A stretch of DNA of 30,054 nt from Candidatus Schekmanbacteria bacterium (GTDB lineage: Bacteria; Schekmanbacteria; GWA2-38-11; J061), in assembly GCA_003695725.1 (NCBI GenBank), contig RFHX01000040.1, positions 1 to 30,054 on the forward strand, written 5' to 3'. Below the pieces are notes generated by a model. The model saw only the letters and a program-made list of their open reading frames with translations. It was not told where the DNA came from and did no database searches. This document shows positions 1 to 30,054 of the stretch, one piece after another. How positions within the stretch are numbered: position 1 is the first letter of the stretch; every line of letters starts with the position of its first letter. Both the position numbers and the translations under genes were made by a program.

Positions 1-150
1 GTATTAGGTGCCGGCACCATTATATGTCCTAAATGTGATACCGAAATTTCATATTCCTTATTGTTCGATGATGAAATTGAATGTCCTCTTTGTGGCACGG
101 TTTATATATTAGATGCCAAGAAAAAACATTGGATTCCAAAAGGCAAATGA
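1..150 (+). CDS. 3' end of a CDS (5' part outside the window) with a C-terminal zinc-ribbon motif
   Basis: Frame +1 is open from base 1 to TGA at 148-150 and reads VLGAGTIICPKCDTEISYSLLFDDEIECPLCGTVYILDAKKKHWIPKGK*, i.e. CxxC-x15-CxxC. Not in the supplied ORF track. Confidence 0.7.
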   Translation, partial: VLGAGTIICPKCDTEISYSLLFDDEIECPLCGTVYILDAKKKHWIPKGK

Positions 151-180
151 CATCTCAAAATTGAAAGCGCATCCACTATT

Positions 181-209
181 TTGACATAGTATCTCAAATA
201 AATTATAAT
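181..209 (+). promoter_or_regulatory. sigma70-type promoter upstream of miaB
   Basis: Exact consensus TTGACA (181-186), 17-nt spacer, TATAAT (204-209), in the intergenic region about 30 nt before the miaB ATG. Confidence 0.85.
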
Positions 210-240
210 TCCATTCCTTGTTAATCAAGTGGGTATTCCT

Positions 241-1554
241 ATGGAAAAGCAGAGATACTTTATTCATACTTTCGGGTGTCAGATGAATGAGCATGACTCT
301 CAGCGAATAGCAGGTATTCTCGAAGCTGATGGCTATTCAGAAACATCTAATTCATCAGATGCCGATGTAGTCCTGCTCAACACCTGTTGTGTGCGTGCAA
401 AGGCAGAACAGAAGGTACTATCTGAAATAGGAAAACTTTCCCTTTTAAAGGCAAGAAGAAATTTTATTTTGGCTGTATGCGGTTGTATGGCGCAGAAAGA
501 GAAAAGAAAAATTATTAAACGGTTTCCTGAAGTAGATATTGTCTTGGGTACAAATGATGTAATTCACCTCAAAAAAGCAATAGATAAAGCTAAAAAAGGA
601 GAAAAGACTATATTTGCTTCATCAGATTTCAAATCTTTCAATAGCGCAATTCCTTTCTTGAAGAAAGGAAATATAAAAGAATTTGTGACCATTATGGAAG
701 GATGTAATAATTTTTGCAGTTATTGTATTGTTCCCTTTGTGAGAGGGAGGGAAAGAAGCAGACCTTTGGAAGAGATAATTTGTGAGGTGGAGCATCTTGC
801 AAAGGGTGGTTGTAAAGAAGTTACATTGCTGGGCCAAAATGTTAATTCCTATAATTCACCGTCATCTGACGCTTGTGATTTCTCGACTCTTTTAGAGAAG
901 ATTAATGAAATAGAAGGTATCGAGAGGATTCGTTTCGTTACATCACATCCGAAGGATTTTGACAGGAAACTTATAAATGCTATTAAGAGGCTTGATAAAG
1001 TTTGCAGGAATATCCATTTACCTCTTCAGTCCGGATCTGACAAAATTCTTAAGTTAATGAATCGAAACTACACCGTTGAAGAATATATGGAGAAAATCGA
1101 GCTGTTAAAGAGTGAAATTCCAGAGGTGGGCATTTCGTCAGATATTATTGTCGGATTCCCGGGAGAAGATGAAGAAGATTTTAATTATACATTGAATGCC
1201 ATTGAAAAGATTAGGTTTGATACCCTTTTTTCTTTTTGTTATTCCCATAGACCTCCTGCAAAAAGCTCTACATTAGATGAAACTTTGACTATTGAGGAGA
1301 AATTAGAGCGGCTCAACCTTCTTCAGTCGATTCAAAGGAAAATCTCTATGGAAAAGAATATTGCAGAGGAAGGAAAGATAAAGGCTGTATTGGTCGAAGG
1401 TGTGAGTAAAAGAAGCAGCAAGGATTTAACAGGCAGGACCGAACAAAACAGAGTTGTTAATTTTAAAGGTGATGAATCTTTGATAGGGAAAATTGTGCAG
1501 GTTAAAATTACCAAAGCATACAGCAATAGTCTTCGAGGCAGAATTGACCGATAA
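241..1554 (+). CDS. miaB: tRNA-2-methylthio-N6-dimethylallyladenosine synthase MiaB (radical SAM methylthiotransferase)
   Basis: N-terminal UPF0004 motif HTFGCQMNEHDS and NTCCVR, radical SAM motif GCNNFCSYC, FRFVTSHPKD-like FVTSHPKD, SDIIVGFPGE, C-terminal TRAM domain (GRTEQNRVVNF). ATG 241 preferred over GTG 229 (homologue-like start, distance from the promoter). Confidence 0.93.
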   Translation: MEKQRYFIHTFGCQMNEHDSQRIAGILEADGYSETSNSSDADVVLLNTCCVRAKAEQKVLSEIGKLSLLKARRNFILAVCGCMAQKEKRKIIKRFPEVDIVLGTNDVIHLKKAIDKAKKGEKTIFASSDFKSFNSAIPFLKKGNIKEFVTIMEGCNNFCSYCIVPFVRGRERSRPLEEIICEVEHLAKGGCKEVTLLGQNVNSYNSPSSDACDFSTLLEKINEIEGIERIRFVTSHPKDFDRKLINAIKRLDKVCRNIHLPLQSGSDKILKLMNRNYTVEEYMEKIELLKSEIPEVGISSDIIVGFPGEDEEDFNYTLNAIEKIRFDTLFSFCYSHRPPAKSSTLDETLTIEEKLERLNLLQSIQRKISMEKNIAEEGKIKAVLVEGVSKRSSKDLTGRTEQNRVVNFKGDESLIGKIVQVKITKAYSNSLRGRIDR

Positions 1555-1558
1555 AGCT

Positions 1559-2320
1559 TCAAGATTCTTTATCGACACTATTTTCCAGTCTGCCGATTCC
1601 TTCAATCTCTACTGCAATTTCATCGCCAACTTTTAAACTTCCAACGCCTGGAGGTGTGCCGGTGATAATCACGTCTTCAGGCAGTAGTGTCATTATTTTC
1701 GATATGAATGAGACAAGAAAATATGGCTTGAATATCATTAAATTTGTTGATGAATCTTGAACTATTTTGCCATTTAGGTAAGTTTTTATTTTAAGGTGAT
1801 TAGGGTCTAATTCTGTTTCGATTACTGGACCTAACGGGGCAAAGGTATCAAATCCTTTTCCTCGAGTAAATTGTCCATCCTTCCTTTGCAAATCCCGTGC
1901 AGTAATGTCGTTTGCGCATGTAAATCCTGCCACATATTCCTTTGCTTCTTCTTCAGATACATCTTTACATCTTTTCCCAATTACGATTGCAAGTTCTCCT
2001 TCATAGTCTACCTGTCTCGATTGAGGAGGATAAATTATCTTCTCCTTATGACCTATTACCGATGTTGACGGCTTCATAAATAGCATTGGCTCATCGGGAA
2101 TTGGTGAACCAAATTCCTTGGCATGGTCTTTGTAGTTCAAACCGATAGCTACTATTTTGGAAGGATTACAAGGTGTTAAAAACTTGGCAGATGATAAAGG
2201 GAATTTTTTCCCTGTGAGAGAATAGTCGTCAAAAAAATTTCCAGTGATCTCTTCGATATTCCCATTATTGATTATGCCTTCAATCTTTCTATCCTCGATA
2301 ATAACCTGTGCAAACTTCAT
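1559..2320 (-). CDS. Fumarylacetoacetate hydrolase family protein
   Basis: SKIVAIGLNYKDH, PMLFMKP, VDYEGELAIVIG, NDITARDLQ, KGFDTFAPLGP, DVIITGTPPGVG; GAGG SD upstream. Confidence 0.92.
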   Translation of the reverse strand: MKFAQVIIEDRKIEGIINNGNIEEITGNFFDDYSLTGKKFPLSSAKFLTPCNPSKIVAIGLNYKDHAKEFGSPIPDEPMLFMKPSTSVIGHKEKIIYPPQSRQVDYEGELAIVIGKRCKDVSEEEAKEYVAGFTCANDITARDLQRKDGQFTRGKGFDTFAPLGPVIETELDPNHLKIKTYLNGKIVQDSSTNLMIFKPYFLVSFISKIMTLLPEDVIITGTPPGVGSLKVGDEIAVEIEGIGRLENSVDKES

Positions 2321-2392
2321 TTTATTCCTCGCTTTGGATTTGAATAGTTGTAGAAATTTTATGATGATTGAATGTCGCTATCAGATAAGAAT

Positions 2393-4645
2393 TTAGGATT
2401 GATTTTCTTCATTGTCGTTTTTGTACTTTTTGCGGTTTTCTAAAAATTCTTCAACTTCTGTTTCATCGATAAGAACTTCTCGGGGTTTCACACCGTCTGC
2501 CGGGCCAATAAGGCCTTCTGCTTCCATCTTTTCAATAATTCTCGCCGCCCGATTATAACCAACTCGGAATTTTCTTTGGACCAATGATATAGAAACGCTT
2601 TTTGTTTTTGCAAGCCATCTTACAACTTCTTCGTATATCTCATCCTCTTCTTCCTCAATTTCACTTTCTTTTTCGCTCGGCAATGGAGTAAGTACAGTCA
2701 TATCGGGCTGTGATATACCCTGCGCCTTGATATGGTTTACTACAGCTTGAACTTCCGTATCTGAAACAAAAGCACCATGAATTCTAGTTAAGCGATTATA
2801 ACCCGGAGACATCAACAGCATATCACCTTTGCCCAATAATTGTTCTGCGCCGTTTTGGTCTAGAATTGTTCTTGAATCCACTTTCACAGATACTTGCAGG
2901 GCAATCCGCCATGAAAAGTTTGCTTTTATAACTCCTGTAATTACATCTACTGATGGTCTTTGAGTTGCCATTATTAAATGTATGCCTGCAGCTCTTGCCA
3001 TTTGGGAAAGCCGTTGAATTGAATCTTCTACTGTTTTTGACGCCGCAATCATTAAATCTGCCAGTTCATCTATGAAAATAACGATATAGGGTAAAATATT
3101 TTCTTCCTCATCCCTGTTTTCTTCTCTTAATAAGCGATTATATCTTGTTATGCTTCTAACTCCCCTATTTTTCATCAACTGATATCTTCTTTCCATTTCT
3201 CTTACTGCCCATTGAAGAGCGTAAGATGCTTCTTTTGGATTTGTTACAACCGGTGTTAAAAGATGAGGTATGTCTTGATAAACAGAAAGTTCAAGCATTT
3301 TCGGGTCAACCATTATCATTTTAACTTCTTTCGGTGTTGCTCTGTAGAGGAGGCTTAAAATCATCATATTTACAGCAACACTTTTACCTGACCCTGTTGC
3401 CCCTGCAATCAAAAGATGCGGCATCTTTGCTAAATCTTCTACCACAACATTGCCAAGTATGTCTTTCCCAAGGGCAATACATATTTTTGAAGGATGAGAC
3501 TGAAATTTATCAGATTGAAGGATCTCTTTAAGATAGACATTTTCTCTTTTATTGTTTGGAATCTCAATCCCCACGGTGCCTTTTCCGGGTATGGGCGCTA
3601 CAATTCTAACATTGATTGTTTTCATTGCCATTGCCAAGTCATTGGTGAGCGACACAATTTTATTCAACTTTATTCCCGGTGCAGGCTCAAATTCATACAT
3701 TGTAATAACAGGGCCAGTTCTCACTTCGCAAACCTTTCCTTCGATACCGAAATCCAAAAGTTTTTTTTCTAATATCTTTGAATTCAAAAGGATATCCTGT
3801 TTGGTGATTTTCGATTCACTTTTTTTCGGTTCTCTGAGAAGATTTAGAGAAGGGAGCATATATTCTTTGGCGAAATCAAAGCGCTGCTGTTCAGGTTCGG
3901 GAATTTCCTCTCCTTTGTCCATATCGATTTCGATTTGTTCTATATTTGGTCTGGGTTTCTTCTTTTCACTCTCAATTTTCGGTTTTATATTGGCGGAATG
4001 CTTCTTTTTTTGTTTCCAATTGATATAGAAGTCAAATGCCTTATCGATTTTTTCATAAGACCACCGTACCGAAACAGCAACTGCATTAAATGCTTTTCTC
4101 GTTATATCAATAATGGAAAATTCTGTTAGAAGGAAGAGAGAGAGAATAAAAAATGAAACAAGAATAATATAGGTGCCGGCAGGTCCGGCAAGTCTTTCTG
4201 AAGGTCCTGTCAAGTATAGACCAATTATGCCGCCAGGAGTTATACCCTTTGAAAATTCAATAAGCTCATTATGCCTGAAAGGAAATTGAAGCAGCGTGCA
4301 TAAACTTGTGAAAAAAAGTATGAAACCAATGGACTTTATAACAATGTGGTCTATCTTTTCCTTCCTTATGAGGTTTAAACTGAAAAGGAAAATAAAAAGA
4401 GGCATTAAAAGAGATGCATAACCGAAAACCTCAAACAAAAGTGCCGAACATTCTGCCCCTATTAAACCTGCAAGATTGTTGTATTTGCCTTCTGTTATGT
4501 TTTTGGAATCAGCAGAAAACCAAGTCGTATCATGGGGATTGTGCGATATAAGACTAAGAGAAAGAAGAAGTGCAAAAGCTAAAAGAAAGAAAGCACTTAT
4601 ATCTCGTTTTATACTTCTACCCTTTGAAATTTGTCCTTTGCTCAT
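2393..4645 (-). CDS. ftsK: DNA translocase FtsK/SpoIIIE
   Basis: N-terminal multi-TM region; motor domain with Walker A AGATGSGKS, IDELADLM, ATQRPSVDVITG, AEQLLGKGDML; gamma domain SISLVQRKFRVGYNRAARIIEKME. Confidence 0.95.
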   Translation of the reverse strand: MSKGQISKGRSIKRDISAFFLLAFALLLSLSLISHNPHDTTWFSADSKNITEGKYNNLAGLIGAECSALLFEVFGYASLLMPLFIFLFSLNLIRKEKIDHIVIKSIGFILFFTSLCTLLQFPFRHNELIEFSKGITPGGIIGLYLTGPSERLAGPAGTYIILVSFFILSLFLLTEFSIIDITRKAFNAVAVSVRWSYEKIDKAFDFYINWKQKKKHSANIKPKIESEKKKPRPNIEQIEIDMDKGEEIPEPEQQRFDFAKEYMLPSLNLLREPKKSESKITKQDILLNSKILEKKLLDFGIEGKVCEVRTGPVITMYEFEPAPGIKLNKIVSLTNDLAMAMKTINVRIVAPIPGKGTVGIEIPNNKRENVYLKEILQSDKFQSHPSKICIALGKDILGNVVVEDLAKMPHLLIAGATGSGKSVAVNMMILSLLYRATPKEVKMIMVDPKMLELSVYQDIPHLLTPVVTNPKEASYALQWAVREMERRYQLMKNRGVRSITRYNRLLREENRDEEENILPYIVIFIDELADLMIAASKTVEDSIQRLSQMARAAGIHLIMATQRPSVDVITGVIKANFSWRIALQVSVKVDSRTILDQNGAEQLLGKGDMLLMSPGYNRLTRIHGAFVSDTEVQAVVNHIKAQGISQPDMTVLTPLPSEKESEIEEEEDEIYEEVVRWLAKTKSVSISLVQRKFRVGYNRAARIIEKMEAEGLIGPADGVKPREVLIDETEVEEFLENRKKYKNDNEENQS

Positions 4646-4748
4646 TTTTCAGCATATTATGTAAAAGCACTATTGAAATTATATAGAAAAAACAACAGTT
4701 CTACAAGGATATAGTATCTCATCTATTCCAAAAAAGAAAAGTAATTTG

Positions 4749-4777
4749 TTGATTTTTTTCTGTATTTTTTTTAATAT
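4749..4777 (+). promoter_or_regulatory. candidate sigma70 promoter for the ftsH-folP-cdaA-cdaR-pdxJ-asd run
   Basis: TTGATT (4749-4754), 17 nt, TAATAT (4772-4777) in the divergent ftsK/ftsH gap. AT-rich context limits certainty. Confidence 0.35.
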
Positions 4778-4820
4778 GATTTTGCGTTACTAAGATAGAA
4801 TCAATAGAAATAAAAGGATT

Positions 4821-6650
4821 ATGGCTTCCGGTGAAAAAATGAATCAATTCTATAAGAATTTAATGTTGTGGATAATACTGATTGTATTCACAATAATTCT
4901 ATTTAATGCCTTCAATAACAATAAAAATATTGCAAATGAATTTGATTATTCAAAATTTCTTCAATTTGTAAATGAAGGCAAGGTTGTAAAGGTAACAATT
5001 CAGGGAAATGATATCGAAGGTGTTTTGACTGACAATTCAAAGTTCAAAACTTATGCACCTGATGACCCAAAATTGATTGAGTTGCTCACAAGCAAAAATG
5101 TGCAGATTAAAGCCCTTGCGCCTCCTTCATCTCCTTGGTATGTAGTTTTTCTTTCATCTTGGTTTCCTCTTCTTGTGTTGTTGGGAATATGGGTTTTCTT
5201 TATGCGTCAAATGCAAGTGGGAGGAAATAAGGCGCTTTCCTTTGGCAAAAGCAAGGCAAGGCTTCTCAATGAGAGTCAGAACAAAGTCACTTTTGATGAT
5301 GTAGCAGGCATAGATGAGGCAAAACTTGAAGTTGAAGAGATTATCGAGTTTTTGAAAGATCCCCATAAGTTTCAAAAACTGGGAGGCAAAATACCTAAAG
5401 GAGTTCTGCTTATAGGTCCTCCCGGCACAGGAAAAACTTTGCTTGCAAGAGCCATAGCAGGCGAAGCAGATGTACCATTCTTTTCAATATCTGGTTCTGA
5501 TTTCGTAGAGATGTTTGTAGGCGTTGGCGCATCGAGAGTCAGAGATCTCTTTGAGCAAGGAAAGAAAAATGCCCCTTGTATTATCTTTATCGACGAAATA
5601 GATGCAGTAGGACGTCATCGCGGTGCAGGACTTGGGGGTGGACACGATGAAAGAGAACAGACATTGAACCAGCTTTTGGTTGAGATGGACGGATTTGAAT
5701 CAAATGAAGGAGTGATATTGATTGCAGCAACAAACCGTCCTGATGTTTTGGATCCTGCTCTTTTGAGGCCCGGTCGTTTTGACCGGCAGGTGGTGGTTCC
5801 GAGGCCCGATGTAAAGGGGCGCGAAGGGATTCTGAAAGTTCATACCAAGAAAATTCCTTTGGCGGAAAATGTTTCCTTGGAGATCATTGCAAGAGGAACT
5901 CCCGGATTTTCAGGTGCAGATTTGGCAAATCTTGTCAATGAAGCCGCTCTTTATGCAGCAAGGATAAATAAAGATAAAGTTGAGATGTCTGATTTTGAAT
6001 ACGCAAAGGATAAAGTCTTAATGGGCGTTGAAAGAAAAAGTATGATCATAAGTGAGGAAGAAAAAAGAATTACTGCTTATCATGAAGCAGGTCATACATT
6101 AGTCGCAAAACTTTTGCCGGGTACTGACCCAATTCATAAGGTCAGTATAATCCCGAGAGGAATGGCATTGGGGGTTACACAACAGCTTCCAATGGATGAA
6201 AAACATACATATCCTCTTGAATATCTCAGGAATAATATCTGTGTTTTGCTTGGCGGAAGACTTGCTGAAGATATAATCTTGTCACAGCCAACAACAGGTG
6301 CCGGCAATGATATTGAAAGAGCCACTGAATTGGCAAGAAAAATGGTATGCGAATGGGGAATGAGCAAAGAGCTGGGGCCCCTGACATTTGGGAAAAAGGA
6401 AGAGGAAATTTTTCTTGGAAGAGAAATTTCTAAACATAGAGATTACAGCGAAGCAACAGCCGTTGCGATTGATAGGGAAGTTAAAAATATTGTAATGGAA
6501 TGTTATAATCTTGCTAAGTCTCTGCTTCTATCAAAAATTGATGTTCTCAATGCATTGGCAAAAGCTCTTCTTGAAAAAGAAGTGCTTAACGGCGAAGAGA
6601 TAGATAAAATTGTCAATAGCGAAGGTAAGGAAGCCATCACGGCTGCATAA
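4821..6650 (+). CDS. ftsH: ATP-dependent zinc metalloprotease FtsH (alternative start ATG 4839)
   Basis: Two N-terminal TM segments, Walker [26 protein letters not shown], Walker [35 protein letters not shown], zinc motif HEAGH. Confidence 0.97.
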
Positions 6651-6753
6651 AGAAATTCTTTAAAAAGAAAAAAAAGAAGTTAAATATTGTATTTTATTGA
6701 ATCCTTGAAGAAACATTTCACTTTTTTATCCTATTCTTTTTTGGAGTTTTTTG

Positions 6754-7599
6754 ATGAACAATTTCCGCATAGATTTTCCAAGAGGTATTTCTCTTTGTTT
6801 GGATAATTCACTTGCAGTAATGGGAGTCATTAATTGTACTCCTGATTCTTTTTATGACGGAGGAAAATACAGTTCTGCTGACGAAGCAGTTGAAAGAGCA
6901 TTAAGAATGGAAGAGGAGGGAGCAAAGATAATTGATGTAGGTGGTGAATCGACAAGGCCGGGCAGTAAACGAGTAGATGCAAAAGAGGAACTTTCAAGAG
7001 TTATTCCTGTTGTTAAAAAATTGCGGAAAAAAAGTAAAATTCTAATTTCTGTTGACACATATAAATCTGAAGTTGCAACTGCCGCTTTAGACAATGGAGC
7101 TGATTTAGTAAATGACATTAGTGGATTCGATTTTGATGCAAAAATGCCTGAAACTATTGCTCATTTTGGATGCCCTGTAATTATAGGGCATATTAAAGGC
7201 AAACCGGAAACTATGCAAAAAGGAGTAAAATATAGGAATGTTGTCAATGAAGTAATGAAAAAACTTGAAGATAAAACAGATATGGCTGTAAAATCTGGTA
7301 TAAGGAAAGATTTAATTCTTATCGATCCGGGAATAGGATTTGGAAAGAAGGTTGAAGACAATTTGAGAATAATCAAGTATCTCAATCAAATAAAGAAGCT
7401 TGAAAGGCCTATAGTCATAGGTGCTTCGAGAAAAAGCTTTATTGGAAAGATACTGGATGTAGAACCGGAAGAGAGATTGGAAGGGAGTCTTGCTGTTGCT
7501 TCTATTGCCGCATTGAATGGAGCAGACATTATAAGAGCCCATGATGTAAAGGAAACTGTTAGAGCTCTTAAAGTTGTGGAAAGCATATTATCTGCATAG
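6754..7599 (+). CDS. folP: Dihydropteroate synthase
   Basis: VMGVINCTPDSFYDGG, IIDVGGESTRPG, ISVDT, DPGIGFGK, GASRKSFIG, IIRAHDV; GGAG SD 7 nt before ATG 6754. Confidence 0.95.
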   Translation: MNNFRIDFPRGISLCLDNSLAVMGVINCTPDSFYDGGKYSSADEAVERALRMEEEGAKIIDVGGESTRPGSKRVDAKEELSRVIPVVKKLRKKSKILISVDTYKSEVATAALDNGADLVNDISGFDFDAKMPETIAHFGCPVIIGHIKGKPETMQKGVKYRNVVNEVMKKLEDKTDMAVKSGIRKDLILIDPGIGFGKKVEDNLRIIKYLNQIKKLERPIVIGASRKSFIGKILDVEPEERLEGSLAVASIAALNGADIIRAHDVKETVRALKVVESILSA

Positions 7600-7607
7600 G
7601 AGATAAA

Positions 7608-8396
7608 TTGGAATTACCTTTGGGCATAACTTATATTGATCTTTTTAAAAACGCTCTTGATATTCTTATTGTGGCATTCATCATTTATCGCCTTCTCCTT
7701 TTCATAAAAGGAACACGAGCAATACAGATGTTAATCGGTTTAATTCTCTTTAGTTTCGTCTATTTGCTTTCTGAATATTTCGAATTTACAACAACTCACT
7801 GGATAATGGAACATTTCTGGTCAGTTCTCCTTATTGCCATTCTTATTCTTTTTCAACCGGAGATTAGAGCAATGCTTGCCGAGATGGGACAAAGACCAAT
7901 TATGGCTTCCTTCTTCAAATACGAAGGACAACAGGTAATGGGTGAAATCATAAAAGCCGTGATGATTTTGTCAGAAAGAAGAATAGGGGCTCTAATTGTC
8001 CTTGAAAGGGAAACGAAACTGCGTCCCTATGTGCAAGTTGGTGCCATTCTTATGAGCAGAGTTACGGAGCGCCTCATTTTAAGCATTTTTCAACCAGAAT
8101 CACCACTTCATGACGGCGCTATTATTATCGGAGAAGATAATAGAATTTTTGCTGCCGGATGTTATTTACCTCTTACTTCAAGGACAGATATATCAAAATA
8201 TTTGGGCACAAGGCACCGGGCAGCGGTAGGAATTAGTGAGGAAACAGATGCCGTTGTAATAGTTGTTTCTGAAGAAACCGGAACAATTTCTATTGCAGAA
8301 GGGGGTCAGCTTTATAGCAACCTTTCAGAAGATTCACTAAGAGAGAGACTGCAGTCTCTTTTTAAGATAACGGCGAAAAAAGGAACAAAAAAATGA
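7608..8396 (+). CDS. cdaA: Membrane-bound diadenylate cyclase CdaA/DacA
   Basis: Three N-terminal hydrophobic segments, FQPEIR, intact DAC motifs HDGA and GTRHRAA, VVSEETG; TTG start after GGAG. Confidence 0.95.
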   Translation: MELPLGITYIDLFKNALDILIVAFIIYRLLLFIKGTRAIQMLIGLILFSFVYLLSEYFEFTTTHWIMEHFWSVLLIAILILFQPEIRAMLAEMGQRPIMASFFKYEGQQVMGEIIKAVMILSERRIGALIVLERETKLRPYVQVGAILMSRVTERLILSIFQPESPLHDGAIIIGEDNRIFAAGCYLPLTSRTDISKYLGTRHRAAVGISEETDAVVIVVSEETGTISIAEGGQLYSNLSEDSLRERLQSLFKITAKKGTKK

Positions 8397-9322
8397 AAAG
8401 ATGGCTGTCGAATAATCTGCTGCTAAAAGCTTTTTCGCTTTTATTTGCGGCTCTCTTATGGTTTTATCTGACTGCGGAGCAGGAAGCGGAACTTGGTTTC
8501 CCAGTAAGAATCGAATTTAGTGGACTGCCTTCATCTCTCGTAGTATCAGAAGGTAAAATAGACCATGCTACAGTATGGCTTCGAGGAGTAAGAAGAAACC
8601 TTTTCAACCTTAGAGCGAAAAATATGGTATTTAAGGTAGACCTGAAAGAAGCAACTGAAGGAATGCTTGTTTATCCACTAACAGAAGATGGATTGGAAAA
8701 GATTCCTGGCATTGTTGTTGAGAAAATTGTGCCACCTGTTTTGAATTTGAAAATTGAGAAGCTTATTAAAAAAAGTCTTTATGTCAAACCAAAATTGAAA
8801 GGAATGGTCCCGCGCGGTTATGAGTTTGTTAGCGCATCAGTTTATCCAAGAGTTATACAGGTGCGTGGAAGAAGAAGTGTCCTTCAGGGAATGAAAAGTA
8901 TTTATACCTACCCTGTGGATATCTCAAATTTGACACAGCCTGCCAATTTTGAAGTTCCAGCCAATTTAGAGGCATACGATTTAGAGCTTGTTGATGATTC
9001 GCGTATGGTTAAAGTTCGAGTAAATGTGAAAGAACATATTGTCCAAAAAAGATTTGTTGGCCTTCCTCTTATAGTAAAAGAATTACCTCAGAATTATAAT
9101 GCAACGATTACACCTACCACCACAACCATAGAAGTAAAAGGACCGGAAATTTTACTTGATAATTTAAAACCTGTGGATATAAAGGTCTTCGTAAGTGCTA
9201 AAAATTTGCCGGCTGGAATCTTTTATAAGAGACGAGCAGAAGTAGAACTTCCTGAAAAAGTTTCCGTAGTAAAGATTGAGCCGGCACTTTATAAGATAAA
9301 GAAGTTCCGTAGAAAAAAATAG
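8393..9322 (+). CDS. cdaR: CdaR/YbbR-domain regulator of diadenylate cyclase
   Basis: Overlaps the cdaA stop (ATGA); N-terminal anchor LKAFSLLFAALLWFYL followed by about three beta-rich YbbR-like repeats (ATVWLRG, VIQVRG, TIEVKG). Confidence 0.88.
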   Translation: MKRWLSNNLLLKAFSLLFAALLWFYLTAEQEAELGFPVRIEFSGLPSSLVVSEGKIDHATVWLRGVRRNLFNLRAKNMVFKVDLKEATEGMLVYPLTEDGLEKIPGIVVEKIVPPVLNLKIEKLIKKSLYVKPKLKGMVPRGYEFVSASVYPRVIQVRGRRSVLQGMKSIYTYPVDISNLTQPANFEVPANLEAYDLELVDDSRMVKVRVNVKEHIVQKRFVGLPLIVKELPQNYNATITPTTTTIEVKGPEILLDNLKPVDIKVFVSAKNLPAGIFYKRRAEVELPEKVSVVKIEPALYKIKKFRRKK

Positions 9323-9376
9323 AGTAGTTTTTCATAGGTTTTTGATTAGCAAGTTAATAATTAAGGTAAAGTGATA

Positions 9377-10093
9377 ATGAAGTTAGGTGTGAATGTTGAC
9401 CATGTAGCCACGATCAGACAGGCACGGGCTTCAAAAGTTCCTGACCCTGTGGAAGCAGCGCTTGCGGCTGAACTTGCAGGAGCAGATGGTATTACCGTGC
9501 ATCTAAGAAGCGACCGTCGCCATATTCAGGAGAGAGATTTAAGGCTTCTTAGAGAGATAGTTAAGACTAAATTAAATCTTGAAATGGCAGTTACAGATGA
9601 AATGACAAAAATTGCGGCTGAGATAGAACCTCATTCAATTACTCTCGTTCCGGAAAAACCGGATGAGCTGACAACAGAAGGCGGGCTCGATATCAAAGCG
9701 AATATGAATGCAATCGAAAAATTGATTAAAAAACTTGAAGGCAAAAGCATTATTATTGGGGCTTTTATAGACACAGACATAGAACAGATAGACTGTGCAG
9801 TGAAATTAGGCCTTAATCATATTGAAATAAATACAGGAAAATATGCCGAAAAATGGCCTGAAAGAGAGGCAGAAGAAGAGCTTGAAAAAATAAAAAGGTC
9901 AGTTGATTACGCGTTACAGAAGGAATTGATTGTCAATGGAGGGCACGGACTAGATTACAAAAATGTCATTCCTATTCGGGAGATAACAGGCATAAATGAA
10001 TTGAATATTGGACACAGCATTGTTGCAAGAGCTGTAATCGTGGGAATGTATGAGGCAGTATGTGAAATGCTGGCTCTAATTGGTGATTTTTAA
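9377..10093 (+). CDS. pdxJ: Pyridoxine 5'-phosphate synthase
   Basis: KLGVNVDHVATIRQAR, GITVHLRSDRRHIQ, LNLEMA, TLVPEKPDELTTEGGLD, GHGLDYKNV, ELNIGHSIVARA. ATG 9377 preferred over GTG 9371 on SD spacing. Confidence 0.96.
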   Translation: MKLGVNVDHVATIRQARASKVPDPVEAALAAELAGADGITVHLRSDRRHIQERDLRLLREIVKTKLNLEMAVTDEMTKIAAEIEPHSITLVPEKPDELTTEGGLDIKANMNAIEKLIKKLEGKSIIIGAFIDTDIEQIDCAVKLGLNHIEINTGKYAEKWPEREAEEELEKIKRSVDYALQKELIVNGGHGLDYKNVIPIREITGINELNIGHSIVARAVIVGMYEAVCEMLALIGDF

Positions 10094-10108
10094 AATCAGG
10101 AGAAAAAA

Positions 10109-11116
10109 ATGTCGGGCAGTTACAATGTTGCAGTTGTCGGTGCCACAGGCGCCGTAGGAAACGAAATGGTAAGTCTCTTGGAGGAAAGAAATTTCCCTGT
10201 TAAAAATTTAAGACTACTTGCATCTGAGAGGTCTTTAGGAAAAAGAATAAAATTTAAGGGTGAAGATATTCCTGTTGAGGTGTTGAGTAAGGATTCATTC
10301 AAGGGGATTGACTACGCTCTCTTTTCTGCTGGTGCTGCAAGAAGCAAAGAATTTTGTCCTATTGCAGCAGAAAGCGGTGCTGTTGCTGTTGACAATAGCA
10401 GTGCCTTTAGAATGGAACCTGATGTCCCGTTAGTTGTCCCTGAAGTAAATCCTCATGCTGCCTTCAAGCACAAAGGAATTATAGCCAATCCAAATTGTTC
10501 AACTATTCAGATGGTTGTAGCCCTTAAACCCCTTCATGATTATGCTAAGATAAAAAGGGTTGTAGTTGCCACTTATCAGTCTGTCTCTGGTGCAGGGAAA
10601 AGAGCAATGGAAGAATTAGCTTCTCAAAGCAGGGATATTTTGAATATGAAGGAAATAAGAATTGAAAAATTTCCTCATCAGATTGCATTCAACTGTCTGC
10701 CTCATATCGATGTCTTCCTTGACAATGGATATACAAAAGAAGAGATGAAAATGGTTAATGAAACCAAGAAAATTATGGAAGATGATTCCATTGCTGTGAC
10801 TGCAACTACTGTTAGAGTCCCTGTTTTTTTAAGTCATTCGGAAGCTGTAAATGTTGAATTTGAAAATGATATTACCGTTGAAAAAGCACGTGAATTATTA
10901 GGGAATTTTCCAGGAATAGTTGTTGTCGATGATGTTAAGAATGCAAAGTATCCATTAGCAATCTATGCAGCAGGAAAAAATGAAGTTTTTGTGGGCCGCA
11001 TCAGAAAAGATGTAACAGTGAAAAGCGGGTTGGATATGTGGGTTGTTGCAGATAATCTTAGAAAGGGTGCGGCTACAAACGCAGTTCAAATAGCAGAACT
11101 TCTTATAAAAAACTGA
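10109..11116 (+). CDS. asd: Aspartate-semialdehyde dehydrogenase
   Basis: VAVVGATGAVG, DNSSAFRM, ANPNCSTIQ (catalytic Cys), TYQSVSGAG, GYTKEEMKMVNETKKI, DNLRKGAATNAVQIAE. Confidence 0.97.
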   Translation: MSGSYNVAVVGATGAVGNEMVSLLEERNFPVKNLRLLASERSLGKRIKFKGEDIPVEVLSKDSFKGIDYALFSAGAARSKEFCPIAAESGAVAVDNSSAFRMEPDVPLVVPEVNPHAAFKHKGIIANPNCSTIQMVVALKPLHDYAKIKRVVVATYQSVSGAGKRAMEELASQSRDILNMKEIRIEKFPHQIAFNCLPHIDVFLDNGYTKEEMKMVNETKKIMEDDSIAVTATTVRVPVFLSHSEAVNVEFENDITVEKARELLGNFPGIVVVDDVKNAKYPLAIYAAGKNEVFVGRIRKDVTVKSGLDMWVVADNLRKGAATNAVQIAELLIKN

Positions 11117-11213
11117 GTAAGTGACTAATGTCTCCATTCACTTATGTCATAAGATAATGATACAAAAAAATTTGCCGCCGACATTTTGTTAAAAATAACT
11201 CTGGTTTAATGGA

Positions 11214-11756
11214 ATGAACATTGCCAATTGGATAACTGTTTTTAGAATTTTGCTTGTCCCTTTTTTTATAATTTTCCTATTATATGGAAGATTTAAAGAA
11301 TCGCTTTGGCTTTTTTGTATTGCAGGAATTACAGATGGAATTGATGGTTACATTGCCCGCTCGTGGGGACTTAAAACTGAGCTTGGCTCATACCTTGACC
11401 CCCTTGCAGATAAGCTTCTTCTTGTGTCCTCCTTTATAGTTTTTTCATTGAAATTTCCCGATTTGATACCTCCATGGCTTACTGTCTTAGTGATAAGCAA
11501 AGACCTTATAATTGTTATTGGCGTCATTATTTTGCATTTTTTAATCAATGAGCCTAAAATTCAACCTTCCTTCATCGGCAAATGCACAACAGCCGTGCAA
11601 ATACTTTTGATATTTTGTTCTTTGTTGTCCAAGACATCAGAATCATCATTACTTTTATCTACCATAGATGTAACTGTATATGTTGCAGCTTTTTTGACTG
11701 TAGCTGCAGGTATGCAATATGTTTTTTACGGGACAGCGCAATTAAATGGTAATTAG
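11214..11756 (+). CDS. CDP-alcohol phosphatidyltransferase family protein (PgsA/cardiolipin-synthase-like)
   Basis: Family signature TDGIDGYIAR...LGSYLDPLADK; multiple TM segments; N-terminal ANWITVFRI. Exact substrate not determinable. Confidence 0.88.
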   Translation: MNIANWITVFRILLVPFFIIFLLYGRFKESLWLFCIAGITDGIDGYIARSWGLKTELGSYLDPLADKLLLVSSFIVFSLKFPDLIPPWLTVLVISKDLIIVIGVIILHFLINEPKIQPSFIGKCTTAVQILLIFCSLLSKTSESSLLLSTIDVTVYVAAFLTVAAGMQYVFYGTAQLNGN

Positions 11757-11777
11757 ATTGGACGAGATTTAGAGTTT

Positions 11778-13082
11778 CTATTTTTTTCTAAATTTAAATT
11801 TAATTGGAAGACCTTCAAAGTCAAAATATTCTCGAAATCGTTTTTCAATGTAGCGAACATAGGTTTTGTCTATACTATTGGGATGGTTTGTGAATATCTG
11901 AAACAGCGGTTTAGAAGCAGGAAGTTGATGTATATATTTTAACTTGATTATTTTTCCTGAAGCTGAAGGATGATGATGTTCTTTTTCAATAGTTTTCAAA
12001 AAGCTGTTCAATTCTGAAGTGGAATATCGTTTTCTCATTTTTTCTTTTAATAAATTAAGCGCTCTAAATATCCTTGTGATTCCATATCCTGTTTTAGCTG
12101 AAACGGTAAGGATTAAAGGATAATTTAGCTTTCCCAATCTCATACGAACAAAGCTAATAAAATCATTTTGAGATATTCCTTTGTCTTTGATTAAATCCCA
12201 TTTGTTGCAGAGCAAAATAAAACCGGCATTTTCTTCATAAATAAGGTTTGCAATTTTTAAATCTTGGTCTGTAATTCCTTCAGCAGAATCGATTACCAAG
12301 ATGGCTATATCGCAATTTTTTAATGTATTTATTCCTGTAATGACACTTTCTCTTTCTCTCTTGTCTTTTATCTTCATTTTTTTTCTTATTCCGGGATTGT
12401 CGATAATCATCATTTTTCCTTCAGGTGTATCAAGAAGTATATCGATGCTGTCTATCGTCGTTCCGGGAATTTCACTTACTATTACTCTTTCGTCTCCAAC
12501 AAGACTGTTTGCAATGGATGATTTCCCGGCATTGGGTCTGCCTAATATGGATATTTTTAATATTCTTTCTTCTTCAACTTTTGATGGTTCTATAATCAGT
12601 GAGGATATTTTCTCTAAAAGCTCGTCTAAACCTATTCTGTGCTGTGCAGATATAAGTAGGTATTCCTCGAATCCTAATTCATAGATTTCATTGGCATTTT
12701 GAACTGCTTTTTTTAAATCACATTTGCTGACAACAGGGATTATAGGTTTCCCGGACTTTCTCACAATATCTGCGAGTTCTTTATCAATGGGTGTAACTCC
12801 TGTTTTGCCATCAATTAGGAAGATTATTATTTCAGAGCGTTCTACCGATTTAACAGTTTCCTTTTTGACCAGTTGTTTTAATTCATCCTTCTCTTCATCA
12901 TATCCCCCTGTATCGCTAAGAATAAATTGCTTGTCATCGGCAGTTACAATTGCTTCTACTCTGTCACGAGTTGTACCCGGAGTATTGCTTGTCAATGCCT
13001 TTTTTTTTCCAACCAAGGCATTGAATAATGTGGATTTTCCAACATTAGGTCGTCCAATTATTGAGACACTTTTCAACTGCAT
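11778..13082 (-). CDS. der: Ribosome biogenesis GTPase Der (EngA)
   Basis: Two tandem G-domains (GRPNVGKSTLFN, PGTTRD, DTGG; GRPNAGKSS, PGTT, DNPG, NKWD) and C-terminal KH-like domain (YIEKRFREYFDFEGLPI). Confidence 0.94.
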   Translation of the reverse strand: MQLKSVSIIGRPNVGKSTLFNALVGKKKALTSNTPGTTRDRVEAIVTADDKQFILSDTGGYDEEKDELKQLVKKETVKSVERSEIIIFLIDGKTGVTPIDKELADIVRKSGKPIIPVVSKCDLKKAVQNANEIYELGFEEYLLISAQHRIGLDELLEKISSLIIEPSKVEEERILKISILGRPNAGKSSIANSLVGDERVIVSEIPGTTIDSIDILLDTPEGKMMIIDNPGIRKKMKIKDKRERESVITGINTLKNCDIAILVIDSAEGITDQDLKIANLIYEENAGFILLCNKWDLIKDKGISQNDFISFVRMRLGKLNYPLILTVSAKTGYGITRIFRALNLLKEKMRKRYSTSELNSFLKTIEKEHHHPSASGKIIKLKYIHQLPASKPLFQIFTNHPNSIDKTYVRYIEKRFREYFDFEGLPIKFKFRKK

Positions 13083-13093
13083 CTTTCTTACCT

Positions 13094-13121
13094 AAAAAAA
13101 AAGCAGGGCTTGACCCTGCTT
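13094..13121 (-). terminator. Intrinsic terminator after ihfB, immediately before der
   Basis: Minus strand AAGCAGGG-TCAAG-CCCTGCTT followed by a T7 tract: perfect 8-bp stem, 5-nt loop. Confidence 0.8.
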
Positions 13122-13153
13122 ATTACTATTCATTTTTTCAGCTATGAAATAGA

Positions 13154-13450
13154 TTATTCCTCTTCTTTTCCTGATGAATCCACAAGCTTTTTTAATTCTT
13201 TTCCTGCCCTGAAAAAAGGCACTTTTTTTGGCGGCACGCTTACCTTTTCTCCTGTTAAAGGATTTCTGCCGTCTCTTGAATTTCTATGTCTAACTGTAAA
13301 CGAGCCGAATCCTCTTATTTCTACCTTATCCCCTGCAACAAGAGCTCTTTTAATGTTTTCAAAAAAACAATTGACTACAGCTTCTGTCTGTTTTTTATTT
13401 AAGAATGATATTTTATCAGCTACTGCTTCTATAAGTTCTGCTTTTGTCAT
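13154..13450 (-). CDS. ihfB: Integration host factor beta / HU family DNA-binding protein
   Basis: MTKAELIE, VEIRGFGSF, GRNPLTGE, KVPFFRAGKEL; located after rpsA as ihfB commonly is; AGGAGG SD. Confidence 0.82.
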   Translation of the reverse strand: MTKAELIEAVADKISFLNKKQTEAVVNCFFENIKRALVAGDKVEIRGFGSFTVRHRNSRDGRNPLTGEKVSVPPKKVPFFRAGKELKKLVDSSGKEEE

Positions 13451-13466
13451 AACTTCCTCCTGAAAT

Positions 13467-15197
13467 TTATTTATCTGATTTCAAGTCGGAATCGTCTATT
13501 ACTGTTTTTAATTTTGGTTCGAACTTTTCTTGGTCTTCAAGATAATCCGTTATTTCTTTTTTCTCTCTTTCTTCTAAAAGTTCTCTAATGCTGAGTCCTA
13601 TTTTTTTCTCTTCGCTGTCAATCCTGATAATCTTTGCTTCCACTTCTTCACCAAGAGTAACAGCATCTTCCGGCTTATCTACATTTTTAGTGCTCAACTC
13701 TGATATATGAATAAGCCCCTCGACACCGTCTTCTATCTCGATGAAAGCTCCAAAGTTTGCAAACTTGATGATTTTCCCTTTTATTATATCTCCAACCTTA
13801 TATTTTTCTACTGCTTCTTCCCATGGGTCAGGCTCAAGGTGCTTCAAACTGAGAGAAACCCTTTCATTTTCTCTATCAATTTTTAGAACTTTTGCTTTGA
13901 TTGTTTCACCCTTTTTCACAATTTCAGAAGGATGTTTGATTTTTTTGCTCCAGCTCAAATCTGAAATATGAATCATACCATCGATACCTTCTTCCAAGCC
14001 TATAAAAATTCCGAAGTCAGTAATACTTTTTATTTCTCCTTCAACAATCGAACCGGGAGGATACTTTTCTTCTATAATATCCCAAGGATTGGGTTCGCAT
14101 TGTTTTAGCCCAAGTGAAATCTTCTTTGATTCTTTGTCGATACTTAAAACCACAGCTTCAACATTATCACCAACAGCCAATATTTTGGACGGATGTCTGA
14201 TCTTTTTTGTCCATGACATTTCTGATATGTGAATCAAACCTTCAATTCCCTTTTCAAGCTCTATGAAAGCACCATAATCAGTCAAACTAACAACTCGACC
14301 GCGGACTTTTTCACCAACAGGATATTTTTCTTCTACATTATTCCATGGATTTTCTGTTATCTGTTTCAGCCCAAGAGAAACTTTTTCAGTTTCTGGTTCT
14401 ATTTTTAGAATTTTCACTTTTATTTCATCACCAATCTTGAACATTTCAGAAGGATGGTTTATTCTCCCCCAAGTCATATCCGTAATATGTAGAAGACCAT
14501 CTATTCCGCCTAAATCTATAAAAACTCCATATTCAGTAATGTTTTTGACAATACCATCAACAATTTCGCCTTCCTTGATTTTCTCCATTGTTTTGACTTT
14601 TTTCTTTTCTCTTTCTTCTTCAAGGATTTTTCTTCTTGATATGACAATGTTTCCCCGTTTATGGTTTACATTGATGATTTTAAAATCAAAAGTTTTACCA
14701 ACCAATTCATCCATATTTTTAACCGGTCTGAGATCAATTTGGGAGCCCGGTAAAAATGCTTTTATGCCTATATCAACAGTCATTCCGCCTTTTATTCGTG
14801 AAATAATTTTTCCCTGAATGATTTCATCCCTTTCATATGCTTTTAAAAGCTCTTCCCATACTTTAACCTTGAGAGCTTTTTCTCTCGAAAGTACAATCTG
14901 GCCGTTTTGGTCTTCAATCATATCGAGATATACTTCAATTTCATCACCTACCTTTATATCAGCCATTTCTCCTGAGTGACTATAAAATTCAGAAATAGGC
15001 ACATAGCCTTCTGATTTATATCCAACATCGAGCATTACCATATCATCGGAAATTGATATAATCTTACCTTTGATGACATTCCCTTCTTTGAAATTTTGCA
15101 TAGTCTCGCTGTAAAGCTTCTCCATCATTTCACGGCTTAATTCCTGATTCTCATCGAGAGAATCCAAATTTAGTTTTTCTTCATTCGTTGCATCCAT
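13467..15197 (-). CDS. rpsA: 30S ribosomal protein S1 (six S1 domains)
   Basis: DVGYKSEG, AFLPGSQIDLRP, GIDGLLHITDM, GIEGLIHISEM, GIDGMIHISDL, GVEGLIHISEL; 576 aa. Confidence 0.97.
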   Translation of the reverse strand: MDATNEEKLNLDSLDENQELSREMMEKLYSETMQNFKEGNVIKGKIISISDDMVMLDVGYKSEGYVPISEFYSHSGEMADIKVGDEIEVYLDMIEDQNGQIVLSREKALKVKVWEELLKAYERDEIIQGKIISRIKGGMTVDIGIKAFLPGSQIDLRPVKNMDELVGKTFDFKIINVNHKRGNIVISRRKILEEEREKKKVKTMEKIKEGEIVDGIVKNITEYGVFIDLGGIDGLLHITDMTWGRINHPSEMFKIGDEIKVKILKIEPETEKVSLGLKQITENPWNNVEEKYPVGEKVRGRVVSLTDYGAFIELEKGIEGLIHISEMSWTKKIRHPSKILAVGDNVEAVVLSIDKESKKISLGLKQCEPNPWDIIEEKYPPGSIVEGEIKSITDFGIFIGLEEGIDGMIHISDLSWSKKIKHPSEIVKKGETIKAKVLKIDRENERVSLSLKHLEPDPWEEAVEKYKVGDIIKGKIIKFANFGAFIEIEDGVEGLIHISELSTKNVDKPEDAVTLGEEVEAKIIRIDSEEKKIGLSIRELLEEREKKEITDYLEDQEKFEPKLKTVIDDSDLKSDK

Positions 15198-15224
15198 TTT
15201 GTTTTTTTATAACCTCCTATCCTA

Positions 15225-15926
15225 TTATTTTTTTGCAGTTTTTTGACTGCAAAGTTTTTTTTCAATATATTTTAAAAGTTCGTCCACAATTTCTGACACA
15301 TTTCTGCCTGTTGTGTCAATATATATCGCATCTTCAGCTTTTTTCAAGGGTGCATGTTTTCGTGTAGAATCGTCTTTATCCCTTTTTTTTATTTCTTCAA
15401 TCAAAGCATCTAATGTTGTTTTTTCACCTTGGGCAATATGGTCTTTCAGCCTTCTTCTTGCTCTTTCTTCAACTGATGCATCAATAAAAAATTTTACATC
15501 TGCATCTGGAAAGATAACTGTCCCAATATCCCTGCCATCCATTACAACACCGCCGTTTTTACCTAAATTTCGCTGAATGTCAAGAAGAGCTTTTCTAACG
15601 CCCTCGAAGGACGAAACTTTTGAAGCTCCCATCGAAACTTCACGACTTCTGATTTTAGAAGAAACATCTTCCCCATTTGCTTTGATTTCAATACCCTCTG
15701 GTGTGTATTTCAGTGATACCGTAGTATTTAATGCTAATTCTGTCAATTCTTTTTCAGAATTTAGGTCTATCTTTTTTCTAATTGCCAAATATGCTATGGT
15801 TCTGTATAGCGCTCCTGTGTCGATATAGATGTAGCCAAGTTTTAATGCTATTTCTTTTGCCAGAGTGCTTTTCCCAGCCCCAGCAGGGCCATCGAGAGCT
15901 ATTATCAATCTTTTTTTTTCTGCCAT
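15225..15926 (-). CDS. cmk: Cytidylate kinase
   Basis: IALDGPAGAGKST, IDTGALYR, VVMDGRDIGTVIFPDA, RDKDDSTRKHAPL. Confidence 0.96.
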   Translation of the reverse strand: MAEKKRLIIALDGPAGAGKSTLAKEIALKLGYIYIDTGALYRTIAYLAIRKKIDLNSEKELTELALNTTVSLKYTPEGIEIKANGEDVSSKIRSREVSMGASKVSSFEGVRKALLDIQRNLGKNGGVVMDGRDIGTVIFPDADVKFFIDASVEERARRRLKDHIAQGEKTTLDALIEEIKKRDKDDSTRKHAPLKKAEDAIYIDTTGRNVSEIVDELLKYIEKKLCSQKTAKK

Positions 15927-15927
15927 G

Positions 15928-17232
15928 TTATCTTCCTGCCGTTATTTTTCTTAAAAGGCTGTAAAACTGAGGGAACGATATATTTATACAGCCCGCATCT
16001 TTGATTGTTGTAGTCCCTTCAGCACAGAGTGCTGCAATGCTGAATGACATTGCAATCCTGTGGTCCCCATTGCTTTCAATAAGAGCCCCTTTGAGTTTTT
16101 TTGCCCCTTTAATTTTAATCCAGTCATCTCCTTCAGATACCTCAACACCCATATTTGATAAGCCTTTTGCCATTACAGAAATCCTGTCACTTTCTTTGTA
16201 TCGAAGCTCTTTTATGCCTTCAAAGACACTTGTGCCTTCTGCCAAAGAGGCAAGAACAAAGATTATTGGAAATTCGTCAATAGTAAAGGGGACAAGACTT
16301 TTAGGAAACCTCATGGCTTTTAGCTTAGAAGCTTCAACCACTATATCAGCGCACGGCTCTCCACATTTTGATGTGCGATTTATAATCTTAAAGTTTCCCC
16401 CCATTTTTCTTAATGCTTGAAGAAATCCTGTACGTGTCCTGTTGATTCCTACTCCCCTTATAATCAATTTTGCATTTTCTATTAATGTGGCAGCCGCAAT
16501 GAAAAAAGCTGCAGAGGAAAAGTCTCCGGGAATTGAAAAGTCTCTTGCTTTGAAAGGTGTTTCATTTTTTTTGACAAAAATATGCCTGCCTGAAACTTTT
16601 ATATTGCCTCCAAAATACTTAAGCATCCTTTCTGTGTGGTCCCTCGATTTTGAAGGCTCTATGATTTCTGTGATTCCCTCTGCTTGCAATGCGGCGAGAA
16701 TTATTGCTGTTTTTACCTGCGCACTCGATATGGGAAGGGAATATTTTATAGAATGCAGTTTTCTTCCTTTTATAACAATAGGTGCTAAAGTATTGTTTGC
16801 CCTTGCTGTAATGTTTGCCCCCATCAATTTCAAGGGTTTTATGATTCGAGCCATTGGTCTTCTCCTAAGAGAAGAATCGCCGGTGATTATTGATAAAAAC
16901 TTTTGGCCTGCCAAAAGGCCTGTGAGAAGCCGTATAGTGGTGCCTGAATTGCCAGCATCGATGACATCTGCCGGCTCATTGAGACCGTTAATACCTTTCC
17001 CTTCTACAACAGCTCGATTTTTCTTTATCTCAATTTTTATTCCCATTGCCCTGAATGCATTGATAGTTGAAATGCAGTCGGCTCCAAGAGAAATTCCATC
17101 GATTTTTGATTTCCCCTCAGCAATGGAAGAGAATATAATTGCCCTATGAGTTATTGATTTGTCTCCCGGGATGGTTATTTCACCTGAGAGACTATTGATT
17201 TTCCCTTTGAGCTTTTTTGATGTTGAAGTCAT
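15928..17232 (-). CDS. aroA: 3-phosphoshikimate 1-carboxyvinyltransferase (EPSP synthase)
   Basis: PGDKSITHRA, GNSGTTIRL, RRRPMAR, SAQVK, RDHTERML, PGDFSSAAF, IDEFP, ELRYKESDRI, GDHRIAMSF. Confidence 0.96.
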   Translation of the reverse strand: MTSTSKKLKGKINSLSGEITIPGDKSITHRAIIFSSIAEGKSKIDGISLGADCISTINAFRAMGIKIEIKKNRAVVEGKGINGLNEPADVIDAGNSGTTIRLLTGLLAGQKFLSIITGDSSLRRRPMARIIKPLKLMGANITARANNTLAPIVIKGRKLHSIKYSLPISSAQVKTAIILAALQAEGITEIIEPSKSRDHTERMLKYFGGNIKVSGRHIFVKKNETPFKARDFSIPGDFSSAAFFIAAATLIENAKLIIRGVGINRTRTGFLQALRKMGGNFKIINRTSKCGEPCADIVVEASKLKAMRFPKSLVPFTIDEFPIIFVLASLAEGTSVFEGIKELRYKESDRISVMAKGLSNMGVEVSEGDDWIKIKGAKKLKGALIESNGDHRIAMSFSIAALCAEGTTTIKDAGCINISFPQFYSLLRKITAGR

Positions 17233-17241
17233 AACCTTATT

Positions 17242-18111
17242 TTATTTGATCCTTTTTCTCCTTTTTTGGGCTTTCAGGAAATATTCTTCGATCTCTTTTT
17301 TTTCTGATGATTTTATTAGAGCCTCAATCTTGTTCATTTGCTTTTTGAATTCTGATGAAACCTTCAAGACTTCTTTTTTGTTGAGTAGAATGATATCTGT
17401 CCACAACTGGGGACTGCTTTTTGCAATTCTTGTAAAGTCTTTAAAACCGGGTCCAATGCATTTCCATAAGTTGCTATTTTTTGCCCCTCTATATTCTAAA
17501 GTATTCATAAGAAGATAAACTGCAAGATGAGGGAAATGGCTTGTATAAGCAATCAATCTATCATGTTCTTCAGGCGACATTAAAACCGTTTTCATCCCGA
17601 TTTTTTCCCAAAAATTTTTTATAGTAAGAAGAGATTTCTTTTTGCTTTCTTTTAATGGAGTTATTATCACTCTTTTACCTTCTAATATTGCGCTGTCTGA
17701 ATACTCGATTCCTTTCTCTTCCATGCCGGCGATAGGATGGCTGCCTATGAAGGGCGCTTCAGAACCGCAATTTTTTTTAACGAATTTTACTATTGCACTT
17801 TTAGCGCTTCCTGTATCTGTTACAACTGAATTTTCTGAAAGATGCGGCAATATTTTAGAGATAGTGTCAGAAATTAAATGTACAGGTGTTGCGACAACAA
17901 CAATTTTACAACTTCTAAGTAGATCTATTTTTTTATCTTTTTCGATATTGATGGCTTCATCTGCTAAATTTTCTCTGGCGACATAATCTAATGTTTTTTT
18001 ATCAATATCAAATGCTATAATTTTCTTTTGAGGATGATGCTTTTTGATTGAATGCGCAATTGACCCTCCAATTAAACCACAGCCAATAATTGCAATTTTA
18101 TCTATATCCAT
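17242..18111 (-). CDS. tyrA: Prephenate/arogenate dehydrogenase
   Basis: Rossmann motif IIGCGLIGGSIA, VTDTGSAK, SHPIAG, HDRLIAYTSHFPH, GFKDFTRIA; directly upstream of aroA. Confidence 0.9.
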   Translation of the reverse strand: MDIDKIAIIGCGLIGGSIAHSIKKHHPQKKIIAFDIDKKTLDYVARENLADEAINIEKDKKIDLLRSCKIVVVATPVHLISDTISKILPHLSENSVVTDTGSAKSAIVKFVKKNCGSEAPFIGSHPIAGMEEKGIEYSDSAILEGKRVIITPLKESKKKSLLTIKNFWEKIGMKTVLMSPEEHDRLIAYTSHFPHLAVYLLMNTLEYRGAKNSNLWKCIGPGFKDFTRIAKSSPQLWTDIILLNKKEVLKVSSEFKKQMNKIEALIKSSEKKEIEEYFLKAQKRRKRIK

Positions 18112-18334
18112 AAAAATCTTTCTTTTATAATGAGTTCATAAAAATACAAAGGGCTTTTATTATGAACAATTTGTTATTGTCAAGAAAGAGATTTCTCTGA
18201 TTACTCTTAGTTTGGCTCATTAACGAAAACCTCGGCTCTATCTGAAATTTTTCTTTGAAATACAATTGTTTGAATAAATGTAAAAATTAATATAGAAAAT
18301 AGTTAACTTTTCAATTTTAGCTTTCAGAGAGGTT

Positions 18335-20107
18335 ATGAAAAGAGAATACTATAGAAAACTTTTATCAGTCTTAAAAAGATATTTGTGGTGGTTTGTTGGC
18401 GGCATTGTTGCCGTCATAGTTTTTGATGGCGCTACACTTCTCATACCATGGATATTGAAGATTGCCATAGAAGCTTTGAAAGATATTGACAATGCCCAAC
18501 ATTCAATTTTTTATTACGCCCTCTTGATTATGTCCCTTGCTATTGGAGGTTTTGTATTTCGTATAGTTTCAAGGCTATTTCTTTTTGGTGCTGCCAGATA
18601 TATAGAGTATGATTTGCGGGAAGAGCTTTTTGAACGCCTATTGAAACTATCGCCTTCTTCATTGATTAAATTTCGTACTGGAGACCTTATATCAAGAGCA
18701 TCAAATGACCTTAATACAATAAAAATGTTTATTGGTTTCGGTTTCCTTACAATCATCAGCACTGGTTTTACATATATCGTTGCTCTTTTTGCTATGCTCA
18801 AGCTTAGCCTAACATTGACTTTCTATTCTTTTATTCCTCTGCCCTTTATCATCATTGTTGTGAAGAAAGTTACTCCGAAGATGTATCTTATTTCAAAAGA
18901 AACACAGGAAAGATTGGGTGAAATAAGTTCAATGGTGCAGGAAAGCGTCAGCGGCGTGCAAACAGTCAAAGCTTTTGTGCAGGAAGATGCCGGTGATAGA
19001 AGATTTTATGATATAAGCCGCCATTATTACAATGCCCGAATCAGAATGGTTAAGTATATGGGATTAATATTCCCATTGATGGGAATGCTTGGAGGGATAG
19101 GCACACTAATTGTGCTCTGGAAAGGCGGAGAAATGGTGATAAATAAGGAAATCACTCTTGGAGATTTTGTTGCTTTCAACAGCTATCTTGGAATGTTGAT
19201 ATGGCCATCAATTGCATTGGGATGGATTTTTACTCTTATTCAAAGAGGACTTTCATCCTTTGAAAGGGTTTGTGATGTCCTTACTGCTCCTATTTTGGAA
19301 GAAAGTACGGAGTCATCCTGTGATGAGAAACTATCAGGTGATATTGAAGTTAAAAACCTTTCCTTTTCCTATGATAGCAGGAATGAAAATGGCAATACGC
19401 AAAAAGTGTTGAAAGATATAAACCTTACAATTGAGGAAGGAGAAACCTTAGCTATTGTAGGTCCCACAGGTTCAGGAAAAACAACCTTTGCAAAGCTTCT
19501 TACACGACTTCTCGAAGTTCCACCTGATACAATCTTCATTGGAGGAAAGGATATATCGAAACTCTCTTTTGATTCATTGAGAAAGACAATTGGATATGTT
19601 CCGCAGGAAGGATTTATATTCCACAATACAATTCGGGAAAACGTTGCATATGGACTGGAGGGAGATGCATCTAAAAATGATGATTTATTGAAAAGAGCAC
19701 TGAAACTGTCTGATTTTATGAAAGAAGTGGAGCTCTTTCCTAAAAAGCTGGAAACCGAAGTTGGAGAGAGAGGAATTACTCTCTCAGGAGGGCAAAGACA
19801 AAGGTTAACGATTGCCCGTATGCTTGTTTGCGATCCTGAAATAATAGTTTTGGACGATTCACTTTCGAGTGTAGATACTCATACGGAAAAGAATATTTTA
19901 AGCAATATCAAGGATATTCTTGAAAAGAAAACATCGATAATTATTACACATCGGATATCACCACTGAAATATGCAGACAGGATAGCCGTTATAGAAGATG
20001 GGAGGATAACTGAAATAGGCACACACAATGAATTGATGGCTAAAGGGGAAAGCTACTTTCGCCTTTACAATAGGCAGGCTATTTTCGAAGAGATGGAGGA
20101 ACTTTAA
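18335..20107 (+). CDS. Heterodimeric ABC exporter, subunit 1 (fused TMD-NBD, MdlA/YheI-like)
   Basis: Six-TM domain, Walker A GPTGSGKT, signature LSGGQ, degenerate Walker B IIVLDD, H-loop ITHR. Confidence 0.92.
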   Translation: MKREYYRKLLSVLKRYLWWFVGGIVAVIVFDGATLLIPWILKIAIEALKDIDNAQHSIFYYALLIMSLAIGGFVFRIVSRLFLFGAARYIEYDLREELFERLLKLSPSSLIKFRTGDLISRASNDLNTIKMFIGFGFLTIISTGFTYIVALFAMLKLSLTLTFYSFIPLPFIIIVVKKVTPKMYLISKETQERLGEISSMVQESVSGVQTVKAFVQEDAGDRRFYDISRHYYNARIRMVKYMGLIFPLMGMLGGIGTLIVLWKGGEMVINKEITLGDFVAFNSYLGMLIWPSIALGWIFTLIQRGLSSFERVCDVLTAPILEESTESSCDEKLSGDIEVKNLSFSYDSRNENGNTQKVLKDINLTIEEGETLAIVGPTGSGKTTFAKLLTRLLEVPPDTIFIGGKDISKLSFDSLRKTIGYVPQEGFIFHNTIRENVAYGLEGDASKNDDLLKRALKLSDFMKEVELFPKKLETEVGERGITLSGGQRQRLTIARMLVCDPEIIVLDDSLSSVDTHTEKNILSNIKDILEKKTSIIITHRISPLKYADRIAVIEDGRITEIGTHNELMAKGESYFRLYNRQAIFEEMEEL

Positions 20108-21922
20108 ATGCCTGGTGCTCATGGAAGAGGAAGTGTTTTTTTGGAGGAAGGCGATTTAGGTAAGGCATATGATTCTAAAATTATAAAACGGCTTTGGCTT
20201 TTCATCTCTCCTCATAAGTGGCTTATTATATTTTCAATTTCGCTTCTGCCTCTCGTTGCAGGATTACAGTTGTTGCAGCCCTATTTAATCAAAACTGCAA
20301 TCGATGAAAACATTTCACGGGGGAAGCTTGAAGGTCTTAACCTGATTGCCGCAATTTTCTTCTGCGCATTGATAGGCCAATATTTAGTAACCTTTCTTCA
20401 ACAGTATTTACTTCAATTATCAGGACAAAGGATTATTCTCGACTTGAGGACTAAGCTCTTTTCTCATATGCAGCGTCTTCCGCTATCTTTTTTTGATAAA
20501 AATCCTGTTGGCAGAGTGGTAACTCGTCTTACTTCTGATGTAGAAGCCTTAAATGAAATGTTTACTTCTGGTTTAGCTTCATTTATAGGCGATGCCTTTA
20601 TGCTTTGCGGAATAATGATTGCTATGCTTCTTCTGAATGTCAAACTTGCATTGGTGACTTTATTGGTAATTCCTTTTCTTGCTGTAATAGCGGCTTTTTT
20701 CAGAATAAAAGGAAGGAAGGCATATAGAAATATCCGCACTAAAACGGCATTGGTTAATTCTTATTTGGAAGAGAATCTTTCCGGAATTGAAATAGTTAGG
20801 TTATTTAGAAGAGAAAAGAGAAATTTTAATGAATTTCAAAACTATAACAGAGAGCTTAGACAAGCCAATATTTCTTCTGTTTTTTATGATTCCTTTCTAT
20901 ATGCATCTGTTGAATTGATAGGGTCAATTGGTGTTGCAATTATAATTTGGTATGGAGGCGGTCAGATCCTCCAAAAAACTCTTACATTCGGTGTATTGGT
21001 TGCTTTCCTTGAATATCTTCAGAAGTTTTTTGTGCCTATCCGAGATTTATCTGCCAAGTATGCTATTATGCAGCAGGCAATGGCTGCTTCGGAAAGGATT
21101 TTGAAGCTTTTTGATGAAGAAGAAGAGGATTTGTCAAAAGGCGTAAGTAAGGTTGAATCACTCAAAGGGAAAATAGAATTTAAAAATATTTCCTTTTCCT
21201 ATAATAAAGGAGAGCGGGTTATTAAAAACTTTTCGCTTACGATTCAGCCTGGAGAAAAAGTAGCTATAGTAGGTGCCACTGGAGCCGGGAAATCAACACT
21301 TTTGAAATTGCTCTTGCGTTTCTATGAGCCTGATGAAGGGACTATTCTAATCGATGATGTAGATATCAGTCATTTGAGCAGACAGTGGATTAGAAAAAAT
21401 ATTGGAGTAGTTCCTCAAGATATTTTCCTTTTTGCGGGAAATATTGAGGAAAATATACGACTGTCGAATAATTCTGTTACAGAAAAAGAGCTGATTGAGA
21501 ACATTAGAAAGGCAAGAGCAGACAGAGTGATAGAAAAATTAAAATTAGGACTGAAAGAATCAGTTTCTGAAAGAGGGAATAATTTTTCAAGCGGGGAAAA
21601 ACAGCTTCTATCCTTTGCCCGTGTTTTGACATTTAATCCTCATATTCTTATCCTCGACGAAGCTACTTCAAATATTGATGCAGAGACAGAACATCTTATT
21701 CAGGAGGGGTTGAAAGAATTATTGAAAGGAAGAACATCTATTGTGATTGCACATCGGCTTTCAACAGTAAGGTATGCTGACAGGATTGCTGTAATGCATC
21801 ATGGAGAACTCAGAGAATTGGGAAGTCATGAAGAGCTGTTGAAAAGAAAGGGAATTTATTACAGGCTTTATAGGTATCAGGGTGGAATTGAAGAAATGCG
21901 TAATCAGAGAGTCAACCTATAA
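20108..21922 (+). CDS. Heterodimeric ABC exporter, subunit 2 (MdlB/YheH-like)
   Basis: Starts right after the partner's stop (TAAATG) with an internal GGAGG SD; Walker A GATGAGKS, degenerate signature FSSGE, Walker B ILILDE, H-loop IAHR. Confidence 0.92.
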   Translation: MPGAHGRGSVFLEEGDLGKAYDSKIIKRLWLFISPHKWLIIFSISLLPLVAGLQLLQPYLIKTAIDENISRGKLEGLNLIAAIFFCALIGQYLVTFLQQYLLQLSGQRIILDLRTKLFSHMQRLPLSFFDKNPVGRVVTRLTSDVEALNEMFTSGLASFIGDAFMLCGIMIAMLLLNVKLALVTLLVIPFLAVIAAFFRIKGRKAYRNIRTKTALVNSYLEENLSGIEIVRLFRREKRNFNEFQNYNRELRQANISSVFYDSFLYASVELIGSIGVAIIIWYGGGQILQKTLTFGVLVAFLEYLQKFFVPIRDLSAKYAIMQQAMAASERILKLFDEEEEDLSKGVSKVESLKGKIEFKNISFSYNKGERVIKNFSLTIQPGEKVAIVGATGAGKSTLLKLLLRFYEPDEGTILIDDVDISHLSRQWIRKNIGVVPQDIFLFAGNIEENIRLSNNSVTEKELIENIRKARADRVIEKLKLGLKESVSERGNNFSSGEKQLLSFARVLTFNPHILILDEATSNIDAETEHLIQEGLKELLKGRTSIVIAHRLSTVRYADRIAVMHHGELRELGSHEELLKRKGIYYRLYRYQGGIEEMRNQRVNL

Positions 21923-22079
21923 AATAATAGTAAAAATTTTACATTCTTTACAAAAATTTTACTGTTTATATATTGTATCTTTTATCTAAATATTATACTG
22001 AACATTTTCAAATCAATGTTCTATTTAGAACATTTTTTTTATATCGACTGAAAGTCAATTAAATGAGGGAGGTAAATTG

Positions 22080-23522
22080 ATGAATATTCTTTTAGGAATT
22101 CTCATAGTGCTTGTACTTTTGGTAGGAGGAGCTTATGCTCTCATTAAGTATAAAAACAGGCCTCCAAAACCGGATCTTTATGAAGTCTTTTTGAAACAGG
22201 ATACTACTCCTGTAGGTAAAGTGGGAATTTTTGTCACAGGGCTCATTATGCCTGAAAACCATAGCCATGCTTTCTTTCACAATATTATTAAAAAGATAAA
22301 CAAAGTAGTAATTCCCTGGCCTATCAATATTCTCACAATGAGGGATAAAGGGATTGCCCTTCTTGACCCGAACAATACTCACGCCCGAGAGGAATTTACT
22401 CCAACTCATTTAGAAGATGCTTTTGGCAATGACTGTGATAGGGACGGGGTGCCCTATATCGAGTTGTATAAGCAGGGAAAGGTAAAATGGATGCCTCCCT
22501 CATCCCGCATTTATCTTGACCATGGATATTTTTTATATACAGGACGCCTTTCAGGAGAGCCTTCTCTCTGTGGAAAGGTTGCTAATAAATCAAGACTCTA
22601 TTATTACGGACATGGAATTAAACAACGAAAACTTCCTCACTGGCAGCAGACGAAAGAGATGCTTGAAAAGGGATTTGAGATTATAAAATCCAAATATAAT
22701 GATGTCGTTTGCGGCTGGGAGACAGGGCTTATATATTGGAATATGAGAAAAAAACTCTTTGAAATTCTTGACCAAGGCATCGATACTTTGATTGCTTCAT
22801 CACCAATGGGGATATATTCACATTTTGAGGATTTCAACTCGAGCTTTCGGCATATTTTTGAATATGTTGAAGAATGGGAAAAGGAACATCCGGGTAAAAA
22901 GATAAAGATAATTATGGCTCCTCAAATGGGAGATTTTCAACCATTGCGTCAGGCATTTCTCGAAATGCTGAAAGACCGTCTTGATACTTTGCCAGAAGGA
23001 AGCAGTGTGATGGTTGCTGTAACCTGTCATGGAATGCCATGGGATGCTTTCCCTTGGGAAGCATGGCTTAAGCAGGCACCACCTTATAGAGATAAGCTTT
23101 ATGAGGAAGTCAAGGAGTTGGTTGGAAAATACAATTTCAGTAAAACAAGGGTTGTAATTTGTCAGGATGAATTTGCTGACCCCATTTGGGACCCAAATGA
23201 AAAATATTTAAGCACTAACAGGGCATATTGGAATGCTATCAATGATGGTTTTGATTACTGTATAGGGCTGCCGATAGAGTTTTTTGCTGAAAATTCAGAT
23301 ACCCTTATGCATCACGCAATGAAGAATTATCAGGGCTTTGATGATTATGATATTGAAGAACCAATAGATTATCCTGACTGGTCAGTCCCTTATACGAGGC
23401 AGTTTAAACAGAATAATACGACTGTAATTTATAATGGTGTCCCTGTTGGAAAATATCAAAAATATGTAGTTGAAGCATTTGTCCAATCTCTTGAATCTGT
23501 CCTGTCAAAAAGAAAGAATTAG
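22080..23522 (+). CDS. Membrane-anchored ferrochelatase-like (class II chelatase fold) protein of unknown function
   Basis: GGAGG SD at 22068-22072; N-terminal TM helix; segments matching HemH/CpfC by eye (VGIFVTGLIMP, PMGIYS, VTCHGMP, LPIEFFAENSDTL). About 480 aa, much longer than typical HemH. Confidence 0.6.
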   Translation: MNILLGILIVLVLLVGGAYALIKYKNRPPKPDLYEVFLKQDTTPVGKVGIFVTGLIMPENHSHAFFHNIIKKINKVVIPWPINILTMRDKGIALLDPNNTHAREEFTPTHLEDAFGNDCDRDGVPYIELYKQGKVKWMPPSSRIYLDHGYFLYTGRLSGEPSLCGKVANKSRLYYYGHGIKQRKLPHWQQTKEMLEKGFEIIKSKYNDVVCGWETGLIYWNMRKKLFEILDQGIDTLIASSPMGIYSHFEDFNSSFRHIFEYVEEWEKEHPGKKIKIIMAPQMGDFQPLRQAFLEMLKDRLDTLPEGSSVMVAVTCHGMPWDAFPWEAWLKQAPPYRDKLYEEVKELVGKYNFSKTRVVICQDEFADPIWDPNEKYLSTNRAYWNAINDGFDYCIGLPIEFFAENSDTLMHHAMKNYQGFDDYDIEEPIDYPDWSVPYTRQFKQNNTTVIYNGVPVGKYQKYVVEAFVQSLESVLSKRKN

Positions 23523-23553
23523 CACTCTTTCATATAAGAAACTTAGGTTAAAT

Positions 23554-23592
23554 AAATCCCTCTTCATAAAATTGGAAGAGGGATTTTTTTTT
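23554..23592 (+). terminator. Intrinsic terminator after the chelatase-like gene
   Basis: AAATCCCTCTTC, 9-nt loop, GAAGAGGGATTT, then a T run to 23592. Confidence 0.85.
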
Positions 23593-23662
23593 GTTGATAT
23601 TCCCTTTCTTTAGTGAAAGGATAAAGCCTAATCTGAGGGAAGAAGAAATAAAAAGATGTAAT

Positions 23663-23678
23663 TATGACTTATGTCATA
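23663..23678. promoter_or_regulatory. Palindromic operator TATGAC-N4-GTCATA upstream of hcp (CRP/FNR/HcpR-type geometry)
   Basis: Perfect 6-bp inverted repeat with 4-nt spacer, about 70 nt upstream of the hcp start. Confidence 0.55.
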
Positions 23679-23746
23679 CAACAATCTTTCAATTTGAATT
23701 AACTAATAACTATCAGAAAAAATAATTTTTTATGGGAGGATTTGAA

Positions 23747-25033
23747 ATGTTTTGTAATCAATGTGAACAAACAGCTAAAGGTACAGGTTGTACTGTGGCG
23801 GGAGTCTGTGGCAAAAATGCCGATATTCAGTCCTTACAAGAAATTCTTCTCTATGGATTAAAAGGAATTTCTGCATATGCGTGGGCAGCAAGAAAAGTTG
23901 GGAAAGTTGATCCCGAAGTAGATGCTTTTATGCATGAGGCGCTTTACACGACGGTGACAAATGTCAATTTTGATCTTGAAGACCATATCAATATGGCATT
24001 GAAATGCGGACAGATGAATCTCAAGGTAATGGAAATGTTGGACAAAGCTTATGTAGAGAGGTATGGAGCGCCCACACCTGTTGAAGTGGAAACGGGGACT
24101 AAAGAAGGCTATGGGATTCTCGTGACAGGACATGATTTGCCAGACCTTGAAGAGCTTTTGAAACAGACTGAGGGGAAAGGTATCAATGTGTACACCCATT
24201 CGGAAATGCTTCCAGCTCATGGATATCCTGAACTTCGTAAATATGAACATCTTGTAGGAAATTATGGCGGTGCATGGCAAGACCAAGTAAAGGAATTTGC
24301 CGAATTTCCGGGAACGATACTCGTAACAACAAATTGTGTGCAGATTCCTAAAGAAAGTTACAGTGACAGATTATTTACGACAGGTGTAGCTTCCGTCAAC
24401 AGAGAAAATCACATTGAAGGCCACGATTTTTCGAAACTTATTGAAAAAACACTTCAGACAAAGCCTTTGCCTGAAGCTCCGGGAAAGAAGATAATGACCG
24501 GTTTCCATCACAGTGCAATCTTGGGGATTGCTGACAAAGTGATTGATGCTGTCAAATCTGGTAAGGTAAAACATTTCTTCCTTATTGGCGGTTGTGATGG
24601 TGCAAAGACAGGACGAAATTATTACACAGAAATTGCTGAAAGAATACCGCAAGACTGTATCATATTGACTCTTGCTTGCGGAAAATACCGCTTTAACAAA
24701 AAGGATTTTGGTACTATAGGAGATATACCAAGGTTGATTGACATAGGACAATGCAATAATGCATATAGCGCCATTCAAGTGGCAGTTGCATTAGCAGATG
24801 CATTCAAGTGTGGAGTGAATGATTTGCCTCTCTCTTTGATTTTGTCATGGTTTGAACAGAAAGCTGTTGCAATTCTCCTTACACTTCTTTCTCTTGATAT
24901 CAAAGGGATGAGATTGGGACCTACACCGCCTGCTTTTGTTAGCGAGAATGTTTTTAAGGTATTACAAGATAAATTTGACCTAAAATTGATAACCACACCT
25001 GAAGAGGATTTGAAGGATATTTTGGCTCAGTAA
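23747..25033 (+). CDS. hcp: Hybrid cluster protein (hydroxylamine/NO reductase), short class III type, 428 aa
   Basis: MFCNQCEQTAKGTGCTVAGVCGK (C-x2-C-x8-C-x5-C); hybrid-cluster ligand motifs GHD, HSEM, TNC, GGCDG, ACG, GQCN, WFEQKA. The in-frame upstream 'MGG' is the GGAGG SD, so the start is ATG 23747. Confidence 0.95.
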   Translation: MFCNQCEQTAKGTGCTVAGVCGKNADIQSLQEILLYGLKGISAYAWAARKVGKVDPEVDAFMHEALYTTVTNVNFDLEDHINMALKCGQMNLKVMEMLDKAYVERYGAPTPVEVETGTKEGYGILVTGHDLPDLEELLKQTEGKGINVYTHSEMLPAHGYPELRKYEHLVGNYGGAWQDQVKEFAEFPGTILVTTNCVQIPKESYSDRLFTTGVASVNRENHIEGHDFSKLIEKTLQTKPLPEAPGKKIMTGFHHSAILGIADKVIDAVKSGKVKHFFLIGGCDGAKTGRNYYTEIAERIPQDCIILTLACGKYRFNKKDFGTIGDIPRLIDIGQCNNAYSAIQVAVALADAFKCGVNDLPLSLILSWFEQKAVAILLTLLSLDIKGMRLGPTPPAFVSENVFKVLQDKFDLKLITTPEEDLKDILAQ

Positions 25034-25098
25034 AAGCATCCTTACTTGACAAATCAGAATATTTTATTATTGATTAGATAATTGAGAAATTGAGTTAA

Positions 25099-25184
25099 TT
25101 TTTTTTCGAAAAAGGTAAACCCTGTGGAAGCAGGGGGCACAAAGCCAACGGGTCCAGGAGGGACGGCCGGGTTGCCGAAAAAAA
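25099..25184 (+). ncRNA. Cyclic di-GMP-I (GEMM) riboswitch aptamer
   Basis: P1 TTTTTTTCG/CGAAAAAAA; GGTAAACCC-TGT-GGAA-GCA-GGGGGCACAAAGCC (P2 with GNRA loop); P3 AGCC..CGG-GTCC/GGAC..CCG-GGTT; conserved GGGTTGCCGA. Lies in the 5' leader of a CDS. Confidence 0.92.
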
Positions 25185-25195
25185 GAGATAACAGT

Positions 25196-25232
25196 ACCTC
25201 TTTCTCGGTAAATCCGGGAAAGAGGTTTTTTT
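25196..25232 (+). terminator. Riboswitch expression-platform terminator
   Basis: ACCTCTTTCTCGG-TAAAT-CCGGGAAAGAGGT (13 bp, one G-U) followed by a T tract, 33 nt before the ATG at 25266. Confidence 0.9.
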
Positions 25233-25265
25233 ATATATTTTTTTAAATTTAAAAGGAGGAAAAAA

Positions 25266-27113
25266 ATGAAAAACCAAAGCAAAAAAATTCTGACATTTTT
25301 TTTAATTTTAACAATTTTTGCTTTTCTGCCAAATTTTAGCAAAGCAAAGGCAATAAAGAAAGCCTCCATTGTTCCTTCAAAGGCGAAAATACAAGCAAGC
25401 AAAAAAATAGATTTAAAATTTGTCGTTAAATCAAAAGGGAAGGTAAAGAAAGGAGCCCTTTGGTATGTCAACGGTCTTTTAGGTGGAAATGATGCAGTGG
25501 GAACGATAACCTCGAAAAAAGGCGGAAGAAAAGCTGTATATGAAGCTCCTGACCTTCCTCCGAATCCATCAACAGTAATTATAAGAGCTGAGAGCAAGGA
25601 AGATTCTTCAAAAACGGCTACTGCAAAGATTATCATCAAAGATAAGAAGATAAAGAAGAAGAGTGCAAAAATAAAGGGTGTTGCTGCAACAGGATTGCCG
25701 ATTGCAGGAGCGCCGGTTGAAGTAATAAACAGCATTGGGGAAATCGTAGGAAATGATACAACAGAAAACGATGGTTCTTATCTTGTCAAAATCAAGAAGA
25801 AAAAATATGAACCTCCCTTCCTTGTGAAAGTGACACCTGAAGGTGAAAAACCGTTATATAGTATTGCTTCAGGAGATTCAAAGATTGCAAATGTAACACC
25901 TTTAACTGACAAGGCAGTCGAAAGTTTTATTGTCAAGAATGGTGGCAGTGTAAGCGATGATGATTATTCGGATGATATCAAGAAGATAAAGGAAACTGTT
26001 GCTGATTTCGACGGAGAGTTTGAAAAAGCAAAGGATGCTTTAGAGAAAGCTTTGGGCATTGATACTCTCAACATTGATTTTGTAAAGTCAAAATTAGATC
26101 CTGAAGATCCTGAAAATGACTATGAAAAGATCTTGGAAACTATAAAAGATTCAATCGAAGCGTCAGGTAAGAATGACATTGATGACCTTATTAAGGTAGA
26201 TGATGATTTTATTGATGTAAATAATGATATAATTCTTCTCTATAAGGACAAAGGGATATTAAGCGATGATAAGATTCCTGAAGATTTTTCGGAAGACGAA
26301 CTTCCAAAGATAGAAGGAGTAATCACCAATCCTCTGACAGTTACAGATACTACTACTATCACGGGAACAGTAATTGTCACAAATACTATAACGGTGAATG
26401 ACATTGACATAATTGTCAGTGATACTGCGAAAATCGTGATCAAGGATGCCAATGGCAATAAAACAGATGGAAGCTTTTCAGATTTGTCTGCAGGCAAGTT
26501 TGTAGAAGTCAAATATTATATTGATGGGGACCTCTTCTATGCAACAGAAATAGAAGTTAAAAATAAGAAAAAGAGCGAGAATGAGGATGATTTGAATGGG
26601 CTGATTACACAAAAGAATGAAATTGCCAAATCAATAGTTGTAGATGGCAAAGCGATTTTCATAAACAATGACACTGAAATCAGGGTTAATGATAGTATAG
26701 CTAGCTTTTCAGATTTGGCTATCGGACAAAAAGTGGAAGTTGATGTCCTCTTGACAGATAACAAACTTGTTGCCACAAAAATTAAAGTCGAGAGCCAGGA
26801 AAGTGAAGACGAAAAAGATGCCGAAGAAGTAAAGGGGATTATTGACAAAATTATAAAATCAAACAACGAAATAGTTGTTGATGGAATTGTTATTGCAATA
26901 ACCCCTGATACGAAGATAGAAATTAATGACACATTGGGTTCATTTTCAGACCTCAGCGCAGGGCAATTCGTGAATATGAAAACAGTTTTTATCAATGGGA
27001 AACTTTCTGCCCTTAAAGTAGAAGTTAAAAATGAAGAAGAGGGAAACAACAATAATGGCGGAAATGACGGTAATGAGAATGATAATGGAGATGGTAATGA
27101 TAATAATCTATAG
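25266..27113 (+). CDS. Secreted/surface protein: signal peptide, Ig-like domain, carboxypeptidase-regulatory-like beta-sandwich, acidic helical region, three DUF5666-like repeats, Asn/Gly/Asp tail
   Basis: AGGAGGA SD; Sec signal MKNQSKKILTFFLILTIFAFLPNFSKA; WYVNGLLGGN..GTI..YEAP..P.PSTV; IKGVAATGLPIAGAPVEV..TTENDGSY; three repeats with SFSDL-x2-G-x2-V. Confidence 0.8.
   Translation: MKNQSKKILTFFLILTIFAFLPNFSKAKAIKKASIVPSKAKIQASKKIDLKFVVKSKGKVKKGALWYVNGLLGGNDAVGTITSKKGGRKAVYEAPDLPPNPSTVIIRAESKEDSSKTATAKIIIKDKKIKKKSAKIKGVAATGLPIAGAPVEVINSIGEIVGNDTTENDGSYLVKIKKKKYEPPFLVKVTPEGEKPLYSIASGDSKIANVTPLTDKAVESFIVKNGGSVSDDDYSDDIKKIKETVADFDGEFEKAKDALEKALGIDTLNIDFVKSKLDPEDPENDYEKILETIKDSIEASGKNDIDDLIKVDDDFIDVNNDIILLYKDKGILSDDKIPEDFSEDELPKIEGVITNPLTVTDTTTITGTVIVTNTITVNDIDIIVSDTAKIVIKDANGNKTDGSFSDLSAGKFVEVKYYIDGDLFYATEIEVKNKKKSENEDDLNGLITQKNEIAKSIVVDGKAIFINNDTEIRVNDSIASFSDLAIGQKVEVDVLLTDNKLVATKIKVESQESEDEKDAEEVKGIIDKIIKSNNEIVVDGIVIAITPDTKIEINDTLGSFSDLSAGQFVNMKTVFINGKLSALKVEVKNEEEGNNNNGGNDGNENDNGDGNDNNL
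26307..27029 (+). repeat. Three tandem intragenic DUF5666-like repeats (about 26307-26561, 26589-26792, 26826-27029)
   Basis: Each has G-x-I...I-x-V-x-G/D..I..T-x-I...SFSDL-x2-G-x2-V...A-x2-I/V-x-V; exact 15-nt match AGCTTTTCAGATTTG at 26472 and 26703. Confidence 0.85.
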
Positions 27114-27157
27114 ATAGCTATTTCAAAAAAACAAAGAAATTTGTTGAATAAATTACG

Positions 27158-27190
27158 AGGTGGCAGCTATTCAGTGGCTGCCACTTTTTT
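27158..27190 (+). terminator. Intrinsic terminator after the secreted protein gene
   Basis: GTGGCAGCTA-TTCAG-TGGCTGCCAC followed by TTTTTT. Confidence 0.85.
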
Positions 27191-27297
27191 ACCATTCATT
27201 GACAATTGTTTGTCCTTATGCTAACCATTTTTAATGAAAAAAATCGATTGAGCAATCAGTCGGAATTCAATTCAATGTTTAATTGGGAGGATAAAAA

Positions 27298-27789
27298 ATG
27301 AAACTGCCTTCACCCCCGCCAACTCCAGTTGAAGAAAGATGGAAAAGGTTATGTCAAGCATTAGCAGCAGAAAGGATAAATCTTTATTTTGATTTGAAAA
27401 AAATACTTGGCGATGAAAAGGGAGAAGAAGTTTTTAAGAAACTTTATGACGAAGGAATAAAAAGAATAAGAAAAAATTTCCCGGGAGGAAAATTACCAGT
27501 TGGGGAGTTGATGAGAAGAGAGTTGACAAGCTTTCCTATGTTGGGATTTGAATTGACTATTGATGAAGTTGAGGAAGATGGTGAAACAACATATTACGAG
27601 CATCTTACAAAATGCCCCTTTCTCGATATGGCACGCAAGATGAATACTCCTGAGATACCCTGCGATTTTTTATGCAACTATGATGTTGAGCTTGCAATAA
27701 AAGATAAGAGAGGAAGATGGGAAATAATATCACGAATGGGCGACGGCGCAGAGGAATGTGTTTTCAAAATCAGGGAATGGAAGGAATAA
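27298..27789 (+). CDS. Cys-rich ATC-hydrolase-like / V4R-related small protein, paralog 1
   Basis: GGGAGG SD; YEHLTKCPF...PCDFLCNYD...GRWE...MGDGAEECVFKI, resembling the L-2-amino-thiazoline-4-carboxylic acid hydrolase family by eye. Confidence 0.65.
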   Translation: MKLPSPPPTPVEERWKRLCQALAAERINLYFDLKKILGDEKGEEVFKKLYDEGIKRIRKNFPGGKLPVGELMRRELTSFPMLGFELTIDEVEEDGETTYYEHLTKCPFLDMARKMNTPEIPCDFLCNYDVELAIKDKRGRWEIISRMGDGAEECVFKIREWKE

Positions 27790-27833
27790 TTTGTTTGAAG
27801 CCAAAAACTTTTTATTAATCTGAGGGAAAGGAA

Positions 27834-28313
27834 ATGGAAAAGATAATTGGTAAAGATTTCCCATGGGAACAACAAAGAGAAATGCTCATTGAAAGATGTT
27901 CTTTGAAACTTCCGCTTCTTTATAAGAATCTTGTAGCTGCTTATGGTGAAGAAAAGGCAATGGAAGTTTATGACAGGGTCTATGAAGCAAATTTTAAGAG
28001 TCGATTGGGGAAACTTAAAGGTATGGATTTAGGAGATATAATGAGACTGGAGGTTCAGATGTTTCCCGCAATGGGATGGAAAATCTGGATTGAGGAGAAA
28101 GAAGAGGATGATGGTCCTGCGTGGTATGAACATTTAGAATATTGCCCTCATTGGGAAGCGACAAAAAAACATAAGCTTCCGGAGCCCTGTAACATTGTTT
28201 GCGATATGGATTGCAAATACGGAGAAAAATATAAAATAGGGAAATGGGAAAGACTGAAACATATGCCTTCAGGCGACAGTGAATGTTGTTTTAAGATAAA
28301 GAAAGCTGAATAG
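27834..28313 (+). CDS. Cys-rich ATC-hydrolase-like / V4R-related small protein, paralog 2
   Basis: YEHLEYCPHW...PCNIVCDMDC...GKWE...MPSGDSECCFKI; aligns end to end with paralog 1. Confidence 0.65.
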   Translation: MEKIIGKDFPWEQQREMLIERCSLKLPLLYKNLVAAYGEEKAMEVYDRVYEANFKSRLGKLKGMDLGDIMRLEVQMFPAMGWKIWIEEKEEDDGPAWYEHLEYCPHWEATKKHKLPEPCNIVCDMDCKYGEKYKIGKWERLKHMPSGDSECCFKIKKAE

Positions 28314-28319
28314 TTTAAG

Positions 28320-30053
28320 TCATATAATCTTTTTGAATTTGTAATCTTTTACCGATTCGTAAACTTTTGCGTCGATAAATAACCTGACCAAATAAAGGTC
28401 GAGCTTTTTATCCTTTGCCTCATTTAGAAGAATATCTAATGCCTTATCCACAACAACTGCTTTTTTGTAAGGCCTGTCAGCCGCAGTAAGAGCATCATAA
28501 ATGTCTGAGATTGTAATTAGTCGTGATTGAAAGGGTATTTGCCTGTAATTGATTCCTCGCGGATAACCGCCGCCGTCTAATTTTTCGTGATGGCTGTATG
28601 CTATATCTGGAATTCCTTTCAATTCCTTTGTCCACGGGATTTTACTCAAAAAATTGAAGGTATGAGTTACATGGGATTCAATCTCTTTTCTTTCTTCTTC
28701 AGTGAGCGAACCTTTCTTGATGCTCAAAAAATGGAATTCTCTTTCTGATAAGATTGTGGTTTCCTTACCATCTGCACCTACATATTTTTTGTTCACCAAT
28801 TTAGCCAGTTCTGCTGAATTTTCTTCTGGAAGTATTGTAGGTTCATCTGCTTGTTTTATGAGATTAAAATAATAGTCTAATTGTTCAATGTCTTTTTGCA
28901 TCTTATAATTGATTCTATTAATGAAATCCGATTCTGTTTTATTCGGATTTTTTTTGAAAAATTCCGCCTTTCTTTCTGCATAATCTTTTTCTATTGATTT
29001 TTTTATGTAGTCAAAACGTTGTTTGATGATTTCAATTTCGAGTGGATAGAGTTTTTTAGCCTTTACAAGAACATTTTCTCGTACTCCAACTTTGCCAAAG
29101 TCGTGTAAAAGCGTAGCATATCTAAGCTCTTTGATTTCGTCATCACTGAAGTAGATGTCTTTATATTTCCCCCTGTCCAAGTTGTTTATTATTTCTGCAA
29201 GACGGACCGTAAGAATAGCAACTCTTTCTGAATGACCCGAAGTCGTAGGGTCTCGTTGTTCAATGGCTGTAACGGAAGCTTTCACGAAGCCTTCAAAAAG
29301 GTTTTCAATATTTTTATATAGAACATTGTTTTCTATTGATATAGCTGCTTGGCTTGCAAGGGAGTTTACTACTTCCTGACATTCCTTTGAGAAGGGGATG
29401 ACTTCTCTTTTAATGATTTCGGGTCTCAACAATTTTTTTTTGAAATCTCTTTTTCGGTTAATGAGTTGCAGTACCCCTGTTATTTCATCTAAATGATTTT
29501 TCATCGGCACAACTATCATTGATTTTGTTCTATAACCCGTTTTTTCATCAAAACTTTTGTTGAAGGAATAGGGCGAATTGTGATGAATGGAATAAACATC
29601 TTTTATATTGAGCGCTTTGCCTGTGACAGCCACATATCCGGCAAGACTTTCCTTGTTGAGAGGCAATTTTTGGTCTAAAACACTTTCCAAGGAAAGTGTG
29701 TCATTTTGGGCAAGTTTAAAACGAAGAAAGCTTTTTCCATTTTTCTTTTCTACAAGGTATAGGCTTCCAGCATCGGCTGATGATATTTCTCTGCATTTTT
29801 TTAATATAAGCGTTAATAGTTTGTCATAATTTCTTTCAGAAGAAAGTGCAGCGCCAATCTTATTTACTGCTTTAAAGTTTTGTTCGAGTTCTCGATACTT
29901 CTTCTGAAGATGATGGTTTTTTTCTCTTAAAAGAATATTCGAAATAGCATTGTCTATAATCCTTTCTATAATTTCTTCTCGAAATGGCTCCGGCAAGATA
30001 TAATCAAAAGGCTGAATAAACGATGGTTCTGCCTTTTTTACCAATTTCTTTTC
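28320..30053 (-). CDS. GAF + HD-GYP cyclic-dinucleotide phosphodiesterase (5' end probably outside the window)
   Basis: GAF (ADAGSLYLV, SLAGYVAVTG, FDEKTGYRTKSM, GVLQLINRK); HD-GYP (GHSERV, LHDFGKVG, HHEKLDGGGYPRG, DIYDALTAADRPYKK). The frame stays open (GAA AAG AAA) upstream of the TTG at 30044. Confidence 0.92.
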   Translation of the reverse strand, partial: EKKLVKKAEPSFIQPFDYILPEPFREEIIERIIDNAISNILLREKNHHLQKKYRELEQNFKAVNKIGAALSSERNYDKLLTLILKKCREISSADAGSLYLVEKKNGKSFLRFKLAQNDTLSLESVLDQKLPLNKESLAGYVAVTGKALNIKDVYSIHHNSPYSFNKSFDEKTGYRTKSMIVVPMKNHLDEITGVLQLINRKRDFKKKLLRPEIIKREVIPFSKECQEVVNSLASQAAISIENNVLYKNIENLFEGFVKASVTAIEQRDPTTSGHSERVAILTVRLAEIINNLDRGKYKDIYFSDDEIKELRYATLLHDFGKVGVRENVLVKAKKLYPLEIEIIKQRFDYIKKSIEKDYAERKAEFFKKNPNKTESDFINRINYKMQKDIEQLDYYFNLIKQADEPTILPEENSAELAKLVNKKYVGADGKETTILSEREFHFLSIKKGSLTEEERKEIESHVTHTFNFLSKIPWTKELKGIPDIAYSHHEKLDGGGYPRGINYRQIPFQSRLITISDIYDALTAADRPYKKAVVVDKALDILLNEAKDKKLDLYLVRLFIDAKVYESVKDYKFKKII

Positions 30054-30054
30054 A

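Follow-up and report, generated by a model that had tools for sequence, protein, structure and literature searches.

The locus described here raises the question of what an enlarged relative of the ferrochelatases, apparently anchored in the membrane, might be doing in a cytochrome-rich bacterium in which no other terminal haem enzyme can be recognised. The gene lies in a 30,054-nucleotide stretch of DNA from Candidatus Schekmanbacteria bacterium (contig RFHX01000040.1), referred to here as the window, and its product will be called P0001.

The open reading frame reported in the first-pass annotation exists. Taking the reading frame, database searches and a structural model together, the coding sequence of a ferrochelatase-fold protein of 480 amino acids runs from 22080 to 23522 on the forward strand, with an alternative in-frame TTG start at 22077. 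A Shine-Dalgarno element, GAGGGAGG, can be read directly on the same strand at 22066..22073, 6 nt before the ATG at 22080. The 155 bp that separate the gene from the ABC transporter gene upstream are AT-rich and contain a candidate sigma-70-like promoter (TTTACA-16-TATATT, 21947..21974, forward strand) with 10 of 12 matches, which is weak evidence because such sites are no more numerous in the region than in shuffled sequences. Downstream, an intrinsic terminator is predicted at 23554..23592 on the forward strand, its hairpin lying 31 bases past the stop codon. A GC-containing 12-bp stem, AAATCCCTCTTC/GAAGAGGGATTT, encloses a 9-nt loop and is followed by a T-run (-19.9 kcal/mol; z -2.86 against shuffles); a consensus terminator scan missed this site because of the 9-nt loop. 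The earlier claim that the gene has its own terminator is thus borne out and, given the promoter-like gap on one side and the terminator on the other, the gene looks monocistronic. No structured 5′ leader or attenuator was seen near the three GAACATT/AATGTTC heptamers at 22000-22034, where the fold was no better than that of shuffles (z -0.66).

That there are no hem genes nearby was also confirmed, with no tetrapyrrole genes among the open reading frames of the 30-kb window scanned against Pfam. Those scanned include housekeeping genes (MiaB-like, FtsK, FtsH, FolP, CdaA, PdxJ, Asd, AroA and TyrA), an SmdAB/MsbA-like ABC exporter pair, a short hybrid-cluster protein, a DUF5666 surface protein, two ATC-hydrolase-like paralogues and an HD-GYP/GAF protein. 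The identification of the upstream ABC pair as the haem exporter CydDC was considered and is unsupported, its best matches being of the MsbA/SmdAB type and all falling below their cut-offs. Within the family-level clade of the window the order is ABC-ABC-chelatase-(Hcp), with the exporter pair directly upstream in three genomes. The pair is absent from the corresponding loci of two further members of the phylum, G003 and G004, in which the chelatase-like gene is followed by a gene for a CrtI/carotenoid-isomerase-like FAD enzyme and by a thiolase-like gene, respectively. The sequencing runs listed as containing the sequence comprise one DNA run, from a hot-spring metagenome that may be the source sample, and no RNA runs.

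The AlphaFold2 model of P0001, built on 24 homologues (pLDDT 89, pTM 0.88), has the two-domain fold of the ferrochelatases that the first-pass annotation had proposed. Foldseek matched it to ferrochelatases with a probability of 1.0. In VIA-align the best match was yeast ferrochelatase (Z 25.6, rmsd 3.4 Å over 316 residues), followed by human FECH at a Z of ~25 and the CpfC enzymes of Listeria and Bacillus at 23-24, with SirB (18.9) and CbiX/CbiK (~15) clearly below the ferrochelatases. Besides fold comparison, only the Pfam and TIGR HMMs and hhalign detect the relationship. P0001 scores 25.5 bits against PF00762, under the cut-off of 27 that some of its relatives narrowly pass, and 23.9 against TIGR00109, where the cut-off is 124.6; searches of the PDB sequences with P0001 alone and with the family profile did not find a ferrochelatase. 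Profile-profile alignment of the family with nine canonical HemH sequences from unrelated genomes gave a probability of 87% (E 3.9e-6), the HemH alignment beginning at residue 184. P0001 also falls outside the CbiK/CbiX/SirB group, defined by a match to PF06180 or PF01903 and a length of 110-300 residues: a Pfam scan with E values up to 10 gave no match to CbiK (PF06180) or CbiX (PF01903), and the structural Z scores for these proteins are 15-19. The family is tightly conserved and stands well apart from ordinary HemH, in keeping with the earlier description of it as distinct. It is an architecturally distinct variant within a known superfamily rather than a new kind of protein.

The extra length of P0001 is made up of residues 1-44, comprising a transmembrane helix and a linker, and of an insertion after the first β-strand. 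The N-terminal helix (residues 2-25) and the conserved basic KYKNR sequence (residues 23-27) are encoded at 22083..22160 on the forward strand. The only hydrophobic segment begins at residue 3; no basic n-region precedes it, and the KYKNR(R) cluster comes directly after it. Across the family, the flank on the C-terminal side of the helix contains more lysine and arginine than that on the N-terminal side in 111 of 118 full-length members (mean 3.7 vs 0.64). By the positive-inside pattern the catalytic domain is therefore placed in the cytoplasm, and the protein is predicted to have its N-terminus out and its C-terminus in, so that both the helix and the orientation assigned to it in the first-pass annotation fit these data. 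The insertion had likewise been recognised correctly. Lying between β1 (GIFVTG) and LPHW at residues ~59-183 (22254..22628, forward strand), it is modelled with a pLDDT of 76-96 in ten-residue blocks. From β1 to the equivalent of the SPL motif there are 131 residues in P0001 vs ~57 in HemH, and the insertion itself amounts to roughly 75-125 residues. It is highly conserved, with N68, K72, PWP79-81, D89, D96, D113, D122, W137, D147, K166 and Y175 invariant. The C-terminal extension that had also been proposed is absent, since the structural alignments reach residues 477-480, opposite the last residues of the B. subtilis and Listeria ferrochelatases.

The sequence landmarks of HemH and CpfC listed in the first-pass annotation are all found in P0001, as GIFVTG (residues 49-54), LPHW (185-188), YSHFE (246-250), HGMP (317-320) and FFAENSDTL (401-409), with little or no variation at most of them among the 24 homologues. 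The profile alignment pairs LPHW with SPL, TCHGMP with TAHGLP, and PIEFFAENSDTL with PVSFVSDHIETL of HemH. His317 of the HGMP motif (23028..23039, forward strand) is thereby aligned with the metal-binding histidine (H183 in B. subtilis, H263 in human ferrochelatase), so this catalytic residue is kept; His317, Gly318 and Pro320 are invariant. The D-H-x-E motif of HemH corresponds to E404-N405-S406-D407 (23289..23300, forward strand), in which E404 and D407 are invariant and N405 is present in at least 90% of sequences. The pair of acids, situated on the helix that handles protons and metal, is retained with the side-chain lengths swapped, the aspartate being replaced by E404 and the glutamate by D407, and the intervening histidine becomes Asn405. 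From the pairing of PIEFFAENSDTL with PVSFVSDHIETL the change from the catalytic glutamate (E264 in B. subtilis, E343 in human) to an aspartate, suspected from the first reading, is real, and this aspartate is invariant in the family. The E343D variant of human ferrochelatase reportedly has partial activity. Structures of E343D ferrochelatase are among the structural matches of the P0001 model. With this fold, the conserved histidine and the acid pair, the most economical reading of the model is that P0001 is a class II, ferrochelatase-type, tetrapyrrole metal chelatase.

The family is small and confined to a few lineages, with 364 relatives among 5.8 billion proteins and 137 clusters among 1.84 billion representatives, none of them evidently an ordinary HemH. 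The best 120 of the 364 are mostly full length (~470-500 residues) and 56-88% identical to P0001, which shares with more than 100 full-length relatives the transmembrane helix and KYKNR, the insertion, and the YSHFE(E/D)F, HGMPW and PIEF.AENSDT motifs. Automatic pipelines label relatives 'protoheme ferro-lyase'. A search of 185,579 species genomes gave 56 loci, nearly all in metagenome-assembled genomes labelled Thermodesulfobacteriota or delta proteobacterium. Three or four loci per genome were found in several of these. The GTDB phylum of the window consists of five genomes with exactly one copy in each, and in a maximum-likelihood tree, rooted only at the midpoint, the five copies group together as a single clade that is nested among the paralogues of the other lineage.

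We compared the neighbourhoods by clustering the open reading frames of the 56 related loci and the window and running Pfam on the cluster representatives. No neighbour is common to all. Twelve of this set have an FDBR-like gene (PF05996, the bilin-reductase fold), most often adjacent or close to the chelatase-like one. Other recurring neighbours are secreted flavodoxin-like and small lipoprotein-like proteins, which in one locus (L018) belong to a tandemly repeated module, FMN_red and PNPOx-like proteins, alpha/beta hydrolases, MMPL+DUF1302+DUF1329 transport sets, geranylgeranyl-reductase-like FAD enzymes, and regulators of the TetR and PadR types. Counting CXXCH motifs in the neighbour loci revealed just one multihaem open reading frame. 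At the window locus, and throughout its phylum, no FDBR-like, flavodoxin or hydrolase gene adjoins the chelatase-like gene. Our literature searches gave no publication that deals with the P0001 family or with the expansion of FDBR-like genes in bacteria of this kind, and the paper on pre-PcyA does not mention ferrochelatase.

The first-pass annotation had implied a specialised chelatase working beside a normal one. This did not hold: no canonical HemH or CpfC was found in the genome of the window (2.77 Mb, 97.8% complete) or in its four relatives in the phylum, so the single P0001 gene is its only ferrochelatase-like gene. Of the two features taken beforehand to mark an ordinary ferrochelatase, that of being the only one in the genome is thus present, while clustering with ordinary HemH is not. 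Neither the AhbAB marker nor CbiK was found in these five genomes. The genome of the window does encode a small, separate CbiX and ALAD. Its two HemE-like proteins, at 284 and 229 bits, fall below the cut-off of 303, where a true HemE in another phylum reaches 380-460 bits, and the contexts of their genes, judged by the sizes and N-termini of the open reading frames, contain nothing else recognisable as a haem gene. Equivalogs of HemY and HemN were not found in this genome, the HemY model TIGR00562 giving weak partial matches. HemE was not found in G003 or G004, and G003, which is 99% complete and has three CcsA genes, had no match to the URO-D family. The organism of the window must nevertheless obtain haem, since three or more CXXCH motifs occur in 27 of its open reading frames, with as many as 25 in a single protein, and it carries a gene for cytochrome c assembly of the CcsA type. 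Of FDBR-like genes there are 14 in the genome of the window and 17, 8, 3 and 3 in the other four of the phylum; among 14 control genomes only Synechococcus gave such a match.

A similar pattern is seen in the large phylum to which one of the related loci (L023) belongs. Among 301 genomes sampled from it, 9 have members of the P0001 family, in two to five copies each, and it is precisely these nine that have FDBR-like genes; four carriers outside the phylum of the window have 14-22 of the latter. Canonical HemH is present in 109 of the 292 non-carriers vs none of the nine carriers. HemE, found together with HemH in non-carriers, is present in 108-109 genomes, largely those with HemH, and again in no carrier. 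The AhbAB marker, detected in 184 genomes, is found in 182 of the 292 non-carriers vs two of the nine carriers. Counting from the genome lists, HemH or AhbAB is present in ~285 of 292 non-carriers vs 2 of 9 carriers, so that seven of these nine, together with all five genomes of the phylum of the window, have neither. One gammaproteobacterial metagenome-assembled genome has a member of the P0001 family and no FDBR-like genes. As the carriers are kin, probably from two or three lineages, these counts make the evidence look more independent than it is, and they represent perhaps two or three independent observations rather than fourteen.

Taking these data together, a single-copy gene, the sole one of ferrochelatase type, in a cytochrome-rich host with no other terminal haem enzyme, iron insertion appears to be the most likely role. 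We propose, with a probability of roughly 0.4, that P0001 is a cytoplasm-facing tetrapyrrole chelatase which inserts iron for haem by a non-canonical route. Its one N-terminal helix would anchor the protein in the inner membrane and leave the catalytic domain on the cytoplasmic side, the site of haem synthesis; the enzyme would then be close both to hydrophobic porphyrins and to the point at which haem is passed on. It would supply haem for the many c-type cytochromes in place of the missing HemH or CpfC. With HemE not found in the nine carriers of the large phylum and no URO-D match in G003, the classical supply of proto- or coproporphyrin seems to be missing in most carriers. Since HemE is doubtful in this genome and was not found in most carriers, the route does not appear to be a textbook one, and the porphyrin would probably come from a route other than the three known. 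Two observations sit uneasily with a role in haem synthesis, namely the two to five paralogues in the other carriers, which is unusual for a housekeeping enzyme, and the physical and phyletic link to FDBR-like genes, which points beyond plain haem synthesis.

The main alternative, possible if on balance unlikely, is that P0001 is an accessory chelatase or dechelatase in the anaerobic salvage or catabolism of tetrapyrroles. Here the protein would act with FDBR-like, flavodoxin-like and FMN-reductase proteins, alpha/beta hydrolases and transporters of hydrophobic compounds, taking the metal out of haem, chlorophyll-type or other metalloporphyrins of external origin, or replacing it, and would not serve to synthesise haem de novo. 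The FDBR-like genes and recurring redox and transport genes of the neighbourhoods, the perfect co-occurrence in the nine genomes, the FDBR-like expansions in both sets of carriers, and the paralogues, including tandemly duplicated modules, all argue for it. However, the co-occurrence may reflect nothing more than shared ancestry, and is broken by the gammaproteobacterial carrier. Each genome in the phylum of the window, moreover, has a single copy with none of the supposed partners adjoining it, the retained histidine and acid pair resemble a working chelatase site, and the source of haem in these cytochrome-rich organisms would be left unexplained. The first-pass annotation had suggested another tetrapyrrole or metal, a dechelatase or a chaperone as alternative roles, and one of these gains support from the FDBR-like link. 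The haem-chelatase and FDBR-linked readings can also be combined. In that case the P0001 family and the expanded FDBR-like proteins would mark an undescribed oxygen-independent route for making or salvaging haem or another metallotetrapyrrole in anaerobic lineages that mostly do not have HemE, HemH or AhbAB, with P0001 as the metal-insertion or exchange step; we regard this as unlikely. It is improbable that P0001 is a non-catalytic, membrane-anchored chaperone feeding porphyrin or haem to exporters or to cytochrome c maturation. The catalytic glutamate and its adjacent histidine are indeed replaced, proteins with the CbiK fold that merely bind haem (FetB of P. gingivalis and the periplasmic CbiK of D. 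vulgaris) are among the structural matches, and an ABC exporter pair precedes the gene in the family-level clade. But a change from glutamate to aspartate is conservative, and the invariance of His317, D407, E404 and dozens more residues is typical of an active enzyme. The exporter pair, for its part, is of a generic type rather than CydDC, is separated from the gene by the promoter-like gap and does not occur at the loci of G003 and G004. Less probable still would be an exported, periplasmic protein in which the helix serves as a signal anchor or signal peptide. Although some neighbours elsewhere have signal peptides or lipoprotein-like N-termini (clusters c4, c26 and c43), the charges around the hydrophobic segment are distributed the wrong way, with no positive n-region, and a conserved AxA cleavage motif is absent from the 24 homologues.

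Three routes to haem are known, each with its hallmark enzymes. None of the terminal enzymes that mark these routes is seen in a cytochrome-rich anaerobe or its relatives, and a second, taxonomically unrelated set, of uncultured genomes of the sulfate-reducer type, is mostly without them too (AhbAB in two of nine). Common to both sets are a divergent protein with the ferrochelatase fold and a striking expansion of genes for the bilin-reductase fold, and the P0001 family may therefore point to a mode of making or handling haem-like pigments that has yet to be described. If P0001 does make haem, the sequence and architecture space of the ferrochelatases is extended and pathway predictions for these lineages would have to be corrected; should it act together with the FDBR-like proteins, an anaerobic tetrapyrrole chemistry new to science is indicated for sediments and hot springs.

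Among the known systems, SirB, CbiX and CbiK and the haem-binding CbiK-like proteins (FetB and CbiK-P) belong to the same superfamily and share its fold, with a structural similarity to P0001 clearly weaker than that of the ferrochelatases; the genome, furthermore, has its small CbiX as a separate protein. CpfC of B. subtilis and L. monocytogenes has the same fold (~294 residues aligned) and the catalytic histidine, but is soluble and ~310 residues long where P0001 has 480 and is predicted to be anchored in the membrane. The distal position after β1, as judged by eye, would be Leu55 in P0001 and a tyrosine in CpfC. The closest resemblance is to HemH/PpfC (human FECH and yeast Hem15; PF00762), with which P0001 has in common the two-domain fold (rmsd 3.2-3.4 Å), the metal-binding histidine, an SPL-like motif (LPH in P0001), an acidic helix motif ending in T-L and an association with the membrane. 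The two differ in that they are only ~13-16% identical, that the Glu, His and Asp of the HemH motif are Asp, Asn and Glu in P0001, that HemH/PpfC does not have the insertion after β1, and that the P0001 gene, unlike those of HemH/PpfC, has no link to hemE, hemY or hemN. They also differ in how the membrane is reached, with a true N-terminal transmembrane helix in P0001, a peripheral membrane lip in FECH and a C-terminal CAB helix in the plant and cyanobacterial enzymes.

The class II chelatase fold is diversified in the lineages that carry the long ferrochelatase-like family, the membrane-anchored proteins of ~480 residues to which the window gene at 22080–23522 (+) belongs. On contig C3 of G041, a genome from another, large phylum, three chelatase-fold genes follow one another around locus L023 (165118–171391), encoding a 250-residue ORF, a 479-residue long ferrochelatase-like form and a 373-residue ORF. 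The PF00762 match to the last of these spans its full length, yet scores only 57 bits. Locus L018 contains a tandem repeat run (5251–11910), in which a lipoprotein-like small ORF (~107 residues), a long ferrochelatase-like gene, a small ORF and a gene for a secreted flavodoxin-like protein (~232 residues) are followed by a further long ferrochelatase-like gene, small ORF and flavodoxin-like gene. In a tree of the long family, rooted at the midpoint only, the five proteins from the phylum of the window form a single clade that branches within the other phylum's paralogues. Such nesting suggests that one paralogue may have been gained horizontally or that the other paralogues may have been lost.

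Upstream of the window gene, the 5′ leader has three copies of a heptamer (GAACATT / AATGTTC / GAACATT; 22000–22034), with a T-run after the third. This leader folds no better than its shuffled counterparts; the triple heptamer could be an operator. Downstream lies a gene for a hybrid-cluster protein of only 433 residues (23732–25033), which scores 670 bits against the hydroxylamine reductase equivalog. Its position downstream of the chelatase-like gene is shared by the genome of the window (G000) and its phylum relative G001, and by G002 with one gene in between; it is not found there in the relatives G003 or G004. Two tandem ATC_hydrolase paralogues (PF14196) are located at 27298–27789 and 27834–28313. 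One hot-spring metagenome run contains the region 21900–23700 (90% of sampled words) and is possibly the source sample.

Weak matches to the HemY and HemN models brought up recurrent adjacent pairs of a CrtI/amine-oxidase-like FAD protein (~400–480 residues) and a radical-SAM protein (~450–500 residues). These are present in G000 (C93, 387–4104; C53, 1320–2656), G001 (C35), G002 (C17) and G003 (C18). One of the three URO-D matches in G000 is accounted for by a 550-residue fusion (C206, 2335–3987; locus L082), in which an MtaA/CmuA-type methyltransferase of the URO-D fold is joined to a corrinoid-binding domain; it does not count as a haem gene.

The ferredoxin-dependent bilin reductase family (FDBR, PF05996) has 14 matches in G000, a non-photosynthetic genome of 2.8 Mb. 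Four are on contig C187 (locus L083; 4111–4824, 6167–6958, 13105–13947 and 14111–14821) and the other 10 are elsewhere in the genome, with geranylgeranyl-reductase-like FAD enzymes adjoining some of these genes. The highest-scoring match reaches 113 bits against PebA, and all equivalog cut-offs lie above it. The tandem ATC_hydrolase paralogues of the window may be connected with this FDBR expansion. Among known systems, pre-PcyA FDBR clusters are accompanied by pairs of V4R proteins (PMC10151467).

Follow-up and report, generated by a model that had tools for sequence, protein, structure and literature searches.

Two questions are raised by this locus: whether the leader of a gene for a putative secreted protein in Candidatus Schekmanbacteria senses c-di-GMP, and whether the ligand turns the gene on or off. 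The window, which is the whole 30,054-nucleotide stretch of DNA analysed here, contains a leader with an aptamer, an intrinsic terminator, and a strand that can pair with either. The sequence and folding models point to a canonical class I c-di-GMP riboswitch that most probably switches OFF transcription of the downstream gene for the secreted protein, under kinetic control.

Aptamer and ligand pocket

The aptamer is located at positions 25104–25180 of the forward strand, in the sense orientation within the 5′ leader, 86 nt ahead of the start codon (ATG, 25266). The Rfam c-di-GMP-I model RF01051 matches 25104–25179 (+) over model positions 1–87, with a score of 59.8 bits (gathering score, 35) and an E-value of 3.7e-11 for the whole genome. 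A comparison with this model was proposed in the first-pass annotation, which described a full GEMM aptamer with an almost entirely A-U P1, and both parts of that description are borne out. In the full-model alignment, every strongly conserved consensus base is present, and no other match to the Rfam covariance models was found in the 30-kb window. The 5′ strand of P1, TTTTTTTTCG (25099–25108, +), pairs with 25176–25185 in the minimum-energy fold and forms one U-G, seven U-A, one C-G, and one G-C pair. Only its inner seven to eight positions are conserved in the congener (genome G001), in which 25099 and 25101 are changed. P1 closes two hairpins, the first of which is capped in the Rfam alignment by a GNRA tetraloop (GGAA, 25126–25129, +; GAGA in the congener), as is characteristic of the GEMM-I layout.

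The pocket is canonical and consists of G25114, A25141, and C25175 (all +), the equivalents of G20, A47, and C92 of the Vibrio cholerae riboswitch Vc2, the reference structure of RF01051. G25114 occupies model position 10 of RF03167 and A25141 model position 37, whereas C25175 was assigned from the alignment and the fold and is also the first base of the antiterminator strand proposed in the first-pass annotation. In Vc2, G20 contacts one guanine of the ligand through Hoogsteen pairing and C92 pairs with the other in Watson-Crick geometry, and the pocket additionally includes A47 (PMC5888326). The window aptamer shares with Vc2 this pocket triple, the three-helix layout, and the GNRA loop. It differs in its shorter second hairpin with a 7-nt loop, in the U-A pair 25116–25139 that replaces a C-G pair beside G20, and in carrying an intrinsic-terminator platform. 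By these computational measures, the element holds as a class I c-di-GMP (GEMM-I) aptamer with a canonical pocket, which would be expected to bind c-di-GMP.

The highest-scoring model after clan competition is RF03167 (c-di-GMP-I-GGC), which matches 25105–25180 (+) over its whole length with 60.6 bits and an E-value of 3.7e-12. This score exceeds the gathering score of the model, 59 bits, by 1.6 bits and the score of RF01051 by 0.8 bits, which amounts to a tie between the two models. The label could mean that the aptamer senses another ligand, as a true GGC variant or as a cGAMP-sensing GEMM-Ib. 'GGC', in the naming associated with Weinberg et al. in 2017, reportedly refers to positions 20, 47, and 92. 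The likeness to RF03167 lies in overall sequence and shape. The sole consistent difference of the RF03167 consensus from canonical aptamers, a G at model position 37 (...CGCGAAgCc...), is absent from the window, which reads ...CACAAAGCC with A25141 at this place, and the identity as a c-di-GMP-I-GGC variant was rejected. The cGAMP riboswitch was likewise discarded, as the base that is replaced by A in cGAMP sensors, G20, is a G in the window (G25114). The RF03167 label is given to seven of ten clade aptamers, and those with a pocket that could be read from the sequence carry the canonical A, which is also found at the equivalent of 25141 in all nine clade leaders analysed. The label therefore reflects overall shape and not the pocket; on the window aptamer it is an artefact of clan competition with no sign of a variant ligand, and sensing of a different ligand is very improbable. 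The aptamers labelled RF03167, which are those of the window and of the relatives L013, L006, L014, L019, L034, L016, and L021, score 60.2–66.7 bits against the cut-off of 59. Automated counts of the GGC variant are likely to be inflated by such over-calling through Rfam clan competition.

Terminator, antiterminator, and their predicted competition

The intrinsic terminator identified by a terminator consensus scan is formed by a hairpin at 25196–25226 (+), which has a stem of 13 base pairs, a 5-nt loop TAAAT, and an energy of −21 kcal/mol. Seven of the 13 pairs are G-C and one is a G-U wobble (T25205-G25217). The stem is followed by the tail TTTTTTATAT, which includes a tract of six T at 25227–25232 (+). 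The terminator does not overlap the aptamer, and both it and P1 are present in the minimum-energy fold of the full-length transcript. The strand that connects the two elements comprises the 3′ strand of P1 and its flanks (25172–25187, +). In the folds of growing transcripts, it pairs either with 25099–25108 to form P1 or with 25198–25211 to form an antiterminator, depending on the transcript length. The segment 25198–25211 (+), the 3′ half of the antiterminator, is composed of the 5′ arm and loop bases of the terminator, as seen in the fold of the transcript ending at 25213; the duplex has an energy of −13.7 kcal/mol.

The first-pass annotation placed a 13-bp terminator after the aptamer, as is found, and reported complementarity between CCGAAAAAAAGAG (25175–25187) and CTCTTTCTCGG (25198–25208). 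This complementarity exists, but the antiterminator is longer than was claimed. The two strands form four base pairs, an AAA/C internal loop, and six base pairs; folding adds the pairs U25172-A25211, U25173-A25210, and G25174-U25209, which extend the antiterminator to 13 base pairs. In the transcript 25099–25213, the paired segments are 25172–25178 with 25205–25211 and 25182–25187 with 25198–25203. The antiterminator occupies the pocket base C25175, the whole 3′ strand of P1, and the 3′ strand of P3. Because C25175 and the P1 strand are both used, the antiterminator is incompatible with the ligand-bound aptamer and also with the terminator.

When the minimum-energy fold is followed for transcripts that start at 25099 and lengthen, an order of events is suggested. 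P1 (25099–25108/25176–25185) is present in the minimum-energy fold for 3′ ends 25182–25203, and the 13-bp antiterminator is the best fold for ends 25209–25223, with −34.7 kcal/mol at end 25213 versus −32.1 kcal/mol for the P1 state. From end 25224 on, P1 together with the full terminator is best (−50.6 versus −45.1 kcal/mol). Even without ligand, the terminator is part of the minimum-energy fold of the full-length transcript, so that the ON state would depend wholly on kinetics. A heuristic path search gave barriers of about 9 kcal/mol from P1 to the antiterminator and about 17 kcal/mol from the antiterminator to the terminator; thus a leader free of ligand could convert to the antiterminator while transcription proceeds, and the antiterminator, once formed, would be trapped on the time scale of transcription. 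The nearest-neighbour energies leave out tertiary structure and the ligand. In this energy model, the consensus aptamer fold is positioned 3.4 kcal/mol above the ensemble even for the aptamer alone, and the Rfam consensus fold, when forced in the partition function, has an occupancy of 0.4% for the bare aptamer. The ligand bonus needed to hold the aptamer, which increases from 3.4 kcal/mol and reaches 8.9 kcal/mol at end 25218, can accordingly be taken only as approximate. The competing helix adds at most 5.5 kcal/mol to it, which, by our own estimate, is comparable to c-di-GMP binding energies at micromolar ligand.

The complementarity between the P1 strand and the terminator arm is more than chance, and is marginal under a whole-transcript control. 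Duplexes with shuffled arms have energies of −3.3 ± 1.6 kcal/mol, and none of 500 shuffles reaches the native −13.7 kcal/mol. Swapping the terminator arms leaves a duplex of only −5.7 kcal/mol, a loss of 8 kcal/mol. The whole-transcript control is stricter and yields a weaker separation than the duplex control: the gain from back-pairing of the arm is −6.4 kcal/mol in the window versus −3.3 ± 1.7 kcal/mol, and four of 100 shuffles reach it.

These features suggest a mechanism in which the aptamer 25104–25180 folds as the leader is transcribed and is closed by the A-U-rich P1. Binding of c-di-GMP to G25114, A25141, and C25175 would lock P1 and the pocket. The 5′ arm of the terminator would then remain free to form the 13-bp hairpin 25196–25226 before the T run, the polymerase would stop, and the gene would be OFF. 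When the ligand is absent, the newly made 5′ arm 25198–25211 would invade P1 and pair with 25172–25187, and this antiterminator would outlast the passage of the polymerase over the T run, leaving the gene ON.

The riboswitch Cd1 (Cdi-1-3), located upstream of flgB in Clostridioides difficile, has the same aptamer class and the same order of strands: P (P1 5′ strand), A (P1 3′ strand), T (terminator 5′ arm), and H (terminator 3′ arm). This scheme has been dissected in Cd1 by NMR, ITC, and simulation, which showed that the aptamer and the terminator coexist and together compete with an antiterminator formed by A and T (PMC9262584). The antiterminator of Cd1, described as 'transiently stable', gives way only after long times to the terminator, which is favoured thermodynamically as the end state (PMC9262584). 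The class I switches of C. difficile are transcriptional OFF switches, with targets that include a secreted protease and a putative adhesin (PMC11477304). Unlike Cd1, the predicted window switch is from an uncultured hot-spring bacterium and would control an Ig-like/DUF5666 protein; its P1 is nearly pure A-U, and its terminator arm also pairs with the 5′ J1/2 segment. All computationally testable features of RF01051 and of the Cd1-type OFF platform are present in the leader. The same design has already been worked out for Cd1, and the understanding of c-di-GMP riboswitches is unchanged.

Recurrence of the switch in the order and alternative readings

GEMM-I aptamers were found among 40 relatives in the congener, in a member of the same family (G002), in G004, which is one of two other genomes from the order, and in five more distant genomes, two of which have matches below the family cut-off. 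Homologues of the controlled gene follow GEMM-I aptamers in the congener (71% identity), in G002 (46%), and in G004, which has two copies with about 39–40% identity. The pair of riboswitch and gene thus recurs in all four genomes of the order with riboswitch matches. The flanking synteny, comprising a ferrochelatase-like gene and hcp on one side and an HD-GYP gene on the other, is retained only in the congener. The recurrence of the pair beyond this synteny indicates that the switch belongs to the controlled gene and not to hcp. Compared with the congener, the window is 34% identical between the hcp stop codon and the aptamer, 90% in the aptamer, 50% in the spacer, and 84% in the terminator, the changes in which are three loop bases and the compensatory replacement of C25204-G25218 by T-A. 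A pattern scan of metagenomes returned 13 loci, mostly duplicates of the G002 and G004 leaders or unrelated GEMM-I aptamers, and only L034 was added to the comparison. A protein scan of genome contigs for further relatives found none besides the congener.

All nine clade leaders contain a terminator, which is visible in the full-length fold of each. Folding of the individual sequences showed that the newly made arm pairs back into the P1 region in nine of nine. The antiterminator duplex is rarer than 4% of shuffles in eight leaders and beats the swapped-arm control in all nine, and the whole-transcript control separates native from shuffled arms in five (in the congener, 27% of shuffles reach the gain, which is not significant). 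The antiterminator strands vary in sequence yet remain complementary: AAAGAG pairs with CUCUUU in the window and GAAGAGAC with GUUUCUUC in G002, and the leaders of G002 and L034 pair CCGAAGAGAC with GUUUCUUCGG. A MAFFT alignment of the whole leaders has the inner aptamer helices paired in 98–100% of cells, with a change on both sides at 25116–25139, where five leaders have U-A and four have C-G. On the same alignment, P1, the second hairpin, and the terminator are paired in 52–81% of cells, and a one-column slide scores equally. Register shifts in these three elements spoil the covariation, and the platform was therefore examined by folding of the individual sequences. Together with the folds of the growing transcript and the duplex energy, the nine-leader comparison supports the OFF-switch logic proposed in the first-pass annotation, as far as models of folding can.

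The arrangement might still function differently. Within an OFF switch, the working antiterminator could be formed by the 5′ arm and CGAAAAAGGU (25107–25116), a segment of the P1 5′ strand and J1/2 that includes G25114 and is complementary to the terminator arm 25196–25206, or the two pairings could be redundant. The alternative pairing is the minimum-energy fold of the window transcript for ends 25205–25208 and, at the end of the loop, of three of the nine relatives including the orthologue from the congener, and it is also incompatible with a ligand-bound pocket. However, it has to span the whole aptamer with a loop of about 90 nt and should form more slowly than a local hairpin, and in the window the local antiterminator overtakes it once four more bases have been made. 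We regard it as improbable that this pairing does the work or shares it; since it would likewise be blocked by the ligand, the sign of regulation would be unchanged.

The terminator could also be constitutive, serving as the missing terminator of hcp (23732–25033) or as a fixed attenuator, with the complementarity to P1 an A/U-rich by-product and the aptamer acting otherwise or not at all. The marginal whole-transcript control of the window and the non-significant one of the congener would agree with this reading, as would the lack of a terminator of hcp's own before 25196 and the presence of the hairpin in the full-length minimum-energy fold whatever the state of the aptamer. Nevertheless, the duplex is far outside the shuffles and is lost when the arms are swapped, the complementarity recurs with other sequences in leaders that do not adjoin hcp, and an aptamer conserved at 90% beside a spacer at 34% argues for an aptamer in use, so that a constitutive terminator has only a small chance of being the explanation. 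Class I aptamers can be wired both ways, and the homologous cGAMP switch of pilM is an ON switch (PMC9262584), which makes it necessary to consider that ligand binding prevents termination. ON designs use one strand for both the aptamer and the terminator, whereas the terminator of the window starts 10 nt past the last pair of P1 (25185) and is compatible with a folded aptamer, and only the ligand-free alternative sequesters the terminator arm. An ON switch is extremely unlikely here, and the kinetically controlled OFF switch remains the preferred reading.

Controlled protein and genome context

The controlled gene (25266–27113, +) is preceded by the Shine-Dalgarno sequence GGAGG (25255–25259, +), which is located 6 nt before the ATG, lies outside the switch, and is conserved in the congener. 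The gene encodes a protein of 615 residues with a signal-peptide-like N-terminus, an Ig-like N-terminal domain, a CarboxypepD_reg-like segment, an acidic linker, three DUF5666 domains, and a tail rich in Asn, Gly, and Asp. The genome has no other DUF5666 gene, and a search of the protein against NCBIfam returned no match. The N-terminal domain is homologous to the Ig-type repeats of giant proteins, and the Ig-type and DUF5666 repeats are adhesin-like. The earlier proposal of a dispersal or motile role instead of an adhesin has no support beyond the sign of regulation, and in C. difficile OFF control of this type extends to a putative adhesin. The protein and its counterpart in the congener (L023, 3001–4788) are about 70% identical. 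Identities between the neighbouring proteins of the two genomes are 88–91% for hcp, the ferrochelatase-like protein, and the ATC-hydrolase-like pair, and 77% for the HD-GYP protein. The faster divergence of the controlled protein appears typical of exposed surface proteins. Distant proteins with multiple DUF5666 repeats (L037, L038, and L039) have no Rfam match in the 140–227 nt upstream, where their contigs end, and two of them match a Por secretion tail, faintly in one case. These three proteins thus give no sign of a broader association between DUF5666 and riboswitches.

Part of the leader RNA may stem from read-through of hcp. A promoter scan found no sigma-70-like promoter in the 66-nt gap between hcp and the aptamer, where a perfect TTGACA at 25046–25051 is without a properly spaced −10 element, and no sigma-54 or sigma-28 consensus was recognised by eye upstream of the aptamer. 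A terminator scan of 25034–25195 found no terminator for hcp. It is conceivable, if doubtful, that the riboswitch terminator is also the only one of hcp, that the leader is largely made by read-through from hcp, and that c-di-GMP gates the entry of stress transcripts into the surface-protein gene; neither G002 nor G004 has hcp upstream of the riboswitch. If this were true, the locus would be a two-input gate that requires nitrosative or redox stress and low c-di-GMP, and the complementarity of the terminator arm to both strands of P1 would protect the ligand-free ON state against disturbance by the extra 5′ RNA.

The genome is a 2.77-Mb hot-spring metagenome assembly with a completeness of 98% and contains two GEMM-I aptamers; the sequencing runs with the DNA of the window are exclusively hot-spring DNA metagenomes. 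Genes for c-di-GMP synthesis, as expected of an organism with a c-di-GMP-I riboswitch, are represented by eight GGDEF matches, and no EAL match was found in the genome at its 98% completeness. A protein with GAF and HD-GYP-type (HD_5) domains is encoded at 28320–30044 (−), 1.2 kb downstream of the controlled gene. This set of enzymes suggests that c-di-GMP may be degraded by HD-GYP enzymes. The genome also has genes for flagellin and FlhA, and these, together with the GGDEF and HD-GYP genes, make c-di-GMP-driven switching between motile and sessile states plausible.

The second GEMM-I aptamer of the genome (L001, G000:C240, 1488–1578, −) has a score of 73.2 bits, no terminator, and a counterpart in the congener (L005). 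It is followed by a hairpin with CTCCTT in its loop, a Shine-Dalgarno sequence, and a mini-ORF of four codons (MNTS; the congener has MNPT). The nearest ORF of greater length lies about 160 nt downstream and codes for a Cys-containing peptide of 52 residues with no NCBIfam match. This aptamer may have a translational platform or a small-protein target. Other GEMM-I aptamers of relatives and metagenomes (L016, L015, L024, L031, and L020) have genes with prepilin-type N-termini downstream. One member of this set, from G004, precedes a gene for a CxxCH-containing, cytochrome c-like protein; it is without a terminator and has a Shine-Dalgarno sequence 10 nt after P1.

With this leader, an uncultured hot-spring lineage contributes a further well-formed instance of a known switch. 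The uncharacterised family of Ig-like/DUF5666 secreted proteins is tied to predicted c-di-GMP control in the four genomes of the order with riboswitch matches, which offers a lead to the function of DUF5666.

Follow-up and report, generated by a model that had tools for sequence, protein, structure and literature searches.

A c-di-GMP-I riboswitch aptamer and terminator conserved upstream of a gene for a predicted exported Ig-like/DUF5666 protein in Candidatus Schekmanbacteria

Riboswitches of the c-di-GMP-I class exist as both ON and OFF switches. Vc1 and Bc2 are reportedly ON switches. In Clostridioides difficile, PPEP-1/ZmpI is said to be repressed via a class I switch, and the adhesins CD2831 and CD3246 to be induced via class II. 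The class is described by the Rfam model RF01051, and a second model, RF03167 (c-di-GMP-I-GGC), covers a variant for which the literature found to mention the name gives no ligand. A terminator-type OFF example of the c-di-GMP-I class is Bc1 of Bacillus thuringiensis (PMC11218506). A literature search returned neither a function nor a ligand for DUF5666, the main domain of the protein described below, and in the literature searched the Ig/DUF5666 gene family is not reported as a riboswitch target.

The window analysed here is a stretch of 30,054 nt from a Candidatus Schekmanbacteria genome (contig RFHX01000040.1). It carries the ORF of a 615-aa protein, P0001, which a preliminary description had presented as secreted, modular in architecture and controlled by a riboswitch. 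A c-di-GMP-I (GEMM-I) aptamer and an intrinsic terminator are located 86 nt 5′ of the ORF, and the Rfam match to the aptamer (E 3.7e-12) is far past chance. Control of the ORF by this riboswitch, as the description proposed, is supported by the Rfam match and by the conservation of aptamer, terminator and gene in three related genomes. Coordinates of all features are collected in Table 1.

Table 1. Features of the leader and of the gene for P0001, in positions of the window.
Feature	Position	Strand	Remarks
Possible −35 box of the leader promoter, TTGACA	25046–25051	+	sequence reading; weak
5′ strand of extended P1 (UUUUUUUUCGA)	25098–25108	+	duplex with 25175–25185, −8.1 kcal/mol
c-di-GMP-I (GEMM-I) aptamer	25105–25180	+	RF03167 60.6 bits, RF01051 59.8 bits
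P1 3′ strand and linker (CCGAAAAAAAGAG), proposed 5′ strand of the antiterminator	25175–25187	+	truncated-transcript fold
Intrinsic terminator	25196–25232	+	13-bp stem, UAAAU loop, U7 tail; terminator scan
Shine-Dalgarno sequence AAGGAGG	25253–25259	+	6 nt ahead of ATG; read from sequence
ORF (P0001), 615 aa	25266–27113	+	putative riboswitch-controlled exported modular protein
Putative Sec-type signal peptide, aa 1–27 or 1–29	25266–25352	+	by eye; cleavage SKA|K or AKA|I
Basic Ig-like (Big_2-like) domain, aa 30–125	25353–25640	+	AF2 pLDDT above 90
Second beta-sandwich, aa 133–205	25662–25880	+	AF2 strands, pLDDT about 80–90
Acidic, mostly helical region, aa about 215–345	25908–26300	+	AF2 pLDDT below 50
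Thr-rich beta-hairpin insert and DUF5666 repeat 1	26307–26561	+	repeat at 26373–26555, 24.7 bits; long AF2 strands
DUF5666 repeat 2, OB fold	26598–26786	+	43.3 bits
DUF5666 repeat 3, OB fold	26832–27023	+	32.5 bits; genus only (alignment)
Low-complexity N/G/D tail	27042–27110	+	sequence
Weak terminator-like hairpin 3′ of the gene	27173–27195	+	terminator scan

A TTGACA hexamer precedes the leader and recurs at a similar distance in the leader of the same-genus ortholog; it is absent from the list returned by the promoter scan, and no convincing −10 box was found for the leader promoter. The weak hairpin downstream of the gene suggests that the ORF is monocistronic. A gene encoding an HD-GYP/GAF protein lies 1.2 kb 3′ of the ORF, and the genome as a whole has eight GGDEF matches; on these two grounds c-di-GMP signalling is evidently present in the organism. 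A search of sequencing runs for this DNA listed one DNA run, from a metagenome of hot springs and possibly the source sample itself, and no RNA run.

The lineage of this organism is very isolated. In a genome search for kin of the present genome (G000), the closest shared rank is the genus for G001, the family for G002 and the order for both G003 and G004; for every other genome it is the domain. A search for related loci in genome contigs found the same-genus ortholog only. Orthologs of P0001 occur in G001, G002 and G004 at 69%, 49% and 42% identity, respectively, each with an aptamer and then a terminator upstream. G003, likewise a member of the order, has a genome that is 99% complete; neither an ortholog nor any match to DUF5666 or RF01051 was found in it. 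The gene follows hcp in G000 and G001 and a CRP/FNR regulator gene in G002 and G004. G004 also holds a second gene with the same leader of aptamer and terminator; its product begins with an almost identical signal peptide, carries the Ig domain twice and has CBM_4_9 with a dockerin-like tail at its end. Only two full-length relatives of P0001 were found in searches covering 5.8 billion clustered and 1.84 billion representative proteins, and its Ig domain and DUF5666 repeats, taken separately, each matched many proteins. The architecture as a whole is rare.

Both Rfam models match the aptamer above their gathering scores. RF03167 gives the top score (gathering score 59) and leads RF01051 (gathering score 35; E 3.7e-11 on the whole genome) by 0.8 bit. 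Covariance model alignments place G25114, A25141 and C25175 as the equivalents of G20, A47 and C92 of Vc2; this mapping of the ligand contacts follows G11, A38 and C81 of Bc1, which have the same spacing (PMC11218506). Judging from the two consensus lines, the "GGC" label would refer to positions 20, 47 and 92. The base that distinguishes the models stands after P2, where the RF01051 consensus (GACGCAAAgCc) has A and the RF03167 consensus (ACGCGAAgCc) a conserved G. The window reads CACAAAGCC and has A at this diagnostic column, and every one of the lineage's 11 aptamers has A as its A47 equivalent. Since canonical binders carry A at this base, c-di-GMP is the likely ligand. The aptamer reads as one of the canonical c-di-GMP type, the G that defines RF03167 being absent. 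The helices of the aptamer have been maintained in the lineage through changes on both sides: six pairs of P2 vary in this way among the 11 aptamers, and P1, which extends to 7–9 pairs and reaches past the Rfam model, covaries across the 11 leaders (U7CG/CGA7, GUCUCCG/CGAAGAGAC, GGUUUUCG/CGAAGAAACC and GCCUG/CGGGC). In the present genome the extended P1 is A/U-rich.

Downstream of the aptamer, the terminator hairpin (25196–25226) has a predicted stability of −21.5 kcal/mol, with seven of its 13 pairs G-C and a loop of 5 nt. A terminator lies at the equivalent place in all five leaders of the gene family. The minimum-energy fold of the full-length leader contains P1 and the terminator together. 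For transcripts truncated at the terminator loop, ending before the 3′ arm of the terminator, the prediction differs: in G000 the 5′ arm (25198–25208) pairs with the segment 25175–25187, and in all five leaders the arm pairs with P1 or J1/2 of the aptamer, at a gain of 3.0–7.0 kcal/mol over the arm left unpaired. The partner varies among the genomes, being the 3′ side of P1 in G000 and G002 and the 5′ side of P1 with J1/2 in G001 and G004. This antiterminator is weak and A/U-rich, and at 70 °C its predicted gain drops to 0.3–2.4 kcal/mol. Against shuffled upstream sequence the duplex is not significant (z −0.3; 116 of 300 shuffles were as good), and z runs from +1.05 to −1.5 when the same test is applied across the leaders. 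What speaks for OFF polarity is thus the architecture and not the statistics, and on that architecture the riboswitch is probably a transcriptional OFF switch.

P0001 is predicted to be exported by Sec. Its signal peptide, as read by eye, consists of a positively charged n-region (MKNQSKK), an h-region (ILTFFLILTIFAFLP) with a hydrophobic core of 15 residues, and a c-region (NFSKAKA) with an AKA/SKA site. AF2 places a helix at aa 6–19 within it, and the layout is common to the orthologs. P0001 contains no Cys, no His, one Trp and one internal Met, and has a net charge of about −27. The absence of Cys from the whole protein means that there is no lipobox, as the preliminary description had noticed, and that the signal peptide is of type I (non-lipoprotein).

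Charge is distributed unevenly over the domains that follow. The Ig part is basic (net +17, aa 28–130) and had been placed correctly before at about 25353–25640. The N-terminal half matches Big_2/Ig tandems in a Foldseek search of the PDB (Big_2-CBM56, invasin and intimin; E 8.5e-8). The Ig-like domain has no Pfam match in P0001 itself; homologous repeats number in the hundreds among other large proteins, and some of them match Big_2, Ig_3 or I-set. Residues 30–125 thus combine a beta-sandwich with homology to annotated Ig repeats. A second sandwich follows, as had been described; the fold stands in the AF2 model, and the assignment to the carboxypeptidase-regulatory-like family falls below threshold. 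All Pfam matches at aa 136–208 are under cut-off, namely Big_6 (19.9 bits), CarboxypepD_reg (PF13620; 18.9 bits against a cut-off of 32.3) and bMG3 (18.1 bits). The helical region beyond it is indeed acidic (net −25, aa 229–368). A protein database search found no relatives of this region beyond the orthologs, and an Atlas search with the acidic middle region gave only unnamed clusters at scores of at most 0.85. AF2 was run on two halves of the protein with separate alignments; a full-length MAFFT alignment spread DUF5666 fragments over the Ig region.

The C-terminal half is modelled by AF2 as all-beta, with a mean pLDDT of 85.8. PF18914 (DUF5666) matches three stretches of it with 78.7 bits against a gathering cut-off of 27, and the repeats appear in the model as closed five-stranded beta-barrels that superpose on solved OB domains, in keeping with the three DUF5666-like OB repeats first suggested. 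Foldseek places this half with the tandem OB arrays of bS1 and of Unr CSD (cold-shock domains) in the PDB (probability 1.0, E 1e-6), and for single DUF5666 domains, superposition on CusF and PilY2 gives target-normalised TM scores of 0.59–0.72, those for CusF being 0.59–0.67. The Thr-rich insert in the first repeat and the N/G/D tail are both present as described, the insert being confined to the two genomes of the genus (G000 and G001) and the tail not being conserved among the orthologs. Two candidate activities of the repeats were considered and rejected: DNA binding, each repeat being acidic (net −4 to −7), and CusF-like copper binding, the repeats having no His, no Cys and no Met. Scans of P0001 with Pfam and NCBIfam revealed no sortase, SLH, T9SS or barrel signal, in agreement with the earlier reading, and the NCBIfam scan returned no family. 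All the elements named in the preliminary description thus occur where it had placed them.

DUF5666 is found well outside this lineage, in 28 of 301 sampled genomes, of which 24 are not kin of the present genome. In other organisms it forms arrays of 6–16 copies, and five of 10 arrays scanned end in a T9SS sorting domain, which argues that DUF5666 arrays are typically located at the cell surface. Seven of the 24 unrelated genomes have c-di-GMP-I riboswitches, none of them lying closer than about 50 kb to a DUF5666 gene. The absence of the riboswitch beside DUF5666 in these 24 genomes indicates that the linkage is specific to the gene family in the Schekmanbacteria lineage. The linkage that had been proposed as a clue to DUF5666 does not extend to the unrelated genomes surveyed. 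As a general clue to DUF5666 function, the link has limited value.

Within the lineage, the other targets of c-di-GMP-I riboswitches are multihaem cytochromes, a prepilin-type (pilin-like) protein, a CBM_4_9 protein, a 1071-aa Ig-repeat protein and a conserved Cys-containing peptide of 52–54 aa. All of these are exported or surface-related.

Alternatives to the proposed ligand and to the proposed polarity bear on the same leader. The aptamer could sense another ligand, that of the "GGC" variant class or 3′3′-cGAMP, seeing that RF03167 is the best-scoring model and that an A of the cGAMP type at the G20 position occurs in one aptamer of the same order (L036, from another genome), the only one to have it. 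However, a gap of just 0.8 bit separates the models, A rather than G occupies the column that separates the two Rfam consensuses, C92 is kept, and the genome has its GGDEF matches. With G25114, not A, at the G20 equivalent, the aptamer does not read as cGAMP-type GEMM-Ib, and we regard another ligand as very unlikely. It is also conceivable that binding of c-di-GMP prevents termination, so that the switch is ON and the protein, made at high c-di-GMP, serves in biofilm formation or attachment. The occurrence of both polarities in the class, noted above with the reportedly ON switches Vc1 and Bc2, agrees with such a switch, as does the statistically unremarkable antiterminator; in addition, the strong terminator is present in every full-length minimum-energy fold, and termination by default can be imagined. 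Nevertheless, at least 10 nt lie between P1 and the terminator stem in all five leaders, so that a closed P1 cannot invade the terminator, and no separate anti-antiterminator element was found in the leaders. The terminator arm has no alternative partners other than strands of the aptamer, which ligand binding would sequester. ON polarity is accordingly held to be unlikely, and an OFF switch responding to c-di-GMP is the reading carried forward here.

The destination of the protein is subject to a similar weighing. The organism is a diderm, as BamA is present, and in a diderm a protein with no recognisable sorting signal for the outer membrane or surface could stay periplasmic; of the earlier statement that P0001 is secreted, the signal peptide is retained, and periplasmic retention is possible. 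P0001 might then act in the periplasm as an OB-fold cation or metal buffer or as a stress protector, in the manner of CusF or YgiW/BOF, and not as a surface or extracellular binder. The superposition of single DUF5666 domains on periplasmic CusF and the highly acidic character of the protein would suit such a role. The ligands for soft metals used by CusF are absent, however, with neither His nor Cys and with one internal Met in the protein; the Ig-like N-terminal modules and the T9SS tails of other DUF5666 arrays point outside the cell. The genome has three secretins, and the other riboswitch targets of the lineage are surface or extracellular proteins. A periplasmic buffer or protector is a doubtful but serious possibility. 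A broader proposal takes the GEMM-I riboswitches of the lineage as a small regulon of the cell's outer face, as in Geobacter, comprising the cytochromes, the pilin-like protein, the CBM protein, the Cys-rich micropeptide and the Ig/OB protein; one aptamer would have acquired the A20 of the cGAMP type, and the acidic OB array would serve at the surface as a cation- or mineral-binding module at low c-di-GMP. This proposal is speculative, and we consider it a long shot; if true, it would provide the first functional assignment for DUF5666. P0001 most likely serves the envelope or the surface as a binding or scaffold protein and not as an enzyme.

Taken together, the leader and the protein suggest that a c-di-GMP-I riboswitch acting through its terminator as an OFF switch controls a Sec-exported, non-enzymatic binder of the envelope or surface, a reading to which we assign a probability of about 60%. 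At high c-di-GMP, the ligand would be held by G25114, A25141 and C25175, and the A/U-rich extended P1 (25098–25108 with 25175–25185) would close. With P1 closed, the hairpin 25196–25226 and its U7 tail would form, and transcription would end ahead of the ORF. At low c-di-GMP, the 3′ strand of P1 and the linker would instead pair with the 5′ arm of the terminator and allow read-through; in some orthologs the 5′ strand of P1 with J1/2 would take the arm. The read-through mRNA would be translated from the AAGGAGG and the ATG at 25266. After export by Sec, P0001 would hold anionic envelope material through its basic Ig end, leaving the acidic DUF5666 OB array exposed.

Our study extends the c-di-GMP-I riboswitch regulon by a well-supported target that is conserved across an order, in an uncultured lineage that has received hardly any study. 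The finding also provides a regulatory entry point to an exported protein with DUF5666 as its main domain. The regulation is ordinary in kind; the pairing of riboswitch and gene is genuine and conserved in close relatives, and the target is a lineage-restricted protein built of Ig-like and OB-fold domains. The aptamers also carry a lesson for annotation. The RF03167 model beats RF01051 on seven of the 11 lineage aptamers even though every one of them keeps the canonical A, and automated annotation would mislabel such aptamers as variant-ligand riboswitches.

Among described systems, the RNA is closest to RF01051 as exemplified by Vc2 of Vibrio cholerae. They share a three-helix aptamer with the equivalents of G20, A47 and C92, a location within the 5′ leader of a gene whose product is exported, and an intrinsic terminator as the expression platform. 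Unlike that type, P3 is short here, which accounts for the marginally higher score of the "GGC" model, P1 is nearly all A-U, and the host is an uncultured hot-spring organism. The RF03167 variant is alike in overall shape and length and differs by the conserved G after P2, where the window has A. On the protein side, P0001 resembles the T9SS-sorted DUF5666 arrays of 6–16 copies (P0012, P0016, P0035 and P0039) in being an exported protein with an OB repeat bearing the F-x-D-L..G..VEV motif. Whereas those arrays consist of many copies, the protein here and its orthologs have two or three, joined to an Ig-like domain, a second sandwich and an acidic helical region, and lack the T9SS tail; among the genomes surveyed, control of DUF5666 proteins by a riboswitch was seen only in the Schekmanbacteria lineage. 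Clostridioides difficile offers a parallel in logic. The present organism is a diderm, the protein families are unrelated and the scheme of a protease and sortase substrates has no counterpart here, yet in both cases second-messenger riboswitches choose exported proteins of the cell envelope.

The genes flanking the main locus differ among the genomes of the lineage. Directly 5′ of the riboswitch, the same-family genome (G002) and the same-order genome (G004) carry a gene for a CRP/FNR-type regulator; in the window and the same-genus genome (G001) this place is taken by hcp (Prismane). Hcp genes are usually controlled by CRP/FNR-type regulators. The order ABC exporter pair, 481-aa protein, hcp is shared by the window and G001, and the 481-aa protein gives a sub-threshold match to Ferrochelatase (25.5 bits against a cut-off of 27). 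Downstream, both tandem products give an ATC_hydrolase-like (PF14196) match and contain several Cys residues. The convergent GAF and HD-GYP protein is likely a c-di-GMP phosphodiesterase. Its gene is also present in G001, and was not seen in the short stretches flanking the G002 and G004 orthologs.

Features at the main locus and at related riboswitches
Feature	Location	Strand	Remark
481-aa protein gene	window 22077-23522	+	N-terminal hydrophobic segment
Tandem gene, ~160 aa	window 27298-27789	+	
Tandem gene, ~160 aa	window 27834-28313	+	
GAF + HD-GYP (HD_5) protein gene	window 28320-30044	-	converges on main locus
CRP/FNR-type regulator gene, G002	L011:415-1086	+	cNMP_binding + HTH_Crp_2
CRP/FNR-type regulator gene, G004	L012:2924-3643	-	cNMP_binding + HTH_Crp_2
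Second c-di-GMP-I riboswitch, window genome	G000:C240:1488-1578	-	73 bits
Small ORF downstream of it	L004:1168-1326	-	
Riboswitch of leader-plus-Ig gene	L021:1291-1371		contig G004:C135
ORF of leader-plus-Ig gene	L021:1504-2793		contig G004:C135
c-di-GMP-I aptamer, G004	L036:1501-1577 = G004:C144:5016-5092	+	57 bits

In G004, a further gene (L021) shares with the ortholog of the main gene a nearly identical riboswitch leader, signal peptide and Ig domain. Beyond this first Ig domain its product carries another Ig copy and a Thr-rich linker, followed by CBM_4_9 and a dockerin-like tail. The gene looks like a duplication of the leader-plus-Ig cassette in which the C-terminal part was swapped. 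The second riboswitch of the window genome precedes a conserved peptide of 52-54 aa with 4 Cys (motif CVQLK..EAVLKACKNDSVSGPHSS.CLIPMCFTQGS), for which an NCBIfam scan returned no family match; a counterpart lies in G001:C7 (L029:1792-1956).

Eleven aptamers were compared (the window, L004, L010-L012, L021, L029, L032, L034, L036 and L037). With the Rfam models, 7 of them score higher against the 'GGC' variant, RF03167, than against RF01051, despite the canonical A found at the diagnostic position in all 11, and mis-annotation is likely to arise from this.

One aptamer of G004 (L036) has A at the G20-equivalent, the ligand-contact position numbered after the Vc2 riboswitch. An A here is the signature of the cGAMP-sensing GEMM-Ib. 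The L036 aptamer lacks a terminator and lies just 5′ of the SD of a gene (L036:1599-2834) encoding a 411-aa secreted multihaem cytochrome, with Paired_CXXCH_1 and a weak MtrC-like match. This pairing of aptamer and multihaem cytochrome gene parallels Geobacter, where cytochromes are under cGAMP riboswitches.
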